Shown: piece after piece, positions 1-64,000 of the stretch
Layout: the number at the start of each line of letters is the position of its first letter
How positions within the stretch are numbered: the first letter of the stretch is position 1
DNA from: an uncultured Gammaproteobacteria bacterium
Lineage (GTDB): Bacteria > Patescibacteriota > Microgenomatia > UBA8517
Direction: 5' to 3'
Length of the DNA stretch: 64,000 bases
NCBI GenBank assembly: GCA_964600575.1
Contig: CAZRJH010000004.1
Coordinates: 6,711-70,710 of the forward strand
Translations under genes and position numbers: made by a program
Notes under the pieces: model-generated
The model's input: the letters and a program-made list of their open reading frames with translations, nothing else
Told to the model about the DNA's origin: nothing
Database searches by the model: none

Positions 1-2
1 TG

Positions 3-557
3 GTTGCAGTTGGAGCACAGTGTGATCTCATTAACGCAAAAAATGAGCTTATTGGAAGCAAAAGGTTCCCTGTTTCAGACGACTCAATTCGCAAAATGAT
101 TTTTAGCAGTGTTCCTTTGCAGCAACCGGCAATGATGGTCAACAGACTTCTTCTTCCAAAAGATTTTGTTTGGTATGACGAGACTTTTTCTTCTGCAGAA
201 GAGCTTGAGCTTTTGTTTAAGTTTTTCCAAATTGGTAAAGTTAGAAATTTACCTGAAGTGCTTTTGAAATACAGAATTCACGGATCAAACACATCTTTAG
301 TGAATCCTAAAAAGACGTTCAAATTAACTTTAAAGACTAGGTTTAGAGCAATATCTAGGTATGGTTACAGGCCAACAATTAAAGGCCTAGCCGTCACCCT
401 CGCACAATTTTCTGTGATATCACTCATTCCAAATAAATGGATATACCCGCTTTATGTTTTTACTAGGGGAATGAATAAACTAAAAGCTACCAATGTTACA
501 ATTAAAAACAATGAACAGTTCGTTTTTGAAGAAAAGCTTCAGTTGGTTAAAGCATAA
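3..557 (+). CDS. Glycosyltransferase family 2 protein, C-terminal part (5' end lies outside the window)
   Basis: The reading frame is open from the window edge to the stop at 557. The tail motif ...LLKYRIHGSNTSL... and a C-terminal hydrophobic helix are typical of GT2 polyprenol-phosphate glycosyltransferases. Confidence 0.5.
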   Translation, partial: VAVGAQCDLINAKNELIGSKRFPVSDDSIRKMIFSSVPLQQPAMMVNRLLLPKDFVWYDETFSSAEELELLFKFFQIGKVRNLPEVLLKYRIHGSNTSLVNPKKTFKLTLKTRFRAISRYGYRPTIKGLAVTLAQFSVISLIPNKWIYPLYVFTRGMNKLKATNVTIKNNEQFVFEEKLQLVKA

Positions 558-3177
558 CTCTTTAAGTATTTTTCTACCTCTATGTATTTTGGCTATAGTC
601 TCCTTTATTTCTTATAAAAGTTACATTCCTGAAACGTGGCTGTTGGGATGGGATGATTTGGCTCCCGAGCTCAACTTTGGATTAAACATAGAAAGAAGCT
701 TGTCTTCTCCTTGGCAAGAATACCAAGGGCTTGGTCTTTTGGGTGGCATGGGTCACGCTTCTGATTTAATCAGACAGATTTTTTTGCTAATTGCTTCGTT
801 TGCTTTTAAAACCTCTTTTATTAGGTACCTTTGGACGTTTTTAATGCTTGCGCTTGGGCCCTTGGGTGTATTTTTTTTCTTTAGGAAACAGGGAGAAGGG
901 AGTAGTTACAAGTTTGCAGCCTTTGCTTCATCTATATTTTATGTATTTAATTATTCCACTCTACAAACTTTTTTTACCCCTTTCGAAACCTTTGTAACCT
1001 TTTATGGTTTCTTTCCTTGGTTAGTTCTTTTTGCTCAAGAATATCTGAACAAGGGTAGAAAGTCTTCACTTTTTATATATTTAATAATATTAATTTTGGG
1101 AAGTACTTCTTTCTATGTTCAAACTTTATTTGTTGTTTATGTCATCTTTTTGGCTGTTTTTTGTTTAGAAGCTATATTTTTAAGAAAGAATGGATTTTTA
1201 AGGTCTTTAATTCTCGGTGTTGCAACTTTTGTTGTTTCGGCCTACTGGTTATTACCAGTTGGTTACTACGCTATCAAAAACTCGAGTGTTCCCACCGACT
1301 CTCATATAAATTCGATTGCCACCCCAGAGACTCAACTTATGAATAAGGCTAGGGGTGACTTTTCAAGCATAGCCTCACTAAAAGGGTATTGGTTTGATTA
1401 TTACGACTGGGACGCTCTGGGTAACTACGACCTAATGTATAAAGACTATATTTCTTACACATCTCAAAATATAGTTCTTAACACACTAATTGTACTTTTT
1501 GCGGTGTCGGTTTTGGGAATACTTACAAATCTTTTTGTTAAAAACAAAGATAAACAATTTAAAGTGTCGTATCTCTTTTTGCTTTTTGTTTGTTACTTTA
1601 TGTTGGCGGGTGACAACAAACCGTTTGGTCAGATCTATTTACTTCTACAAAACAATTTTCCGGTTTTTGCAGAAATATTTAGAAACTCGTTTACAAAATG
1701 GTCCATACCGACAAGTTTTTTGTACGCTGTGGGCGTTGGTTACTTTGTGTCACATTTTTCTGGTATTTTCAAAGGTAAGACTAAAGTTTTTTTTGCTATT
1801 GCTTTAGCATTGTTGTTTGCATGCGTTTCGATGTTCACATTGTTACCTGTCGCTAAGGATGGATTGATTTCAAAAACAATGAAAATTGACTTGCCAAGTG
1901 ACTATGAGCAAGTGATTAAATACTTTAAAAATCAGCCAATTGACGGAAGAATTGCCAGTTTCCCGTTGACCGACTTTTGGGGATGGAAATTTAACAGTTG
2001 GGGATACAGGGGGAGCGGCTTCTTGTGGTACGGAGTACAGCAACCGATTTTAGATAGAGCCTTTGATGTATGGAGCAAAAAGAACGAAACTGCTTATGAG
2101 GAAATAAATTATGTTTTTAATTACGGAACCAGTGGGGACACAGAAAGAGAGTTGGCTAAGTACAAAATTAAATACATTTTATTTGATCAGAGTATCTATA
2201 TTCCAGGCAATCCGAACTTTTTAGATTTTTTGGAAAAGCAAAGAAATAAAATTGAATCTTTACCAGGGGTCACAAAGGAAGAAACTTTTGGCAAAATAAT
2301 AATCTACAAAATGGACCTAGTAGAAACCAACAACTTTGTTTCTGCTCCCAAAGTATCTTATCCTACACTTTTGGAATTTTCTCAAACAGGTAGACCAGAA
2401 ATAACTGAAAGTTTCTCGGGGGAGCAGGGGTACAAAGATGCAGAGAACTGTAGCATTGGAGAAGTCGGAAAAGTGACAAAAAGTGTGCAAAGTCATTCTT
2501 ATGTATACAAGGCACAAAATGACGGCGTTTCTTGTGATTATTTTTATTATCCAAGTTTAGATTACTCCAAGGGATACATACTTAGGATAAAAGGTAACAA
2601 TATCCAAGGCAGATCGCTTAAATTCTATTTATTTAATGTTAAAAGTGGACAGGTCGATATTGAAAGACTTTTGCCTGCAGGTGATTTTGATGAATATTAC
2701 AAAATTTATCCAACATCATTTACTAAGTCTGTTGGGGAGGGATTCACATTGAATGTGGAGACACGGTCTTTTGGTAACTTTACATCTGAAAATGTGATAA
2801 ATGTGATAGAGTTTTATCCGGTAGATACCACCAGGTCACAACCTCAGCAAATTTTAAACAATCTTGATATAGTGTCTGTATCTAAATTTGGTACTTGGGG
2901 ATATAAGATCGCAAAAGAAGGCAAAGGCTTATTGGAATTAGATCAAGGTTACGAAGACGGGTGGATTGCTTTTAGTATTGACTCTCCAACTTGGCAAATG
3001 CGTATATATGATCACAAAATATATAATTCCTGGTCCAACTCGTGGAATATAGATAACGATGCTAAGGTTATTTATATATTTTTCTGGCCACAGCTTCTGG
3101 AGTGGGGTGGACTGATTTTGGCGCTAGGAAGCCTTGTTTTTATATTCAAAAAGACTTCAAAACTTGACACCCCATAG
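493..3177 (+). CDS. Polytopic membrane protein with a large C-terminal extracytoplasmic domain; candidate YfhO-like/GT-C-type glycosyltransferase
   Basis: 894 aa ORF with about 12 predicted TM helices in the first 450 aa followed by a soluble domain. It is adjacent to the GT2 gene, like the CsbB/YfhO pair. The start is ambiguous (493 or 511), and 493 would overlap the upstream gene by 65 nt. Confidence 0.5.
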   Translation: MLQLKTMNSSFLKKSFSWLKHNSLSIFLPLCILAIVSFISYKSYIPETWLLGWDDLAPELNFGLNIERSLSSPWQEYQGLGLLGGMGHASDLIRQIFLLIASFAFKTSFIRYLWTFLMLALGPLGVFFFFRKQGEGSSYKFAAFASSIFYVFNYSTLQTFFTPFETFVTFYGFFPWLVLFAQEYLNKGRKSSLFIYLIILILGSTSFYVQTLFVVYVIFLAVFCLEAIFLRKNGFLRSLILGVATFVVSAYWLLPVGYYAIKNSSVPTDSHINSIATPETQLMNKARGDFSSIASLKGYWFDYYDWDALGNYDLMYKDYISYTSQNIVLNTLIVLFAVSVLGILTNLFVKNKDKQFKVSYLFLLFVCYFMLAGDNKPFGQIYLLLQNNFPVFAEIFRNSFTKWSIPTSFLYAVGVGYFVSHFSGIFKGKTKVFFAIALALLFACVSMFTLLPVAKDGLISKTMKIDLPSDYEQVIKYFKNQPIDGRIASFPLTDFWGWKFNSWGYRGSGFLWYGVQQPILDRAFDVWSKKNETAYEEINYVFNYGTSGDTERELAKYKIKYILFDQSIYIPGNPNFLDFLEKQRNKIESLPGVTKEETFGKIIIYKMDLVETNNFVSAPKVSYPTLLEFSQTGRPEITESFSGEQGYKDAENCSIGEVGKVTKSVQSHSYVYKAQNDGVSCDYFYYPSLDYSKGYILRIKGNNIQGRSLKFYLFNVKSGQVDIERLLPAGDFDEYYKIYPTSFTKSVGEGFTLNVETRSFGNFTSENVINVIEFYPVDTTRSQPQQILNNLDIVSVSKFGTWGYKIAKEGKGLLELDQGYEDGWIAFSIDSPTWQMRIYDHKIYNSWSNSWNIDNDAKVIYIFFWPQLLEWGGLILALGSLVFIFKKTSKLDTP

Positions 3178-3203
3178 TTTTTGTGATATAGTATAGTTCT
3201 ACT

Positions 3204-3229
3204 TCGGAGGGTTTAGACCTCCATTTTTG
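3204..3229 (+). terminator. Intrinsic terminator hairpin (CGGAGG-GTTTAGA-CCTCC) followed by ATTTTTG
   Basis: GC-rich stem and T-run about 30 nt after the stop of the 493..3177 gene. Confidence 0.45.
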
Positions 3230-3352
3230 CGGAGCCTTTAAGCCCTCCGGAGAGAAATTTTTAAATACGAAGTAAAACAAGTTTTGGCTTTGCGTTCAAT
3301 TCATCCTCGTCATGAGATGACAAGGATTCCTTGAAATGCATAGTAGAAAAAT

Positions 3353-3411
3353 ACGGTAAATCCGAGTACTTGTGCTTTTAGGCACGATTACTCAGGTTTA
3401 CCGTTTTTTTT
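3353..3411. terminator. Bidirectional terminator-like hairpin: 16-bp imperfect stem with a nested GTGC/GCAC mini-stem, T8 on the + side and A/T-rich run on the - side
   Basis: ACGGTAAATCCGAGTA...TACTCAGGTTTACCGT followed by TTTTTTTT. Its reverse complement precedes ATTTTTCT. It lies between the convergent genes ending at 3177 (+) and 3416 (-). Confidence 0.5.
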
Positions 3412-3415
3412 GGCC

Positions 3416-3772
3416 TCAATTCCCGGAGAAGCTTCTTTGAAGATCTATCTTTTGGGCTATCTCTTTAAGCTCTTCCCAGATAGTTTCCTCCTCTTCGTAT
3501 CTACCCGATTGGTTTGAGCCTCTAAGCATCTTCCAGGTTCTATCCCAGAGCCCCCACAACGGGTTTTCGCGCCTGGGATCCGGTATTCCTATGTTCGTAG
3601 CTATCTCTTGGGCAAGTTCTGTAAGGCGGTCTTCTAGAAGGTCTATTTGGGTGTTAACCTCGCGGCTTTCGGGGTCGCCCTGCCTGGTTTCTCTCAAAAG
3701 TCGGATGGTGGCCTCATATTCACCTGAAAGGGGGTGTTTATTAAGTTGTTCTTTAAAGCTCTCTTTGGACAT
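3416..3772 (-). CDS. Hypothetical protein (118 aa, acidic, helical)
   Basis: ORF in a co-directional three-gene block of higher GC. No recognisable motif. Confidence 0.55.
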   Translation of the reverse strand: MSKESFKEQLNKHPLSGEYEATIRLLRETRQGDPESREVNTQIDLLEDRLTELAQEIATNIGIPDPRRENPLWGLWDRTWKMLRGSNQSGRYEEEETIWEELKEIAQKIDLQRSFSGN

Positions 3773-3939
3773 GTTTAATTATATCACCCATAGTCTAGAC
3801 TCAGAAAAAGTGTTTAAGGCAAAAAACAGCCCCCGGGTGTTAACAACATCTTGCGATGTGCAACAACCACGGGGGCGAGTCGGAATCAGTAGGGCACTAA
3901 GAATCCCATTAAACTTAGGCTTAATCTGACCCTGACAAA

Positions 3940-4752
3940 TTACCTGCTTTCAAGCTCACGCTTGAGATGTTCGATCTCGGCAAAGAGATCTGCAACGGGA
4001 ACGGGTGACACATGACCATGATTCTGGGCATAATCCCAAAGGCTGGCTTTAACCAGGCTATCTTTGGTGTCCGGAAACTGGTCGATTCGGTGTGCACCGC
4101 CGCGCATGATGATGTCGTCGTCGAGGACTACTATCGTGTTTTCGCCTGCAAAAGGCACTGACACGGTGGGGAAAGCGGTTTCCACCCATTGGCGGTTACC
4201 AACTTGCCAGCCTTCGACTTGGGGCATCACGCTGTCCGGGACTGAAAATCCGGATTTTTTGAGAGCGCGTACTGCCGCATCGGTCATTTTTTCGCCTGCG
4301 TTTGCCCATGTGCCGGGGATCGATTCTTCGATCTCATTTCCGGCTTTCCCTGTTTCGGGATTCACTATCACGGGGCGCAGTTCCTTGACCGAACGAACAT
4401 AGATTCCATCCTTGCCTTCACCTGTGACCACGACCATAACCGAGGGAGTCGCATGACCCCAGAATTCGGCGGTGGGACCGTCGCTGATGACGATTGCATC
4501 AAAGTTGTATTCGACAACATTACCGTTATCATCAACCTTAACATATGCCATGTGGCGGCGGGTTCCCCAAGGATTCCAAAACCCTGCAAAGTCGACGAGT
4601 ACCGTCAACCAAAGCGGGATCTGCACCTTGATGGTGTACTTGCGGAAAAGTGTAACGACGGCGTGCCAGCCATTTTTGCCGATGGTGGCGCGGTTCTTCC
4701 AGAGAAGGTTAAAAGGGACCTTATGGAAGGGGATTACGATTTGCTTGTTCAT
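3940..4752 (-). CDS. Hypothetical protein (270 aa)
   Basis: Long ORF with higher GC (about 50-57% locally) than surrounding genes. No recognisable family. Confidence 0.6.
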   Translation of the reverse strand: MNKQIVIPFHKVPFNLLWKNRATIGKNGWHAVVTLFRKYTIKVQIPLWLTVLVDFAGFWNPWGTRRHMAYVKVDDNGNVVEYNFDAIVISDGPTAEFWGHATPSVMVVVTGEGKDGIYVRSVKELRPVIVNPETGKAGNEIEESIPGTWANAGEKMTDAAVRALKKSGFSVPDSVMPQVEGWQVGNRQWVETAFPTVSVPFAGENTIVVLDDDIIMRGGAHRIDQFPDTKDSLVKASLWDYAQNHGHVSPVPVADLFAEIEHLKRELESR

Positions 4753-4874
4753 TTTACTAGCTCCTGTTTTAGACAGGGCATAAGTGGAATCTTCAATTCC
4801 TACTTAGACCAAAAGCTAGAATCATCGGACTTCAACCGATGAATGGGATTTTTCTTATCCGGCCTTTAAAAAGG

Positions 4875-5771
4875 CTAGATTGTTACGGCCTGTTTCGGTA
4901 AAAGGTGAGGGAATTGTGAGCCCCAGAGGGAGAGGAATCTCGACCAGATTGAGATCGAATAATTTTCTCCGAAAAAGGCTAGTTTGTCCTCATCATTTTT
5001 GAGGTGGGCGTTCAGGTGTTTGGCAACTTCTTCGATATCATAGACCATAGGACTGCTTTGTAAATCGTGCCCGTTGAAATCCTCGGTTTTCTCTCCGGGG
5101 TATTCTTGCGCGATTTTTGAGTCCGTCAAAAGTTTCTGAATCTCTGAATTTTCCATTTCCTGACTAAGCTCAACCACAACCAGGTGGTAGGAGATTTTAT
5201 TCGCATACTGCGCATTATTCTCCCAAACAGGTTTGCCCATACTATGTTCGGTAACTTTGGCAACCTGTGAGCTTTCGACCAAACCGGGGAAGTCGCGTTT
5301 AAAAAGTGCCACTCCCGGATTATCAGTCGAATCTTTTATCCAACCTCTTGAGAATTCGATAAAGAGGTCTTTGCCTGCAAACTGATACTTTCTGCGTGCA
5401 AGCGCAAGCCACTTAAACGAAGTTCCCCGAGGAACTTTCACCAAAACCATACATATTGCTGTGTCGGGCCCAAAACGCACAACTTGTGTTGTGTCTTCTT
5501 TTTTCTGGGGCGACAGAACTCTGAACTGTACCCATTTGAGGTTTAACTCTTTAAAGCTGAACTGAGCATTGATAGGCTCGACAAAACGGATTTGCATCTC
5601 GTTTTTACCTGTACCAACCTTGTCAGCCCAACTCTTCCAGCTACCCAGGGCTCCCCGGATATCAGAAAGTAAGTGTTCACGCCACTGGGCATCTTCTGCC
5701 GTTTGGCGCATTTCCTCGGCCAGGTAGGGCCTTGGATAATTGCTTCGCATTTTGTCCTCCTCCGTCGTCAA
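4875..5771 (-). CDS. Hypothetical protein (298 aa)
   Basis: Long ORF, co-directional with 3940..4752. No recognisable family. Confidence 0.6.
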   Translation of the reverse strand: MTTEEDKMRSNYPRPYLAEEMRQTAEDAQWREHLLSDIRGALGSWKSWADKVGTGKNEMQIRFVEPINAQFSFKELNLKWVQFRVLSPQKKEDTTQVVRFGPDTAICMVLVKVPRGTSFKWLALARRKYQFAGKDLFIEFSRGWIKDSTDNPGVALFKRDFPGLVESSQVAKVTEHSMGKPVWENNAQYANKISYHLVVVELSQEMENSEIQKLLTDSKIAQEYPGEKTEDFNGHDLQSSPMVYDIEEVAKHLNAHLKNDEDKLAFFGENYSISIWSRFLSLWGSQFPHLLPKQAVTI

Positions 5772-5916
5772 CGGATGGATTTAATAATTCTCTACGCAGG
5801 GCTTCATTCCTGTCGCAGAGTGAATGTGAACGTGCACGAACCCAAAAAGGTCCGAGGCGGAATTGTATCAAAATTCAGGCACAAAGTCAATATTATGGGC
5901 TTAAATTACAAAACAG

Positions 5917-5944
5917 TTGACACGGTTACAAATTAAGCTATACT
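5917..5944 (+). promoter_or_regulatory. Sigma70-like promoter (TTGACA-16 nt-TATACT) upstream of rho
   Basis: Near-consensus -35 and -10 hexamers, about 65 nt upstream of the rho start. Confidence 0.4.
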
Positions 5945-6010
5945 AATACAAGTACTTACAAGAAAGTAACTCTTCCGTTTTTTCCGAACAGTTTAGTTAA
6001 ACAAAAAATC

Positions 6011-7324
6011 ATGGCTTTGAAAAAAACCACCACAGATACTCCCGACGAGAACGTTCAATCGTTAGTCGGTGCACCTCAAGACGCCGGGTCTTTGCCCGCT
6101 CCTCCTGTTGCAATTACCGAAGTAACTCCTAATCCTTTAGTTGTTGATGACAGAATGATTCCCGACGCAGGACTCCCTACGGATTTTGTAGAAGGAGTAC
6201 TCGATATTGCCAACGAAGGGTCGGGACTACTACGACCTTCTCATTTTGCTCCCAGCGATCATGATGTTTATATTTCATCTTCCCAAATAAGAAGATTCAA
6301 TCTTAGAGTGGGGGATGTTGTCGGCGGACAAGCAAGACGACCCAAAGAAAACGAAAGATATTGGGGGCTTCTAAAAGTAGAAACCGTTAACGGTGAAGCG
6401 GTAGAAAAAATCGGTAACCGTGCCAATTTTGACGATATGATTGCAATTTATCCAGACGAACAAATCAATTTATCGACCGACAAAGATACATTAACTACCA
6501 GAATGATAGATTTAGTATCACCTGTAGGATTTGGACAGAGAGCTTTGATTGTTGCTCCGCCTAAAGCAGGAAAAACATGGCTTATTAAAGATATTATTGC
6601 CGGAATTGCCAACAACTATCCCGAAGACGGCGATGGAAAAGCCAGAAAAGTTCATGTTATGGCGGTTTTGATTGGTGAGCGCCCAGAAGAAGTTACCGAC
6701 ATTCAAAGAAAAATGAGAGATGTTACAAACGGACACGGAGAAGTTGCCGCATCCAATTTTGACGAAGCACCCCAAGACCAAACCAGAGTCGGCGAACTTG
6801 CTTTGGAACGCGCAAAAAGACTTGTAGAAATGGGACACGATGTTGTAATTGTTTTGGATTCTATTACCAGAATGGCAAGAGCATATAACTTAGCACTTCC
6901 CACAAGTGGAAGAACACTCTCTGGTGGATTTGATCCCATGGCGCTTTTCCCTGCAAAGAAATTCTTTGGAGCAGCCAGAAAAATAGAAGACGGCGGAAGT
7001 TTAACAATTGTCGGAACATGTTTGATTGATACCGGTTCCAGAATGGACGATCTTATTTACGAAGAGTTTAAAGGAACAGGTAATATGGAACTTCATTTAA
7101 GCAGAAAACTTGCCGAGCGCAGAATTTACCCTGCAATTGATATCGGCAAATCGGGAACAAGACAAGATGAACTTTTATTTGGAATGCCAAAACTCAAAAA
7201 AGTTAATACCTTAAGAAGAATGTTGGACTTAATGGGGGAGGACGAAAGAACAGAAGCGCTAACATCCAGATTGGAAAAGACGGAAAACAACGACGAGTTT
7301 TTGGATACCCTCAAAACTGCTTAA
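6011..7324 (+). CDS. rho: Transcription termination factor Rho
   Basis: Walker A motif VAPPKAGKT, the Q- and R-loop region, and the RIYPAIDIGKSGTRQDELL motif. The OB-fold region (SSSQIRRFNLRVGDVV) is present. The N-terminal helical domain is replaced by a Pro/Thr-rich segment. Confidence 0.95.
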   Translation: MALKKTTTDTPDENVQSLVGAPQDAGSLPAPPVAITEVTPNPLVVDDRMIPDAGLPTDFVEGVLDIANEGSGLLRPSHFAPSDHDVYISSSQIRRFNLRVGDVVGGQARRPKENERYWGLLKVETVNGEAVEKIGNRANFDDMIAIYPDEQINLSTDKDTLTTRMIDLVSPVGFGQRALIVAPPKAGKTWLIKDIIAGIANNYPEDGDGKARKVHVMAVLIGERPEEVTDIQRKMRDVTNGHGEVAASNFDEAPQDQTRVGELALERAKRLVEMGHDVVIVLDSITRMARAYNLALPTSGRTLSGGFDPMALFPAKKFFGAARKIEDGGSLTIVGTCLIDTGSRMDDLIYEEFKGTGNMELHLSRKLAERRIYPAIDIGKSGTRQDELLFGMPKLKKVNTLRRMLDLMGEDERTEALTSRLEKTENNDEFLDTLKTA

Positions 7325-7342
7325 TATTATCTTCTTTTAATT

Positions 7343-8254
7343 TTACTTTCTCACCTCGAGTATTTTGAGTGAAGAACCACGTATACCAACATAGAAATAA
7401 ACTTTATCTAGGATTACAAAATAAGAAAATGGCAAAAGTGTCGTTTCCCCAGAAATGCTTTTAGCTTTTGTTTCACCCTCAGCCTTTGTCCAAACAGACC
7501 CTTTTAGCGGTTTAATTGCGACTTTGTCTTGTGAGTCTTGTGGTGATAAAAACCTAAGAACTGCAAATTGTTCCGGGTTTCCCTTTTTTTGTATTTTTAC
7601 TTGAGATAAATCATCGGTGCCAAAAGAAATACTTGTTAAAACACCCGTGTCCTTTTGCGGTTCAGTGTTCCAAACAACATCGACATCTTGATTATCGGAG
7701 TCTTGGCTGTCCGATTCTTGGATTATACCGTCAAAGTTTGCGTTTGCTTTTGAAATTGCGGCGGTTTTTATAACGGTTTGACCCTCTTGATTTGCATATA
7801 TTTTTAAATAATTATTTTGCCCGATCATTGCATAGATTGTTCCAAGTTCTCCGTTTGTAAACGGCGCATATTCAAAGGAATCTTTAGTAAAAACCTCTAG
7901 TTTGCCACCTGCCTCCAGTTTTGTTTCTTGCCCTTGTATCCAAAAAGACAATGATACCTTTGGATATGGATTGTATATGTTGAATGAATATTTTCCCGAG
8001 TTTTGCGGAGCAATCTCAACATCTATATAGGTATCTTTGGGTAGACTTTCGGATTTTTCGTCTGTTATTTCAACCCTGGTTTTTGTATCCGAATTTATTT
8101 TTTCTCTACTTCCGGCATGTAAATATATTTTTTCTTGATAATCGCCTGCGGAAAGGGTAAGTCCTTCTCCTATTTTTATATAAGCAATATTTCCCTCGGG
8201 AGATTTTGCTGCAATTGCAGAAAAGTTTGCTGGTGTTTCATTTATATTTGCCAT
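7343..8254 (-). CDS. Hypothetical protein (303 aa, no signal peptide)
   Basis: Long ORF. No recognisable motifs. Confidence 0.55.
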   Translation of the reverse strand: MANINETPANFSAIAAKSPEGNIAYIKIGEGLTLSAGDYQEKIYLHAGSREKINSDTKTRVEITDEKSESLPKDTYIDVEIAPQNSGKYSFNIYNPYPKVSLSFWIQGQETKLEAGGKLEVFTKDSFEYAPFTNGELGTIYAMIGQNNYLKIYANQEGQTVIKTAAISKANANFDGIIQESDSQDSDNQDVDVVWNTEPQKDTGVLTSISFGTDDLSQVKIQKKGNPEQFAVLRFLSPQDSQDKVAIKPLKGSVWTKAEGETKAKSISGETTLLPFSYFVILDKVYFYVGIRGSSLKILEVRK

Positions 8255-8411
8255 TTAGACAATTTTTATATAAGACAAACATATTTGCAAGTGAAATGTA
8301 TACATTTTTTGAACTCCGCTTTTATTTGATTAGCTTTCTTGTCTATGGTATTGTCTGTTCTGGACAAAATAATAAAAAGATAGCCATCTGATTCGCCACT
8401 TTGAATAAAAA

Positions 8412-9503
8412 ATGGATGACACATTCGAAATATTTATAGCGTTGTGGGAAGACATTAAAGAGTTCTTTTATGAACTTGTTAAATATGTTTTCAAAAGTCT
8501 TCATATTAGTTTTTTAAGATTCGAAGAAAAGAAGGGGATATTTGTAACTGCACTTTATAGACAGCGGGGAAAACTTTCGCGAAGGTTAACTCATTCGGGA
8601 ATGGCGGCTATTACAGCACTTGGTGTTGTTATGGCACCAATGATTGCACAGGAATTTCCCGGTAGAAGTGTTAATCCCTGGGAAATAACTTCTGCACCCG
8701 TAGTTTTATCTGCATCAACAGATGACCCAGGAATTGATACACAAATATCTAGTAAAGTAAGGGATAGTATCATAGATTATATTGTTCAGGATGGAGACAC
8801 GATAAAATCCATTGCCAAAAAATTTGATATTTCCGAGGCTACCGTAAAATGGCAAAACGGATTAACCAGTGACAAAATAAAAGTCGGGCAAACAATAAAA
8901 ATCCTTCCCGTTACCGGCATTGCTCATAAAGTTTCTAAAGGAGATACCGTTTACTCTATCGCCAAAAGATATACCTCCGACTCTCAGGCAATAGTAGATT
9001 TTCCTTTTAATGCTTTTTCTAACGATGAAACATTTGAGTTGGCAGTTGGACAGACGGTAATTGTTCCTGACGGCGAAATGCCGACCCAAGCATCTGCGCC
9101 CAGAATCAGGCAAATTACTCCTGATGCTGGAACTGTTGTTGCCTCCGGTCAGTTTGTGTGGCCAACTCAGGGAACGATCACACAAAGGTTTGCCTGGTAC
9201 CATCCGGGATTGGATATTGCTAACCCCTCCGGCCCTGGAGTGGTAGCAGCGGACTCCGGTAAGGTTATTTATGCAGGTTGGGATTCAACCGGATACGGAA
9301 ACATGGTTCTTATTGATCATGGCAACGGATATAAAACCAGGTACGGACACATGAGCCAGATATTTGTGGTTAACGGCCAGAGCGTTGGTAGAGGTTCTGC
9401 AGTAGGAAGGATGGGAAGTACAGGAAGATCTACGGGAACCCACTTACATTTTGAGATTTACCTCAATGCGGGAAGGCTAAGTCCGCTTAACTTTCTAAAG
9501 TAA
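8412..9503 (+). CDS. LysM-domain M23 family metallopeptidase (peptidoglycan hydrolase)
   Basis: N-terminal TM segment, two LysM repeats (YIVQDGDTIKSIAKKF..., HKVSKGDTVYSIAKRY...) and a C-terminal M23 domain with the HxxxD and THLHFEI motifs. Confidence 0.85.
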   Translation: MDDTFEIFIALWEDIKEFFYELVKYVFKSLHISFLRFEEKKGIFVTALYRQRGKLSRRLTHSGMAAITALGVVMAPMIAQEFPGRSVNPWEITSAPVVLSASTDDPGIDTQISSKVRDSIIDYIVQDGDTIKSIAKKFDISEATVKWQNGLTSDKIKVGQTIKILPVTGIAHKVSKGDTVYSIAKRYTSDSQAIVDFPFNAFSNDETFELAVGQTVIVPDGEMPTQASAPRIRQITPDAGTVVASGQFVWPTQGTITQRFAWYHPGLDIANPSGPGVVAADSGKVIYAGWDSTGYGNMVLIDHGNGYKTRYGHMSQIFVVNGQSVGRGSAVGRMGSTGRSTGTHLHFEIYLNAGRLSPLNFLK

Positions 9504-9506
9504 TAA

Positions 9507-10256
9507 TTAATCTTCGGGCAGAAAAGTGAAACCTATTGCGGTCAAAAATCCGGAAACAGCAAACAAAAGATCGCTTATATCTCCGTTCCAATATGTGCCA
9601 ACGGCAGAGTTGTAAGAAAAGATGGTGTCCGCGGTTGCAAGCATAATAAAACCAAAAACAAAATAAAGAATGTAAGGATGTTTTGATATACCCTCTTCTG
9701 TTCTTAAAACTATTAGGGCTGCCGCGGTTAACAAAGAATCGGCCATCAAATATATAAAGTTCAGCATATTTGTAGGGTCAAAAAAGCTAATTCCTGCACT
9801 ATTTTGATATATAAATTGATATAAAAGACCAAAAAATATCAGAAAAACAATAAGTCCTTCTAAAAGCATCTTTCTTGTTATCTTTTCCCCCACTGCTTTA
9901 ATTAGAAAGATGATTCCTGCAATTATTCCCGGATAAAAAACTAAAAAGGAGGCATCGGCCCAGGAAGGGTAGGGCATATCTACTTTTAAGACAATGTTGT
10001 AGTAGGACCAAATTAGAAGTCCGATACCGTAAAAACTGTTTCCTATACCAAAAAACAAAGCTGACTTTTTAAGATTTTTATTGTTTTCTATTTTTGAAGA
10101 TTTTATAAACGCAGTAATCGCGCCTATAAAAAAGAAAAGTGAATAAAGAAGGTTAATAGAATAGTTTGCATCTGTTGTGTGGTCGGGATTCATAAACAGT
10201 TGAATATCCACCACTATTACGGCAGCCATTATTAATACCAGAAGCCATCTTGTCAT
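9507..10256 (-). CDS. Polytopic membrane protein, hypothetical
   Basis: 249 aa with about 7 hydrophobic helices. No family recognised. Confidence 0.55.
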   Translation of the reverse strand: MTRWLLVLIMAAVIVVDIQLFMNPDHTTDANYSINLLYSLFFFIGAITAFIKSSKIENNKNLKKSALFFGIGNSFYGIGLLIWSYYNIVLKVDMPYPSWADASFLVFYPGIIAGIIFLIKAVGEKITRKMLLEGLIVFLIFFGLLYQFIYQNSAGISFFDPTNMLNFIYLMADSLLTAAALIVLRTEEGISKHPYILYFVFGFIMLATADTIFSYNSAVGTYWNGDISDLLFAVSGFLTAIGFTFLPED

Positions 10257-10399
10257 TTCTTAATATATCTTTTTGATTTCACTTTAGTCAATTTTAGGTG
10301 ATGTTATGACACACTCATTTGGGAGGGTGTCTCACCAGATTCAACTTGTCTCGGCTCCAAGAATAGGGTGTTTTTAAATACTGGTATACTTTTTTAAGT

Positions 10400-10945
10400 A
10401 TGAAAAAGTCACTTTTCTCTTTGGATATTATTGTCTTGTGTATATCACTTGCAGTTACTTATACAGCCTGGAGGATTACATATATTTTTCCTAAAGATCA
10501 AATTCCGCTTTATGTTTTTATTGTGGGTATAACCGCAAGCTTTCTGCTTTTTGGAATGGTATTTTTTTTGACCAGGGCACAGGCAAAGTCCCAGGAGCTT
10601 GATATAGAGAGGGCGAGACTTTTGGCGGCTATAGAAATAATTCCTATAGGAATTGCAATTACGGATGTAAACGGAAACATTGTTCAATCGAATTTTGGTT
10701 TATCGGAAGTATTGGGGGAAGTGGGAGTAACCTGGACTTTGCAGAGAATGAACGAAAGATTGTCATCCGCCTTGCCTTTGATGGATTCCTATAAGACTGC
10801 ATTGGAAGAACGCCGTACCGTTAGTTGGAAAAAAATTAATTTTGAGGGCAGAAAATTGGATGTCCATTTGATCCCTATATATTCTTCCCAGGAAAAGGGT
10901 GTGTTTGGGGTTTTGATTTGTATTACGGATGTAACCAAAGGCTAG
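10400..10945 (+). CDS. Small membrane-anchored PAS-domain protein
   Basis: Two N-terminal TM helices followed by a PAS-like fold (LLAAIEIIPIGIAITDVNGNIVQSN...). No output domain. Confidence 0.5.
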   Translation: MKKSLFSLDIIVLCISLAVTYTAWRITYIFPKDQIPLYVFIVGITASFLLFGMVFFLTRAQAKSQELDIERARLLAAIEIIPIGIAITDVNGNIVQSNFGLSEVLGEVGVTWTLQRMNERLSSALPLMDSYKTALEERRTVSWKKINFEGRKLDVHLIPIYSSQEKGVFGVLICITDVTKG

Positions 10946-10970
10946 GGAGGTTAAATTCTTCAAATTTTAG

Positions 10971-10976
10971 TATAAT
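10971..10976 (+). promoter_or_regulatory. Candidate -10 element (TATAAT) for the tRNA transcript
   Basis: Perfect TATAAT about 50 nt upstream of the tRNA. The -35 element is weak. Confidence 0.3.
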
Positions 10977-11028
10977 TCTGTGGCTTGGGCCGTTGGTATA
11001 AATAAATTTGTACCAACTTTCCATAATT

Positions 11029-11102
11029 GGGCCGTTGGTATAGTGGTAGCACATAGCATTCGCATTGCTAGGACGCCGGTTCGATTCCGGCACGGTCCAC
11101 CA
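11029..11102 (+). tRNA. tRNA, probably tRNA-Ala (anticodon CGC), CCA encoded
   Basis: 7-bp acceptor stem with a G3:U70 pair, T-arm GCCGG-TTCGATT-CCGGC, anticodon stem TAGCA/TGCTA with loop TTCGCAT, and a 3' CCA. The D-arm is atypical (one mismatch). Confidence 0.7.
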
Positions 11103-11158
11103 GGTTCGATGACACCCTTCACGGCTTTCGAAAAAATTGAGAAACTAAGTGAAGTAAG

Positions 11159-11179
11159 TCATATGAACTGCAGGTTCAT
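11159..11179. repeat. Perfect 21-nt palindrome ATATGAAC-TGCAG-GTTCATAT downstream of the tRNA
   Basis: Read directly from the sequence. Confidence 0.6.
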
Positions 11180-11202
11180 ATTCCGCCGGAGTCCACCCGG
11201 AG

Positions 11203-11302
11203 ATAGGGAATAGGGATTAGGTTTTAGGGAATAGAGGATAGAGTACAGTGTATAGGTTGTGGTTTTCGAACTAACACCTAAACGCTAATCCCTATACCCT
11301 AT
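11203..11302. repeat. Imperfect inverted repeat: ATAGGGAATAGGGATTAG ... CTAATCCCTATACCCTAT (18 nt arms, 1 mismatch, about 64-nt spacer), TAGGG-rich
   Basis: Arms at 11203-11220 and 11285-11302. The right arm overlaps the stop codon of the Fic-like gene. Confidence 0.55.
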
Positions 11303-12252
11303 CAAACTTTCGTGTAAAACACCGATCTTCCCTTGCCTTTGGAGAGAACTAGTCCGAGTGAGTTAAGTTTTGTAAGGTCCCTACTGGCCGTAATCTGAGA
11401 AACGCCAAACATTTTTTGATATTCTTTATTTGTTATTTTGCTCCCGGGCACTTCTAGGTTTTTTAAAACATCGTTTTGGCGTCTATTAAGCTTTAGGAGC
11501 TTTCTTTGGCCAAAAGGTGTAGGGGATTGAGAGATCGTTTGATAGGAGGCCTCTAAGGCTTCCAGAATAACTTGAGAATAATATTCTAACCAGGTTGTGG
11601 CATTTGTAATACCCGAAGAATTTTCTACAAATTTTTTATATGTTTCTTCTTGTGCTTTATGAAATTTATCAAGGCTATACATTCCGTTTATGTCGTAGCC
11701 GTTTTTGTAAAGCATAAGATAGGCAATAATGCGGGCACATTCATGGTTGCCGTATTCAAAAACTCGTGCCGAAATAAATTCTATGTATGCAATTCCCGAA
11801 AGAATTATCGGGTGTTCTTTGCCTTGGTTTAAAAAATTAAATGAGTCTTCGACCATTTTAGATGACATCTGAGTAATCCCTGTCATCTTCCCAAGATAAG
11901 GTTTGCAACCAAACTCATATATTTTTTGAACCGTTTTAAACTGGATCGGGTTTGGGTTAACTGTCCAGCCCTCGCTTAGATATTCAAAAACTTTTTTGGA
12001 GGCAAATACTTTTTTTTCTATCAGATTTGGTTTTTTGGGATAGGGTTTAAGAAGTATTTCGGATACCTGATGACTTTCGATCGGGGGAGAGTCCCAAACC
12101 AAAAGTCCGGAAACTCTTTCTACCAAAAAATACCAGTCCAAATGCCTTTTTGTTTTGGGGTTCATGGGGGTTAGTAAAATTTTTGCTCTTAATCTGTCAC
12201 AAGCTGCAATATTATCTTTAATCTTTTGTGTTATGGCATATGCTGTGTTCAT
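11302..12252 (-). CDS. Fic/DOC family protein with degenerate active-site motif and C-terminal winged HTH
   Basis: Fic fold-like core with FEYGNHECARII in place of HPFx(D/E)GNGR. The C-terminal ...ITNKEYQKMFGVSQITASRDLTKL... is an HTH. Confidence 0.55.
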   Translation of the reverse strand: MNTAYAITQKIKDNIAACDRLRAKILLTPMNPKTKRHLDWYFLVERVSGLLVWDSPPIESHQVSEILLKPYPKKPNLIEKKVFASKKVFEYLSEGWTVNPNPIQFKTVQKIYEFGCKPYLGKMTGITQMSSKMVEDSFNFLNQGKEHPIILSGIAYIEFISARVFEYGNHECARIIAYLMLYKNGYDINGMYSLDKFHKAQEETYKKFVENSSGITNATTWLEYYSQVILEALEASYQTISQSPTPFGQRKLLKLNRRQNDVLKNLEVPGSKITNKEYQKMFGVSQITASRDLTKLNSLGLVLSKGKGRSVFYTKV

Positions 12253-12489
12253 AGTTTTATTGAATAATTAATTTGTATCATATTCATATCATAGCGTCAA
12301 ATAATTACTACATTTATAAAATCGAAGCTAAATCATAAAAATATGATAAGATTATGATAAGATTAAATATATCACCAACTACCCCTTGACATAACTATTC
12401 GTATAGATACATACTGATATTAGATTATTAGCTGCCCGCTTCTTAAATCGTCGGACATCTAATAAAACATAGAATGGAGGTGATCCGAC

Positions 12490-12630
12490 TTGTTTAATAA
12501 CATTGGCACATCAGAATTGGTAGTAATAGCGCTTGTACTTTTGCTGCTCTTTGGTGGCAAGAAACTTCCCGAACTCGCAAGAGGGATTGGGGATTCAATT
12601 AGAGAATTCAAAAAGGCCGTTAAAAGTTAA
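12490..12630 (+). CDS. tatA: Twin-arginine translocase subunit TatA (46 aa, TTG start)
   Basis: GGAGGTGA ribosome-binding site 6 nt upstream. The translation [46 protein letters not shown] matches the TatA TM and amphipathic-helix signature. It is below the length cutoff of the ORF track. Confidence 0.8.
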   Translation: MFNNIGTSELVVIALVLLLLFGGKKLPELARGIGDSIREFKKAVKS

Positions 12631-12639
12631 GTCAGACAA

Positions 12640-15183
12640 ATGAAAAAAGCCAGTCCTGCTCAAAAAATATTTATACTGGCATTGACGCTCTACCTAGCTG
12701 CCGCTTTTTCAGGTGTAGCTGAGATAAAAGCTGCAGCAGGTGGGGTTCAATCGTGTACAGTCGGATCAACCTGCAAGATAGGGGAGTTTCTTTATGACGA
12801 TTCTTCTGCTCCGATTTCTGGTGCAACTTGTACCATTACTTCTAAATACCCCGATAACTCAAGCTTTTTATCGTCTCAGGCAATGAGTGGCGGAGGGGCA
12901 GACGGTTGGTATTATCATGAATTTACAACCCCATCTTCCACGGGTGTTTACGCCACTAATGTTTGTTGCACCACAAACGGTGACACATTATGTATAGATA
13001 AGGGTTTCGAATCAAAGGCTGCCTCAACTACAGATACTGCAAGTATTGCTTCAGCCGTTTGGTCTTATTCGGGTAGAACTGTGAGTTCGTTTGGGTCATT
13101 AATTTCGGATGTTTGGAGTAGTGCAACAAGAACCCTAACCGGGGCAGGGCTTTCCAGCGGACAACTTGCAACACAAGATGATGTTGTCTCCGTTAGAAAC
13201 AATATAAACAATCTTTCTACAGACACCGGGGATTTGTCCTCTATAAAAAAGAAAGTAGATGAAAACAGGCTTTTGTTGGAAAGAATTGTAAATAAGCCGA
13301 TTATAGAAAATGTTTTGGAAGACACAACGCCGGACCTTACCCAAAAAACAAGCGACACAAGAGCGATTGTCAATCAACTTTATATAAATAACCAATTTTT
13401 AACTGCTCAGGCAGCTATTTTTAATTCAAAACTTTCAAAAATGACAGGGAAAGAAGCTCTGGATTATGTAATTACTCTTTCCGGAATAATAGGGGAGTCG
13501 GCGGACTCGTCGAGTTCTACGACGCTTTTTGCACAGGCCAACTATCTTAAAGATTCGTGGAATTGGGACGAGTCGGCACAGGTTTATTCCAAGCTAAGTC
13601 TTTTGCAAAAAAGCATTGTTGAGATGCAGGAGGAGTTGGTTGACTACGAAAAAAGCCCATTACTTGCCACTAAAGCCAGAAAATTAGTTACCGATTCGTT
13701 GGCTTTGGAAAAAACCGTAGGTTTAACAACCGATACTGCAAATCAAAAAACAGTCTTTGCAAGACTCTTGGCTACGGAAGTGCTTGTAGGCAAGCTCAAC
13801 GAAAAAAGCAATCAGCTTGCCGATTTATTGAATGATTACAAAACAACGGGTGATACTACCGATACCGTTTCCAAAATAGGCGGTCTTAGGAGTCAGGTAA
13901 TTGCACTTAACAAGGTTCCATCGGCAAATTCTATGGTACTTGGTGCATCCACTTTGTCGGACGGTAAGGCCATACAAAATTCCATATTGGGCCTTATGGG
14001 TGTTGTAAATTCCAATAAAAAACTTCTTGCATTGGCAACGGGTAAAACTTTAATTAATACCTGGTTGGAGCTTGGGAGCATAGTTTTTAAGACAATTGCT
14101 ACAAATCCGTCAACCTTAATAACTCAGGATGTAGAAATTAAATATTATTTGCCGGCCGAAATAAAATCGGAAGACATTATTAAGGTGGCGGCGGGGCTTG
14201 AAGCTAAATATGATGCAGAAAAGGGGCAAATGTATGTAGAAGGCAAATTTAGTTTGACCCCCGGGCAAACCAGAACATTCGAAATAGAGACAAAAGATAT
14301 TTGGGAGGTAACTCAAGAAGAAGTGGCAAGTCTAAGAACAGAGATAGAAGATCTTTCTAAGCCTCTGGAAAAAACTGCATATTTTGCTCAAAGCGTAAGT
14401 CTTAAAAGTGCTGCTATAAGCGAACTCGATAAAATAGTTGCCGTTCAAAAAGCTGCTATAACACCCGAAGATAAAATCAGAGCCTACAGAGAAGCTGACA
14501 TATTAAAGAAATCTGTCGAGACAAAAATCCAAGGCCTAAGAGAACTTGTAGGGCAAGCCAGCTCCGCAGGAAGCCTCTTGGGTTTTGTGGGGGGTTCACA
14601 AACAATCGCGGTTTGGGGAATCGTAATAGTAGTAATCGCGGGTTTTGTAATACTTCTTACATATATGAAATCACTGGCCGGAACAAAGAAAGTCGGTAGG
14701 CCCGAAACAGAAGCTAAAACTGAAGTTGTCAAAAAAACAGCCGCAAAACATAAAGGGCTTCACCCGCTTGGTTTTGCCGTTATTGTTATAGCAACCAGTG
14801 TGATTACAGCAGGTGCAACAACATACATTGTTACAGGCAGGATTACAAAACTTTACGAAGATAAGATCAAAGTTTTGGGAACTCAAACAGAAAACAAACA
14901 GCCGGCAGAACCAGACAAACTAAACGACGCTTCCTCCTCTGTGCCGACAGATAAAGCGGTGGTAAAAGTAGAAGAGGCCGTGGGGGGACCATATATCTTA
15001 ACCGTACAGGAGACACCTACCGGCTTTTTAAGGTTAAGAGAAACGCCGAACGGTAAGGAAATAGGCCAACTTAATCCGGGGGAAGAGCTGGTGCTTATCG
15101 AAGAAAAAAACGGTTGGTACAAGGTGGAGGTTAAAACCGGCGAGTCAGGGTGGGTTTCTTCTAAATATGTAAGCAAGAACTAA
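12640..15183 (+). CDS. Large exported protein (847 aa) with signal peptide, two C-proximal TM helices and a C-terminal SH3b-like domain
   Basis: N-terminal Sec-type signal peptide. A hydrophobic pair around aa 640-720. C-terminal GWYKVEVKTGESGWVSSKYV. It starts 10 nt after tatA. Confidence 0.65.
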   Translation: MKKASPAQKIFILALTLYLAAAFSGVAEIKAAAGGVQSCTVGSTCKIGEFLYDDSSAPISGATCTITSKYPDNSSFLSSQAMSGGGADGWYYHEFTTPSSTGVYATNVCCTTNGDTLCIDKGFESKAASTTDTASIASAVWSYSGRTVSSFGSLISDVWSSATRTLTGAGLSSGQLATQDDVVSVRNNINNLSTDTGDLSSIKKKVDENRLLLERIVNKPIIENVLEDTTPDLTQKTSDTRAIVNQLYINNQFLTAQAAIFNSKLSKMTGKEALDYVITLSGIIGESADSSSSTTLFAQANYLKDSWNWDESAQVYSKLSLLQKSIVEMQEELVDYEKSPLLATKARKLVTDSLALEKTVGLTTDTANQKTVFARLLATEVLVGKLNEKSNQLADLLNDYKTTGDTTDTVSKIGGLRSQVIALNKVPSANSMVLGASTLSDGKAIQNSILGLMGVVNSNKKLLALATGKTLINTWLELGSIVFKTIATNPSTLITQDVEIKYYLPAEIKSEDIIKVAAGLEAKYDAEKGQMYVEGKFSLTPGQTRTFEIETKDIWEVTQEEVASLRTEIEDLSKPLEKTAYFAQSVSLKSAAISELDKIVAVQKAAITPEDKIRAYREADILKKSVETKIQGLRELVGQASSAGSLLGFVGGSQTIAVWGIVIVVIAGFVILLTYMKSLAGTKKVGRPETEAKTEVVKKTAAKHKGLHPLGFAVIVIATSVITAGATTYIVTGRITKLYEDKIKVLGTQTENKQPAEPDKLNDASSSVPTDKAVVKVEEAVGGPYILTVQETPTGFLRLRETPNGKEIGQLNPGEELVLIEEKNGWYKVEVKTGESGWVSSKYVSKN

Positions 15184-15186
15184 TAC

Positions 15187-15576
15187 TTAAATATACACAT
15201 TATATAAAAAGTGTATAAGCATTGCTCCAAAAAGACCTAGGAATTTTATTTTCTTCTTTGTTGACAATAAATATATCAATACAAAAGTAAAAGAGTGGAG
15301 TAGGGATGTGAGAATGAATCTTGTAAAAATCAAACCAGAATTGCCGTACATATTAATCTTAAATATATAAAGCGCGGTTTCTGATAGAGCAAATAAGATC
15401 CCGGTCGTAACAACGAGCTTAAAGCCCTCTAGCGAGGTTTTTTGGTGTTTTAAAAGATAAACCACTACCAAGTACTTGTATATCTCCTCGACTACAAACG
15501 GATAGGGTACAACAAGTTCTACAGGCCAAACCAAAAAAGGACCGATAAGGCCGTAAAGGGTAATAGGAAGATCCAT
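15187..15576 (-). CDS. Small polytopic membrane protein, possibly CPBP (CAAX protease)-like
   Basis: 129 aa with EExxxK/R-like, FxxxH-like and IHFLYN (HxxxN) motifs. This is a tentative call. Confidence 0.35.
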   Translation of the reverse strand: MDLPITLYGLIGPFLVWPVELVVPYPFVVEEIYKYLVVVYLLKHQKTSLEGFKLVVTTGILFALSETALYIFKINMYGNSGLIFTRFILTSLLHSFTFVLIYLLSTKKKIKFLGLFGAMLIHFLYNVYI

Positions 15577-15577
15577 C

Positions 15578-15721
15578 TTACTTGCTTTTTATTGATTTCT
15601 TGAATTCGCGGATTGCGTCTCCGATACCTTTTCCAAGTTCGGGGAGTTTTTTGCCTCCAAAAAGAACAAGGAGGATAACAAAAATTATAATTAGTTCCGT
15701 TGTGCCTATATTTCTAAACAT
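15578..15721 (-). CDS. tatA: Twin-arginine translocase subunit TatA (47 aa)
   Basis: Translation [47 protein letters not shown]. Located immediately downstream of tatC. Confidence 0.75.
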
Positions 15722-15726
15722 ATTGT

Positions 15727-16512
15727 TTACACCTCCTTTCTTGTGCGCTCGCTTGCTGTAGAAAGCTTAGCGGTGTCACCGCCTGTAATCTTATGCAATA
15801 TTAATGTAACCTCGAATAGGATTACAAGAGGAAGTGCCAAAAGAATATCTGCAAGTATGGAATCAATCGGGAGAAGTATTGCAAATATCAAGGCCCCAAA
15901 ATAAACCCACACACGCTGTTTAACTATTTGTTTGTGAGTTAAAACTTTAAATTTCATAAGTAGCAAAAGAACGATGGGAAATTGGAATCCGGCACCCATA
16001 ACGGATGATGTAAGAAGAACAACTGAGAGTAGCCTACTTATATCTAGGATATTGCCTATACCTAATGATGTTGATTGATGCAAAAAGATCTCTATTTGCC
16101 ACTTCATTATAAAAGCGCCAAATCCAAAACCTATTAAAAAAAGTATTATCGAAAAAGGCAAATAATATAAAAGTGTTTTGTATTCGCTGTTTTTTAGAGC
16201 CGGTCTCAAAAAAGAAAGTACCTGGGAAATAATAAGCGGGAACGCAAGAACAAGCCCTACCATAAATCCGCAGGAAAAAGCCAAGTTCAAAAATTGAAAA
16301 GGAGAGGTAAAAACTATATTTATACCGTTAAGACTAAAAATATTTATTACAAAGCCGATTATTTTTTCGTAAAAAACAAAACCTCCTATTATTCCAACCA
16401 TAAATATAGAAGCGATAAACATTACTCTTTTACGGGCCTCCAAAAGAAGGGGATAGTACTTATTTATTGTGTCCTGCAGGGTTTGCCCGCCCAAGATTCC
16501 TTTTTCGTCCAT
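15727..16512 (-). CDS. tatC: Sec-independent protein translocase TatC
   Basis: 261 aa with six TM helices in a typical TatC arrangement and conserved N-terminal region. Confidence 0.85.
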
Positions 16513-16558
16513 ATCAAAAATAGTTTAACAATCAAAATAGGGGTTCGCAACAAAAAAG

Positions 16559-16726
16559 TTATTTGTCTTTATCTTCGCTTTCACCGTCTTCGGTTTTTGA
16601 GGCTTTTTTGAATTCGGTTATGGATTGCCCAAGACCCTTAAAAAACTCGGGAATCTTTTTTCCGCCAAAAAAGAGGATTAAAATTAAAGCTATTATTACT
16701 ATTTCTCCTAGTCCGATTCTTGACAT
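16559..16726 (-). CDS. tatA: Twin-arginine translocase subunit TatA/E paralogue (55 aa)
   Basis: Translation MSRIGLGEIVIIALILILFFGGKKIPEFFKGLGQSITEFKKASKTEDGESEDKDK. Confidence 0.75.
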   Translation of the reverse strand: MSRIGLGEIVIIALILILFFGGKKIPEFFKGLGQSITEFKKASKTEDGESEDKDK

Positions 16727-16763
16727 AATTTATATATACTCTGCCTAAAAAATAAAATCAACC

Positions 16764-16973
16764 TTAAACTTCGTCGTCGTCATCCAAGTCGGAATCCTTT
16801 TGGACTTCGTTCTTGGCATCTGTAAAATCTTTTTTGATCTTTTTGAATTCTTTTGTGGTTTCTCCTGCGGCTTTGCCTAGTTCAACTATTTTTTTGCTAC
16901 CAAAAAATACTATTACAACTATAGCAATTACAATGAGTTCTCCCATTCCGATGTTCCTGAAGAAGTTAAGCAT
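16764..16973 (-). CDS. tatA: Twin-arginine translocase subunit TatA/B paralogue (69 aa)
   Basis: Translation MLNFFRNIGMGELIVIAIVVIVFFGSKKIVELGKAAGETTKEFKKIKKDF... with an acidic tail. Confidence 0.75.
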   Translation of the reverse strand: MLNFFRNIGMGELIVIAIVVIVFFGSKKIVELGKAAGETTKEFKKIKKDFTDAKNEVQKDSDLDDDDEV

Positions 16974-17028
16974 ACAACAGCATACTATGACTTAGTAAAT
17001 CAAAATGCAAGTGGGAATTTTGGGGAAA

Positions 17029-17057
17029 GGGTCTAGATTTTAGGGGTTAGGGTTTAG
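17029..17057. repeat. Left inverted-repeat arm (GGGTCTAGATTTTA) plus GGGGTTAGGGTTTAG tract
   Basis: Pairs with 17443-17456 (TAAAATCTAGTCCC; 13 of 14 complementary). Contains telomere-like TTAGGG. Confidence 0.55.
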
Positions 17058-17402
17058 TTTGTGGAGTAAAACATTAAGCATTTTCATTATTTCCGTCAGT
17101 AATCCAAAGGCTTTATTAAATTCTGATTTATTTAATAGTCGCAGCTCGTTTGCAAGTAAAAGCTGGGTTTCCAGTTCTGCTCCGGCGCCATAGGCTATGC
17201 GTAGAAATTGAATATATTCTTGTTTATGACCACGGGAATTACCTTCTGCAATGTTTGACGGTATCGACACGGCGGCTCATTGCATTTGGGATGCTAATCC
17301 GTATATTTCTGATTTTGGAAAACTTCTGGTTATTTTGTAAGTGAGTTTGGTCAATTCGAATGATTTCTGCCAAACTATTAACTCTTTGTAGCTACTAATC
17401 AT
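17040..17402 (-). pseudogene. Four-helix-bundle protein of the '23S rRNA intervening-sequence protein' family, interrupted by an in-frame TGA at a conserved Arg codon
   Basis: The upstream frame reads MISSYKELIVWQKSFELTKLTYKITRSFPKSEIYGLASQMQ*AAVSIPSNIAEG.... The family consensus has ...SQ(I/L)RRAAVSIPSNIAEG, so this is CGA->TGA at 17277-17279. The downstream 76-aa ORF restarts at GTG. Confidence 0.7.
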
Positions 17403-17442
17403 GTTCTTTGATTCCCAGTTCTAATTCCTGACCTTTAGTCTT

Positions 17443-17470
17443 TAAAATCTAGTCCCTAGTCCCTAAAACC
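17443..17470. repeat. Right inverted-repeat arm (TAAAATCTAGTCCC) plus TAGTCCCTAAAACC
   Basis: Reverse complement GGTTTTAGGGACTAGGGACTAGATTTTA. Pairs with 17029-17042. Confidence 0.55.
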
Positions 17471-17476
17471 TATAAG

Positions 17477-18775
17477 CTAACGTAGGGATGCAATTGTTGC
17501 TTTGACTTTGGCGTCTTTGAGGTTTCTTCCTGCTGTTCCCGGGGTAACATGACCCGAGATAACTTCGTCCCAAACTGCATCCGCAATTGCGCTTGCGGAT
17601 TCGCCGCCTGCTTGTGTTTCTATGAATGTACCGGTACCTAAGTCTCGGGTGGGTGCTACAGTGTTTCCAGAGAATGTGTGATTAAGTCTAACGCCCGTTC
17701 TTGTTACACTGCTACCTACATCTATACCGTAGCCTGTATTGTTGAAAATAAGATTTGTTTCAAAAATATTATCCGAGACACCGGACCCGGAAAGGTCAAC
17801 CCCGTCGGCGCCGTTACCGGACAATATACACTGCCTCACATTTAACTTGGTTGTAGATGCACCTATTTTTATTCCGGTTCCCGCAGTGTCTTCTATGGCA
17901 CAGGTGTCTATTTGGGTTCTCGAAGAACTCGAGATGTCGATTCCGTTGCCTGTGGTGGATTTTACCCAACAATTTTTGATTAAACAGTTATCTCCGGTGA
18001 TTGTTATTCCGTTATCTGTGCCTCCCGCTGCAGTTTGTACATAAAAACCTTCGAACTCTACCGTATCTGCACTAATGTTTACTGTGGCCGCTCCGCTTGT
18101 TGTGGGCACAAGTTGGAATTGGTAACCTGCACCTCTAACTTTTAGACCGGCTTTTGTAATTGTAAGTTTTTCGGTGGTTGTTGTTATTCCTCCGCTTGCT
18201 GTTGCCAGTGCAAAAATAATATCACCAGCACCCGCTGTTGCCAGAGTTTGTGCTTGTGCAAAAGTTGCGACTGCTTTTGCGGGAGTCAGGCCGTCACTGG
18301 CGTCGGAGCCGCTTGTCGGGTTCCAATAGTAAATTGTTCCAACGCTTCTGCTTCTGCCCCTTAAACTTTCGAGCATAAAGAGTGTCGCATAATCGGAGTC
18401 TGCCTGAATAATAGACGGGGAAGTGGACTGGGCAATGTTTACTTGAGTAAAAGCGGTTGGTTTAATGGGGTTGTTTGAATATTGATTTACGGCAACCAAA
18501 TTTCCACCCGATACGGTACAAAGAATTGTATCGGGGCCGGACCTTGCCTCGAATGCTATTCTCCAATCGTTGATTAGCTCTAAAGTTATTCCGATGTAAG
18601 CTCCGCCTCCTAGTGATTGTTTACCGTAGGCGTTTGCAATGTGTCCGTAGTCCATGTTGGTTATTGTTGCTTCGTATACGCGTATTTGATTCACAAGGTC
18701 CTGGATTGTTACGGTTGTTTGGGGTGCGTCAACCTGAATAACTTTTTCGTATTTAAAAAATGTAAGATTTGCCAT
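17477..18775 (-). CDS. Right-handed beta-helix (pectin-lyase-fold) protein, phage tail-fibre/tailspike-like
   Basis: 432 aa with no signal peptide. It has repeated GNGIDISSSS, GTGIKIGAS, GADGVDLSGSG and GYGIDVGSS beta-helix rungs and an N-terminal about 110-aa domain. Confidence 0.55.
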   Translation of the reverse strand: MANLTFFKYEKVIQVDAPQTTVTIQDLVNQIRVYEATITNMDYGHIANAYGKQSLGGGAYIGITLELINDWRIAFEARSGPDTILCTVSGGNLVAVNQYSNNPIKPTAFTQVNIAQSTSPSIIQADSDYATLFMLESLRGRSRSVGTIYYWNPTSGSDASDGLTPAKAVATFAQAQTLATAGAGDIIFALATASGGITTTTEKLTITKAGLKVRGAGYQFQLVPTTSGAATVNISADTVEFEGFYVQTAAGGTDNGITITGDNCLIKNCWVKSTTGNGIDISSSSRTQIDTCAIEDTAGTGIKIGASTTKLNVRQCILSGNGADGVDLSGSGVSDNIFETNLIFNNTGYGIDVGSSVTRTGVRLNHTFSGNTVAPTRDLGTGTFIETQAGGESASAIADAVWDEVISGHVTPGTAGRNLKDAKVKATIASLR

Positions 18776-18780
18776 TTTGT

Positions 18781-19701
18781 TTAGTCTGCAAAAGCCGATA
18801 CTTTAACTGTCGGTATCAGATGTCCAAGTTCGTTTTTGTAGGAAATATCCGGATGTACCTTAAGAGCAAGAAAATCGGTGATGCCGATTTTATCTAGCAA
18901 AGATTCTCCCTTATCCATTTTAATTTCAGTTGAGTTTTCTTGTACAAAAGCTTGCTTACCTGCTTCATATCTAAAGTATATTCTTTCGATTATGGTTTGT
19001 TGCTTTAGCTTTTTTAAGTTAAAACCGGACATATTTATTACATTAACTTTAGACGATTGTGTGCCGTAGAAAGACAAAGGAATAAGGCCTTTGTCAAAAA
19101 GTGCTACAAAGTGTCCGATATGCTTGGCTATGGGGAGTGCAAATTCTTTTTGATCAATACTTGTTTGCGGGTTTTCTTTTAGATATTCCATAAGATGTCT
19201 GTTTATCAAATAAATTTGTCCGTTTTTATCTTGTGCAAAAAACACAAAGCTGTTGTTTAGTTGGAAAAGGGGAGTAAGTTTGTATCTACTAAAGATCCTA
19301 AGTGTTGGTGAATCGAGGTCGTTAACATTGATAGTTAAAAGGTTAGCATCGTTTACCAAAAAAGATTGTGTTTGGGGGTCGAATATCCTGAGTCCTATAT
19401 TTTTGGTTACATTTTTGAGGAGGTTTAGAGAAATACCGTCGTTCCAATCACAAGTCAAAGTGATGTGATTTGAGATACTGGTATCTGTTAAATCATGTTT
19501 AATATTAGTGTTTAGTGACGCTGTTAACGGGGTGCCTAGGTAAAAAATCGTTGCAAAATCGTCCCCCGATTTTTTTACCTCAATCTCTCCCGTAAAGGTA
19601 ATAAGGTAATCGATTATCTTTTGCAAGTTCTCTTTTGGGCTTACCTCCATTCTGTCCACCATAAGGTGGTACTTTACCTGTTTGTCTAAATTGTAGAGCA
19701 T
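18781..19701 (-). CDS. Hypothetical protein (306 aa)
   Basis: ORF co-directional and nearly abutting neighbours (5-nt gap). No motif recognised. Confidence 0.55.
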   Translation of the reverse strand: MLYNLDKQVKYHLMVDRMEVSPKENLQKIIDYLITFTGEIEVKKSGDDFATIFYLGTPLTASLNTNIKHDLTDTSISNHITLTCDWNDGISLNLLKNVTKNIGLRIFDPQTQSFLVNDANLLTINVNDLDSPTLRIFSRYKLTPLFQLNNSFVFFAQDKNGQIYLINRHLMEYLKENPQTSIDQKEFALPIAKHIGHFVALFDKGLIPLSFYGTQSSKVNVINMSGFNLKKLKQQTIIERIYFRYEAGKQAFVQENSTEIKMDKGESLLDKIGITDFLALKVHPDISYKNELGHLIPTVKVSAFAD

Positions 19702-20067
19702 TTAATTTAGGGTTCGTTTTAGTTTTTTGTAGTATCTGGCTTCTTTTATGTCAGCCTTTAGGGCGTTTATCATTCCCTGAACACGCTTTTTTTCGGTTAA
19801 TTCTTTAGCGATCGCCTCTTTAAATATTTGGATGTTGGCGTCGATTTTCTTTTTGTAGTTTACAAGGTCTTTGACCCCAAAACTTCTATCTATTATTACT
19901 TTATTCGGGTCGTAATTGGGACTAAAAATAATTTTACTTTTTCTTTCGCCGTCTTTTTTTGCAATAACCTTAGAAATATCTCCTTGGTTGGGTGGTGATT
20001 TTTTGCCTTTGGGGGATTTTGCTCCCGAAGAAACCCGGGAAGATTTATTTTTTTTACTTGTTGGCAT
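19702..20067 (-). CDS. Lysine-rich small basic protein (121 aa), hypothetical
   Basis: About 25% Lys or Arg. Its stop abuts the start of the next gene. Confidence 0.5.
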   Translation of the reverse strand: MPTSKKNKSSRVSSGAKSPKGKKSPPNQGDISKVIAKKDGERKSKIIFSPNYDPNKVIIDRSFGVKDLVNYKKKIDANIQIFKEAIAKELTEKKRVQGMINALKADIKEARYYKKLKRTLN

Positions 20068-20233
20068 CTATTATTGCAATTATCTGGTAAAGCCTTTGAA
20101 TTTCGCGTTCCTCTTGCATAATCTGATCCTGAAAAATTTTTAGATTTTTCTTTCTTCTTTCTACTTCTGCCACAACCGAGTCTTTGTCGTACCGCATAGC
20201 TTCTTCTTTGGTAACGGGTTTATAGGGGTCCAT
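20054..20233 (-). CDS. Small hypothetical protein (59 aa), translationally coupled to 19702..20067
   Basis: ATG-initiated ORF MDPYKPVTKEEAMRYDKDSVVAEVERRKKNLKIFQDQIMQEEREIQRLYQIIAIIDANK overlaps the downstream start by 14 nt. It is below the ORF-track cutoff. Confidence 0.3.
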   Translation of the reverse strand: MDPYKPVTKEEAMRYDKDSVVAEVERRKKNLKIFQDQIMQEEREIQRLYQIIAIIDANK

Positions 20234-20287
20234 AACAAGAACATATTAACATATGGGTAAAATATTCAAAAGAAGTTTACGGTGAAG

Positions 20288-20713
20288 TTATTTGAATCTG
20301 TCCCAAAATCCCTTTTTCTTTTCTTCGTCGATTTCTTCTTGGGTTTTTTTGCTTACAAATCTACCACCGGGGCCGCGTGTAACTCTGGTCTGGGGGGTAG
20401 ACGGATCTCCTTTTGATTCTTCCTGGGCCAGTTCTTCGGCGGCTTCTCCCGCATCCTCTACCTCTTTTTGGTACTCTTCTTTGTCTTGAAACAAATCGCG
20501 TTCCTCCGCTTTATCGATTTTTGCCAGTTTGTCCTTTTTTGCCTGAGCTAAATTTTTCTCAAGATTTGCCAAGTGGTTGTCTATAGCGCTCTTAAGCTTA
20601 TTTTCGGAAGATTCACGGAATATAACAACCTCGGCTCGGTTTCTGGCGATATAAATAATTTTATTGCCGTTAAGGGATTGGGATATGCTGTAACCTTTAT
20701 ATGTATTGGCCAT
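20288..20713 (-). CDS. Hypothetical acidic coiled-coil protein (141 aa)
   Basis: ORF 7 nt downstream of the giant gene. Confidence 0.5.
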   Translation of the reverse strand: MANTYKGYSISQSLNGNKIIYIARNRAEVVIFRESSENKLKSAIDNHLANLEKNLAQAKKDKLAKIDKAEERDLFQDKEEYQKEVEDAGEAAEELAQEESKGDPSTPQTRVTRGPGGRFVSKKTQEEIDEEKKKGFWDRFK

Positions 20714-20719
20714 CTAAGT

Positions 20720-23665
20720 TTAAGTAATGATTGTATCAGATGTTCTAACGATACTAACCGTCATACCTGTTGTGGTGACGGTTGAGTCTGATTCGTAAGG
20801 CAAAATAGGGGAGCTGCCTGCGGTTGATCTTCTGGCACGGACTCTAACAGGAATATCCGCACTGTAAGTAATAGTTGCCTGTTCCGTTCCGGGTGTACCG
20901 TCGGAACCGGTTATTTCATAAGAGTCTATCATTGGCACATACCAGGTGTCTTGCGGGGATGTTGTTGTAGCAACGGGGAGTACATTTAATTTTATATTGT
21001 CTGCCGTTGTTTGCGAGGCAATGGCGGGGGAGATTGTGACAGTGTTGTTGTCTGTGACAACCGTAATATAAGAAACTGCATTACCTCTGGTTACATTAAC
21101 TACCAAGTCGCCTACTTTAGAGCTTGCAAAAGCGCCGGTCTCTACGATTGTTGTGGTGTTTGTTCCTGAATCGGCAGATGCAATGTCGCTACTCGCAAGA
21201 GTAAATGTTGTTCCTGTCCAGCTCGAAAATCTTATACGGTACTCTGCATTTGCAGAGGTATCAACAAGTCTTATAACTCCACCCGCGTTTCTTCCAGGTT
21301 CGTCAACTGTTATAGAAGATCCCATTACGGCGGTTGTTGCCAAGGCGGATTGAACTGTGGCGTTGTATCTGTTTTTGATAATGTTTCCGCCCGAACCATC
21401 CAGTCTAAAGACGGCAATTTTATCGCCGCTTCTGGTGTTGCTTACGGTAATGGTAACTTTGGTAGGTGCAACCACCACATTGTTGTTGTCGTCTGTCAGC
21501 TGGAAGTTGTTAAGGTCTGAGCTAAGATAATCGGTAAGAACCAAACCCGGAGCACAGAAAAACTTTCCTCCTGCGAATGTACCCATGGGTGCGGCTGCTA
21601 CCGGTGTAATTGACGCAACGGGTGTGGCGCCGGTTATCGTTACATAGTTTGAACCGTCTACTTGAATGTTATTTACCTGGTTAAAAGTTCCCCTGGCGTT
21701 TCTAAGGATAAGAATTTTGTCCGTGGTGTTGTGGTTAACCACTGTTCCTGTAAATCCGGAAGAAACCTGTGTAACAGTTGCACCGTCTGCAATGGAACCT
21801 GTGATTGTATCGTAGATAATACGGGTGTCGTTTCCCAGGTAAAACTGCCCTTCAATGGTTTGTGAACCGGAATCAATGTCTGCAGTAGAACCCCGCCTGG
21901 TTACATACTTTGTCCACTGATAAACCTTGCCTAGGGAATTTTGATTACAGTCAAGAGTAATGGAGTAGTTTTCTGCGGTCCCGTTTTCGTCAATGTCGTT
22001 TGAGCCTCCCGTTGCTAGACCTCCAAATGTAAGAGTAGGGGGTGTGCCGCTTTCGAAGAAGGTTGTACCCGAAGTCGTTGCAGGCCCTGCATCTGCGGGA
22101 GTTCCTGCCGTACAAGTAGCATCACCATCTGCGGTTCCTGTGTATTCTACAATTGCGTCGGAATTTGCAAAGTCGGTGACAGGGTCTCCAATTAAATAGT
22201 AGGTGAGTACAGGAGATGCACCAGTGCCTCCCACGGCAGTAAGCTTGCCTCTCTTTGTTGCTGTTGCCCATGTGCCGCCAACATAAATATAGTTACCCGA
22301 GTTAAAAGTTCCGGATCCCGACGATCCAGTGAAGGATCTATATCCTGTTTGATTATCAAGGTCGTTACCCGTCTGCAAAGGAATAGGGTTACGTCCTCCC
22401 GAGGTTAAATCCACCGAGTAGTACGAATAAGTCTTGCTGTACTGGCGGGCGTAAACATAAATGTAGCCTTCGTCTGTTTCTGTACCCAACTCTTTAACAT
22501 TTACCAAAATATCTATGTGGTCGGTTGTAAGGCCTGTTGTTTGATCGCTCCACCAATCGGTTGTGCCTTTGTAAGCCACCATGTTCGCAGCGTTTTGCCT
22601 AATGTAAATGTGGGTGTAAGTTTCGATTGTACCGATGGAGTAGATGTTGGCCCAGAGTGATTCTCCGCCGGATACCGCTGCTGCGGATTGAGTGGCCGAT
22701 CCGATTCCGCCGATAAAACCCTGATCTAAAACGGGGTTGGTGGAATAAGTTCCCGCTACAAGTGCCCTGATATAAAACAAACTTTGCGATCCGTTTAAGG
22801 ATGTTGCAACCCAATCGCTTGGTACTGTAAAAGTTAGTACTTTGCCGTCGCCAACCGATGCGGTAAATCCGCTTGTTGCGTCCGAAACTCCGGACAAAGC
22901 CGTCCAGGAACCGTTCCAATACTGCCAGGTCACGCTTCCTCCCACTCCCGCTGTTCCGTTTGCGTAATCAAAAATAACTTTTTTGAATTTTTGTGTAAAA
23001 CCGATTGCACAATAATCGGAGGTATCCTCCGAAGCGGGGAAGACCTGCCAGTCAGCGTTACCCGCACTATTTGCATCGGTTGATTCGTCAACAAATGTTG
23101 TATTGTCCACCTGCCAAACTTGGCTCATAGTGGAGTTAGAAATTGCGATTGTCCCGCTCGTGGAATCCCAGTCGTTTCCTGACGCGCTGTCTGCCGGTCT
23201 TATCCAGGCAACCTTTGTGCCAAGAACAGTGTTAAAGTCTAAAAGTGTGCCGGAATCAAGTCCTGTGGCATTTGTAATTGTTCTACCAATATCTGTTGTA
23301 TCAAAATCAGTTCCACCTACGGTGTAGTTTATTTTTACAACACCAACATTTGTTCCTGTAACACGGTCCCAAGAAGCAGTTTTGAGAGCACCGCCCGTAA
23401 GATGTTCAACTGTGGTTCTGTCTATAAACCAGGGATCTTTATCTCCCGCATCGATAATTCCGATTGTGTACTCTGTAGGTGTCTGGGCGCTCATGGGAAC
23501 ACCGTCGTCCATCTGTCCGAGTTCGTCAAAGAGTTCTTGGAGAGCAGAGTAAAGTTGGTTAACAGTTCTTGTACCGGTAGAAGAACCGGTCCACTCAATT
23601 CTTTTCTGCCTGTTTTCGGCAGAATAATATACGGTAAAATCCCCGCTCAAGATTGTGTCAGACAT
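20720..23665 (-). CDS. Giant Gly/Thr/Ser-rich protein (981 aa), no signal peptide; tail-fibre/surface-like
   Basis: Uninterrupted 2.9 kb ORF. The N-terminal region is weakly similar to the N-terminus of 17477..18775. Confidence 0.65.
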   Translation of the reverse strand: MSDTILSGDFTVYYSAENRQKRIEWTGSSTGTRTVNQLYSALQELFDELGQMDDGVPMSAQTPTEYTIGIIDAGDKDPWFIDRTTVEHLTGGALKTASWDRVTGTNVGVVKINYTVGGTDFDTTDIGRTITNATGLDSGTLLDFNTVLGTKVAWIRPADSASGNDWDSTSGTIAISNSTMSQVWQVDNTTFVDESTDANSAGNADWQVFPASEDTSDYCAIGFTQKFKKVIFDYANGTAGVGGSVTWQYWNGSWTALSGVSDATSGFTASVGDGKVLTFTVPSDWVATSLNGSQSLFYIRALVAGTYSTNPVLDQGFIGGIGSATQSAAAVSGGESLWANIYSIGTIETYTHIYIRQNAANMVAYKGTTDWWSDQTTGLTTDHIDILVNVKELGTETDEGYIYVYARQYSKTYSYYSVDLTSGGRNPIPLQTGNDLDNQTGYRSFTGSSGSGTFNSGNYIYVGGTWATATKRGKLTAVGGTGASPVLTYYLIGDPVTDFANSDAIVEYTGTADGDATCTAGTPADAGPATTSGTTFFESGTPPTLTFGGLATGGSNDIDENGTAENYSITLDCNQNSLGKVYQWTKYVTRRGSTADIDSGSQTIEGQFYLGNDTRIIYDTITGSIADGATVTQVSSGFTGTVVNHNTTDKILILRNARGTFNQVNNIQVDGSNYVTITGATPVASITPVAAAPMGTFAGGKFFCAPGLVLTDYLSSDLNNFQLTDDNNNVVVAPTKVTITVSNTRSGDKIAVFRLDGSGGNIIKNRYNATVQSALATTAVMGSSITVDEPGRNAGGVIRLVDTSANAEYRIRFSSWTGTTFTLASSDIASADSGTNTTTIVETGAFASSKVGDLVVNVTRGNAVSYITVVTDNNTVTISPAIASQTTADNIKLNVLPVATTTSPQDTWYVPMIDSYEITGSDGTPGTEQATITYSADIPVRVRARRSTAGSSPILPYESDSTVTTTGMTVSIVRTSDTIIT

Positions 23666-23712
23666 AATACTTAGAACTTACCGCCTGTGTAGTGGCAGTG
23701 AAGTCTAAAATG

Positions 23713-23742
23713 AGTATAAGTAGGCCGTTCTTGGGGTGTCAA
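23713..23742 (-). promoter_or_regulatory. Sigma70-like promoter (TTGACA-18 nt-TATACT on the minus strand) upstream of the 981-aa gene, preceded by a tandem AATTGATATATTT direct repeat
   Basis: The reverse complement reads TTGACACCCCAAGAACGGCCTACTTATACT. The direct repeats lie at about 23763-23800. Confidence 0.35.
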
Positions 23743-23801
23743 TAGGGTTTATTTATTAACGCCGAAATTGATATATTTGAGTCGGAATTGATATATTTTT
23801 C

Positions 23802-26252
23802 TTAGGCAGTTGTGTCTTCTATTAGTGTTATAGTTGCAGAAAAACCCGAAGAAGAAATGGTTCCTGTTGTGGATGCTGGGTAATATTTTGTTGATCCGGT
23901 AGATGATTTTCTTACGCGTATATAAATATCGGTATCAGACGAATAGTTGAAGGTTGTTTTTGCTGTCCCGTTGGATGCTGTTCCGTTTCCCGAACCCACA
24001 CCTGTTGCTGTAAAAACTTCACCAACCGTATTACTTGCAGCACCAACTGCTGTAAAATCGGTCGTTCCAACACTAAGTATTATATATTTTGTTCCCACCA
24101 CAAAATTTCCTGCGGTTACCGTCTCTGTGTCCATGTTCATTAGTTGGGTATTGTCGCTAGACTTGTAAATTGCAGTTTGAGCATTTTCTACAGGGTAGTT
24201 TGTACTGTCTACAACGGTTACAGTGAGATAAACCGTATTATTAACTGTGGTTGATGCATTTGTACCGTTTCTGATTGTGGGGGTCGTGCCCCCATTCGTG
24301 ACATTAATTGTTACTAACCCTCCCGAATTGTTATAAACATCAGCAGTAGAACTGCCTTGGGCACCGCCTCCGCTAAAGTCTATATTGTCGAAAGTGTAGG
24401 TACCGGTTGCGGTGATTTCTATTGAATGTCCATTTGTATTATTTATGAAACTGCAATTAGATATCCTTTCCATTTCCGTCGTAGAGGTAACCGTCAAGGC
24501 TGTTGTTGAGTTACTGCTTACAATCGAACAGTTATCAAGGTATGTACCCGAAGCCAAAAAACCGTCGCAGTTCGACCAGACAATATCACTTAGATGAATG
24601 TCTGATACAAGTGTAACTGTTCCTGCACCTATTACAGTTAGTCCCGAAAAATCATATGTTGCAGAAGAGGACGAGCCTTCATTAAATCCCCAATGATATT
24701 TACTGGCACTGGAAACCAGAGAGTTCCTGTGTTTAATCGTATCGCCACTACCGGCGTAGTAGGTAATACCGGTGACATTATCAATAGAGTTGTAGGAAAC
24801 AAGTTTTGCATCGGCGTCATATTGTTTGGGGAATTCTAAAGCGGTGTCGTTAAAGTCCATATATAAAGGATTTGTTCCTCCGTCGCCAAATTGAACTGGC
24901 CCCAGAATTAAGGCCTGATTTGCGCCCTGCTGGATTATCGACCTTCTTTCGTGACCGTTGGATCCCGCCAACCTCATACCTGCTATGTTTAGCGGTTCGG
25001 AGGAATTACCGCCAGCTATGGTGACCGTATCCAGCATCCACAACGAATAAAAGTCCCAGATTGTAGTTGAAACACCAATTCCTGAAACCCAGAAACCAAA
25101 TGCTGCAATAGATGAAGGGTCTAGTGTTCCCGCAGTTGCTTTTGTATTTCCCGCAGCCTCGTTTATAACCAGAGGCAGGTCACGTGCGGTGTATTCCGGG
25201 CTGTCAACTCCTCTTACTTGCCAAATCTTATAATCGGTTGCAGAGCCTGATCTCATACCTGCCCAAATTCCCCGGCCTGACGCGATTCCTGAAAAGCGTT
25301 GGATTTGTCCTGCCGTACTTGGGCCGTTGTGAACTAAAATATTTTTGCCGGTAACATCTGGTTTGTTGCCCGTTGCAAGTACAAGCTCTGCACCGCTCAT
25401 GTTTTTTGTTGCCGAGGTGGTTGTAAGTCTACCAACAGAATGGAACGAATTTAAACCTACGTCAGCAGCAGCTGCGGTTGTAGCATCATCAGCAGTTTTT
25501 CCGCCAAGGCTTGTCCCAAAACCTGTATCGGCCGTTGCTGCAAGGGCAGTATCTCCGTTAAATGCAGTAACTCCATTAATTGGGTTTATATAAGTTGAGG
25601 AGTCAGCTGTACAATAAACGGGAATTACAGTTGCGCCCCCCGAAGGTGCTGCTATTTGAATAGTGGCGTCGACCCCTGTAACGCTTGCAGTGTTTGAACA
25701 GACCACATTTGACGGAGTTGTTCCGGATGTGGGTTGAAACCCCCAACCAACTCCGTCTGCGTGCGCCGATCCGTCGGCGCCATAAAGCAAAGTAACAGGA
25801 CCTTCTATCAATGAGGGTATAGATGCTGTGGTGTTCGATACTACATATAAAACCAAGGAATTATCTACTGTTGTAGAAATTGTTTGCATGCTGAATTTGT
25901 ATGATCCGGAATGGTTGTGGGTTGTATATGTTGGTGTGCTGCCGAATGGGTTTGTTGTATCGATATCCCTTACGGAAATAAGTGAGCAATTGAAAGTTTC
26001 AGAGCTTGTTCTAGTGAAGGTAGGGTCGGACTCACTTGAACCCGCAATCTTGTACATAACCGTTAGTTGAGTTGTGTTTGCAACGGAAAAAAGCTGAGTC
26101 CATCCGCTTGATGACCAGGTTCCTGTACCAGTATCGGCAGATAGGATTGCCAACAATAAATCATTTTGTACAAAATCAGGCATTGGTGGAGTAATGGTTG
26201 TTCCTGAAGTAGTGGTGGTATAGGTCCAAGACCAGTCTCTTATTGCAGGCAT
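23802..26252 (-). CDS. Giant Thr/Gly/Ser-rich protein (816 aa), paralogue of 28405..32118
   Basis: Shares the N-terminus MPA(I/L)RD(W/F)xW, the central ASGRG(I/F)W(A/F)GMRS motif and a conserved C-terminal domain of about 120 aa (...TETVTAGxFVxGxxYxIxxVGTTDFT...IYIRVRKSS...) with the 1237-aa protein. Confidence 0.7.
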   Translation of the reverse strand: MPAIRDWSWTYTTTTSGTTITPPMPDFVQNDLLLAILSADTGTGTWSSSGWTQLFSVANTTQLTVMYKIAGSSESDPTFTRTSSETFNCSLISVRDIDTTNPFGSTPTYTTHNHSGSYKFSMQTISTTVDNSLVLYVVSNTTASIPSLIEGPVTLLYGADGSAHADGVGWGFQPTSGTTPSNVVCSNTASVTGVDATIQIAAPSGGATVIPVYCTADSSTYINPINGVTAFNGDTALAATADTGFGTSLGGKTADDATTAAAADVGLNSFHSVGRLTTTSATKNMSGAELVLATGNKPDVTGKNILVHNGPSTAGQIQRFSGIASGRGIWAGMRSGSATDYKIWQVRGVDSPEYTARDLPLVINEAAGNTKATAGTLDPSSIAAFGFWVSGIGVSTTIWDFYSLWMLDTVTIAGGNSSEPLNIAGMRLAGSNGHERRSIIQQGANQALILGPVQFGDGGTNPLYMDFNDTALEFPKQYDADAKLVSYNSIDNVTGITYYAGSGDTIKHRNSLVSSASKYHWGFNEGSSSSATYDFSGLTVIGAGTVTLVSDIHLSDIVWSNCDGFLASGTYLDNCSIVSSNSTTALTVTSTTEMERISNCSFINNTNGHSIEITATGTYTFDNIDFSGGGAQGSSTADVYNNSGGLVTINVTNGGTTPTIRNGTNASTTVNNTVYLTVTVVDSTNYPVENAQTAIYKSSDNTQLMNMDTETVTAGNFVVGTKYIILSVGTTDFTAVGAASNTVGEVFTATGVGSGNGTASNGTAKTTFNYSSDTDIYIRVRKSSTGSTKYYPASTTGTISSSGFSATITLIEDTTA

Positions 26253-26283
26253 ATTAAAAAAATGATATCACAGCCGAAGTTTG

Positions 26284-26646
26284 TCAGGACTTAACGTTCT
26301 TAAGAGTTTTCTTAACCAAAGCATCTAAATCCAAATCGCTTTTAACAATGTAGTCAGTTGCACCTCTTGTACCACCTTCTTCTTCAGGTAGATTGCTTGC
26401 AACAATAACAGGGATATTTTTTACGCTTTCGTCATTCTTTACCTTTCTCAGAAACTCGTAGCCGTCTATACCGGGAAGTAGAATGTCTAATACTATTACA
26501 TCAGGGATCCATTTTTTAAGGTTTTCTAGACCTTCTTCTGCAGTTCTAAATGATCTCACAACGAAGCCGGCTTCCTCAAATTTATATCTCATAGCTTTAC
26601 TTATAAACTTGTCGTCTTCGATAACCATTACTTTTGGTTTTTTCAT
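26284..26646 (-). CDS. Response regulator, stand-alone receiver (CheY-like) domain
   Basis: 120 aa with acidic pocket residues (IEDD..., VLDILLPGIDG) and a conserved Lys. Confidence 0.85.
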   Translation of the reverse strand: MKKPKVMVIEDDKFISKAMRYKFEEAGFVVRSFRTAEEGLENLKKWIPDVIVLDILLPGIDGYEFLRKVKNDESVKNIPVIVASNLPEEEGGTRGATDYIVKSDLDLDALVKKTLKNVKS

Positions 26647-26649
26647 TTT

Positions 26650-28278
26650 TTAAATATTACCATTCGGTTGGGGTATTGTGAAATAAATTTTTGTTCCCGA
26701 CCGTGCAGAAGCTAATCTGATATTACCCCCATGGGCTTCTACAATTAGTTTAGCAAGATATAATCCAAGCCCGGCCCCTTCTGTATCTTTTAATTTTGCA
26801 TTGGAAGCTCGGGAGAATTTTTGAAATAAAGTTTCCAATTCATTTTTAGGTATCCCTATACCCGTGTCCGATATAGAGACAACAATCTCTTTCTTGTTTC
26901 CGTCAATCTTAACCAGAACTTTGCCTCCTGGATGATTGTATTTAAATGCGTTGTCGATCAAATTGAGGAATACCTGACTAATCAATTTTTCATCAATATT
27001 TATTTTATTTGGAACGTTCTTGGATGTTTTTATGGTCAAGTGAATTTTTTTGTTTTTATAGACTTTTCTGACATCACGAGAAGAGTTTTTTATTAAATTG
27101 TGAATACTTGTCGGTTTGGGGTCTATTAATATTCTTTTTGACTCCAGTTTGGAAACACTTAATATTGTTGATATAAGTTCTATCATTCGTTTGGCGGATA
27201 GGTGGGTGTCTTTTACTATTTTTTCCTGTTTTGAGGTTAGGCTCCCCGGAGATTTGGATAAAAGTATTTCACTAAACCATTTTATTGCAGTAACAGGAGT
27301 TCTTATTTGGTGTGATGCTAATGATATAAAATCACGCTTCAAACTTTCGAGTTCTTTAATCTTTTCTATTGACTTAGCAATTAAAGAATTGCCTAATTTC
27401 ACACCTGCATATATTGAGACAAGTGTTGCAATAAGAAGGAAAAGTAGAGTTTTTCTAAAGTTGACAATTGGAGTAGCAAACACCTCGGATTCGGTTTTTC
27501 CAGCCAAGACAAAAATCTCATTTTCACCGTCTCCGGCTTGTTCATAAGCATAAATTCTATTTATTCCGTCTATTCCTTTTGTCTCAAAAATTCCTTCCGA
27601 GTCATTTTGAAAATAGTCGTTAATAGGAAAGATTTGCCCGATCCAATTTTCTATACTGGGATTTCTTGCCAGGATCACCCCTTTTCTGTCTAGAACAAGT
27701 ATTGTTACGTCTTTGTCTAATTCTAGGTTAGATATAAACTTACCTAGCCAATCCAGGTTCAAGGTTGCGTAAACTACTCCGCCGTTTGTCAAGGGATATC
27801 CAAAATTTAAACTAGCCAAGTTGGTAGATCTACTTACAACGTACTCACCGACAGTAAAACTGTTTGTTTTTTTAGTTTGAATATAAAAATATCTGTCAGA
27901 TAAATTTTGCGGCTCTCTAAGTTGGACACCTGAACAGATAACATTACCGGTCTTGTCAGTAACTCCAAAATTGCCGTATCTTTGGTAACTACCTAGCACT
28001 TCGGAAATATAAATTGAACACTCACGGCCGCCTAGGTTTATCTTTTGAGTTGCAGAAAGCGCGATCAATAGTTGCCTTGCACCTTCCGTAATTTGCTTGT
28101 TTTCGAGGGCAACCAAGGTGGCGATATTTCTTAGTTCTGTTACTTTTGCCTGCTTTTCTTGATCTAGTTGGGACCTGTTTACCAGATACGCTAAGACTAC
28201 AAAAGGAACTAGTGTAAATGCGGTTAGGAGCAAAATCTTTATACGTATATTAGAAATGTTGAGTTTTTCGGAGAACAT
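26650..28278 (-). CDS. Sensor histidine kinase with extracytoplasmic Cache-like sensor domain
   Basis: Two TM helices flank a domain of about 250 aa. H-box SHQIRTPV, N-box LIDNAFKY, G1 DTGIGI and G2 GAGLGL. Confidence 0.85.
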   Translation of the reverse strand: MFSEKLNISNIRIKILLLTAFTLVPFVVLAYLVNRSQLDQEKQAKVTELRNIATLVALENKQITEGARQLLIALSATQKINLGGRECSIYISEVLGSYQRYGNFGVTDKTGNVICSGVQLREPQNLSDRYFYIQTKKTNSFTVGEYVVSRSTNLASLNFGYPLTNGGVVYATLNLDWLGKFISNLELDKDVTILVLDRKGVILARNPSIENWIGQIFPINDYFQNDSEGIFETKGIDGINRIYAYEQAGDGENEIFVLAGKTESEVFATPIVNFRKTLLFLLIATLVSIYAGVKLGNSLIAKSIEKIKELESLKRDFISLASHQIRTPVTAIKWFSEILLSKSPGSLTSKQEKIVKDTHLSAKRMIELISTILSVSKLESKRILIDPKPTSIHNLIKNSSRDVRKVYKNKKIHLTIKTSKNVPNKINIDEKLISQVFLNLIDNAFKYNHPGGKVLVKIDGNKKEIVVSISDTGIGIPKNELETLFQKFSRASNAKLKDTEGAGLGLYLAKLIVEAHGGNIRLASARSGTKIYFTIPQPNGNI

Positions 28279-28404
28279 TAATTTATAGCTATAGTATCCA
28301 AAGTTAGACTAGCGGTCAAACTCGGCGATAACCGACAATCTCTGTAAGACGATAACTTTACGCCGAGAAAGATATGTTTATAGTATTGATCTTAGGAGAA
28401 ATCT

Positions 28405-31400
28405 TTAGGCGTTAGTGTCTTGGGTCATGGATACAGTTACGCTAAACCCGGACGATGTAACAGTGCCTGTTGTGGATGAAGGGATATATTTGGTGGCCCC
28501 TGCGGATGATTTTCTGACACGTATATAAATAGGTGTGTCGGCGGTGTAGTTGAATGATTCCACAGCAATTCCGTTTGTTGCCGTTCCCGTTCCAGAACCG
28601 ACACCTGTTGCAGTGAACACCACCCCTATGGTGTTAGATGATGCTCCAATGAGTGTAAAGTCTGTAGTTCCGACAGTAACTATTCTGTAGTTTACCCCTG
28701 CGACAAAACTTCCCGCGGTTACTGTTTCCGTATCTTCGTTCATTAGCTGCGTGTCATCACTGGTTTTATATATAGCAACTTGTGCTAGCTCGATAGGGCC
28801 GTTGTCTGCTTTGTCTAGTACGGTAACGGTGAGGTTTACTGCATTGTTAACAGTTGTCGATGAGCCGTCGGAATTTCTTATACTTGGCGTAGAGCCATTT
28901 ACGACATTTATAGTTACTGAGCCGCCTGAATTGTTATAAATTGCAGCTGCGGCGGAATAAATGTACTGCGTACCCGAACCGGCAACCGTAATGTCGGCCC
29001 TTCCCGTTGCCCCGCCTGCAATTGCGTGGTCTGAGGTGTCGTAAAGTGTAATAGTTGTAGAAGATTCACTTCTTACATAATAAAGATTGCCGTCGGTTAA
29101 CCCTGTTGGTGCTGTTCCACCTTGGTCCTGGAAGTAAGCGGGTTCACCATTGCTGTAACCGTGAGATGCATCTAGTGTTATTACATCCGTAGTTGTATTT
29201 ACCCCTGAGGCAGCATTAAAACTTCTAGCTGCAGGGCCGTAATTTGTAAAAGTGTTTCCGGTTATTGTCACGGTACCTGTAGATGTCAGTCTTAAAGCAT
29301 GGCCGGAGGTGTGTGATCCTGTAAAGGTATTATTAGAAAACATATCAAGGTCGGCCGTGGCTACCGAGGCCCATCTGTTGCCGGCGGTAACTGTAGTTGT
29401 TGTGATGCTACTTTCGGAGATGACAGTGCTCGAAGTTGTAGTTACCGAGTCGTTGGTTGCAGGCATATTTTTAATTGTTCCGCCGGTAAAAGTCAGGCCG
29501 CTTATATCAAGTGTTGAGTAGTCATTGATTGTGAGATCCGTTATTGTGATCGCCTTATTCAAAGTAACGGTTCCGGCACCAATTACCTGCAGTCCGGAAA
29601 AGTCATATGTGGCAGTGGTGGAGGCACTTGTATGAAGCCCCCATTTGTATCTGGAAGGGGAGGAAACTACGGAGTTTTTGTGGATTATTGTATCGCTAGA
29701 ACCCGGGTAATAGGTGATACCTATTACATTGTCGGTTGAATTGTAATTAATCTTTTTAGTGCTTTCGTTGTATTGGCTGGGTAGCTCTATGGCTGTTGAG
29801 TCCAAATTCAGATAAACAGGGTTCGTGCCGCCGTCACCAATTTGTAAATCTTGCAACAGAAGCATCTGTTTGGCTCCTTGCAAAATTGCGCTCATTCTTT
29901 CTTTTCCGTTGGCAATTACTTTAATAATACCCTCGATGCCCATGGGTTCTGCGGAATTTCCCCCTGAAATTACTGTTGAATCCATTACCCATAACGAACC
30001 CACACCCATTTGCACCGTATTTGTTCCTGTAATTCCTCCCACCCAAAATCCAAAAGCGGTGATAGCGGAAGTGGTCAAAGATCCCGCACTATCAACCGTA
30101 TTCCCTGCGCCCGAGTTGATAATAATAGGCACATGAGCGCCAGATCCCCACGGTGCATCAACCGCGTGAACCCTCCATATTTTATGGTCACTGGTTCCTG
30201 TTGTATTGGATCTCATTCCAAACCAAAATCCGCGACCCGACGCAATATTGGTAAAACGCTGCAAGTTGGCGGGGGTGGAGGCACGTACGTGGCAAAGTAT
30301 ATTTTTTGTACCCACATTTGGCCTGTTGGCAACCGCAAGAACAAGCTCAGCACCGCTGATTTGGTTTGTTGTCGTTGCATTGGTCATACCTCCCATGGAG
30401 TGGAAGGTATTAATTCCCACGTCTGCAATTGCGGCGGCTGTCGCATCATTGGCAGTGGTTCCCGAGAAAGGCCCTGTGCCAAAGTTTGTATCCGCTGTTG
30501 CCGCAAGCGCGGTGTTTGTATTAAAAGCAGTGACTCCATGGATCGGATCCACATACGAACAGTTGTCGGTGGTTATATATGCAGGTATTACCGTTGCGCC
30601 CGTGAGCGGTGGTTGAACGGCAATTGTGGACTGGCCGCCGTTACCTGATGCATAAGAATCACAAACAACATTGTTTGCGGTTGTGCCTGCAGTTTTCAGG
30701 AAACCCCATCCTGCACCCATGGATTCTGCTGATCCGTCTGCTCCAAATATGTAATTAACAGGTCCTTCCAAAAAAGTTGGTGCTGCGGCTGATGCAGAAG
30801 AAAGACGATAGAGAATAAGTGAGTTGTCCCTGTCGGTGGTTGTTGTTCCCATTGTAAACCTGGCAGCACCTGTTGCAGCAGCTTCGTTGTAGTTGAATCT
30901 GTATACATAAAAACATGAATCGGTTCCTGAAACTGCGGACCAAGAACCGTTATATGTAGACAAATTTCCCGCATGCCCTGGGGAGGATGTATCCACACCG
31001 ACATTTACAAAATTGCTGCCGTCTCCACCTGAATATTCAAGTGTTACAACATAATCAACCGCCGCCATAGTGAACCACCAACTGGGGAAATAAAAATCAG
31101 TTAGAGCAAGTGAGCCCGTTAGGGTTGAAGCGTCTACGGGGTTGGAAACTGCCAAAGCGGATCCTGTTGGGGTAGATGATGTTCCAAGTGTTCCTGTTTC
31201 CAGGTAAAGTTTTGCCACAATATTGCCAGTTGGGGATCCGGTTTTACTTAAATAAAAAGTAGTTTTAGAAAGTACAGTTGCCGTTCCCGTAAAAGATTGT
31301 CCCACGCCTGTTATGGTTCCATTTCCAAGAGCCTGGGTAGCATTTTGATTTGATTCCGAATAGCTGGAAACGGAAACGGACGGAAAAGGCGAGGAGGTGT

Positions 31401-32118
31401 CTATGTCGCGAACGGATATTACGCTGCCGTTGTATGTTTCGTTTGTTGCGGTAACTACCGTGACATCATCTTCTAGACTTGTTGCAAGTTTGAAAAAGGT
31501 AATATTGGCAGTTGTGTTATTTCTTGTAAAAAGAGTCTTCCAATCACGGACCCAGGCTTGTGTACCAAGCGGGCGGGTTGTTAGAGACGTAAACGAAATA
31601 ACTCTGGAACGCACCCAATAGGCTGTTATTGAATTTATTGATGTGGTAGCCCAGTCTGTTGGTACCGTAAAGGTTACATCCCTGTTTCCTGTGCCTGCCG
31701 TAAAGTTTGTTGTTCCGTCTGAAAGTCCTGGCAAAGTTGCCCAGGTACTACCGTTATAGTATTCCCATTCTATATCCCAAGTTGCAGAGCCGTTTGTTCC
31801 GATATTTATTCTCAATAATTCAAATTTATTGAGACATCCATAGTAATAGGCATCGTTTACTGCAGGTGCAGCGGGAACTAATTCCATGTCATTCGCAGTT
31901 GTAGAATTTGCGTCGGTTGTGTCGGTCGCCATTGCACCTCCGTCGTCTGATACTGCAGCATAAAGTGCAGACAGAAGTGTCCATGTGGGGGTTCCCGTAT
32001 CTGCCATGGCGTAGCCAACCAGCAAATCTCCCGAAGCATAACCACACATGGGGATTGTAACTCCCGCATCGGCAGTAGAAGATTCAAAGGCCCAAGCAAA
32101 ATCTCTTAAAGCTGGCAT
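28405..32118 (-). CDS. Giant Thr/Gly/Ser-rich protein (1237 aa), paralogue of 23802..26252
   Basis: Same N-terminal, central and C-terminal signatures as the 816-aa protein, with a large extra central region. Confidence 0.7.
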   Translation of the reverse strand: MPALRDFAWAFESSTADAGVTIPMCGYASGDLLVGYAMADTGTPTWTLLSALYAAVSDDGGAMATDTTDANSTTANDMELVPAAPAVNDAYYYGCLNKFELLRINIGTNGSATWDIEWEYYNGSTWATLPGLSDGTTNFTAGTGNRDVTFTVPTDWATTSINSITAYWVRSRVISFTSLTTRPLGTQAWVRDWKTLFTRNNTTANITFFKLATSLEDDVTVVTATNETYNGSVISVRDIDTSSPFPSVSVSSYSESNQNATQALGNGTITGVGQSFTGTATVLSKTTFYLSKTGSPTGNIVAKLYLETGTLGTSSTPTGSALAVSNPVDASTLTGSLALTDFYFPSWWFTMAAVDYVVTLEYSGGDGSNFVNVGVDTSSPGHAGNLSTYNGSWSAVSGTDSCFYVYRFNYNEAAATGAARFTMGTTTTDRDNSLILYRLSSASAAAPTFLEGPVNYIFGADGSAESMGAGWGFLKTAGTTANNVVCDSYASGNGGQSTIAVQPPLTGATVIPAYITTDNCSYVDPIHGVTAFNTNTALAATADTNFGTGPFSGTTANDATAAAIADVGINTFHSMGGMTNATTTNQISGAELVLAVANRPNVGTKNILCHVRASTPANLQRFTNIASGRGFWFGMRSNTTGTSDHKIWRVHAVDAPWGSGAHVPIIINSGAGNTVDSAGSLTTSAITAFGFWVGGITGTNTVQMGVGSLWVMDSTVISGGNSAEPMGIEGIIKVIANGKERMSAILQGAKQMLLLQDLQIGDGGTNPVYLNLDSTAIELPSQYNESTKKINYNSTDNVIGITYYPGSSDTIIHKNSVVSSPSRYKWGLHTSASTTATYDFSGLQVIGAGTVTLNKAITITDLTINDYSTLDISGLTFTGGTIKNMPATNDSVTTTSSTVISESSITTTTVTAGNRWASVATADLDMFSNNTFTGSHTSGHALRLTSTGTVTITGNTFTNYGPAARSFNAASGVNTTTDVITLDASHGYSNGEPAYFQDQGGTAPTGLTDGNLYYVRSESSTTITLYDTSDHAIAGGATGRADITVAGSGTQYIYSAAAAIYNNSGGSVTINVVNGSTPSIRNSDGSSTTVNNAVNLTVTVLDKADNGPIELAQVAIYKTSDDTQLMNEDTETVTAGSFVAGVNYRIVTVGTTDFTLIGASSNTIGVVFTATGVGSGTGTATNGIAVESFNYTADTPIYIRVRKSSAGATKYIPSSTTGTVTSSGFSVTVSMTQDTNA

Positions 32119-32192
32119 ACATCATCATATTAAAATGAAGAGACTAAATTGCCAAGTCCTTTCATGGTAGCACCCTGTGATATTATTGAGGC

Positions 32193-33323
32193 ATGAACAA
32201 TATTAATGGTAAACTTGTTCCCAACTATTTGCCGTTTGTTCCAAAAGAATCGATAGAATTGGTTACAAAAACTCTCAAAAGCGGATGGATAGGTGGGGAC
32301 GGACCGAGAGTTAAGGAATTCGAAACAAAAATCGGCAAGGTAATCAAAAATCCGAACGTTGCTGCGGTTAATAGTGCCACATCCGGGCTTGAACTTGCTC
32401 TCAAAATGGCGGGGGTAAGCGGTGGAGAAGTGATTTCTACCCCAATGACCTGTTTTGCCACCAATGCAGCAATTGTTAACCAGGGGGCGACTCCTGTGTG
32501 GGTAGATGTAGACCCGGAAAGCGGAAACATAGATTTTGCCAAAATCGAGGCTAAAATAACCAAAAAAACACGGGCAATTATGGTTGTAGACTGGGGAGGG
32601 ACCCCGCCGGAACTCGACGGAATTAATAAAATAGCTAGGAAACATAAATTACCCATAATAGAAGATTCTGCCCAATCTTTAGGCTCTTTTTATAAAAGAA
32701 AAATGATAGGAAATCATGCCGACTATGTAGTTTTTTCTACCCAGGCCATAAAAATAATTACCACGGGGGATGGTGGTATGGTAGCTCTCGGGTCAAAAGA
32801 GGGGCTTTCTAGGGCAAAACGCTTAAGATGGTATGGGATTGATCGGGAAAAACGCAAATACGGGCCTCTTTTTTGGAGCTATCCAATTACAGAAGTCGGC
32901 GGAAAACTGCAAATGAACGACATTTTAGCCTCGGTTGGATTAGGACAACTGCCTAAACTTAAAAGCTTGCTTGCTCACCACAGACGGATTGCAGTTATCT
33001 ACAACAAGGCCCTTTCTGCCCAAACCAAGCTCAAACCCCAAAAAATTCCTGCGGGTGCAACTCCAAACTACTGGATTTATACTGTTCTTTGTGGGAGTGT
33101 CAAAAACCGCAATAAACTCCAAAAAGAGCTTTTAAAAATAGGTGTAAAAAGTGAACAGGCCCATAGACGTAACGACTTGTATCCGGTTTTTAAAAAATAC
33201 CAAAACGGCGCTCTGCCCGGTGTTGCTAAATTCGACAAGGAACATTTGATTATTCCGATCGGATATTGGGTTAACTTGGAAACCGCTAAAAAAATTGCTA
33301 AAGTCCTATCGGAATTTAAATGA
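32193..33323 (+). CDS. DegT/DnrJ/EryC1/StrS-family PLP-dependent sugar aminotransferase
   Basis: 376 aa with fold-type I aminotransferase architecture, including ...DGPRVKEFE..., IIEDSAQSLGS and a conserved Lys region. Confidence 0.8.
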   Translation: MNNINGKLVPNYLPFVPKESIELVTKTLKSGWIGGDGPRVKEFETKIGKVIKNPNVAAVNSATSGLELALKMAGVSGGEVISTPMTCFATNAAIVNQGATPVWVDVDPESGNIDFAKIEAKITKKTRAIMVVDWGGTPPELDGINKIARKHKLPIIEDSAQSLGSFYKRKMIGNHADYVVFSTQAIKIITTGDGGMVALGSKEGLSRAKRLRWYGIDREKRKYGPLFWSYPITEVGGKLQMNDILASVGLGQLPKLKSLLAHHRRIAVIYNKALSAQTKLKPQKIPAGATPNYWIYTVLCGSVKNRNKLQKELLKIGVKSEQAHRRNDLYPVFKKYQNGALPGVAKFDKEHLIIPIGYWVNLETAKKIAKVLSEFK

Positions 33324-33835
33324 AAAATATTTTTGAAAAGTTGGAAATAAAAACGGAAAAAATATTGCTCCGGCCAATGACAAAAAATGATTTAGAATTT
33401 TTTACGAATCTCAGAAACAAGTCCCTCAAATTTTTGCATACGGGTAAAAGATACACTTTGGAAGAAGCCAAAATCTGGTTTCGGAAAAACAGACCTGCAT
33501 TTTTCATTATCCAAAAAGAAGGCAAATCTGTCGGGTATATTAGAACATCCGACTGGGATCATCATAATAAAAATGTTTATGTGGGGGCAGATATTTTGCC
33601 GAACGAACAAGGAAAAGGCATAGGTTATTTCGCCCTTAAACTTTTTATAGATTATCTTTTTAAAAAAGAAAAAATGAATAAAGTTAGCTTGGAAGTTTTA
33701 GATTTTAATAAACCAGCACAAGCGCTCTATAAAAAACTCGGTTTTAAGATAGAAGGAACTAGAAAAGACCATGTTAAAAAAGGCAAAAATTATGTGGACT
33801 CAATTATTATGGCTTTGCGAAATAGTGACCGGTGA
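33320..33835 (+). CDS. GNAT-family N-acetyltransferase
   Basis: 171 aa with acetyl-CoA binding motif QGKGIGYFAL. The start overlaps the DegT stop by 4 nt. Confidence 0.7.
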   Translation: MKNIFEKLEIKTEKILLRPMTKNDLEFFTNLRNKSLKFLHTGKRYTLEEAKIWFRKNRPAFFIIQKEGKSVGYIRTSDWDHHNKNVYVGADILPNEQGKGIGYFALKLFIDYLFKKEKMNKVSLEVLDFNKPAQALYKKLGFKIEGTRKDHVKKGKNYVDSIIMALRNSDR

Positions 33836-35581
33836 ATTGCCCTTAAGATAATTTTTCCAAACTTCTTTATATGCGCTTTCTATTTCTTGAGTCTTGGATT
33901 TTGTATCAAAAATATTTTGTATAAGTCTTTTGGCTGAGATTTTGTTTTTTATGTTTTCGTAAAATGTTTTATTTGTTGCAAGGTTAACGGCGATTTGTTT
34001 GTATTGCTTTTTATTTTTTGCTATTAAATCTTTAGCATTTGCCGCATCCAAAACACTTGCAGAAAATCTTGATGCGGGATGTTTACCGAGCATTGTTACA
34101 ACCGGGACTTCGTTTTGCAGCGTTAAATATGTAGTTGTACCCCCGCCATATATAAAAGTGTCCAAAGCGGCATCCGCCAATTTCATTCTGGAAACAAACA
34201 TTTCGGTAGGCGTTTGCTCGGCAAAAATAATTCTGTCTTCCTTAACTCCTTTTTCTTTTGCGTATTTCAAAAGGTTATTTTTGGCATCTTCGTTTTGGCT
34301 TAACATCCAAAGGACACTTCTTGGGGAGGATTTTAGAATATCAATCCATATATCAAAGCTGGTTTTTTCTATTTTGTAAGTTTGATTAAAACAACCAAAA
34401 ACAAAGGCGTCTTTAGGTAGGCCAAAGTCTTTCCTTGTAAAATCAAAATCTTTGGCTTCTACTATTTTAAAAGGGCAAAAACAGGGGGACAAATATATTA
34501 GTTTTTCCGCATAATGTTTTTGGCTTTTTTTGGGAACTACAATGTCGTCAACAAACATATAGTCAAAAAAATCCGATCCGGTTGATGCCGACAAACCGGC
34601 CCAAGTTACCTGGATTGGACAAGGTTTGTACGCAAAGATTTCCGATCTGGTGCCTTCCGTGTATCCCGTTAAATCAACCAAAATATCAACATCGTCTGCG
34701 TTAATTTTTTGGGCCGCTTCCAAATTGTTTAAACCGTTTAGGTCGGTAAAATGATCGACACTTTTTTCTATGTTTTTTCTAACCTTACTGTTGTCGTTCT
34801 TTCCGTATGAATAGGCAAAAATTTCGAAATCTTTTTTGTTGTGATACTCAAATATAGATGCCATTGTGTAGGAAACTGCGTGATTGCCAAAGTTTCCCGA
34901 AACATAACCTATCTTAATTTTATTAGGTTTTTTGTCCCTGTCGTTTTTAAAAGTAAAACCGGACTTTGTGGCATTCTTTTTGTATTGCATACTTCTTAGG
35001 GCCCCTGCTATCAAGTTTTGTTCTTCGTCTTCTGTTCTTACAACCGAAGCCCAAGGGGTTTCTTTGTGGGTTTTTTGCAGATAGTCATCAACTTTGTCCA
35101 GATCCTCCCAATCACATATTTTTCTTTTGGAGATATAAAAGTTAGAGGCGGACATCTCGTATCCGGGAGAAATATTAAATATTTCTCCGTAGAATTCGGC
35201 AGCCGCTTTGGTGTCGCCGTTTAGGTTGGCCACATGCCCCAGTCCATACAATGCTGGAGGGAATTCGGGAATAAGTTCCAAAGATTTTTTAAAACAACTT
35301 TGTGCACTTTTACCCTGCCCGCTTCCTAAATAGGTATAACCCAAATCTGCCAGAGTTTCGGCATCGGCCTTGATAGAAAGCGAGTCTTGGTAATGTTTTA
35401 TGGCATCCTCTGTTTTTCCAAGAATCCTCTCCGTATTGGCGAGGTTTTTTAAAACATATGGATTTTTGGGGAAAAGGCTATCGGCTTTTTGATATATCTT
35501 AAAAGCTTTTTTAAAGTTGCTCACCTGAACAAAACCGATGGCTTTTTTATTTAAACTAAGAAGGTCGGAAAGTTTCTTCAT
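33800..35581 (-). CDS. TPR-repeat glycosyltransferase, GT41 (O-GlcNAc transferase/SPINDLY-like) candidate
   Basis: N-terminal TPR repeats (about 200 aa) followed by a two-lobed C-terminal domain resembling bacterial OGT homologues. Confidence 0.5.
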   Translation of the reverse strand: MKKLSDLLSLNKKAIGFVQVSNFKKAFKIYQKADSLFPKNPYVLKNLANTERILGKTEDAIKHYQDSLSIKADAETLADLGYTYLGSGQGKSAQSCFKKSLELIPEFPPALYGLGHVANLNGDTKAAAEFYGEIFNISPGYEMSASNFYISKRKICDWEDLDKVDDYLQKTHKETPWASVVRTEDEEQNLIAGALRSMQYKKNATKSGFTFKNDRDKKPNKIKIGYVSGNFGNHAVSYTMASIFEYHNKKDFEIFAYSYGKNDNSKVRKNIEKSVDHFTDLNGLNNLEAAQKINADDVDILVDLTGYTEGTRSEIFAYKPCPIQVTWAGLSASTGSDFFDYMFVDDIVVPKKSQKHYAEKLIYLSPCFCPFKIVEAKDFDFTRKDFGLPKDAFVFGCFNQTYKIEKTSFDIWIDILKSSPRSVLWMLSQNEDAKNNLLKYAKEKGVKEDRIIFAEQTPTEMFVSRMKLADAALDTFIYGGGTTTYLTLQNEVPVVTMLGKHPASRFSASVLDAANAKDLIAKNKKQYKQIAVNLATNKTFYENIKNKISAKRLIQNIFDTKSKTQEIESAYKEVWKNYLKGNSPVTISQSHNN

Positions 35582-35615
35582 ATGATTTTTCTGAGTATAT
35601 TATACTTAAATAAGC

Positions 35616-37478
35616 ATGACCCGCCCAAAGCTATTTTCACTTTTTGTTGTATTAGGTGCCTTGTTCTTTTTTAATACAAAAGCCGCTTTTGCAATGGCTT
35701 GTGACATTGTTCCCGCAACTGCAACTTTAACTGTAGGACAGAGTGGCACTGCAACTGTCAGCATATCCAATGTAGGTGACGAAATAATTACCTATGCCCG
35801 GTTTATTAATCCGGATTCGGCTTATATGACTTTTACATCCGGCTCTTCAACTGGATTTTCTGCGAGTACGGATGGGCAAACAATCACTTTTTCTGGCGGT
35901 AGCGTCTTGCCTTCGGCAGGAGCAAGTTTTGCCGTTACCGTAACACCTCTGGCTGCCACAAGCGAAGAGTTGCAAATAGACGGATTTGTGTCGGCCGACG
36001 GTGGGGATTATACACAGTGTTATTCCAGTAGCGGTATAACCATTGTAGAACCTAGTGCAACAACTGCTCCTGCGGCAACGCCTACAACAATTACTGTTAC
36101 CAATACCGTTACAACGGTTACTACAACCACAAATACGGTTACGAAAGTTCTTAAAGACGAAACTCCTCCCTCTGTAAAAATACAAACCGAAATCAAAAAA
36201 ATATACGAGGAAGCCCCTTTGATTAAAGCGGTTGCTACAGACGGTAGCGGGATTTCCAAAATTGAATATTCAAACGATGCTGGCGCCAACTGGATACCCG
36301 TGGATATAGAAGACAATATAGGAAACAAAACAGTTACTTTTGGTTTTACTTCTGATATTACTGAAGACGGTGATTATAACCTAAAAATAAGAGCGACAGA
36401 TACTTCCGGAAACAAAACACTCTCTAAAGAGATAAAATTTACAATCGACAGACTCCCGCCTCGTACCGGTCCAATTTTAATAATGACCGGCCCGACAATT
36501 ATTTATCCCGATTCAAGCGGAATAACCAGACTGTTGGCGGGTGTGGATTATAAATTTATAGTGTCGGCCGCGGGCGGGCCCAACAAAATATCCATATTTT
36601 GTAACGATAAGTCGGTTGATTTTACTAAAAATTCTGACTCCGGATTTTGGTATTCTATGGGTAAATTCGATGAGGGTTTGGAATGCACAGCAAAACTAAA
36701 AGCCGAAGACGGAGCGGGCAATGTTCAAGAAGTAGAAAAAGGAAACATAAAAGTGAGCCCTTTGGGTAAATTTGAAAACGGAACAATCACGGTATATTGG
36801 TACGACGATTTTTTGAACAAGTTTATTAAATGGGACGGGGAAGCGTTTGGCCAGGAAAACCCGATAAAAACCGGGAAAAGTGGCGGTTACGGATTTGTCT
36901 TGCCTGCAGGTGGTAAGTACTATTTGGAGGCAAAATCTTTTGGCAAAAAGACGGGTATTTCGAATATTATAACCACAACCGAGACCGTATATATAAACGA
37001 TAATTGGACACTTTCACCCTTTTACACTTTTTGGCAAAAAAATGAGATAAAAAACTTGTCTCCTAAAGCAATCGGTGGCGGTGCTTGGCGACAAACGAAT
37101 ACAGATTTGCCTAATGTGGTTTTATCCGGATTTTCTACCTTGGAAGCTAGGGGAAAATTCACCGTCTTTGGCCTAGTAAGTTCCTGGCATCCACTTGCAA
37201 ACGACTACCTAAAAGTTGCGGATGAGCTTTCAAAAAACAAGGTTACTTTTATTCCCGTTTTGATCCAAGAAAAAGACGCGGCGGCAGGTTTTTTAAAAAG
37301 ACGCGGCGGATATAACCTTGATATTCTAGCCGATCCCGACGGAGAGCTTTTGAAAGATATTTCGGTTAACGGTTTGCCTACAACTTGGATAGTCAATAGA
37401 TTTGGAAAAATAATCCAAGAAAAAACAGGTAGCATTGACGCTCAGGAAATATTAAAAATGTTAACTTCCACGGAATAG
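35616..37478 (+). CDS. Exported protein with Thr-rich linker, Ig-like middle and C-terminal thioredoxin/redoxin-like domain lacking CxxC
   Basis: Signal peptide, a TTAPAATPTTITVTNTVTTVTTTTNTVT linker, and a C-terminal TlpA/ResA-like fold with SSWHPLAN in place of WCxxC. Confidence 0.45.
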   Translation: MTRPKLFSLFVVLGALFFFNTKAAFAMACDIVPATATLTVGQSGTATVSISNVGDEIITYARFINPDSAYMTFTSGSSTGFSASTDGQTITFSGGSVLPSAGASFAVTVTPLAATSEELQIDGFVSADGGDYTQCYSSSGITIVEPSATTAPAATPTTITVTNTVTTVTTTTNTVTKVLKDETPPSVKIQTEIKKIYEEAPLIKAVATDGSGISKIEYSNDAGANWIPVDIEDNIGNKTVTFGFTSDITEDGDYNLKIRATDTSGNKTLSKEIKFTIDRLPPRTGPILIMTGPTIIYPDSSGITRLLAGVDYKFIVSAAGGPNKISIFCNDKSVDFTKNSDSGFWYSMGKFDEGLECTAKLKAEDGAGNVQEVEKGNIKVSPLGKFENGTITVYWYDDFLNKFIKWDGEAFGQENPIKTGKSGGYGFVLPAGGKYYLEAKSFGKKTGISNIITTTETVYINDNWTLSPFYTFWQKNEIKNLSPKAIGGGAWRQTNTDLPNVVLSGFSTLEARGKFTVFGLVSSWHPLANDYLKVADELSKNKVTFIPVLIQEKDAAAGFLKRRGGYNLDILADPDGELLKDISVNGLPTTWIVNRFGKIIQEKTGSIDAQEILKMLTSTE

Positions 37479-37508
37479 AACAAAAGTTGTATTATTTAGT
37501 TACCTGCC

Positions 37509-38990
37509 ATGTGGACTATTTTTTCACTTTCTAATTTATATTTTGCTCTCAATGTCTTTAGTTCCCTGACGCTTTTTGCTGTTGCCTGGCTATATCTTGA
37601 CGCCTACAGGGCGCTCGACCAAAAGAAGGAACTATGGAAGGTTGCCGGGTTTGTGGTATTGGGAACGGCGTTTTTGTTTAGGGGGATGGACTTAACAGGG
37701 ATAGTGGGAACAAATCTAAGCGAATATCAATCGCTTTTTAAAAGCCTTGATTTATATATAAGAACGCTTGGATATTTACTGCTGGTTACAGGACTTTTGG
37801 TGGATCCTTTACAGCCAAAGCCGTCTGTTTCTATGGTATTTTTGATTGCGATCCCTTCTCTTTATTTTATCCAACCATTTTTGGCGGTTGTTGTTGCAAT
37901 CCTTTACCTTAGAAGGGCAAGTCTAGGACTAGAAAGACATATATATCCGCCAGCCTTCGCCTTTTTCTTTTTGGCTGTTTACGAAACCCTTTTTAGCCTT
38001 AATCTTTTTAGAGAAACCACAAACCTTGCTTATTTTAATCTTCTTACTCCGTTTGGAGTGGTCTGGTATTTGCAAATTATATTTTTAGCTTTTGGAATAT
38101 TCTTTTTGGCGAGATGGGTGTTTAGGTATCTCCTTAAACAGTTTGAGTCTCAGCTATTTATGATTCAAATGTCTCTAGTTTTGGCCATTTACCTAATCGT
38201 AACGGTTGGATTTACGGGTCTTTTAATAAACAATCTTAAAAACCAGATTCTCTTAGAACTAACATCTCAGGCCAAAGTCTTGGACTATGTATTCGAAACA
38301 AAACGAGGTCAACTCTTAAGCGATGCAAAATTAATTGCAAGACAGGGAAAGGTGGAAGATGATTTAACTCACGATAGTGTAGTTATTTTTGATTCTGACG
38401 GGGTTGTAACTTTTAGAGCCGAGGATGAAGAGCGTAAAGGCGATTCCGTTTCCGGAGACTCTTTGGTTAAAAAAATAATTGAAGGCAAGGAGGGCTCAAA
38501 TATTGTAGTTAAAGATGGAGCAGCCTCGCCTTTGGTGTATGTGGTATCCGGGGCTCCTTTGATATCAGACGGCAAGGTTACGGGCGGGGTTGTTGTCGGG
38601 GATATTGTCGACAATGCGTATTTGGAGGGTTTTGGTAAATTAACAGGTCTTTCGGCAGCTATCTATGGCGGAAATATTTTAGCGGCAGGGGGAACTTTGG
38701 GTGTTAAAGAAAGCGCCAAGGAGGTAAAAGAAAAAGTTTTGATAAAAGGGGAAACTTTGTCGGTAGAAAGCAGATGGTTAAACAGATCCTATTTGAGCGT
38801 CTACTCACCCATGAAAGATGTCGACGGTAACACTGTCGGGATGTTCTTTGTGGGTAGGCCTTCTGTTGATGTTTTATCACTAGCAAGTAGAACTCTCGAG
38901 GCCGTATTTTTGGGAACGATACTTTTACTGTTTTTGTCTATGATACCGGCGAAACTTATTGCAATTAGCATTTCTAGACAAATCAAATAG
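37509..38990 (+). CDS. Integral membrane sensor-like protein (N-terminal multi-TM bundle, soluble domain, C-terminal TM)
   Basis: 493 aa with about 8 TM helices followed by a domain of about 200 aa and a final TM. No output domain. Confidence 0.45.
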   Translation: MWTIFSLSNLYFALNVFSSLTLFAVAWLYLDAYRALDQKKELWKVAGFVVLGTAFLFRGMDLTGIVGTNLSEYQSLFKSLDLYIRTLGYLLLVTGLLVDPLQPKPSVSMVFLIAIPSLYFIQPFLAVVVAILYLRRASLGLERHIYPPAFAFFFLAVYETLFSLNLFRETTNLAYFNLLTPFGVVWYLQIIFLAFGIFFLARWVFRYLLKQFESQLFMIQMSLVLAIYLIVTVGFTGLLINNLKNQILLELTSQAKVLDYVFETKRGQLLSDAKLIARQGKVEDDLTHDSVVIFDSDGVVTFRAEDEERKGDSVSGDSLVKKIIEGKEGSNIVVKDGAASPLVYVVSGAPLISDGKVTGGVVVGDIVDNAYLEGFGKLTGLSAAIYGGNILAAGGTLGVKESAKEVKEKVLIKGETLSVESRWLNRSYLSVYSPMKDVDGNTVGMFFVGRPSVDVLSLASRTLEAVFLGTILLLFLSMIPAKLIAISISRQIK

Positions 38991-38991
38991 T

Positions 38992-39432
38992 ATGGAAGAC
39001 TCTGATATATCAAAAAAAGATAAATTAATATTCGGACTTGGTACTTTTGTTTTTGTTTTGGTTTTGGCGACCTCCGGCTGGCTCTTTTATTTTTATAATT
39101 TTGAATTTAATAAACAAAAAGCAAATGCGCCCGTTTCTCAAGAAACGGTGACAGAAACAAAAGAAAAGACGGTAGTGCAGGATTATAAAAATACCAATAT
39201 CGAGATATTAAACGGTTCGGGTAAACCCGGTGTTGCGGCCAAACTTGCCGAGAAGCTAAAAGCTAAAGGCTATACGGATATTGCCACGGGCAATTATGAC
39301 TCGGTGGTAATAGGTAACCTGCTTTTTGCTCCAAAAGAGATAGTTGGTTTTATAAATGATCTTAAAGATTCAGGTTTTGATGATTATAAATTTGCAAGCG
39401 CTTCGGCCATAAAAATTGTAATCGGAAAATGA
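38992..39432 (+). CDS. LytR_C (LytR/CpsA/Psr C-terminal) domain protein, membrane-anchored
   Basis: N-terminal TM segment, then IEILNGSGKPGVAAKLAEKLKAKGYTDIATGN...VVIGNLLFAP.... I chose the start at the ATG just after the upstream stop. Confidence 0.55.
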   Translation: MEDSDISKKDKLIFGLGTFVFVLVLATSGWLFYFYNFEFNKQKANAPVSQETVTETKEKTVVQDYKNTNIEILNGSGKPGVAAKLAEKLKAKGYTDIATGNYDSVVIGNLLFAPKEIVGFINDLKDSGFDDYKFASASAIKIVIGK

Positions 39433-39445
39433 CAACTTACTAAAT

Positions 39446-40555
39446 ATGAAAAATTGGTCTATACAAAAAAGATTCAGTTTTACCTTTGCAGTTACAGGAC
39501 TCTTTTTGGTTGTCGGGCTTTTGGTGGCTATTCAAATCTCGCTCTGGTCAAGGTTTAATAAAGTAGACGAGTTGACTGTTGCAGATAATTTGGCGAGGGT
39601 AGAAAAAACATATCAATATTTTTTAGATTCATTTCATGCGAAAGTTGCAGACTGGGGGCAGTGGGATGACACATATGAATTTGTTTCTGACTTAAACAGT
39701 GACTACATAGAAAGTAACTTGGTAGAGGCAACGCTTGTTAATTTAAAAACAGATGAACTTTTGTTTTTTAATTCCGATAAGGAGTTGGTCTACGCAACTG
39801 CCTCGTCTGCAATCTTTAAAAAAGAAAGTAACTTTCCCGGGGATGTGGAGTCTATTTTTTTGGAACACTCTGAAATATGGGATTCGATCCAAAAAAACGG
39901 ACACTTTTCTGGTCTCGTTAAAACGGAAGACGGAGTTTTAATTTACTCTGCTAGCCAGATTGTTAAAAGTGATGCTACCGGTCCGGCAAGAGGTGTGATT
40001 GTTTTTGGCAGATATATTGGTAAGTGGTTAACCGACGAATTAAGCAACATTTCCCGAATTCCCGTTTATCTTGATACCCAAAATACAGGCAAGAAAACTA
40101 AAGATGTTATTTATACAAACTACTCAATTCCGGTGCACGGAAGTGATAGTGTTGATCTTGTATTTGAAACAAAAAGAGACATTAGAAATCAGGTAGTTAG
40201 CGGTATGTATATTTTACTCACTGCAACAATACTCCTGGTTACGATATCTATTGCCTTTAACTATTACTCGATCTACAACTATATTATTCTTGATTTGCAG
40301 AACTTAAAGAGAGAGCTTTCGGTTATCACAGAGCGCGAAGGAAATGGCCGAATGAAAAGAGGTGGAATAACCTCTGATATAGACGAGATAAGAGACGATC
40401 TTAATTATCTTTTGGAAAATTTGGATAAGGCAAAAATGTCTCATCAACAAAAAGCGGAAGAGCTTAAGATGTTAAATGATTTAATGGTTGATCGAGAAAT
40501 AAAAATGACCGAACTAAAAGCTGTAATTGCGGATCTCAAAAAGAAAATATTATAA
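39446..40555 (+). CDS. Membrane-anchored periplasmic sensor-domain protein (CHASE4-like pattern, unverified) with C-terminal coiled coil
   Basis: N-terminal TM, an extracytoplasmic domain of about 230 aa, a second TM and a cytoplasmic helix of about 80 aa. No kinase or output domain. Confidence 0.4.
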   Translation: MKNWSIQKRFSFTFAVTGLFLVVGLLVAIQISLWSRFNKVDELTVADNLARVEKTYQYFLDSFHAKVADWGQWDDTYEFVSDLNSDYIESNLVEATLVNLKTDELLFFNSDKELVYATASSAIFKKESNFPGDVESIFLEHSEIWDSIQKNGHFSGLVKTEDGVLIYSASQIVKSDATGPARGVIVFGRYIGKWLTDELSNISRIPVYLDTQNTGKKTKDVIYTNYSIPVHGSDSVDLVFETKRDIRNQVVSGMYILLTATILLVTISIAFNYYSIYNYIILDLQNLKRELSVITEREGNGRMKRGGITSDIDEIRDDLNYLLENLDKAKMSHQQKAEELKMLNDLMVDREIKMTELKAVIADLKKKIL

Positions 40556-40560
40556 AAAAC

Positions 40561-41670
40561 ATGATTTTTAACGCCGAAATATCAAACCGTCGGATAATTG
40601 GAAACGGTACATGGGAAATCACTTTTACACACACAAGGGATGATTTTTATTTTAATGCCGGGCAATATATATGGCTCATTTCTCCTACGGCACGAAAAGC
40701 GTTTTCAATTACATCCTCTTCGGCAGACCCGCTTAAGTTGCAGGTTGTTTTTAGAGAAAATCCTGGAAGCAATCTAAAGAAATTTATCCTTGATGGAGAA
40801 AATAGAAATCTCAAGATCAAAGGCGCGTGCGGTTTTCTGCGCTCTCCCGCAAAAGGAGATAAAACTGTTTACATTGTAGGCGGAGTCGGAATTGCCCCTG
40901 TTCTCAGTATTGTCAGAAGCCTCAGGGATAAAAACGAATCCCGTGATATCGAGATAATTTTTGCAAACCACTCCTCTCAACACCAGTTCTATGTTGATGA
41001 GTTACAAGCCTACCCATTTGTTAGATTGACAAACATAGTAGGAAGATTCACTGGAAACGAGTTTTCCCCCAAACCCGATTCAAAATATTATATTTTTGGA
41101 AAACAGGATTTTGTGGACTCAGTTTACAAAATTCTTTGCGGTAAGGGAGTTTTGGAGAACAATATATTTTTTGAAGAAAATTATCCAAGCAGGATTCCTT
41201 TTGAGTTAAATTTGGCGGAGGATACCTATTTTAAACATGCCGTGGACCAGTCGATTAACCACATTGTAATGACCGACATCAACGGAAGGATTTGTTATGC
41301 AAACCAGGCTGCAACGGAAACAACAGGTTATTCTTTTGAAGAAATGAAAGGGCAAACTCCAAGACTCTGGGGAGGACTTATGCCCGAGTCGGTTTATAAG
41401 GAGTTTTGGAAGACTCTGCTTGTCGACAAAAAACCTTTTAGGGGAGAGTTTAAAAATCAGCGTAAGAACGGGGATTTGTATGACGCGCTAGCAATGATTT
41501 CTCCGATTACAAATAAAAATAGTGATATAGTCGGGTTTTTGGGAATAGAGCAGAACATTACGCAGACAAAAGCTTCAGAAGAAAACTTGAAAAGACTTAC
41601 GGAGCTCATGGTTGGCAGGGAGCTGGAAATGATTGAGCTAAAAAAACAACTAAAAAATGGAAAACAATAA
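40561..41670 (+). CDS. FNR-like FAD/NAD(P)-binding reductase domain fused to a PAS domain
   Basis: RKAFSITSS (RxYS-type FAD motif) and GGVGIAPVLS (GGxGxxP), followed by a PAS fold (INHIVMTDINGRICYANQAATETTGYSFEEMKGQ...) and a C-terminal coiled coil. Confidence 0.5.
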   Translation: MIFNAEISNRRIIGNGTWEITFTHTRDDFYFNAGQYIWLISPTARKAFSITSSSADPLKLQVVFRENPGSNLKKFILDGENRNLKIKGACGFLRSPAKGDKTVYIVGGVGIAPVLSIVRSLRDKNESRDIEIIFANHSSQHQFYVDELQAYPFVRLTNIVGRFTGNEFSPKPDSKYYIFGKQDFVDSVYKILCGKGVLENNIFFEENYPSRIPFELNLAEDTYFKHAVDQSINHIVMTDINGRICYANQAATETTGYSFEEMKGQTPRLWGGLMPESVYKEFWKTLLVDKKPFRGEFKNQRKNGDLYDALAMISPITNKNSDIVGFLGIEQNITQTKASEENLKRLTELMVGRELEMIELKKQLKNGKQ

Positions 41671-43399
41671 TTGGCGGAAAACATTACTGTCATCGATTCT
41701 TGTAATCGGATCGACCACTTTAACAATCTTCTCTATTGTTTATTTTAGTCGCGGACATTACATGCTTGGTATTATCGAAGGCGTTGCGTCATTGGGTATG
41801 ATCTGTGCGATATTTTTATCGAAAAAGTATTTTCAGGCGGCAGGAATGCTGGGTTGGTTTGGTGTATTTGTGGTGCTTACCACAATCCTGTTTACTGGTG
41901 GAATTGAGGGAAGTGGAATTGTCTGGTGGGGACTTTTACCCGTTATAAACTTTGCTATATTCGGGCTTTCGGGCGGGTTGGTAACCACAATCTTTTCGGT
42001 GGTGGCTTTGCTGTCGCTTACTTTATTGAAGTCTTTTGGCTATGCCGACACTTTTTTCGAGGGAGGTATTCTGAGGCAGGCGGCCGTTGTGGTATCGGTA
42101 ATAGGATTCATTATGTACTACTTCGAAAAAATCGCAGGGGAAGCCAGAAACGAAGCTTTCGCAAAATCAAAGCTTTTGCAGGAAACCAATCTAAAAGTGG
42201 AAGAAAGCTTGCACAACCTTTCGGAAGAAAAAATTAATCAGGACAGAATCAGAAAAGCCGTTTTAAATATTTTGGAAGATACCAAGCAGGCAGATATTGA
42301 TCTCAAAAAGGAAAAGGAGGGTATCGAAGATAAAGTTCTTATTAGAACCAAAGAACTCAGCGAAGAAAAATCTAAATTATTGGCATCTATAAACGCGTTT
42401 GCAAAAGGCTTGGTTATGGTAGACACCGAAGGTAAAGTTATTCTTTCTAACTCACGGCTTTCTCAAATACTGGGTGGTAGCGATGAAGTTTGGGATTTTC
42501 AGAAAATCAAAAATGCTATTTCCGGTATTTACGATATTGGTTCGGCTTACAAGACGGTTCTCGAAACTAAAAAAAACATAACGGCAAAAGAGTTGCAGTA
42601 TAAAGACAAATACATAGACCTTCATGTTTCTCCTGTAACCAACAACAAGACTCTTATTGGTGTGTTGATAACAATTGGTGATATAACCGAAGAGAAGATA
42701 GTTGACAGATCAAGAGATGAATTTTTCTCTATTGCCAGCCACGAACTTAGAACCCCGCTTACGACAATTAGGGGCAATACCGCCTTAATTCAGCAGGTGT
42801 ATCTTAACAAATTTAATGATGCCGATTTAACAGAAATGGTTAGTGACATCCATGAATCTGCCATTAGACTTATCGGGATAGTTAACGACTTTTTGAATGT
42901 AAGCAGGCTGGAAATGGGGAGAATGCAGTTTAAAACAGAAGATTTTGACATTATTGCTTTAGCTAAAAAAACAGCCGAAGAAATTGACGACAAAAACGAT
43001 AAAGTTGATATAAAAATTTTGGCAACAAGCCCAGCGTTAAAAGTTTTTGCGGACGAAGGAAAGACGAAAGAAGTTCTTGTGAATTTAATCGGGAACGGGG
43101 TTAAGTATACCGGCCAGGGAACAGTCGAGGTATCTTTTAAACAAGAAGGGAGTAAAACCAATGTATATATTAGCGATAACGGTAAAGGTATAGCACCCGA
43201 AAATCAAAAGCTTTTGTTCCATAAATTCCAGCAAGCGGAAGACAGTTTACTGACTCGTGATACTACCAAAAGTACAGGGTTAGGGCTTTACATAAGCAAG
43301 ATGATGTTGGAAGGAATGTCGGGTAAGCTCTGGCTTGAAAAGTCCGAATTTGGAAAAGGATCTGTTTTTGCATTTAGTTTACCTACCTCAAAAGCCTAA
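41657..43399 (+). CDS. Sensor histidine kinase (multi-TM N-terminus, coiled coil, PAS, HisKA, HATPase_c)
   Basis: H-box SHELRTPLTTI, N-box LIGNGVKYT and G-boxes DNGKGI and GLGLYISK. Confidence 0.85.
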   Translation: MENNNWRKTLLSSILVIGSTTLTIFSIVYFSRGHYMLGIIEGVASLGMICAIFLSKKYFQAAGMLGWFGVFVVLTTILFTGGIEGSGIVWWGLLPVINFAIFGLSGGLVTTIFSVVALLSLTLLKSFGYADTFFEGGILRQAAVVVSVIGFIMYYFEKIAGEARNEAFAKSKLLQETNLKVEESLHNLSEEKINQDRIRKAVLNILEDTKQADIDLKKEKEGIEDKVLIRTKELSEEKSKLLASINAFAKGLVMVDTEGKVILSNSRLSQILGGSDEVWDFQKIKNAISGIYDIGSAYKTVLETKKNITAKELQYKDKYIDLHVSPVTNNKTLIGVLITIGDITEEKIVDRSRDEFFSIASHELRTPLTTIRGNTALIQQVYLNKFNDADLTEMVSDIHESAIRLIGIVNDFLNVSRLEMGRMQFKTEDFDIIALAKKTAEEIDDKNDKVDIKILATSPALKVFADEGKTKEVLVNLIGNGVKYTGQGTVEVSFKQEGSKTNVYISDNGKGIAPENQKLLFHKFQQAEDSLLTRDTTKSTGLGLYISKMMLEGMSGKLWLEKSEFGKGSVFAFSLPTSKA

Positions 43400-43439
43400 G
43401 TATTGTAATTTGATACATATATCTGCTATATAATAAATT

Positions 43440-43838
43440 ATGGCAAAAGTTTTAATTGTTGAAGACGACCCCTTGATAAGCAGGATGTATCAAAAGATAT
43501 TTAAGTTCGAAGGCTACGAAGTAGAAACCGCCGCCGACGGTGAGGAAGGGGTAGATAAAGTTAGAACGGCAAAGCCTACAATTGTCATTTTAGATGTCAT
43601 GATGCCTAAAATGAACGGACTCCAGGTGCTTGCAAAACTAAAGTCGGATCCTGAAACCAAAAAAATCCCCGTTGTAATGCTTACCAACTTGGCAGGACAA
43701 TCCGATGCCGAGAAAGCGCTGTCTATGGGTGCTATCAAATATATAATCAAGTCCGAGTATGAGCCTAAACAGGTAACAGACATGATCAAAGAAGTTTTGG
43801 CGGGTTATACCAGGGATAGCATTCCCGGGTCGAATTAA
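43440..43838 (+). CDS. Response regulator, stand-alone receiver domain
   Basis: 132 aa with the motifs VEDD, VILDVMMPKMNG and a conserved Lys. Confidence 0.85.
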   Translation: MAKVLIVEDDPLISRMYQKIFKFEGYEVETAADGEEGVDKVRTAKPTIVILDVMMPKMNGLQVLAKLKSDPETKKIPVVMLTNLAGQSDAEKALSMGAIKYIIKSEYEPKQVTDMIKEVLAGYTRDSIPGSN

Positions 43839-43839
43839 A

Positions 43840-44226
43840 ATGTACAATCATTTACTTTACTTCTCTTATTGGTTGGTAAACGCATTGGTAATTTATTTGT
43901 TTAACAATTTCTTTGGATCGGATGTTGTTTTGGGTAACTGGAAATTTGGAGTAGTGGAAGCAAGCTTGTATGCATCATTTTGGGTGACTTTTGTTATTTG
44001 GTGTTTTTGGGACTTTGCCATTGCCAAAGGTTTACAATTTGATTCTCCTGTTGTGGTTTTTGGATATTTCTGGGTCGTTAACCTCTTTGCTTTCTGGCTT
44101 GTGTCCAGATTCTCAAGTTATTTTGGCTTTGGAGTAACAAGTTATTTTTGGCCTGCAGTGATCGCTTTGGTTGCCCATGCACTCCAAAGATGGGTAAGGA
44201 GATTTTTTGTAAGTGCTTCGGTTTAG
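43840..44226 (+). CDS. Small polytopic membrane protein, hypothetical
   Basis: 128 aa with four hydrophobic helices. Confidence 0.45.
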   Translation: MYNHLLYFSYWLVNALVIYLFNNFFGSDVVLGNWKFGVVEASLYASFWVTFVIWCFWDFAIAKGLQFDSPVVVFGYFWVVNLFAFWLVSRFSSYFGFGVTSYFWPAVIALVAHALQRWVRRFFVSASV

Positions 44227-44706
44227 TTAGGGATCAAGAACAGATTTATCGTCATCTTCTTCTGAATTATCTGCCTGTACTTCCTTTTTGTTAAACATAG
44301 ACCAAACACCTTTGAGTGCAAAAATGACTACTCCAACGGCCAAAAGCACACTCCCATATGCAATAGACAATGTCCATTGTATTGTCGTCATTTTAAAACC
44401 GTTTGCAAGCTGCTGTATTGAGTAGAATTCGGCCAATACACCGATAAACGATATGATAGCGATCTTTGCAATGTATTGACCTTCTATGAGGCTTACAATA
44501 AGCATGACAGATAAAAACAGGGCAAAACTTCTTATTGCTATAGCTGCGGCCGTAAATGGATATGTGTTTAAAAGGACCGGGGATGTTAGAAAGGCAACAG
44601 GATTTCCAACGGTTATTGTGACTGCGCCTGCGATTTTATCTATACCAAATGCTAATAAAAACCCTACTATGGCTACACCTAGCCACGTTTCTTTTGTAAT
44701 TTTCAT
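44227..44706 (-). CDS. Small polytopic membrane protein, hypothetical
   Basis: 159 aa with four to five hydrophobic helices and an acidic tail. Confidence 0.45.
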   Translation of the reverse strand: MKITKETWLGVAIVGFLLAFGIDKIAGAVTITVGNPVAFLTSPVLLNTYPFTAAAIAIRSFALFLSVMLIVSLIEGQYIAKIAIISFIGVLAEFYSIQQLANGFKMTTIQWTLSIAYGSVLLAVGVVIFALKGVWSMFNKKEVQADNSEEDDDKSVLDP

Positions 44707-44785
44707 TTCAACTGTTTTTACACTTTGAGGGTTAATAAATCAAGATGTTCTTGCAGAATTTTGCAAATGATTCAATATTTTTTTA

Positions 44786-45406
44786 TTAGAAGACATTGTC
44801 AAAGTAGTCGTAGCTGAGCCCGGCTCTACCTGTCCAGTTTGATGAATAGCTGGAGGTTCCTTTGGTGTATCTATAGGCACCGGACGAGTCCTCTTTCATT
44901 ATGTACCAGTTTCCAGCTTTGTTCATATAGCCATAATATGCAGGAGAAGAATCGTCTAAATCGGTGATATTGTAGCCGTCGGTGGGGTGTTTTTCAGCCG
45001 GATCAATCTTGTTGCCCGCGGTATCTTTGATAGAGACTGTACCTGGGCCAGGAACGCTACCAAAGAAGGCAGCTTCGGCTCTTTTGGTAAAAAGGGAAAA
45101 CAAGAACAAGGTGAGGCCTGCTGTCCCTATGAGTTTTAGAAAAGCTCTTCTGTCGGTGTCGACCCCTTCTTTTTTAAGCTTTTCAACCTCCGGCTCTTTC
45201 TTGCTTTGAAGGACGACGACTTCCACTTCTTCGGGAGCTTTAATAGCTTTGCTTTTTCTGGGGTATATTTTTACGCCAAAGTAAAAAAGGAGCGGGAAAA
45301 AAGCCGAAGCAACGGCAAGTTGTGTCGGGTTTTGGGCAGTAAGCATCCCGGCAATTACTATCAGGCTTACTATGACAAAGTTGTAATATACGAGCAGTTT
45401 TTTCAT
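44786..45406 (-). CDS. Membrane-anchored exported protein with internal twin-arginine-like motif (DRRAFLKLIG...AEA)
   Basis: N-terminal 2-TM domain shared with the two downstream paralogues, then a charged linker, TDRRAFLK, a hydrophobic stretch, AEAAFFG and a Tyr/Ser/Gly-rich domain. Confidence 0.5.
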   Translation of the reverse strand: MKKLLVYYNFVIVSLIVIAGMLTAQNPTQLAVASAFFPLLFYFGVKIYPRKSKAIKAPEEVEVVVLQSKKEPEVEKLKKEGVDTDRRAFLKLIGTAGLTLFLFSLFTKRAEAAFFGSVPGPGTVSIKDTAGNKIDPAEKHPTDGYNITDLDDSSPAYYGYMNKAGNWYIMKEDSSGAYRYTKGTSSYSSNWTGRAGLSYDYFDNVF

Positions 45407-45428
45407 TTATTGATTTTAATATATAAAA

Positions 45429-46013
45429 CTAAAGTTTCGTCTCGTCTATATATTTAAACGAGATATAACCAAATACACCCTCCGAAACAATCACCTCATA
45501 CCATTCGCCGTCTTTTTGAGTATATTCAAATATTTGACCGTCTTTGGCTGTTCCAAGTTTTTCCGAGTAAATTGACGGTTTGGACCTGATATTCACCTCG
45601 GGTACTCCGTCGTTTATTTTAATAGTTAATGTTTTATTGGGCATAGGTGTTTCTTTAGCTTTTGGCATAACAAGGCCGTTTGTTTCGGCTATTTCTGGAG
45701 CAGGATTGGGTTTTGGTTGAAAAAATACATTTTTTACACCCACGCCTACAAATATTAAGAAAAACAAACTCGCCCATAAAACATCCTTTGTTCTAACTTG
45801 GGGAAAAGTATCGGGGTTGGGAATAAAGTTAGGGTTAAGTATCGATCTTAAGTTCCCAAAAATTTCTAGAACAAAATATGCAACTACGGGTAAAAATAAT
45901 GTTGCAAATATCAAAGGTCCTCCTGATTGAGTTGTAAGGATTGTAGAGATTGCAATAAAAAAAGATGCCGCTGCGGAGTAAAAAAATAATGCTTTGGGTA
46001 GGAGATTTTTCAT
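45429..46013 (-). CDS. Membrane-anchored protein with C-terminal SH3b-like domain
   Basis: Conserved N-terminal 2-TM module (FFYS...LP...YF) and a C-terminal ...GQIFEYTQKDGEWYEVIVSEGVFGYISFKYI. Confidence 0.5.
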   Translation of the reverse strand: MKNLLPKALFFYSAAASFFIAISTILTTQSGGPLIFATLFLPVVAYFVLEIFGNLRSILNPNFIPNPDTFPQVRTKDVLWASLFFLIFVGVGVKNVFFQPKPNPAPEIAETNGLVMPKAKETPMPNKTLTIKINDGVPEVNIRSKPSIYSEKLGTAKDGQIFEYTQKDGEWYEVIVSEGVFGYISFKYIDETKL

Positions 46014-46050
46014 TCGACCCTTATAATTTACCAGATGAGGCGGGTAGATG

Positions 46051-46686
46051 TCACTCCAACTCGTTTACATCTTTGGAGTTAACCCAACCAGATTTGTTCT
46101 CGGAAACGGCTACTTTGTACCAGCCTTCTGCCTTTTCTATAAACGGATAGTTAACACCTTTTATTATCGTGTCCAGTTTTTGGGAATTGGGGTTTTTATC
46201 CAGGTATATGTATCCGGACTCAACTCCTTGTTTAAGTGTAATCCTTGTTCCGCCTTCTTCTACCACTTTGCCGATTATAATATCTGCAACCGTTTCACCT
46301 TCGGGGTCGGGGGTTTCCAACGGTTCCGGAGTTTTATTTGTGGCGTTAAGTTTTTGAACAAGCTCTTCATTTTTTCTTAAGGCCTCCGAAAGTTGTGATT
46401 TTAGGGTCGAGTTATATCTGGAGGGGTCAAGTTGCGCCGCTAATTTATAGCCGTATATACCCAAGAAAGATAAAACTGCCAAAGAAATAATGAATCGTAC
46501 CGACCATCTTTCAAAATTTGTTCCACTGGGATTGGTGAGCTTGATCCAAAAATAAAACAACATGGGTAGCAGAAGTACGCCCGAAATAAAGTTCAGAGGT
46601 TGTGGGGAAAATAAACCAAAAGATATAAAAAAGACAGTTACTGCAACTATCGAATAAAAGAATAAAAACTTTTCCAACTTATGCAT
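46051..46686 (-). CDS. Membrane-anchored protein with C-terminal SH3b-like domain (paralogue)
   Basis: Same N-terminal 2-TM module. C-terminal GWYKVAVSENKSGWVNSKDV. Confidence 0.5.
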   Translation of the reverse strand: MHKLEKFLFFYSIVAVTVFFISFGLFSPQPLNFISGVLLLPMLFYFWIKLTNPSGTNFERWSVRFIISLAVLSFLGIYGYKLAAQLDPSRYNSTLKSQLSEALRKNEELVQKLNATNKTPEPLETPDPEGETVADIIIGKVVEEGGTRITLKQGVESGYIYLDKNPNSQKLDTIIKGVNYPFIEKAEGWYKVAVSENKSGWVNSKDVNELE

Positions 46687-46716
46687 AGGCTGATTTTAAC
46701 AAATATATCCTAAAAG

Positions 46717-48693
46717 TTAAGGTTGTGCAGGGGGATTGGCTTCTTGAGGTAAAACAATAGGAGGTTTTACGTTTGATGGGGCCACTGTAGGAGGTGGAGT
46801 AAGATTGTCGGAACCTTCTGCTGTTTTTGCTGCAGGTTTGTTCTTCTCGATCTGCTCTAGGCCCGACTTTGCAAGTTTTTCATCGTCCGATCCTGGCTTA
46901 ACTAAAGATAGTACTTTATTCATTTCTGTAATGGCCTTGTCAAAATCCTTCTTTTGGTTGTAAGCCAAAGCCAAGTTGTAATGAGCATTTGCCAGATCGG
47001 GTTTAGCAGTTACTGCAAGGCCAAAAGCGTTTATTGCGTCGTCATATTTGCCGAGTGCGTAGTAAACTCCACCTTGGGCAATTCTAAGGTTGGGGGAAAT
47101 AGGATCCAGTGCAATTGCTTGGTTAAAGCTTACTATTGTAAAGTTGTCCGCACCTTGAGCAAAAGGAATAATAGATTGGTAAGTTCTCGCTAAAAGTTCC
47201 CAGTTTGCGGATCTTTGAGGATTGAGGGCGACTGCTGCTTTAGCTTCTGCAATTGACTGTTGAACCAGTTGTGCAATTGTATTTTTGTCTGCATCTGTAA
47301 TATCTTTCTTTTGAGCCAAACCGCGGGCCAAGGCAAGATCCAGCTGATCAAAAGTTGCGTGATATCTGTCAACTTGAGAGTTTGTGCTAATTGCAGCCCT
47401 AAGCTCATCATATGCAAGTTTGGCGTTATTGGACAAGATGGCATCTATGGCTTTTTTGTAATGAAGTTCACCCTTAAAAACTTTTACTCCGACAACTGTA
47501 GGGTAGACTGTTAGTAAGACTAATATCAAAGAAACAACTATTGCCGGGATCTTGGATGCAAACTCTCCGCCGTTTCTTACTGCCGTAGCCGAAAGATTCA
47601 TTGTTACTTCGTGGTCTTGTGTGTTTAGAGCGGCAATCAGGAAAAACAAAACCAATACAACTATGTTTGCGGGAAGTGTTAAAAGTGCCAATGCAACCAA
47701 TATTAAGGATAGTGAATAACCTGCATCAGTTTTTATAGAAGAAGGGTTGAAATTTCTAATATTTTTGAATACCCCCTTAACCATAGTAAATAATGCAAAT
47801 ACAAAGGCGGCGAGTCCCAATATGCCAACCTCGGTTACTAAAGTAAGTACATAACTGCTTGCAGAGAAGAATCTATTGGCCCACAGCTCGGTTGAGTTGT
47901 AAGACAAGGGAAGATATTTGGTGAAAGCACTAAGATAGTTTGCAGGACCGATTCCAAAAAGCGGACTTGCTTTAAGTGTATCGATAGCAACAGACCAACT
48001 TGTTTGCATATCTACAATTACGGGTGCGCCTGGTCTGCCCGGTAGCATTTGATATATAGAGAGTATCGAAGAAAGCGCAACTATTGCGGATGCCAAAAAG
48101 AAGAACATTTTTCTGAATTTGTCTTTCTCGGAAAAAGCCATCGAAACACCGATGGGTAAAAGTGATACCAATAATATTACTTCGGGCAACTTGCCGCCTA
48201 CGGCGGAAAAATTAGCGTCTCTTAGAACTGCAGGTAGTTGGGGAATGCTTGCTAAAAGTCCCGTAAATGCAAATATAGAAATTAAAGAGGCGAGTACGCC
48301 TGATAAAAATAATGCCAAGGCATAGTTTTCTTTTTCTCCCTTAAAAACTGTTTTAGCTAAAAAGTAAACCAAAAAGCCGCCAACAATTATGGTAACGGTA
48401 CCGGGAATGGCAAAAGCCTCCATTTTGTTGGGAGTCCTTAAAACCCCCGAAACCACATACGCAAGAGCAAGTAGTAAGAGGGGAAGGTCTGATACGGAAA
48501 CATTAAAAGTAATCTTTCCGTCGTTGAAAATCTTTACTGCCCAAATAACCAAAGACAAAAGTACTACAAAAGAAAGAAGCATAACTTTAGGTAGATCAAA
48601 GAAGCTTGCAAGATTCGTTAACAAAAAAGAAGGGAATAAAACTACAAAACCGAGGAGTAAATATTTTAAAGTTTGATTTAAAGTTTTAGTCAT
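46717..48693 (-). CDS. O-antigen ligase (Wzy_C)-like polytopic membrane protein with C-terminal TPR repeats
   Basis: About 12 TM helices with a large loop, then TPR units (AHYNLALAYNQKKDFDKAITEMNKVL etc.). Confidence 0.55.
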   Translation of the reverse strand: MTKTLNQTLKYLLLGFVVLFPSFLLTNLASFFDLPKVMLLSFVVLLSLVIWAVKIFNDGKITFNVSVSDLPLLLLALAYVVSGVLRTPNKMEAFAIPGTVTIIVGGFLVYFLAKTVFKGEKENYALALFLSGVLASLISIFAFTGLLASIPQLPAVLRDANFSAVGGKLPEVILLVSLLPIGVSMAFSEKDKFRKMFFFLASAIVALSSILSIYQMLPGRPGAPVIVDMQTSWSVAIDTLKASPLFGIGPANYLSAFTKYLPLSYNSTELWANRFFSASSYVLTLVTEVGILGLAAFVFALFTMVKGVFKNIRNFNPSSIKTDAGYSLSLILVALALLTLPANIVVLVLFFLIAALNTQDHEVTMNLSATAVRNGGEFASKIPAIVVSLILVLLTVYPTVVGVKVFKGELHYKKAIDAILSNNAKLAYDELRAAISTNSQVDRYHATFDQLDLALARGLAQKKDITDADKNTIAQLVQQSIAEAKAAVALNPQRSANWELLARTYQSIIPFAQGADNFTIVSFNQAIALDPISPNLRIAQGGVYYALGKYDDAINAFGLAVTAKPDLANAHYNLALAYNQKKDFDKAITEMNKVLSLVKPGSDDEKLAKSGLEQIEKNKPAAKTAEGSDNLTPPPTVAPSNVKPPIVLPQEANPPAQP

Positions 48694-48745
48694 AACAATG
48701 TATCATTTTATGTTCCAAAAAACGCAACTGTCAATCACTAAATTT

Positions 48746-49174
48746 TTACTTAAAGAGTCCTGAAACTATAACAAAATTTACAAATATAGCAATGTTTATA
48801 AATATCGCTATAAGGCACCATGAACAAAATGTTTTGATAACTTTGGCCTGAAGATAAAGTAAATAAAAACTAAATAAGGTAGCAGAAGAAACAGCAACAA
48901 GCATTATCTGGCTCAAGATTCTGGTTGGTCCAAAATTTTGCACAAGAATAGAAAAAACAAATACGGAGATATAATAGGCTATACCGTAAATTTCGTTTTT
49001 TATACCAAAGTGGTTTCCATACTTTGAACCTACCACTTTTGAACAATCCTCCCCCATAAAACAAAACATCTTTTTACCTTCCTTAACCTCCCTTTTATAT
49101 TGCCAATGAAGAAAATATGCATTTAGAAGGCCCAGAAATGACAGTATCCAAAGTGTGAACATGTTTGTAAACAT
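48746..49174 (-). CDS. Vitamin K epoxide reductase (VKOR) family / DsbB-like thiol oxidoreductase
   Basis: TM1 (LSFLGLLNAYFLHW), loop cysteine pair CFMGEDC, SKYGNHFGIKNEIYGIAYY, and the CSWC (CxxC) active site in the last TM. Confidence 0.65.
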   Translation of the reverse strand: MFTNMFTLWILSFLGLLNAYFLHWQYKREVKEGKKMFCFMGEDCSKVVGSKYGNHFGIKNEIYGIAYYISVFVFSILVQNFGPTRILSQIMLVAVSSATLFSFYLLYLQAKVIKTFCSWCLIAIFINIAIFVNFVIVSGLFK

Positions 49175-49212
49175 TATATATAATTTCTTGGGTATAATTA
49201 ACTAATCAAAAT

Positions 49213-49659
49213 ATGACATATAAAAGCTCAAAAATTTTAGTAATTGCTTTTGTATTGTCTATTTTAATAGGAGGAATTTGGGCGGACCATTTGCCTCATC
49301 ACGATTTCTATCCTTTCTTTTCCTGGAGTTTGTTTTCTAACTCTTCTGATAACGACACCTCTTACTTTATAAAATTAAAGACTTTTGACGGTAGACCCGA
49401 CAATACGGTTTTGTATGGGGGTAAAGTATCCGATTATGTAGGCGGATATTTCTTGCCGGACTTTTATTGGGATGTTCAGGAAGCAGGTAAGACTGCTTTA
49501 TCTGGTAGTAAGTCTGATCTGTTAGAAAAAATCGAATCGAGATTTAAGTCCGGAAATGTTGACTATCAAATAGTTCTTGCAGACTACGATGCTGTAGTAT
49601 TAAAAAAAACCGGCTCTTTCAAAAACATAAATGTAATTGCCGAGTATAAAACTGAATGA
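49213..49659 (+). CDS. Hypothetical exported protein (148 aa)
   Basis: N-terminal signal anchor. No motif recognised. Confidence 0.45.
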   Translation: MTYKSSKILVIAFVLSILIGGIWADHLPHHDFYPFFSWSLFSNSSDNDTSYFIKLKTFDGRPDNTVLYGGKVSDYVGGYFLPDFYWDVQEAGKTALSGSKSDLLEKIESRFKSGNVDYQIVLADYDAVVLKKTGSFKNINVIAEYKTE

Positions 49660-50603
49660 AGAAGATATTTAATCTGGAATTTATAGAAAAGGCGGCGGAA
49701 AATAAACAAGCAGTTTTTAAAGCAGTCAACGCTGTCGCAACTTTTTATTTTCTTCAGATTGCTTTGGCTTTTATTAATCTAATGAAGATCGGAGCGGTGG
49801 ATCCCGAACGAAGCGGATTTCTTCCGATCTGGCCAATGAGCTGGGCGGGTAGTCTACCTTACTCCTTTACATCGCAACTCCTCGCGATGTTTTATGTGGC
49901 TGCTTCTTTTGTTGCAATATTTTTTTGGAGGAATAGATTTGCTAGACTTTTGGTTTTTGTAAGTTTTTGGCAGGTTCATGCTCTAGACAGCTCGTTTGGC
50001 TTTATTAATCATTTTTACTACCTTATTTTTTATACGCTCTTTATTTTCACCTTCTTACCGGACACTAGCGAAAGTAAAGATTTGACCAATGACCAATCAA
50101 AGAAGTTTTTGTTGGTTTATTGGGGGGCAATAGCCGGGATATTTGCTACATATACTTTGTCGGGTTTTTGGAAAGTGTATTGGGGAATTCTGGCAATTAT
50201 TGACGGTAGGCTTAGTTCTTTTTCTATGATGGCCTTTCCCGAGCATGTAGCCAGAAAAACCATATTCGAAAGTCGAGAATACTTTTATAGCGGCATAGTT
50301 ATTTCTAACTCAATTCTTTCCTGGATTGCTTATCTTGGGACAATATATATAGAAGTAGTCGCAGTTCTGGTTGCTTTTAAGCCGAGCCTTCATAAAATTT
50401 GGGCTTTTATTTTTATTTTTATGCATGTGGGAATTCTTCTGGTTATCGGAATTCCTTTTTTTGAATCACTGTTTGTGCTGTGTATCATTGTATTGAACTC
50501 TCCATTTTCCGGTAGTCTGCAGTTAGGTAAGATGTTTTCCGACCTTCCCATATTCGGATATTTTTTAAAGAAAATATTTAGAACAAACGGAGTTGATTAT
50601 TAG
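49656..50603 (+). CDS. Polytopic membrane protein (315 aa), possibly HTTM-like
   Basis: 8-9 hydrophobic helices and overlapping start/stop with the upstream gene. The family call is speculative. Confidence 0.4.
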   Translation: MKKIFNLEFIEKAAENKQAVFKAVNAVATFYFLQIALAFINLMKIGAVDPERSGFLPIWPMSWAGSLPYSFTSQLLAMFYVAASFVAIFFWRNRFARLLVFVSFWQVHALDSSFGFINHFYYLIFYTLFIFTFLPDTSESKDLTNDQSKKFLLVYWGAIAGIFATYTLSGFWKVYWGILAIIDGRLSSFSMMAFPEHVARKTIFESREYFYSGIVISNSILSWIAYLGTIYIEVVAVLVAFKPSLHKIWAFIFIFMHVGILLVIGIPFFESLFVLCIIVLNSPFSGSLQLGKMFSDLPIFGYFLKKIFRTNGVDY

Positions 50604-51361
50604 AAGTAAATTAGAGTATTAGGAAGCATCCCGGAAATTTTCGCCTGTTCTTCTTTTGTAATGTTGTTATCTCCTAGATACAAAAACTTAAGCTGGCTAA
50701 GATTTGCAATACCGGGAGGAAGAGACTTTAAACGATTGCCGTGAAGATCTAGTGAGACTAAGGAGTTTAGGTTACCTATCTCCTGGGGAAGGACGGAAAC
50801 TTTGTTGTTGGCCAGTGACAGATTTTTGAGTGAGGAAAGGCCCCCAATTGACGCGGGAACGGATTTAATTTTGTTTCCCGACAAATCAAGCGTTTCTAGA
50901 TTGTTTAAGTTGGAAATGGCAGAATCTACTTTATTTAGTCTGCTGTCTTTTACTTGCAGCCTTGTTAGAGATCCCATTTTGTAAACTTCTTTAGGGATTG
51001 CGCCTATGTGGCTGTATTCAATTACAAGCACGTTTATCTGTGCGGAATTTTCGAATACTTTCTTTGGAATCTTGTAGATATCGCTAATGTAGTCAAAACC
51101 AACCCCTGTACCCGAAACATTTTCTTCCTTTTGTGCAACCAGCCTCAATATTAGTCCCGGAATAATATATTTACCTTTGTATAAAAAAGAACCTAATACC
51201 GAAACTAAAATTCCAGCAAATATTGCAGATATCAAAAGACCTTTGTTGACTTCCGGTTGTGCTTCTACTTCTTGGACGGGAACCTCTGCTATTGTCGTTT
51301 GTTCTGGGGCGGGGGTCTCTTGTGGTGTTTGCTGTTGAGTCTGGGGGTTGTCGGGGTTCAT
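50600..51361 (-). CDS. Leucine-rich-repeat (LRR) protein with N-terminal Pro/Gln/Thr-rich region and TM anchor
   Basis: Tandem LxxLxLxxNxL units (LETLDLSGNKIKSVP, LKNLSLANNKVSVLP, LVSLDLHGNRLKSLP, LKFLYLGDNNI). Confidence 0.75.
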   Translation of the reverse strand: MNPDNPQTQQQTPQETPAPEQTTIAEVPVQEVEAQPEVNKGLLISAIFAGILVSVLGSFLYKGKYIIPGLILRLVAQKEENVSGTGVGFDYISDIYKIPKKVFENSAQINVLVIEYSHIGAIPKEVYKMGSLTRLQVKDSRLNKVDSAISNLNNLETLDLSGNKIKSVPASIGGLSSLKNLSLANNKVSVLPQEIGNLNSLVSLDLHGNRLKSLPPGIANLSQLKFLYLGDNNITKEEQAKISGMLPNTLIYF

Positions 51362-51460
51362 GGATTAATTTATTCTAACAAATCTTAAAATCAAGTGTAT
51401 TAAGTTGGTCATTTTTTTGAAGAATGAAAAGAAATACATTGAAGTTTATACTGATATAAT

Positions 51461-51922
51461 ATGGTGTCTTTAATAATGAAATACATTAAATATGTTTTGT
51501 TTTTTTTGGCCTCTTTTGTTATTTCTTTCTTAGTTCTAAACTCTTTGCCGGTTAGTTATTTGAATGTAAAGGATCAAGCAAAGGGAACGACCATTGAGGT
51601 TGGTTTTGTTAGGTTATCAAAATTATCGTTCTTGGTAGTTCAAACAATCGACCCTGTAAGCGGTTTAACCGACAAAGGTGGATTTTTAAATAATCCCAGT
51701 CCATTGCCCCCGGGAATATATAGGAATGTAAATCTTTCGTTAACAAACGTAAGCGGCGAAATCCCGGACAAAGTGGCCGTGACTTTATACGAAGATACAA
51801 ATAAGAACGACTCATTCGACGGTTACTACGACCACGAAGACGGGGTGATTATAGAGGAAGACAAACCAATTTTTAATCTAGTTAACAAAAAGATAATTAG
51901 AAAAGTAATTCTTTTAAAATGA
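51461..51922 (+). CDS. Hypothetical exported protein (153 aa)
   Basis: N-terminal hydrophobic anchor. Confidence 0.45.
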   Translation: MVSLIMKYIKYVLFFLASFVISFLVLNSLPVSYLNVKDQAKGTTIEVGFVRLSKLSFLVVQTIDPVSGLTDKGGFLNNPSPLPPGIYRNVNLSLTNVSGEIPDKVAVTLYEDTNKNDSFDGYYDHEDGVIIEEDKPIFNLVNKKIIRKVILLK

Positions 51923-51923
51923 A

Positions 51924-53153
51924 ATGAATATTTATAAAAAGGTAAATAAAAGAATTGCCATAATGTCGTTTATAATTGCGGTTCCCGTTCTCATTTATTT
52001 ATCGGGACATTTCAACAAAAATAACTCATTAGATAAGTCATTTTTGAGGTCAAAAGTTGCTTCAGTGTTAAAAAAATGTAACAAGGGGACCAACACCCTT
52101 AATTCGATAGATCAAAGATGCGTATATAAAGAGTTTCATAAGTTTGTTAACAAAAAGAATGTTTCCTTAGTTGTCGCCTCTTTAATGGATATTTTTTCCA
52201 AAGAAGATAACTCCAGAAATTTGGGTACCAATAATTGTCATATTCCTGCTCACATTGCGGGTGAGATTGCTTATCAGGACGGTGCGAATTTAGATGAGCT
52301 TTGGCAAAAGTGTTCCAATAACTGTACCTTTGGTTGTTTGCACGGCGGTTTTCAGGGAATGTTTAAAGAAAAGGGGCCGGCACTTTTGGATAATCTGGAA
52401 ACTGCCTGTAAAGTTTTAAATAATCCGGATGACGCCGATCTTAGAAGTTGTTGGCACATCATAGGCCATGGTTTGGCTGAATACTTTGGGTCCAATCTTG
52501 ATGCGGCGGTTAACAAATGCCTAAGTCTCCCTAACGAAAAACAGCAACGCCACTGCATAATGGGTGTTAGGATGGAGTTTATTGTTGCCTCTGTTGATAA
52601 CACTAGCCCCATGCCGCCACTAAAAGGTTTTGAGTATTTGGATTTTTGTAAAAAATTTCCATCAAAGTTTGTTGAGGACTGTTATGCCGAAGCAGCTTAT
52701 TATCAGATTCGTATAACAGACGATGTTAATCAGATGGTTGATGTTTGCAAGCTGGTTCCTAACATTGGCGATTCAATAATACGCTGCGTAACGGGGTCGG
52801 GGTCCGTATTCTTTTTTACGAATAAAGCCAATGCCCAGGTAATTCACGATTTTTGCGCCAGATACGAAAACAAGAAATATGAGAATGAATGTGCAATAGG
52901 ATCCGCAGACTTGTCGTCTTCGGAATGGGACCATCTTCAAACTGGTGCCAATATTTGTCTTTTAACAACCCCGGACTTTGTAGGTGAGTGTTTGGCTTTC
53001 TATGGCGGTAGAGTCCAATTCTACAATGGTTTAGCAAAGCGTAAAGAAATTTGTTCCGAGTTATCCGCTAAAGACGAAAAAAGCTGTATGGGTAGTCCCA
53101 AGATGGATAGGGAATACCTAACTCCGGTTACATTCACTCTTCAGGAAAGATAA
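51924..53153 (+). CDS. Exported Cys/His-rich repeat protein, paralogue 1 of 8 (no N-terminal His-rich beta domain)
   Basis: Signal anchor plus ordered motifs CHIPAHIAGEIA, CWHIIGHGLAEYFG, CxxGxx.... 22 Cys. Confidence 0.6.
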   Translation: MNIYKKVNKRIAIMSFIIAVPVLIYLSGHFNKNNSLDKSFLRSKVASVLKKCNKGTNTLNSIDQRCVYKEFHKFVNKKNVSLVVASLMDIFSKEDNSRNLGTNNCHIPAHIAGEIAYQDGANLDELWQKCSNNCTFGCLHGGFQGMFKEKGPALLDNLETACKVLNNPDDADLRSCWHIIGHGLAEYFGSNLDAAVNKCLSLPNEKQQRHCIMGVRMEFIVASVDNTSPMPPLKGFEYLDFCKKFPSKFVEDCYAEAAYYQIRITDDVNQMVDVCKLVPNIGDSIIRCVTGSGSVFFFTNKANAQVIHDFCARYENKKYENECAIGSADLSSSEWDHLQTGANICLLTTPDFVGECLAFYGGRVQFYNGLAKRKEICSELSAKDEKSCMGSPKMDREYLTPVTFTLQER

Positions 53154-53328
53154 TATGCTTATCGTAATGAGCTGTGTATAAAACCGCCCATGGCTTGGTT
53201 GGTCTTTTATCAATAAACCCGATTCTAACATTTAGCATTACATTCTTTTAGACAGTCAGCGCGAACAAAACCTAAATCCACTCGTCTGGTAAATTTGTGA
53301 TTATTAAAATGAGGAACTAACAGGCTTT

Positions 53329-54435
53329 TTATATTTTTTCGTTATGTACCAAGACACCGCCTGCAAAGTAAGCGTGGTAAGGGCCGGGGAGAGACAAGTT
53401 GTAAACAGTGTTGGTTTCGTTGACATTCTCGATAGATTCGATAGCGTAGGCACTTCCGTCGGAATTCATTAGAGTGTCTCCGATAACGAGAGTGTCGGCG
53501 TGTACCCAAGCGTTTTTACTCGGAGACCAGACAAGATGGTTGCCCGTAACTTTTAGACTATCGTTTACGAGTAAGTAGCCACTAACATTTTCGTGTACCA
53601 AAAGTCTACTAACCACTTGGGGGAAAGTTCTTTTGTTTGCTAAATCATAAGATAGAACTATGTCTCCAGTTTTGATGTCTTCAATAGACTTTGTAGAACC
53701 GTCGGCAAGTGTCACTTGAGTTCCTGCTAAGAAACAACTGGAATAGTAAAGTTGGGAATATGAGTAGGCGGCATAGCTGGATTGACCGTAACCGTAGTAC
53801 GTGCCCTGTGAATAGCTGTAGTAAATACTTTGACCGTAACCGTAGTAGGCTGACTGAGCGTATGCGTAGTAAGTTGATTGTGAGTAAGAGTAACAAGTAT
53901 TTGTTAAAGAGAAAGACGATGCACCACAGTCTACAGTCGAGTAAGAATCAAAAAGACCAAGCCTTCTGTAGCCTGATGCCGTAGCTGTTCTGAAGTTGGT
54001 TAGAGTAAAGTTGTCTGCCCATCCATCTGCGTCCGTATCTTGCAAATATATTGGGCTTCCGGATTTGATAGAGCCTCCCGCCTGAACAGACAAACTCCCT
54101 GTACCGATGGTTAAAGAACCAAATGCCAGTGTTCCACCGTTATTTATTGTTATGTTTCCACCTGTCGTAAGTGATAATTGTGCAGAATTAGTGGTTGAAG
54201 CGTCTGTTGTTCCATTATCCACACCTTCGACATTGCTTGCAGCGATAGAACAAGTGGTTGCCCAATTAAGCACATTCTTGGTAGTGGCAGTCATGGAAGA
54301 ATAAAAGTTACAAGCTGCTTTAGCGGAAGAGGGTGTTAAAAGTAGAACCAAAAAAGCGAATACTACTGCGCTTAATGATTTTGTATATGTTTTTGAGGTT
54401 AACATTATTTTTTGCTGCTTAGGACCTTGGAGCAA
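53329..54435 (-). CDS. Exported Tyr/Ser-rich repeat protein ending in a Hint (Hedgehog/intein-like, BIL-type) domain
   Basis: Signal peptide, a (YY/YG/QS) low-complexity tract, then CFLAGTQVTLADGSTKSIEDIKTGDIVLS ... VLVHNEKI, with the N-terminal Cys and C-terminal His-Asn signatures of a Hint domain. Confidence 0.6.
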   Translation of the reverse strand: MLQGPKQQKIMLTSKTYTKSLSAVVFAFLVLLLTPSSAKAACNFYSSMTATTKNVLNWATTCSIAASNVEGVDNGTTDASTTNSAQLSLTTGGNITINNGGTLAFGSLTIGTGSLSVQAGGSIKSGSPIYLQDTDADGWADNFTLTNFRTATASGYRRLGLFDSYSTVDCGASSFSLTNTCYSYSQSTYYAYAQSAYYGYGQSIYYSYSQGTYYGYGQSSYAAYSYSQLYYSSCFLAGTQVTLADGSTKSIEDIKTGDIVLSYDLANKRTFPQVVSRLLVHENVSGYLLVNDSLKVTGNHLVWSPSKNAWVHADTLVIGDTLMNSDGSAYAIESIENVNETNTVYNLSLPGPYHAYFAGGVLVHNEKI

Positions 54436-55000
54436 CCGTAACCGTTGATGTTTTACCGTTTGATGACTTTGCCGTTAGAGTTAAGATGTATTTGTAGTCT
54501 ACAGTGTCGTTTAGACTGGCACTGCCGGACCAAACCCCGTCTGCTGCCGATCCCGATTTAAGACTAAGTTCAATGTTAACCGATCCACGATCCGTAGTTA
54601 AAACTCCGGTCAAAGTAGACACTCCTGCCGTGTCGTTGGCTTTGACTGTTAAGTTAAGTGTCTGTCCTTTTTTGACATCCAAGGGATCAAAAACAACTTG
54701 GGTAACAGTAGGGCCTTCGTGTTGACCCATGCCCACCTGGTAAGTTCCCTTAACGCCATCATCCGGTCTTAAGGGGATTGGTGTAGGAGTTGGTGTTGCT
54801 TTTGGCTTTGCTGTTGCCGATTTTGTTATATCCGTGACTTTAATGTCTTTTGGTAAATCCGCTGTTTGATTTGTAGTGTCTACGGAAGCTGGCGGGGTAA
54901 TGCTTTTCCAAACAAAATAAAAAGAGGCACCAAGAACGACAGCAATAAAGAGTAAAATTACTACAATCGAAACACCGCTATTGTCAGATTTTCTTTTCAC
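54419..55000 (-). CDS. Exported protein with Thr/Pro linker and Ig-like beta domain, hypothetical
   Basis: N-terminal TM or signal anchor, a KPKATPTPTPIP linker and a beta-rich C-terminal domain. Confidence 0.45.
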   Translation of the reverse strand: MKRKSDNSGVSIVVILLFIAVVLGASFYFVWKSITPPASVDTTNQTADLPKDIKVTDITKSATAKPKATPTPTPIPLRPDDGVKGTYQVGMGQHEGPTVTQVVFDPLDVKKGQTLNLTVKANDTAGVSTLTGVLTTDRGSVNIELSLKSGSAADGVWSGSASLNDTVDYKYILTLTAKSSNGKTSTVTVAPRS

Positions 55001-55090
55001 TGTGTAATAGTAGTATTAATGATGTATTTTATTAAAGTCTTTGTCAAGCCCTGGATTTAAGCGTTTTTTAAGTTTAACAATACTCAAATA

Positions 55091-56353
55091 ATGTGTGGAA
55101 GTTTTTTAGGAAGTGATAAAGTATTATATTCGAAAGTACGAATGCATAAACAATTTATTTACAACTTTTTGTTCGTAATTTTTGCCTCGGTTTTAATATT
55201 TGGAGGATTGGTTCAAACTTTTGGCGGTAGCTTTTACCCGGAATTGTCTTATCTAAATAAAAAAAATCTTCAGTTTTCGGATTTACAAAAATTTTTTAAA
55301 CAAATGGCAGACAAAAAAGGAGCATTGTATGCCTTCAGTGCTTTAAAAATTGCAAAACTACCTCCAAATACAGATGTTCACCTTTTGGGCCATACGATTG
55401 GGGACATTCTTTACAAACAAAAAGGTCTCGACGGGATAAAGTACTGTACCCAGGATTTTAGGAACTCTTGCTCTCACTCAATAGTTGTAGGTCTTTTTGT
55501 AGAAAGAGGATCGTCTGCACTGGATGATATTGCAGAAGTTTGCCGTACCGCACCGGGTGGGACTGGGGCATATGGTATGTGTTTCCATGGTTTAGGGCAC
55601 GGAATACTCGCCTTTGCCGGGTATAATATGGAAAAGGCTGTAGAACTTTGCAGAAAGGCGGGCACAGAACAAACAGGTTATATAGAAACTGCAGAGTGTG
55701 TTGGGGGTGTCGTTATGGAGATGGTTGCTGGTGTTCATGACAAATCTGCTTGGGAGAAGGAGCGCGGAAAATACCTTTTGTCGACCAAACCTCTATCTCC
55801 TTGTACAGAGCCTTTTGTACCTGCGGTTGCCAAGCCAAACTGCTTCCTTTATATAACCCCTCATCTTTGGGAGGCTGCCGGTGGAGATTTGGGTAATCCT
55901 ACGGATGCTGTCTTTTCAAAATCCTTTGCATACTGTGAACAACTCAAAGGCGAAAACGCGGTTTATAAAGAACTATGTTATGGCGGTTTTGGAAAAGAGT
56001 TTGTCGGTCTTGCGCAGTCGCGTGACATTAGAAATATCGGGGCAATGGGAGAAGCGGAGCTTGGCCTTGTTTATAAATGGTGTAATCTGGCGGGTAATAT
56101 GTTTGGTATAAAGAGTTGTGTTAAGCAAGCAATAAACTCACTATATTGGGGCGGGGAAAACGAGTTGGGTGCCACAATAAAATTTTGTGGTATTGTGACG
56201 GATGAAGAGATCAAAGAGTCCTGCTTTAATCATGTTATTGGTTCTTTTAGGTTTTATCAAAGGTCGAACCCTAAGAAACTAGAACAAAGTTGTAAAAATC
56301 TTCCGGAACCATACAACTTGAGATGTGTTGATCCGGGTTTTATTGAAAAATGA
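55091..56353 (+). CDS. Exported Cys/His-rich repeat protein, paralogue 2 of 8
   Basis: Motifs MCFHGLGHGILAFAG and ECVGGVVMEMVAG. The likely true start is the internal Met at about 55142 (MHKQFIYNFLF...). Confidence 0.6.
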   Translation: MCGSFLGSDKVLYSKVRMHKQFIYNFLFVIFASVLIFGGLVQTFGGSFYPELSYLNKKNLQFSDLQKFFKQMADKKGALYAFSALKIAKLPPNTDVHLLGHTIGDILYKQKGLDGIKYCTQDFRNSCSHSIVVGLFVERGSSALDDIAEVCRTAPGGTGAYGMCFHGLGHGILAFAGYNMEKAVELCRKAGTEQTGYIETAECVGGVVMEMVAGVHDKSAWEKERGKYLLSTKPLSPCTEPFVPAVAKPNCFLYITPHLWEAAGGDLGNPTDAVFSKSFAYCEQLKGENAVYKELCYGGFGKEFVGLAQSRDIRNIGAMGEAELGLVYKWCNLAGNMFGIKSCVKQAINSLYWGGENELGATIKFCGIVTDEEIKESCFNHVIGSFRFYQRSNPKKLEQSCKNLPEPYNLRCVDPGFIEK

Positions 56354-57519
56354 AGATTAAAACGGTTAGCGGATTGTTGCTCCTGACATTTTTTTATTTT
56401 GCCTTTTGGAGCAAGCCATTGACGGGAAATATTGATCGTAGATTACAACAATGCAAAAAAAGTGACCAAATCTGTTACAAGAATATGATTGTAGAGGCCT
56501 TTGATAAATATGGTCTCAGCAGGTCTTTAGATTTGGTGGATAAAATTTACTCTAGAGATTCAACGTTTGGTTCTACTTGTCACGATATTGGCCATCTTTT
56601 GGGGTCCAAAACATTTAAACTTTTTAAACAAGGAAAAGATTTTGAGATTACGTCAAAGGTAGCTTTCTGCTCCTACGGCTTTTATCACGGATTTATGGAA
56701 ATCTTAGCATCGGAAGGAGATGTCAAAAGGGCCAGAGATTTTTGTAAATATGTGGACAGCCGAGTTTCCAAAGAGACACCCGACGCCACTTTGCAATGCT
56801 TTCATGGGATAGGGCATGGTTGGGTGAATATTCACGGTGATAAAGCTTTGGTTGGTAACGATTTAGGAATAGCTAAAAAAGGCTTAAGCTTATGTCGGGA
56901 GGTTGCATCCACCGATTCGGAATTAAGCCGTTGTGCAACGGGAGTTTTCAACGGACTGTCGGTTTTTTACGCAAACGAAGAATATGGTTTAAAAATCAAC
57001 AAAAGCGACCCTATGTGGATTTGTAAAAAAGTTGAAAAAGAATTTCAAGACCCTTGTTATGTGAGTATGAATGCTATTTTATTTTCAATAACCGGCGGCG
57101 ATTTTAGAAGCTCTGCAAAATATATCGAATCGATAGATGACGATGTTGTAGCATCACACGCCATGATAAATTTGTCATTGCCCTTTAGTCTTTCGGAGAT
57201 CAACAATAACGACCATTCTAAAAGCGTGGCCGTTTGTAAAAGTCTTCAGGATCGTTTGATTATCCCTTGTTTTCAAGGGTTTGCATTTGCCTTTATGGAA
57301 CACGGAGAACCCGGCAAAGAATATGTTAGAGCGGTTGAGTTTTGTAAGGTAAACGGTTTGACGGATAAAGAAGAAAAAGGATGTCTGTCCTATATCTATT
57401 CTTATATGGCCCAATGGTATCCAAAGGAAAAGGCTTATTCTATATGCCGGTCAGAAAACGGGTATGAACAATTGTGTAAAGAAAAATTGGAAGAAGGAAT
57501 TAATGGACTCCCTAAATGA
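56350..57519 (+). CDS. Exported Cys/His-rich repeat protein, paralogue 3 of 8
   Basis: Motifs CHDIGHLLG, FCSYGFYHGFM, CFHGIGHGWV and CATGVFNGLSVFY. Start overlaps the upstream stop by 4 nt. Confidence 0.65.
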   Translation: MKIKTVSGLLLLTFFYFAFWSKPLTGNIDRRLQQCKKSDQICYKNMIVEAFDKYGLSRSLDLVDKIYSRDSTFGSTCHDIGHLLGSKTFKLFKQGKDFEITSKVAFCSYGFYHGFMEILASEGDVKRARDFCKYVDSRVSKETPDATLQCFHGIGHGWVNIHGDKALVGNDLGIAKKGLSLCREVASTDSELSRCATGVFNGLSVFYANEEYGLKINKSDPMWICKKVEKEFQDPCYVSMNAILFSITGGDFRSSAKYIESIDDDVVASHAMINLSLPFSLSEINNNDHSKSVAVCKSLQDRLIIPCFQGFAFAFMEHGEPGKEYVRAVEFCKVNGLTDKEEKGCLSYIYSYMAQWYPKEKAYSICRSENGYEQLCKEKLEEGINGLPK

Positions 57520-58676
57520 AAAAAATAATGGTCGTTCTCAGTTTAATAATTTTATTAGGGTATTTTGCTGTATCAAAAGAATGGCCAAAGGTTAATCTTT
57601 CCTTGGACAAAATATCCAAAGCAATCATCTACAAATGTGCAGACGCTAATACTAAAAGCGTTTGTTACGAAGAAGAGATTCCGAAATTAACAAATGTCTT
57701 AACAATGGAACAGACATTTGATGTTACTGGAGTTATTCAATCAAAAGTTGCCGATTTTCCTTACTGTCATGTTTTGGGTCATAAGTTGGCGAGCATTGAG
57801 ACAAAAAAGGATCCCTCTCAATGGAAAAGTGTTATGGCACGTTGCCCGGCAGGGACTTGTTCCAATGGCTGTGTTCACGGAGCATTTCAGGAAAGATACA
57901 AATACGAAGACCTTTCCAAAGCGGAGTTCGTCTTAGCTAAAAAAGACTTTGAAACAGTTTGCGAAAAAAGCGATTCGTTTAATCCCACAGGTCTTGAACA
58001 AGGCAGTTGTTATCATGCCCTTGGGCATTTGATGATGTATCTTACCAACGCAGACATAAAAGAATCGGTAATTGCCTGCGACGAAGTGGCTCTTAAAAGT
58101 GACGGAAGAGATTTTAGGAATGTTTGTTATGCCGGGGCATTTATGCAGATATATCAACCCCTAGACACAGACGATAAATCTCTTGTAAGTAAGTTTAACT
58201 TAAACTCGGAAAACTCCTGGCAATTTTGCTCAACTTTTGAAGAGTCAAAAAGAAACGCCTGCTGGGAAGAGTCCTGGCCGGTTTTTCTTCAACAAATTAG
58301 TGTCGGGCGGGGGCTATTGGATTTTTGTGGGATGCTTGGAACGGGAAGTGAAAAGTGCGTAAGAGACCTATTGTATATAATGCCGATTCAATTTAGATTT
58401 GACTACAAATCAATTTGGACTTTCTGCAAGGGCCTTACTCAAAAATACCAAGGACAGTGTTTTGCTATGACAGCCTCAAGAATTTTGGAAATCGATAAAA
58501 GAAACGGGCAAAAAACCATCGACTTTTGTATGTCTCTAGATACTACAGATAAAGATGTTTGTCTAAATCAGCTACTTACCGATTTGCGTTTTGATTTCAC
58601 TTTTGGTTCTCCGGGATACAATTCTGTTTGCGACAAATTACCGGAACCTTGGAAATCTAGATGTTTTTCAAAATGA
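57516..58676 (+). CDS. Exported Cys/His-rich repeat protein, paralogue 4 of 8
   Basis: Motifs CHVLGHKLA, CVHGAFQERY and CYHALGHLMMYL. Start overlaps the upstream stop by 4 nt. Confidence 0.65.
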   Translation: MKKIMVVLSLIILLGYFAVSKEWPKVNLSLDKISKAIIYKCADANTKSVCYEEEIPKLTNVLTMEQTFDVTGVIQSKVADFPYCHVLGHKLASIETKKDPSQWKSVMARCPAGTCSNGCVHGAFQERYKYEDLSKAEFVLAKKDFETVCEKSDSFNPTGLEQGSCYHALGHLMMYLTNADIKESVIACDEVALKSDGRDFRNVCYAGAFMQIYQPLDTDDKSLVSKFNLNSENSWQFCSTFEESKRNACWEESWPVFLQQISVGRGLLDFCGMLGTGSEKCVRDLLYIMPIQFRFDYKSIWTFCKGLTQKYQGQCFAMTASRILEIDKRNGQKTIDFCMSLDTTDKDVCLNQLLTDLRFDFTFGSPGYNSVCDKLPEPWKSRCFSK

Positions 58677-60088
58677 GTAGGCGAAACATTTTTATTTTCT
58701 TCATCACAATCTTCGTTTTAGCTTTAAATGTAAAACTCAAATACAGAGTGGAATTGAAATCTAATGGATATCAACCTTCTGAAATAACTATAAAAAAAGG
58801 AGATAGTGTTAAATTCTTTTCCGAATATTCATCTTTCTGGCCTGCATCCAACCCCCACCCAAATCATACGCAGAGTCCGGATTTTGATCCCAAAAGGGCA
58901 ACAGCAAAAGACAAAAGCTGGGATTTTACCTTTGATAAAGCCGGAGTATATACATATCACGATCATTTGAACCCTTTTTATAAAGGCAAAATCAAAGTTG
59001 TCGAAACTAATCTATTTGTTTATTTAAAAAACAAATTCGCAAATTTTACGAGAGTTAGTTTTGAAAAACACGATTCGCAATACATAAACAAAGTTTCCGT
59101 TTTGTGCAAAGGCGAAGAATGGGAGGAACGAAAAAATCTTATTGATTGTTGGAATTCATATTTTTCGGAACTTGTTAAAGACTTTGGTCCAAATGAAAGT
59201 TTACGGATACTTGATGCACTTACCACAGGAGGTTTTGTATCGTTATCTGATTGCCACAACTTTGCAGATCAGATTGGTTCAGACTCATATTGGCAGAAGG
59301 TGTCGGGTAAATCTTTTACTTTCGATGATACTTTTGGAATTTGCAGTTACGGTTTTTTCCACGGCTTTATGTTGGAAGATGTAAGCCACGGCCAAGATTT
59401 TGAAGCTTCATTCAAACTTTGTAACAAGTTGGCAAATTATGGGGAAAATATGGTTAATGAATGTTTTGTAGGGGTGGGCAACGGGTTGGCATATTATTTT
59501 TGGAATACTTTGGGCGAAGATGTGGTGTCGATAGTTGGTAAATCAAAAAGCGTCTGTGAGTCGGTGGGTAAATATAAAGATTCATGTGTTTACGGTGTAT
59601 ACGGCGGCATGGAGCACTTGTATCTTAAGATACACGGGTCCAGTTTGTCTATCGATCAGACGAACCCTTATTTTGTGTGTTCTAAGGAATTGGGTGATAA
59701 GTATTTGCCATATTGTTACGAAAAGATAGACAGGCCTCTTTTTTCCGATTTAAATTTTGATATTGTCAAGATCGCGTCTTGGATAAACAAGATTCCGAAC
59801 CAAGAAATAAGAAAAGCAGAGGCAAAAAGCATCGGAAACTTTGTCAGCCAGTTTTGGATCTATAAGGACGAAGCTGATTTTGTACTTGCCAAGAGCAAAT
59901 GTTATGAATTTAGAGGTATTCTTTATTCCAGCTGTTTGGAAGGTGTTTTTGAAGGAATTTTGTCTAATTTAAATGAGTCCGGGAGGGCGGATGAGTTTAA
60001 GTGTTTAGGCAAAAGTCTCACGAGTTCTGAGATAAATATTTGCTTATTAAAAAAGAAAGAAACTATCGAAGCTGTCAAAACGTTTTAA
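58661..60088 (+). CDS. Exported protein: N-terminal His-rich cupredoxin-like beta domain plus Cys/His-rich repeat domain, paralogue 5 of 8
   Basis: N-terminal domain KKGDSVKFFSEYSSFWPASNPHPNHT...YTYHDHLNPFYKGKIKVV, then CHNFADQIG, CSYGFFHGFM, CFVGVGNGLAYYFW and CVYGVYGGMEHLY. Confidence 0.65.
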   Translation: MFFKMSRRNIFIFFITIFVLALNVKLKYRVELKSNGYQPSEITIKKGDSVKFFSEYSSFWPASNPHPNHTQSPDFDPKRATAKDKSWDFTFDKAGVYTYHDHLNPFYKGKIKVVETNLFVYLKNKFANFTRVSFEKHDSQYINKVSVLCKGEEWEERKNLIDCWNSYFSELVKDFGPNESLRILDALTTGGFVSLSDCHNFADQIGSDSYWQKVSGKSFTFDDTFGICSYGFFHGFMLEDVSHGQDFEASFKLCNKLANYGENMVNECFVGVGNGLAYYFWNTLGEDVVSIVGKSKSVCESVGKYKDSCVYGVYGGMEHLYLKIHGSSLSIDQTNPYFVCSKELGDKYLPYCYEKIDRPLFSDLNFDIVKIASWINKIPNQEIRKAEAKSIGNFVSQFWIYKDEADFVLAKSKCYEFRGILYSSCLEGVFEGILSNLNESGRADEFKCLGKSLTSSEINICLLKKKETIEAVKTF

Positions 60089-60091
60089 ATC

Positions 60092-61516
60092 ATGGCAAAA
60101 AAAATACTAACATCTTTTTTGATTGTGTGTGCTGTTGTTTTCGCGGTAATTATTGTTTACCAACCTCGTTTAGAGGTGGTTCGAATGACTCCTTCCGGGT
60201 TTGCCCCTTCGTACTTAACAGTCATCAAAGGACAGTCTGTTAAATTTGTTTCGGATGGTGCTTTGTTTTGGCCCGCCAGCGATCCGCACCCAAATCATAC
60301 GAATTTTTCGGAATTTGACCCCAAAAGTCCGATAAAAGACGGCGATTCCTGGACATTCAAATTTAGTAAGTCCGGTTTCTTTGAATATCACAACCATTTA
60401 GAACCAAGCTCAAGGGGTGCGGTTAAGGTTATCGAGACGAACCCTGTTGACTACGCTTTAATACACATCAAAGATTTATATAATAAGTTTTTTGTAAAAC
60501 ACGATATTAAATATGCGATCTCGCTAGAAGAAATGTGCTCGAAATTAAGAGAAGATAGGGTTAAATATATAGAATGTTGGTCGGAAACCTTTACTAACAT
60601 TACTCGTGACTTTGGTGTTACGGAGGCAGTTAAGACTCTGAGTCTTGTTAATTCTTCGTCCGGAATAACATTGGGCGATTGTCACTTGATAGCAGACCAA
60701 ATAGGCACAGATGCTTATTGGCAGTTTTCTTCCGGAAAAAAATTTGAATTTACAAAAGATTTCGCCTTATGTGATTTTGGATTTTTCCATCACTTTATGT
60801 CGGAACATGTGAGTCATGGCCAAGACTTTTTGGGATCGGAGACTTTGTGTTCATCTCTCGACGAAACTCTGGTTGATCAATGTTTTTTTGGTTTAGGTAA
60901 CGGTCTGGCCTATTATTTTTGGGGGATTTATCCGACAAGTTCTGATTTAATAGTTTCTAAAGGTCTTGGGGTTTGTAAAAAACTGCAAACGAACGGCAGA
61001 ACATGTGCTTTAGGTGTATATAGCGGGATTGATCACTTGTTCGAGGGTAAACATGGGTCGGAGTTGGTGGTAGATATCAAAGATCCGTTCTCTTTTTGCA
61101 GGATGCAACCTGATCGCGATCTGGCTATATCCTGTTACGAAAGAATGATTCCTTCGATATCTCATGTTTTAGGTAAAGAATCTAGCCAAAATGCAAAAGT
61201 GCTAATTTCTTGGGTTTACAAGATGCCATATTTTGCAAGACAGGCTTCTATGAGACGATTGGGAATAATGTTATCCGAGGAAGAATCGGTAAAAGTTAAT
61301 CCGATCCCAAATAAGGCGTTAGATATTTGCAGAAACCAAGCGGGTGTATATTCGGGTGAATGTGAATGGGGGGTGTTTTATAATGTATTTCTAAATGGAG
61401 CTTCGGCAACAAGCGAATTTTACGGAAAAGATTGTGAAAGTTTTGGAAGCTTGAAGGATGAGGAAAAAACGAGATGTCAGGACGCCTATGATTCAACTGT
61501 AGATTTTAGAAAATGA
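60092..61516 (+). CDS. Exported protein: His-rich cupredoxin-like domain plus Cys/His-rich repeat domain, paralogue 6 of 8
   Basis: N-terminal domain KGQSVKFVSDGALFWPASDPHPNHT...FEYHNHLEPSSRGAVKVI, then CHLIADQIG, CDFGFFHHFM, CFFGLGNGLAYYFW and CALGVYSGIDHLF. Confidence 0.65.
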   Translation: MAKKILTSFLIVCAVVFAVIIVYQPRLEVVRMTPSGFAPSYLTVIKGQSVKFVSDGALFWPASDPHPNHTNFSEFDPKSPIKDGDSWTFKFSKSGFFEYHNHLEPSSRGAVKVIETNPVDYALIHIKDLYNKFFVKHDIKYAISLEEMCSKLREDRVKYIECWSETFTNITRDFGVTEAVKTLSLVNSSSGITLGDCHLIADQIGTDAYWQFSSGKKFEFTKDFALCDFGFFHHFMSEHVSHGQDFLGSETLCSSLDETLVDQCFFGLGNGLAYYFWGIYPTSSDLIVSKGLGVCKKLQTNGRTCALGVYSGIDHLFEGKHGSELVVDIKDPFSFCRMQPDRDLAISCYERMIPSISHVLGKESSQNAKVLISWVYKMPYFARQASMRRLGIMLSEEESVKVNPIPNKALDICRNQAGVYSGECEWGVFYNVFLNGASATSEFYGKDCESFGSLKDEEKTRCQDAYDSTVDFRK

Positions 61517-62790
61517 ATAACCGCAATAAAATTATATTAATATCAATTGCAACCCTTGGCGTCTTATTGGGGATTTTAATCACCAACTACAAAGCAGGTA
61601 GCGGAAAGGCAAAAACACATATTGTCACTTATAATTCCAAAGGTTTTAACCCCAGCACCCTAACCGTTGCTAAAGGAGATAGGATTGAGTTTAAAAACGA
61701 GACGAAAGAATTGTTTTGGCCCGCCAGCGATCCTCACCCTTTACATAGTTTATATCCGGAATTCGATCCGAAGGAGCCGGTGGATGCAGGATCTAATTGG
61801 ACGTTTAAACCTGTTAAAACCGGGGTTTGGAAATTTCACGATCACCTGTTTCCGAGCAACCGCGGAGTTTTGACTGTTCTTTCAAGTGAGAACGCCGATA
61901 TTGCAGGAAGGGTGTTAAAAAGGGACGAGATAAAGTCGTTGATAAGTAAAAAAGGTACAGAAGACGCATATAGCTATCTAAAATCTATTTATGATCCTTC
62001 CACATCTTTTGCTCATTCCACATTTCATTTATTTGGTGAATTGCTTTTTGATAAGCTTGGAACAAGAGGAATAGAGCTTTGTGATAATTTTGGGGGCTTT
62101 GGTTGTTACCATGGGCTTTTTGTAAAGGCAGTTGCCCAAAGGGGGATAGAAACAGCCGTCGAGTTAGATAGGATTTGTGTGGAAAAATTCGGCGTACAAG
62201 GTTTGGGATGCCCTCATGGTATAGGACACGGCCTGGTTGAATACTTTGGCCTTGGAAAAGTAAATGAGGCTCTTAGTGTTTGCCAAAAACTTTCTTGGAA
62301 AGGGATGTTATTTGGCTGTCAAGGCGGCGTATTTATGGAAAACAATTTTCCTACGATTTTTGACAAAGAAGGGATAGGAAATGTTCAAACAAGAGAGGCA
62401 CATGGAAATTTACTACAACCTTGTTTGGATGTTGACCCCGTCTTTCGCCCTGCTTGCTATTTTGAACAAGCTTCATGGTGGAACAACGTACTAAAGCATG
62501 ACTTTCAAAAGATTGGAAACTTTTGCAACTCACTTAAAAATCAAAATGAATACGAAAGCTGTTTGATGGGAGCTGGTAATACCGCAGCCGAAACCTCGCA
62601 TTACAACAAAGAGTCGGTTGTCGACTCCTGCAAACAAGTATATGGAACCAAATCTCAGGCGCTTTGTAGGGCAGGCGGATCCTGGGCATTTTTTGCAAAT
62701 CCGGAGAAAAGAAACGAATCTGAATCTTTGTGTACAGACTTGGGTATCTATTCTGATTTGTGTTTGTCAAAACGGGTAATTGTTAAATAG
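61513..62790 (+). CDS. Exported protein: His-rich cupredoxin-like domain plus Cys/His-rich repeat domain, paralogue 7 of 8
   Basis: N-terminal domain KGDRIEFKNETKELFWPASDPHPLHS...WKFHDHLFPSNRGVLTV, then CYHGLF, CPHGIGHGLVEYFG and CQGGVFMENNFP. Confidence 0.65.
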   Translation: MNNRNKIILISIATLGVLLGILITNYKAGSGKAKTHIVTYNSKGFNPSTLTVAKGDRIEFKNETKELFWPASDPHPLHSLYPEFDPKEPVDAGSNWTFKPVKTGVWKFHDHLFPSNRGVLTVLSSENADIAGRVLKRDEIKSLISKKGTEDAYSYLKSIYDPSTSFAHSTFHLFGELLFDKLGTRGIELCDNFGGFGCYHGLFVKAVAQRGIETAVELDRICVEKFGVQGLGCPHGIGHGLVEYFGLGKVNEALSVCQKLSWKGMLFGCQGGVFMENNFPTIFDKEGIGNVQTREAHGNLLQPCLDVDPVFRPACYFEQASWWNNVLKHDFQKIGNFCNSLKNQNEYESCLMGAGNTAAETSHYNKESVVDSCKQVYGTKSQALCRAGGSWAFFANPEKRNESESLCTDLGIYSDLCLSKRVIVK

Positions 62791-62791
62791 G

Positions 62792-64000
62792 ATGAATTCT
62801 TCTAAAAAGTTGATTTTTTTCTTCGTGTTGGTGATTCTTTTGTCGATGTTATATGTTTTTTTGGGAACAAAAAAAACAAGAAATTATGAAGTTAAATACA
62901 CGAATAGAGGCTTCATGCCTGCAAAGCTAGATTTAAAAAACGGCGATGTTGTTACTTTTGTAAACAATTCCGATTTGTACTTCTGGCCTGCAAGTGATCT
63001 TCATCCATCTCATCTTTTATATCCGGAATTTGATCCCAAAAAGGCTTTGGAAAAAGGTGAAACTTGGAAGTTTGTTTTTAGAAAAAGTGGTACTTGGGGA
63101 TTTCATGATCACTTAGACCCAACAAAAAGGGGTGAAATAAAAATAGGTGATGATTTTATAATCAAATTTTTTGTTAATTCGGTAGACTCGCTGAAAAGAG
63201 CCAAAGTTTTCCTAACTGGCAGGAAAACTTTTTTTGACGGAAAGATAAAAAGTTGTCCAAGTGGGGTGGATTTTGAAACTGGGAGAAGATGTTGGGAAGC
63301 AGCAATATCGGAAGTTAAAAGACTTTTTGGAGTTCAAGCCTCATTTGATTTTTTGAAAGAAGCAATTTCTAAAAATCCTGAAATTATGGGTACCTGCCAT
63401 TATTATTCTGAGTATATCGGGTTTTTGGTTTACGAAGACTATTTTAAAGGTGATAGCCCCAAAGTTTACGAGTCGGCGGAAATTTGCGGCTACGGTTTCT
63501 ATCATGCGTTGTTGCAGGAATGGGTTAGCCATAACAAAAACATTTCGGAGTCTAAAGACTATTGCGAAAGCTTAGAAAAAATTCCCAATCTAAATTTTAG
63601 TAAAGGAAACTGTATTCAAGGAGTTGGTATAGGCTTGACCTTTATGAATGCATCAAGCTTTTACGGGGAGGACGAAAAAATCATATCTAAGTCACTGGAA
63701 GATTGTAGTTTGGCATTCAAAGATGCCGTTTACAACAGCTTGTGTAGCGATGGTGTTTTTTCGGGACTTGCTCATTTGTATTTTGGAGACCATGGCATTT
63801 CGTTGTCAACCGACGATAATAATCCTTTTTGGGTCTGTAATAAATTTAAAGGCGACATTAAGACAAAGTGCTATTTATATAACACCGAGGTAGTTTATTA
63901 CAGATTAAACAAAGATTTTAACAGGACAGTAGATTTTATAATCAAGTCAGCGAATAGAGAGGTTATAAACAAGTCGTTGGAAAGATTGGGCACGACATTG
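62792..64000 (+). CDS. Exported protein: His-rich cupredoxin-like domain plus Cys/His-rich repeat domain, paralogue 8 of 8 (3' end outside window)
   Basis: Open frame from the ATG at 62792 to the window end (403 codons, no stop). Motifs FWPASDLHPSH...FHDHLDPTKRGEIKI, then CHYYSEYIG, CGYGFYHALL, CIQGVGIGL and CSDGVFSGLAHLY. Not in the ORF track because it lacks a stop. Confidence 0.6.
   Translation, partial: MNSSKKLIFFFVLVILLSMLYVFLGTKKTRNYEVKYTNRGFMPAKLDLKNGDVVTFVNNSDLYFWPASDLHPSHLLYPEFDPKKALEKGETWKFVFRKSGTWGFHDHLDPTKRGEIKIGDDFIIKFFVNSVDSLKRAKVFLTGRKTFFDGKIKSCPSGVDFETGRRCWEAAISEVKRLFGVQASFDFLKEAISKNPEIMGTCHYYSEYIGFLVYEDYFKGDSPKVYESAEICGYGFYHALLQEWVSHNKNISESKDYCESLEKIPNLNFSKGNCIQGVGIGLTFMNASSFYGEDEKIISKSLEDCSLAFKDAVYNSLCSDGVFSGLAHLYFGDHGISLSTDDNNPFWVCNKFKGDIKTKCYLYNTEVVYYRLNKDFNRTVDFIIKSANREVINKSLERLGTTL

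Follow-up and report, generated by a model that had tools for sequence, protein, structure and literature searches.

A terminal bacterial intein-like Hint domain as a candidate self-removing pro-domain of a conserved surface protein in Patescibacteria

The window (the whole stretch of 64,000 nucleotides that we analysed) encodes a secreted protein whose last domain is a canonical A-type bacterial intein-like (BIL) Hint, also called PT-HINT, followed by a tail of three residues. Hint domains are known in three roles: as inteins, as Hedgehog processing domains, and as pretoxin modules of polymorphic toxins. Here the domain is put to what appears to be a novel use, as the final, effectively extein-less domain of a conserved non-toxin surface protein that belongs to a fixed gene cluster. 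From sequence comparisons we lean slightly toward the view that it would be a self-removing C-terminal pro-domain of a Sec-exported surface protein, which would act together with a membrane-anchored partner and a neighbouring array of Cys-rich proteins.

Architecture and catalytic residues of the Hint protein

The minus-strand open reading frame at 53329..54435 given in the preliminary description is present in the sequence and in the list of open reading frames. We rejected its TTG start at 54435 because the frame would then run into the upstream gene and gain 10 residues that no homologue has; the ATG at 54405, on which the public gene calls and the N-termini of all homologues agree, is almost certainly the real start. 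The features of the gene and its surroundings are as follows.

53329..54405, minus strand: coding sequence of the Hint protein, 358 aa plus stop codon (open reading frame list and sequence; identical to the public 358-aa gene call P0001)
54316..54405, minus strand: signal peptide, aa 1-30, MLTSKTYTKSLSAVVFAFLVLLLTPSSAKA followed by AC (judged by eye)
53896..54315, minus strand: N-terminal head module, aa 31-170, 140 aa (AF2, Foldseek, conserved columns)
53737..53895, minus strand: Tyr-rich low-complexity tract, aa 171-223, 53 aa (composition, motif counts, AF2)
53341..53736, minus strand: Hint domain (A-type BIL/PT-HINT), aa 224-355, 132 aa (Pfam, PDB matches, alignment A1)
53329..53340, minus strand: tail Glu-Lys-Ile and stop codon (sequence)
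54419..55000, minus strand: partner gene, 193 aa, immediately upstream of the Hint gene (alignment A3)
55019..55047, minus strand: promoter-like site TTGACA-17-CATCAT, 5' of the partner/Hint pair (consensus scan, 10/12 matches)
51924..53153, plus strand: Cys-rich paralogue P1, 409 aa, convergent with the Hint gene (A4 HMM, E = 1e-120; alignment)
55091..64000, plus strand: seven further Cys-rich paralogues, the last running off the window (A4 HMM matches, alignment)

The 132-aa Hint domain matched the Pfam family PT-HINT (PF07591) with E = 2.3e-12 and 47.8 bits against a cutoff of 27.7, over profile positions 5-136 of 137, and it matched Hint (PF01079) with 30.2 bits against a cutoff of 29.7, over profile positions 6-93 of 213 only. 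Matches to the Pfam families Intein_splicing, Hom_end_hint, and Vint were sub-threshold; the one to Hom_end_hint was limited to the first 31 residues, and the domain is a mini-domain without a homing endonuclease. Sequence matches in the PDB, to solved BIL or pretoxin Hint domains, were 8w20 (6.8e-11), 6tmm (2.7e-7), 2lwy (1.6e-6), and also 6y75, of which 8w20 is the Hint of an "intein C-terminal splicing domain" protein and 2lwy is a bacterial intein-like domain from Clostridium thermocellum. An NCBIfam scan of the Hint protein and its neighbours gave no meaningful match.

The catalytic residues in the window protein are Cys224 (Cys1), T287-x-x-H290 (block B), and H354-N355. In our 23-sequence alignment (A1), Cys1 is present in 23 of 23 sequences, TxxH in at least 90%, and Asn355 in 22 of 23, while His354 is invariant, and the catalytic positions are kept in orthologues across 39-83% identity. 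The residue at position +1 varies within the family (E, W, H, K, V, A, I, and once T) and is never Cys or Ser, so there is no conserved splice nucleophile. Family tails past His-Asn are 1-8 aa long and are basic at one position or more in every case: P0028 has Arg there, and the other 22 of the 23 have Lys. Cys1, TxxH, His-Asn, and a variable +1 residue are the defining features of A-type BIL domains (PMC7765530); retention of the first three in about 23 orthologues therefore identifies the window domain as a member of this class and makes autoprocessing of the upstream polypeptide the natural reading. Thus, the earlier account of a complete Hint module of bacterial intein-like type, only three residues before the stop, holds well: Pfam and PDB agree on it, HN is followed by EKI and the stop codon, and the secreted protein has the domain at its extreme C-terminus. 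Neither of the two outcomes that were named as refuting that account was seen, as both PT-HINT and PF01079 exceed their cutoffs in the profile search and Cys1, TxxH, and His-Asn are retained on alignment.

The terminal position of the domain is not due to truncation. Between the Hint-gene stop and the convergent Cys-rich paralogue at 51924..53153 there are 175 bp, and no toxin or immunity open reading frame follows the Hint in the window or in the orthologous loci. The orthologues are 337-401 aa long and all end 1-8 residues past His-Asn; among them are genes on contigs measuring 73 to 494 kb, with the following gene 7 to ~160 bases past the stop. Features of a canonical intein are absent, since there is no C-extein, the +1 residue is Glu, and orthologues lacking the Hint (described below) end where it would begin.

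Ahead of the Hint lie the signal peptide, the head, and the Tyr tract. Read by eye, the first 30 residues run from a basic n-region through a hydrophobic core to an AxA site, with cleavage predicted between SSAKA and AC. This layout is common to 22 of 23 family members in the A1 alignment, and the 22 full-length homologues all start in this way. A lipoprotein reading was rejected because the residues ahead of the conserved Cys (AKAAC, FADC) form no lipobox. In an AF2 model from a 32-sequence alignment, mature residues 1-140 are all beta with pLDDT >90. Foldseek of this model against the PDB found no significant match and weak beta-helix resemblances, the best being tapirin 6n2b (E 0.14-0.24, 77 columns, rmsd 1.7 Å), with further weak resemblances to TibA, HpmA, and ice-binding proteins; the head is thus predicted to be a short beta-helix. 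Columns C2, C22, D93, D95, D97, D129, C130, and C141 are conserved in 32 proteins that include Hint-less architectures, so that four Cys and an Asp cluster (DxDADGW...DC) are kept even in relatives with other C-termini, and these residues suggest disulfides and a Ca-type site in the head.

The tract directly ahead of the Hint, CYSYSQSTYYAYAQSAYYGYGQSIYYSYSQGTYYGYGQSSYAAYSYSQLYYSS, contains 19 Tyr, 13 Ser, 6 Gln, 5 Gly, and 5 Ala among its 53 residues, a count that fits the YY/YG/QS low-complexity stretch of about 50 aa first described. It is made of Y-x-Y-x-Q-x-x-Y octads and ends in YYSS directly before Cys224. Orthologous tracts are 27-100 aa long, are almost without charged residues, consist of 26-41% Tyr plus Trp (33-41% excluding the divergent P0045), and carry 3-9 copies of the octad in all but P0045. 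Tandem Repeats Finder detected no DNA-level tandem repeat in the tract, so a recent expansion did not give rise to the octads. AF2 pLDDT is <50 across the tract, whose sequence we take to resemble uncharged prion-like, FUS-type low-complexity sequence; the Y-x-Y motif present in it is cross-linked in plant extensins.

Every part of the protein is under purifying selection. Against an 83%-identical orthologue, and with dS saturated, the head gave a dN of 0.08, the Tyr tract one of 0.07, and the Hint one of 0.15; the Tyr tracts of the two proteins are 98% identical in amino acid sequence.

A conserved cluster with a partner and Cys-rich paralogues

The co-oriented gene that adjoins the Hint gene upstream, overlooked in the preliminary description, encodes a partner (A3) that is anchored by an N-terminal TM segment and continues through a Pro/Thr linker into a conserved beta-rich domain of ~110 aa; neither Pfam nor a PDB profile search gave a match for this partner. 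The two genes are probably co-transcribed; the promoter-like site at 55019..55047 is weak evidence because the number of such sites is not above the shuffled expectation. Cys-rich paralogues flank the pair on the opposite strand, at 51924..53153(+) and at 55091..56353(+), the latter being the first member of the array at 55091..64000(+) that diverges from the partner/Hint pair. Pfam returned nothing for the paralogues. A cupredoxin-fold domain is present in three of the seven paralogues of the array (AF2 pLDDT 89.8; Foldseek matches to plastocyanin and amicyanin), and the Cys-rich paralogue compared by Foldseek also has an all-alpha domain, with cupredoxin matches dominating its list.

All retrieved loci were scanned with HMMs that we built for the Hint protein (A1), the partner (A3), and the Cys-rich paralogues (A4); a GTDB scan limited to one degenerate pattern gave six loci. 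There are nine independent Hint-bearing loci (the window, L003, L005, L006, L007, L008, L010, L013, and L014), in which 5-8 Cys-rich paralogues lie on one strand and the ~190-aa partner followed by the Hint protein diverges from them. One or two more paralogues lie beyond the Hint gene in seven of the nine, while L007 differs and L014 ends within the Hint gene. With the two Hint-less loci L015 and L016 added, the partner is adjacent in 11 of 11 independent loci, and the pair diverges from 4-8 paralogues. The cluster contains the partner, the Tyr-tailed beta-helix protein, and 5-9 Cys-rich/cupredoxin paralogues. Its loci are labelled Patescibacteria, Microgenomates, or Saccharibacteria, and some of the MAGs labelled "Gammaproteobacteria" are probably mislabelled.

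In a twelfth locus, L017, a partner-like domain (A3 HMM, E = 8e-10; hhalign probability 90%) is fused directly upstream of the head module in an 853-aa open reading frame, relative to which the public call P0045 is truncated. Its order is signal peptide, PG_binding_1, Bact_surface_Ig-like, partner-like domain, reduced head, Tyr tract, and terminal Hint; the Hint ends LVHNKIEQ, and four A4 paralogues lie 2 kb downstream. Two genes that are adjacent in the window are thus one polypeptide elsewhere, which supports a physical interaction of their products.

The Hint gene does lie on the opposite strand between Cys-rich paralogues, and the suggested functional linkage with the array gains strong support from the same gene order in 11 independent loci and from the fusion in the twelfth. 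The comparison with related genomes that had been called for makes the gene a fixed member of the cluster rather than the product of a mobile-cassette insertion: synteny extends down to ~39% identity, no repeats were found, and none of the neighbouring genes in the window and the orthologous loci examined is integrase- or transposase-like. The analogy once drawn with hypervariable secreted proteins finds no support in view of dN values of 0.07-0.15 at saturated synonymous sites and of the near-identity of the Tyr tract noted above.

Hint-less orthologues and terminal Hints on other cargos

Two orthologues, P0026 (L015) and P0040 (L016), are without a Hint; both belong to the same cluster, and both have the A4 array and the A3 partner beside them. 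They end just past the Tyr tract, in ...GSYAQSY and ...GSYSQVY, respectively, and a Hint remnant was found in none of the six frames at either locus. By the public gene calls, the convergent A4 gene and the stop share 4 bases in L015, and in L016 the gene starts 2 bases past the stop. Because these proteins stop after the Tyr tract, a head that carries the Tyr tail and is free at its C-terminus is viable as an end product, and the window protein is predicted to yield this same form by N-terminal autocleavage. These orthologues also show that the system can do without the Hint; where it is present, its benefit might be that of a folding aid, a timing device, or the source of a reactive thioester.

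The head module is itself combined with diverse C-termini. It is followed by Tyr repeats only in P0026, P0030, and P0040, by Cys-rich C-terminal domains in P0025, P0027, P0041, P0044, and P0050 (Pfam gave nothing for these C-termini), and by DUF2341 in P0037, and it occurs with a LamG insertion and a Hint in P0024.

The Hint is likewise found on other cargos. A phmmer search with the Hint and tail against 1.84 billion representatives gave 14,610 matches at E <=1e-3, 75 of them at E <=1e-30. The Hint is terminal (tail <=10 aa) in 49 of the best 150 of these 14,610 matches, a fraction that describes a biased sample because the phmmer ranking favours multi-Hint proteins. The tails of 44 of these 49 terminal-Hint relatives contain Lys or Arg, and the +1 residue is Ser or Thr in two and Cys in none. 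Their cargos, among the best 150, include other Tyr tracts, Cys/Gly-rich peptides of 25-30 aa behind a signal peptide, T4SS_pilin domains, and other Cys-rich proteins. T4SS_pilin scored 34.1 bits against a cutoff of 26.6 in P0136, with P0029 and P0186 just under the cutoff. Many relatives carry tandem Hints joined by linkers of 3-12 aa that also start HN-x-K.

Proposed maturation, alternatives, and known systems

The Hint-less orthologues, together with closely related terminal Hints on unrelated cargos, make a self-removing pro-domain the likeliest role of the window Hint. Autocleavage of A-type BIL domains at the N- or C-terminus is known experimentally, according to the account of Amitai 2003 and Dassa 2004 given in PMC7765530. 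In the maturation that we propose, Sec export and removal of the signal peptide would leave a disulfide-bonded head, the Tyr tail, and the Hint. Cys224 would then attack the carbonyl of Ser223 in an N-S acyl shift aided by T287-x-x-H290, once and in cis, and the resulting thioester would be resolved, by default through hydrolysis. A mature protein of ~193 aa ending in the Tyr tract would thereby be freed and the 15-kDa Hint discarded. At the cell surface, the mature protein would act with the membrane-anchored partner, probably bound to it, and would be linked in some way to the neighbouring array of Cys-rich/cupredoxin membrane proteins. In this scheme we infer the cleavage itself, the resolution of the thioester, the binding to the partner, and the physiological role. 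N-terminal cleavage alone would not explain why His-Asn and a basic tail residue are so strictly kept.

The Hedgehog Hint removes itself and esterifies its cargo to cholesterol, and a comparable transfer, which we consider unlikely though worth keeping in view, would have a specific nucleophile (an amine or a hydroxyl) attack the thioester in place of hydrolysis, so that the head and Tyr tail become covalently anchored through their C-terminus to the partner protein, the cell wall, a lipid, or the host-cell surface. Secreted cargo with a terminal Hint is indeed the Hog architecture (PMC2362128), a membrane-anchored partner is always encoded alongside (and is fused in L017), and the Hint also occurs on pilin-like cargos, for which C-terminal activation is chemically sensible. 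However, the Hint-less orthologues, incapable of forming a thioester, are retained in the same cluster, only a 3-aa tail follows the Hint in place of a sterol-recognition or adduct-recruiting region, and the L017 cargo already carries a PG-binding anchor of its own. The strong conservation of His-Asn and of the basic tail residue would be explained if the tail were ligated: Asn355 would cyclise, the freed tail amine (its alpha-amine or the side chain of the conserved Lys) would attack the thioester, and the mature protein would end ...YYSS-EKI. BIL domains without a +1 nucleophile are reported to splice or ligate (Dassa 2004, as conveyed in PMC7765530). We nonetheless hold ligation to be quite improbable, as some tails consist of one Lys only, an EKI-like tail is absent from the ends of the Hint-less orthologues (...AQSY and ...SQVY), and HN-x-K also occurs in tandem-Hint linkers, which suggests that the pattern belongs to the domain rather than to an extein.

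It is very improbable that the Hint is non-catalytic and stays attached as a structural or binding module. Although some pretoxin Hints have been solved within the intact protein (8w20), every catalytic position is kept over 39-83% identity, and both the Hint-less orthologues and the promiscuity of the Hint toward cargos argue for a detachable module. A decayed polymorphic toxin (a PT-HINT that has lost its toxin), or a cassette inserted in the array, can be regarded as effectively refuted: the top Pfam match is named "Pretoxin HINT" and the gene lies on the strand opposite to the array, but the 175 bp before the convergent gene hold no toxin or immunity open reading frame, the short tail and the gene order are the same in nine Hint-bearing loci down to ~39% identity, selection is strongly purifying, and both repeats and mobility genes are absent. 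We also rejected a head-to-tail cyclisation through native chemical ligation, because the conserved Cys is residue 2 and not residue 1 of the predicted mature chain and is also probably disulfide-bonded.

We also put forward, as a speculation that we ourselves think has a rather small chance of being right, that terminal BIL-A Hints with the HN-x-K ending are a widespread, cargo-independent module for C-terminal activation in CPR/Patescibacteria, a bacterial counterpart of Hedgehog. Rather than merely cleaving, the module might turn the C-terminus of its cargo (a Tyr-tailed beta-helix protein, a T4SS-type pilin, or a tiny Cys-rich peptide) into a thioester for covalent attachment or cyclisation. 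The Tyr tail might then form a covalent bond with either the membrane-anchored partner or the cell envelope, and the tail and the cupredoxin/Cys-rich array might together build a surface structure of these episymbiotic bacteria.

What is surprising here is the context and the breadth of terminal-Hint cargos, as the chemistry itself is predictable. If self-removal or thioester transfer were true, secreted proteins of CPR bacteria would have a general route of maturation, and self-cleaving tags that are naturally free of a C-extein would become available. In either case, a conserved and previously uncharacterised surface gene cluster is flagged in bacteria whose surface biology is little known. 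In the full-text literature that we searched, to which many subscription papers do not belong, we found no paper linking Hint to CPR/Patescibacteria and no description of a toxin-less terminal PT-HINT or of a Hint joined to a pilin.

The closest known systems are A-type BIL and PT-HINT domains, which are of the same family and share Cys1, TxxH, a terminal His-Asn, the size of a mini-intein, a variable +1 residue, and a secreted host protein. Known examples, such as C. thermocellum BIL4 (2lwy) and the pretoxin Hints of Neisseria MafB, CdiA, and Streptomyces UmbC, are embedded in variable proteins, with a C-terminal toxin or another extein behind them, whereas the window Hint is the last domain, has a 3-aa tail and no toxin or immunity gene, and belongs to a conserved, syntenic host family. 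Hedgehog and Hog proteins share the order of signal peptide, cargo, and terminal Hint (for Hog, PMC2362128), together with the N-S acyl shift at Cys that is predicted here; the window protein differs from them in being without a sterol-recognition region and in having His-Asn, which is absent from Hog-Hint. In sequence the window Hint is nearer to BIL-A than to Hog, given that its PF01079 match lies at the cutoff and spans less than half of that profile. Finally, secreted bacterial proteins with a divergent C-terminal Hint-like domain have been described from Myxococcus, Photorhabdus, Yersinia, and others (Buerglin 2008, PMC2362128; Dassa & Pietrokovski). The proteins of Buerglin 2008 share with the window protein secretion, conserved upstream Cys residues, and a C-terminal Hint; judged by their description, the window protein differs in having a canonical BIL-A domain with the full C-terminal motif, in another phylum and on another cargo.

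The paralogue array and its flanks

Besides the partner/Hint gene pair, which together with the array of Cys-rich paralogues forms the cluster, the window has the following features:

11029–11099, + strand: single tRNA (Rfam match)
48746–49174, – strand: VKOR, flanking the cluster
50600–51361, – strand: TM-anchored leucine-rich-repeat (LRR) protein, flanking the cluster
51461–51922, + strand: DUF7282 protein, flanking the cluster
51924–53153 and 55091–64000, + strand: eight membrane-anchored Cys-rich paralogues of 386–475 aa (AF2, alignment, profile search)

All eight paralogues have 11 invariant cysteines in common, share the motifs CHxxGH and CFHGxGHG, and matched no Pfam family. Their predicted fold comprises a TM helix and a large all-α domain (AF2, pLDDT 89.8). 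Three of the eight, those starting at 58661, 60092, and 61513, carry an additional N-terminal domain of cupredoxin fold, for which comparison with plastocyanin and amicyanin gave TM-scores of 0.7–0.8 (normalized to target length). Homologues of the paralogues turned up only in the same CPR clusters.

VKOR is a disulfide-formation enzyme. Because the LRR and DUF7282 genes again adjoin the cluster in three fetched loci (L003, L006, and L008), we suggest that the cluster is part of a larger conserved surface-protein neighborhood. Rfam at the gathering threshold returned nothing across the whole 64-kb window besides the tRNA.

Several TPA MAG records containing the cluster (L009, L011, and L013) are titled “uncultured Gammaproteobacteria bacterium,” labels that are probably wrong; the other records with the cluster carry Patescibacteria/Microgenomates labels.

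Fusion and tandem arrangements of Hint

The public call P0045 (386 aa), at the locus with a partner–Hint fusion (L017), is too short: the uninterrupted ORF encodes 853 aa (L017 7600–10161, + strand) and is overlapped by two small minus-strand gene calls. Its product opens with a signal peptide of its own, continues with PG_binding_1, Bact_surface_Ig-like, and a partner-like domain, and then runs through a reduced head module and a Tyr tract to a terminal Hint.

In seven relatives (P0082, P0087, P0098, P0110, P0143, P0158, and P0213), 2 to 11 Hint domains follow one another in tandem, separated by linkers of only 3–12 residues (e.g., ...LVHN-MKSGGGGGGG-CFIAGT...). More than one Hint stretch was found in 100 of the 150 closest representatives, these being the best 150 of 14,610 phmmer matches to Hint plus tail, a ranking that favors multi-Hint proteins.

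Small-peptide and pilin relatives

Five relatives of ∼185–200 aa (P0147, P0150, P0166, P0183, and P0220) consist of a signal peptide, a Cys/Gly-rich peptide of 25–30 aa (e.g., GGCGGCGGSGCGGCG), and a terminal Hint. From this layout they look like precursors in which Hint, as a “follower” domain, would free small secreted Cys-rich peptides. In P0029, P0136 (locus L018), and P0186, a Gly-rich linker joins a T4SS_pilin domain (PF18895) to a terminal Hint whose tail is short and basic. Here, Hint could make a C-terminal thioester on a pilin of the VirB2/TrbC type, to be used for C-terminal processing or head-to-tail cyclization.

Follow-up and report, generated by a model that had tools for sequence, protein, structure and literature searches.

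What is the domain that four paralogous proteins of this locus carry behind their membrane anchors, and could it hold a metal? The window, as we call the whole 64-kb stretch of DNA that was analysed, comes from an uncultured bacterium of the ultra-small CPR/Patescibacteria and contains four ORFs on the plus strand: P5 (58661-60088), P6 (60092-61516), P7 (61513-62790) and P8 (from an ATG at 62792 to 64000, with the ORF continuing past the window end). Each encodes an N-terminal membrane helix, a beta domain of ~90 aa and a Cys/His-rich all-helical domain, and the helix would serve as the anchor of a cell-surface protein. A preliminary description had P5-P8 begin with the beta domain after the anchor, and we observed it in all four ORFs (58745-59011 in P5, 60170-60442 in P6, 61612-61890 in P7, 62879-63154 in P8). 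Four other plus-strand paralogues of the helical family have no such domain; the first lies at 51924-53153 and the other three at 55091-56353, 56350-57519 and 57516-58676. The overlapping stops and starts of these three genes and P5 suggest that they form one operon. For the array past the window end, we used synteny with loci L004 and L006 in its place.

The N-terminal domain of P5-P8 proved to be an amicyanin/plastocyanin-type cupredoxin. The family profile matched amicyanin (E 6e-7), and the AF2 model of the domain of P7, the protein chosen for modeling, had eight strands (pLDDT 93.9) and superimposed on plastocyanin 1bxu in Foldseek with a TM of 0.80. These values bear out the plastocyanin/amicyanin layout seen in the preliminary description. 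The structural comparison proposed there returned a beta-sandwich metal-protein fold: plastocyanin was matched, and no CopC, PCuAC or histidine-brace protein was among the best 50 Foldseek matches. Further matches were amicyanin, the purple cupredoxin 5fc9, EfeO (7wgu) and FtrB (8vuk, TMt 0.77). Neither the pattern H(M)x10Mx21HxM nor a His brace was found; the domains have no conserved Met and a His near the mature N-terminus (column 3) occurs in only ~20% of them. The Pfam model Cupredoxin_1 (PF13473, gathering threshold 27 bits) gave borderline scores, 28.5 bits on P7, 26.2 on P5 and 25.1 on P8 with no hit on P6, and 52 of 65 relatives matched it at E <= 0.01. Amicyanin and plastocyanin (type-1, 'Cup-III') are thus nearest by sequence and fold, with a common strand order and terminal xGxIxV strand; the loop after strand 7 is as long as in amicyanin. 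Unlike these proteins, the P5-P8 domain has all four copper-ligand positions substituted and a long loop after strand 4 that bears HPxH and YPEFD, is membrane-tethered, and is usually joined to a helical domain.

The residues that set the domain apart are conserved far above chance. A six-frame translation of the window contains four matches to WPAS..HP.H and no more, one in each of P5-P8: WPASNPHPNH in P5 (58838-58867), WPASDPHPNH in P6 (60269-60298), WPASDPHPLH in P7 (61717-61746) and WPASDLHPSH in P8 (62984-63013), all on the plus strand. The second motif follows on the same strand as YHDHLNP..KG in P5 (YHDHLNP, 58955-58975), YHNHLEP..RG in P6 (YHNHLEP, 60386-60406), FHDHLFP..RG in P7 (FHDHLFP, 61834-61854) and FHDHLDP..RG in P8 (FHDHLDP, 63101-63121). 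Both motifs had been called strictly conserved. This is right for W-P-A-S, for the His pairs of HPxH and HxH and for the Gly, which are invariant across P5-P8, and slightly overstated elsewhere: the Asp of SDP is Asn in P5 and its Pro is Leu in P8, P6 reads HNH for HDH, and P5 reads KG for RG.

The same residues stand out in the wider family (numbered here by domain position; H42, H45, D52, H76 and H78 are H75, H78, D85, H109 and H111 of P7). Across 148 domains representing 50%-identity clusters, we observed W36 in 98%, P37 in 97%, A38 in 99% and S39 in 98%; H42 in 99%, P43 in 99%, H45 in 97% and D52 in 98%; and H76 in 99%, D77 in 94% and H78 in 98%. Asn replaces D77 in 4% of these domains, and in about 7% of relatives. 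All four His are intact in ~375 of 387 unique domains, and rare degenerate copies drop several residues of the conserved His set together (e.g. L001 1893-3359).

This conservation bears on whether the domain binds a metal at all. It might be a degenerate cupredoxin that a diversifying family of surface proteins has reused as an Ig-like spacer or for binding, with His and Asp that contact a ligand or partner or sense pH. Divergent paralogues do lie in large arrays beside LRR, Hint-toxin and other surface-type genes, as adhesin and effector families do, and some architectures join the domain to FN3-rich, S-layer-like proteins (P0017). Full-length window paralogues, however, share 15-36% identity overall, whereas the four His, the Asp and the WPAS/YPEFD frame are near-invariant across very divergent CPR lineages, a pattern of cofactor sites and not of binding surfaces. 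We therefore regard a metal-free role as improbable.

By alignment, all four classical type-1 ligand positions are lost in the domain. Asp, or Asn in P6, stands at the copper-Cys position (amicyanin Cys92, ascorbate oxidase Cys507). The N-terminal ligand of amicyanin, His53, aligns to Ser39 (or Ala38) of the family profile, and the columns of His95 and Met98 vary (F/A/N in one, Y/F/L in the other). The preliminary description had Asp or His at the Cys position; the Asp, or Asn, is there, but because the remaining three type-1 positions are also gone the site is not a type-1 variant. For the same reason we rejected a type-1 site with Asp in place of Cys, as in C112D azurin, for the HDH motif: the partner His positions are missing.

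The loss also bears on how these proteins are labelled. JGI annotates several family members as 'plastocyanin', databases also use 'cupredoxin', and single-domain cupredoxins have been proposed to pass electrons to NirK in CPR bacteria (PMC5581439, PMC12931201), all of which would fit a classical, plastocyanin-like blue-copper electron carrier. With the Cys, both His and the axial Met positions all absent, no type-1 site is possible, and we give this reading almost no credence. The domains define a large uncharacterised cupredoxin family that is sometimes mislabelled plastocyanin in databases. Since its members cannot be blue-copper carriers, the cupredoxin-NirK transfer assumed in metabolic reconstructions of CPR bacteria needs checking against the Cys/His/Met ligands. 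We found no description of the family in the literature on cupredoxins with CPR/Patescibacteria or on Cys-less cupredoxins.

The four conserved His occupy new positions, two flanking the former Cys (H-D-H) and two in the loop after strand 4. Our preferred explanation, in which we have roughly even confidence, is that the domain is a surface-tethered module that would bind one metal, probably a type-2-like Cu(II) with N and O ligands throughout, at a site rebuilt beside the lost type-1 site. In an amicyanin-like cupredoxin whose type-1 site has been wholly deleted, His42 and His45 from the loop after strand 4 and His76 and His78 from the end of strand 7 would form a new cluster next to the old site, and Asp52 would probably complete it. 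A His3-4(Asp) site had been suggested earlier; the four His stand, but its Asp at the former Cys position is a doubtful ligand because Asp77 should face away from His76 and His78 on the strand and is Asn in some relatives. The invariant Asp52 is the better carboxylate candidate. The predicted cluster would lie on the flank of the fold that is used for type-2 Cu in copper nitrite reductases and for the trinuclear cluster in multicopper oxidases. In both of these enzyme groups, a second domain or subunit donates some of the flank-site ligands; in P5-P8 every ligand would come from a single domain. Such a site would add a new conserved metal-site design, built within one domain, to a much-studied fold, at the place where nitrite reductases and laccases hold catalytic copper.

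Several alignments point to this flank. In laccase domains that lack a type-1 site, the HxH copper ligands line up with H-D-H (SLAC YHDHV, 2zwn FHDHVDT, 3g5w IHDHVDTH), as do H506-C507-H508 of ascorbate oxidase. Against domain 1 of nitrite reductase 9cck, H76-D77-H78 falls on H-C-H and H42 on a His at T2-ligand spacing (+5 from the T1-type His); likeness to the canonical HNxDFH motif suggests that this His is the T2-ligand position. The laccase and nitrite reductase domain alignments are each non-significant alone (E 0.02-8). Another register sets SDLHPTH against SETHPWH of ascorbate oxidase, and it would place H42 in the old T1 pocket with a three-His flank site remaining. Mean-field DCA of 358 domains ranked H45-H78 4th and also recovered H42-H78, D52-H78, H42-D52, H45-L79, L47-K74 and L44-V86, where the signal among the invariant His comes from a handful of degenerate sequences and reports co-loss, not contact. 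In the same analysis, F35 couples to Y7, N29 and N83, residues of the 'northern' patch. These couplings put the former T1 level near residues 35-39, with the His loop lower, against the strand 7-8 hairpin.

T1-less domains of two-domain multicopper oxidases, namely domain 1 of SLAC, mgLAC domain 2 (2zwn) and domain 2 in the Nitrosomonas MCO (3g5w), share the identical aromatic-H-D-H ending strand 7, with Asp at the Cys position. In those laccase domains, both His of HDH bind copper on the domain flank. Unlike these two-domain MCOs, P5-P8 have a single cupredoxin domain with no T1 partner and carry HPxH in a loop instead of HxHG on a strand, and the similarity is local and not significant alone. 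Compared with multicopper oxidases in general, which have at least two domains and the motifs HxHG, HxH, HxxHxH and HCHxxxHxxxxM, P5-P8 have one domain, only HDH and HPxH, and no Cys. NirK has two domains, with T1 ligands His/Cys/His/Met and with its T2 site between the subunits of a trimer, whereas P5-P8 have a single domain and no T1 ligands; similarity to 9cck is local only, around the H-C-H and HxxxxH positions. The Cu site of Cu,Zn-SOD and the T2 Cu of nitrite reductase are all-His sites, as proposed here, with an HxH on a strand and further His from adjoining parts of a Greek-key beta sandwich. We treat both as functional analogues only and claim no homology: SOD differs in fold family, and the nitrite reductase T2 site in quaternary structure, as it sits at a trimer interface.

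The laccase likeness raises the alternative that the four His are half of an interfacial site, in which two cupredoxin domains in a homo- or hetero-oligomer of paralogues, or one such domain and a five-His helical domain, form a bi- or trinuclear copper centre like the inter-domain one of multicopper oxidases. The protein would then be an oxidase without type-1 copper. HDH is exactly as in the T1-less laccase domains, whose His hold the inter-domain cluster; four His per domain is one MCO domain's share (textbook knowledge for ascorbate oxidase and SLAC); the helical domain brings five near-invariant His; the full-length model (pTM 0.81) suggests a fixed inter-domain arrangement; and the proteins come in co-transcribed paralogue arrays. 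The first motif, however, is HPxH and not the HxH(G) of MCOs, and the domain often stands alone: within 6 kb of such copies there is no gene for a helical domain. Moreover, P5 and P6 retain the four cupredoxin His with a helical domain that is missing three of its five, and the cupredoxin-less paralogues keep all five; the two His sets are thus separable. We consider it improbable that a single cupredoxin domain with T2/T3-type flank ligands and no type-1 copper pairs with a copy of itself or with the helical domain in a new multinuclear copper centre. If true, the CPR-wide cupredoxin and Cys/His-rich helical proteins would be a previously unrecognised class of cell-surface copper enzyme, which would bear on the origin of multicopper oxidases and nitrite reductases from single-domain ancestors.

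A metal other than copper has also to be weighed. The site might hold Zn(II) or Ni(II) in a non-redox role, such as capture or buffering, structure or hydrolysis, with no copper chemistry. An all-His/carboxylate site with HxH on a beta strand is typical of zinc enzymes (carbonic anhydrase is the textbook case), a Bacillus Cupredoxin_1 protein has been crystallised with Cu or Zn bound (4hcf/4hcg), and the site has no Met or Cys that would favour Cu(I). Copper enzymes are scarce in CPR genomes, and many CPR bacteria live by anaerobic fermentation and have little apparent use for copper chemistry, which counts against the copper reading. On the other hand, the family has its ancestry among copper proteins, its motif is identical to the copper-binding HDH of laccases, and by the Irving-Williams series Cu(II) beats Zn(II) at such extracellular sites. 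We judge a Zn or Ni site unlikely, while giving it some weight.

Cys-less cupredoxins that bind Cu(II) are established in FtrB (Cup-II), EfeO-N (Cup-I) and C112D azurin (PMC11966278), and FtrB does so at micromolar affinity through Asp and His (PMC11966278). P5-P8 share with EfeO-N and FtrB a Cys-less, extracytoplasmic cupredoxin fold, and with EfeO the joining of a cupredoxin to a helical metal-binding domain, although the partner in P5-P8 is a different, unmatched helical domain. PDB searches with the family gave no sequence-level match to EfeO or FtrB. The comparison with FtrB was one of fold; its conserved residues are a D118/H121 Cu(II) pair and an ExE/E93 Fe(II) site, those of the family four His, and the context of the EfeO and FtrB systems (an Ftr1/EfeU permease, a DyP peroxidase or an FtrABCD operon) is absent. 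We found no copper-handling, iron or Ftr-like genes in the 64-kb window and no copper-handling genes next to stand-alone copies of the domain, which weighs against copper; the conserved neighbours of these copies look, from their translations, like housekeeping genes (miaA, holB, frr, rseP, proS, gatCAB and mreB).

The helical partner also has a conserved His set. Across the family, five His of the helical domain are near-invariant and its Cys are paired; P7 has all five His (H168, H172, H200, H235, H239), and the P5 domain is a variant that retains 2 of the 5. A Foldseek search of the PDB with the full-length model gave cupredoxin matches alone, a profile of ten cupredoxin-less paralogues found nothing among PDB sequences, and Pfam and NCBIfam searches gave no match to the helical domain. 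Its residue pattern makes it an uncharacterised candidate metalloprotein domain. Under our preferred single-metal reading, the cupredoxin would be an autonomous cell-surface module for handling metal or for redox, and where it is fused it would serve the neighbouring disulfide-rich helical domain with its own five-His constellation.

Fusion to a Cys-rich domain had been thought unusual. It proved instead to be the commonest architecture of a CPR-wide family, present in 82 of the 128 ORFs that carry the domain across 82 loci and in ~70 of the best 155 representatives. The domain can sit at either the N- or the C-terminal end of the helical domain, and it is also seen as an anchored single domain, in duplicate or joined to other domains. 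In species-representative genomes, a pattern scan gave 252 hits, nearly all in CPR/Patescibacteria, and paralogue arrays reach 13 or more members in genomes expected to be small. Given its size and these arrays, the family probably matters for the surface biology of episymbiotic CPR bacteria. A deep search returned 164 clusters at 50% identity (E <= 1e-30); its multi-repeat proteins of 700-1150 aa were set outside the family, as most consist of ordinary type-1 repeats that contain Cys and come from other organisms.

Four neighbouring paralogues in the window, P5 (58661-60088, 475 aa), P6 (60092-61516, 474 aa), P7 (61513-62790, 425 aa) and P8 (starting at 62792 and open at the window end), were tandem genes on the + strand. 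Because their stops and starts overlap or almost abut, P5-P8 are probably co-transcribed with three upstream paralogues (55091-58676). In each protein a hydrophobic helix at the N terminus was followed by a beta domain of ~90 aa and then by a Cys/His-rich domain of ~300 aa. The Cys/His-rich domain was also present in four upstream paralogues (51924-58676), all without the beta domain. Two relatives' loci, L004 (GCA_034680565.1) and L006, were syntenic with the window; in them the array ran on past the window end and reached at least 13 paralogues. A small DUF7282 protein (51461-51922, +) directly preceded the first paralogue of the array, and another adjoined the array of the Gottesmanbacteria locus L001 (259-690, -); the DUF7282 gene may belong to the array locus as a conserved accessory. 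Between paralogues 1 and 2 we observed a Hint/PT-HINT (pretoxin) protein (53329-54435, -) and a small partner ORF (54419-55000, -), a pair present too in L004 (1736-3401).

The preliminary description had read the layout of the beta domain as cupredoxin-like, and both profile and structure comparisons bore this out. Pfam Cupredoxin_1 matched P5, P7 and P8 at 25-28.5 bits (cut-off 27) and gave no match to P6. A family profile of the four window domains and six homologues matched amicyanin (E 6e-7 to 4e-6) and the C-terminal cupredoxin domain of nitrite reductase (E 7e-9), and P5 alone matched amicyanin (E 1e-4). The AlphaFold2 model of the domain was an eight-stranded sandwich (pLDDT 93.9) whose Foldseek matches included plastocyanin 1bxu (TM 0.80). 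Also among the matches were amicyanin, the purple cupredoxin 5fc9, Bacillus Cupredoxin_1 structures, EfeO and nitrosocyanin, with FtrB among them when the full-length model was the query. The P5-P8 beta domain is a cupredoxin.

We assessed the ligand positions of the type-1 (T1, blue) copper site using the amicyanin alignment, the only statistically solid one for this comparison. Ligand Cys92 aligned to Asp77 (domain numbering; P7 D110), in agreement with the earlier placement of an Asp at the copper-Cys position. Non-ligand His91 aligned to His76 and ligand His53 to Ser39 (or Ala38), and the ligand columns His95 and Met98 were variable across the four-His domains. A T1 site in which the Cys is merely exchanged, as first described, did not hold, as the other three canonical ligand positions were gone too; the conserved His are therefore new positions. 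In this alignment the T1 site is erased, not modified. A classical blue-copper carrier, having every T1 ligand absent, is excluded by sequence, and we give that role almost no probability.

In six-frame translation, the window contained exactly four occurrences of the motif WPAS..HP.H, one in each of P5-P8. Invariant across the four were W-P-A-S, both HPxH His, both HxH His and the Gly. The motifs are real, and calling them strictly conserved was a slight overstatement given the variants SNP and KG in P5, DLHP in P8 and HNH in P6. A deep HMM search returned 8844 representatives at E ≤ 1e-3, a number that fell to 4390 at E ≤ 1e-10 and to 164 at E ≤ 1e-30. In 148 domains taken from its best 155 proteins, conservation was 99% at A38, H42, P43 and H76, 98% at W36, S39, D52 and H78, 97% at P37, H45, Y48 and F51, and 95% at G85; residue 77 was Asp in 94% and Asn in 4%. 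Among 387 unique domains, ~375 retained all four His, and residue 77 was Asp, or Asn in ~7%. Position 40 was N, D, A, G or S in this set and is therefore no obligatory ligand.

A few degenerate copies had jointly lost at least two of H42, H45, D52 and H78 (L001 1893-3359; L004 12786-14288 and 11275-12789; L006 8610-10118). The pattern was YDYN/HDD in L004 12786-14288 and 'RFWPITINNSS' in L001 1893-3359. Such joint loss is the behaviour expected of a single functional site. A domain that binds no metal whatever appears improbable next to this conservation. The degenerate copies in L001, L004 and L006 are natural 'knock-outs'.

A word-indexed search with the full-length alignment as query found 691 proteins (E ≤ 1e-10), with Gottesman-, Levy-, Blackburn-, Chisholm-, Sung- and Kaiserbacteria and 'Patescibacteria group' among the source names. 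Their annotations included 'hypothetical', 'cupredoxin domain-containing' or, at JGI, 'plastocyanin' (P0181, P0152, P0058). Scanning one genome per species for the pattern gave 252 confirmed matches, nearly all in CPR-type MAGs. Across 82 loci we counted 128 domain-bearing ORFs. The preliminary description had called fusion to the Cys-rich domain unusual; it is the commonest form in the family, with 82 of the 128 fused to one or two copies of that helical domain. The rest were mostly stand-alone anchor-plus-domain genes within arrays of helical-domain paralogues. In 12 CPR MAG loci (around position 6000 in L012, L019, L021, L024, L032, L038, L049, L050, L051, L054, L071 and L040), the gene for a stand-alone protein of 166-184 aa, made up of an anchor, a low-complexity linker and the domain, lay in a conserved neighbourhood. 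No helical-domain gene lay within 6 kb of these 12 copies, and translations inspected by eye showed that their neighbours resemble housekeeping genes (gatCAB, miaA, then holB, BNR-like, frr, rseP, proS). In further architectures the domain was duplicated in tandem, lay on the C-terminal side of the helical domain, or was joined to FN3-rich or other domains. Because stand-alone, duplicated, C-terminal and otherwise fused forms occur, the four-His cupredoxin domain is an autonomous module.

The family is widespread in CPR bacteria, and in the literature on cupredoxins in CPR/Patescibacteria and on Cys-less cupredoxins we found no description of it. The cupredoxin fold is known; what is new is the His4 motif, which is extremely conserved and predicted to lie on the T2/T3-equivalent flank of a cupredoxin. 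The finding bears on copper-site evolution, CPR surface biology and annotation. Electron donation to NirK has been proposed for CPR 'plastocyanins' and single-domain cupredoxins (PMC5581439, PMC12931201). Judged from their ligand positions, members of the four-His family, which may or may not include the published proteins, cannot serve as blue-copper NirK donors. Because the family is without any T1 ligand, CPR 'plastocyanin' annotations, including the JGI names, should be re-checked.

In multicopper oxidase (MCO) structures, the flanking His face away from the T1 pocket and bind copper on the domain flank. H-D-H with Asp at the Cys position is the motif of T1-less cupredoxin domains in two-domain laccases (SLAC 'WHYHDHV', 2zwn 'FIFHDHVDT', 3g5w 'MIHDHVDTH'), and it also aligned to H506-C507-H508 of ascorbate oxidase. 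The first domain of nitrite reductase 9cck aligned weakly, with Pro37 opposite a T1-type His, His42 opposite a His at T2-ligand spacing and H76-D77-H78 opposite H-C-H. Mean-field DCA (358 non-redundant domains, Meff 329) recovered sandwich contacts. F35 was coupled to Y7, N29 and N83, which belong to the 'northern' loops surrounding the former copper site, and the 40-53 loop to the strand 7-8 hairpin (D40-R84, L44-V86, L47-K74, H45-L79, P53-L79). H45-H78 ranked fourth of all pairs, with H42-H78, D52-H78 and H42-D52 in the top 30; because they are based on few degenerate sequences, the His-His couplings reflect co-loss, not contact. The couplings of neighbouring residues independently support a predicted proximity of the His loop and the hairpin. 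From the alignments and DCA together, we infer that the old T1 level lies at about residues 35-39 and that the His cluster sits one level lower on the flank, at the place occupied by T2 Cu in nitrite reductases and by the trinuclear cluster in MCOs. In a possible alternative register, SDLHPTHTLYPEF matched ascorbate oxidase SETHPWHLHGHDF (not significant); H42 and D77 would then stay in the old pocket, and H45, H76 and H78 would form a three-His flank site.

Under our preferred reading, the cluster on the flank of a cupredoxin with its blue site erased would coordinate a single ion in a type-2-like His3-4 site, perhaps with Asp52; Cu(II) is the most probable ion. The P5-P8 module would be extracytoplasmic, membrane-tethered and metal-binding, with a role in the handling of metal or electrons on the cell surface. 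We rate metal binding by the flank cluster at roughly even chances; the identity of the metal and the role of the module are more tentative. Cys-less cupredoxins that bind Cu(II) include FtrB (Cup-II), the EfeO N-terminal domain (Cup-I) and C112D azurin (PMC11966278). A non-redox Zn/Ni site is unlikely, if somewhat less so than a metal-free domain. Some relatives, such as P0021 and P0142, carried a second small beta domain after the four-His domain, with a 'VHLHGYD' or 'FHVHAYD' His-rich motif. In P0186 and P0086 (825-aa Levybacteria-type), predicted signal-peptide cleavage between TSA and HSE or between IFS and HSK would make His the first mature residue, which in this subgroup may allow a histidine-brace-like extra ligand; His occupied the N-terminal column in only ~20% of domains.

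In the full-length P7 model (pLDDT 93.2, pTM 0.81), residues 3-28 formed a TM helix, 35-123 the cupredoxin and 125-420 an all-helical domain. The helical domain (P7 residues 127-425) was common to all eight window paralogues (51924-58676 and 58661-64000). It had no Pfam family among 65 members, no PDB sequence match, and no match among the 50 best Foldseek PDB matches listed, all of which were cupredoxins. Its conserved features were invariant Cys pairs on adjacent helices and five near-invariant His (P7 H168, H172, H200, H235, H239); 85 of 93 fused copies and 104 of 133 unfused ones had the full set of five. This domain is itself a candidate for a new metalloprotein domain, and in fused proteins the cupredoxin module would act in cis for it. 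H235 and H239 were lost in P5, P6 and P8. P5 and P6, as minority variants, kept two of the five helical-domain His and retained the cupredoxin His, so the two His sets are separable. An interfacial multinuclear copper centre, built from oligomers or with the helical domain, is about as improbable as a domain without metal. A VKOR homologue (48746-49174, -; Pfam E 3.9e-23) was encoded 10 kb upstream. Also upstream of the array was the gene (35616-37478, +) for a 620-aa protein that carries a Redoxin domain at its C terminus. These two proteins are likely disulfide-forming machinery, and their presence is consistent with the helical-domain Cys pairs being disulfides.
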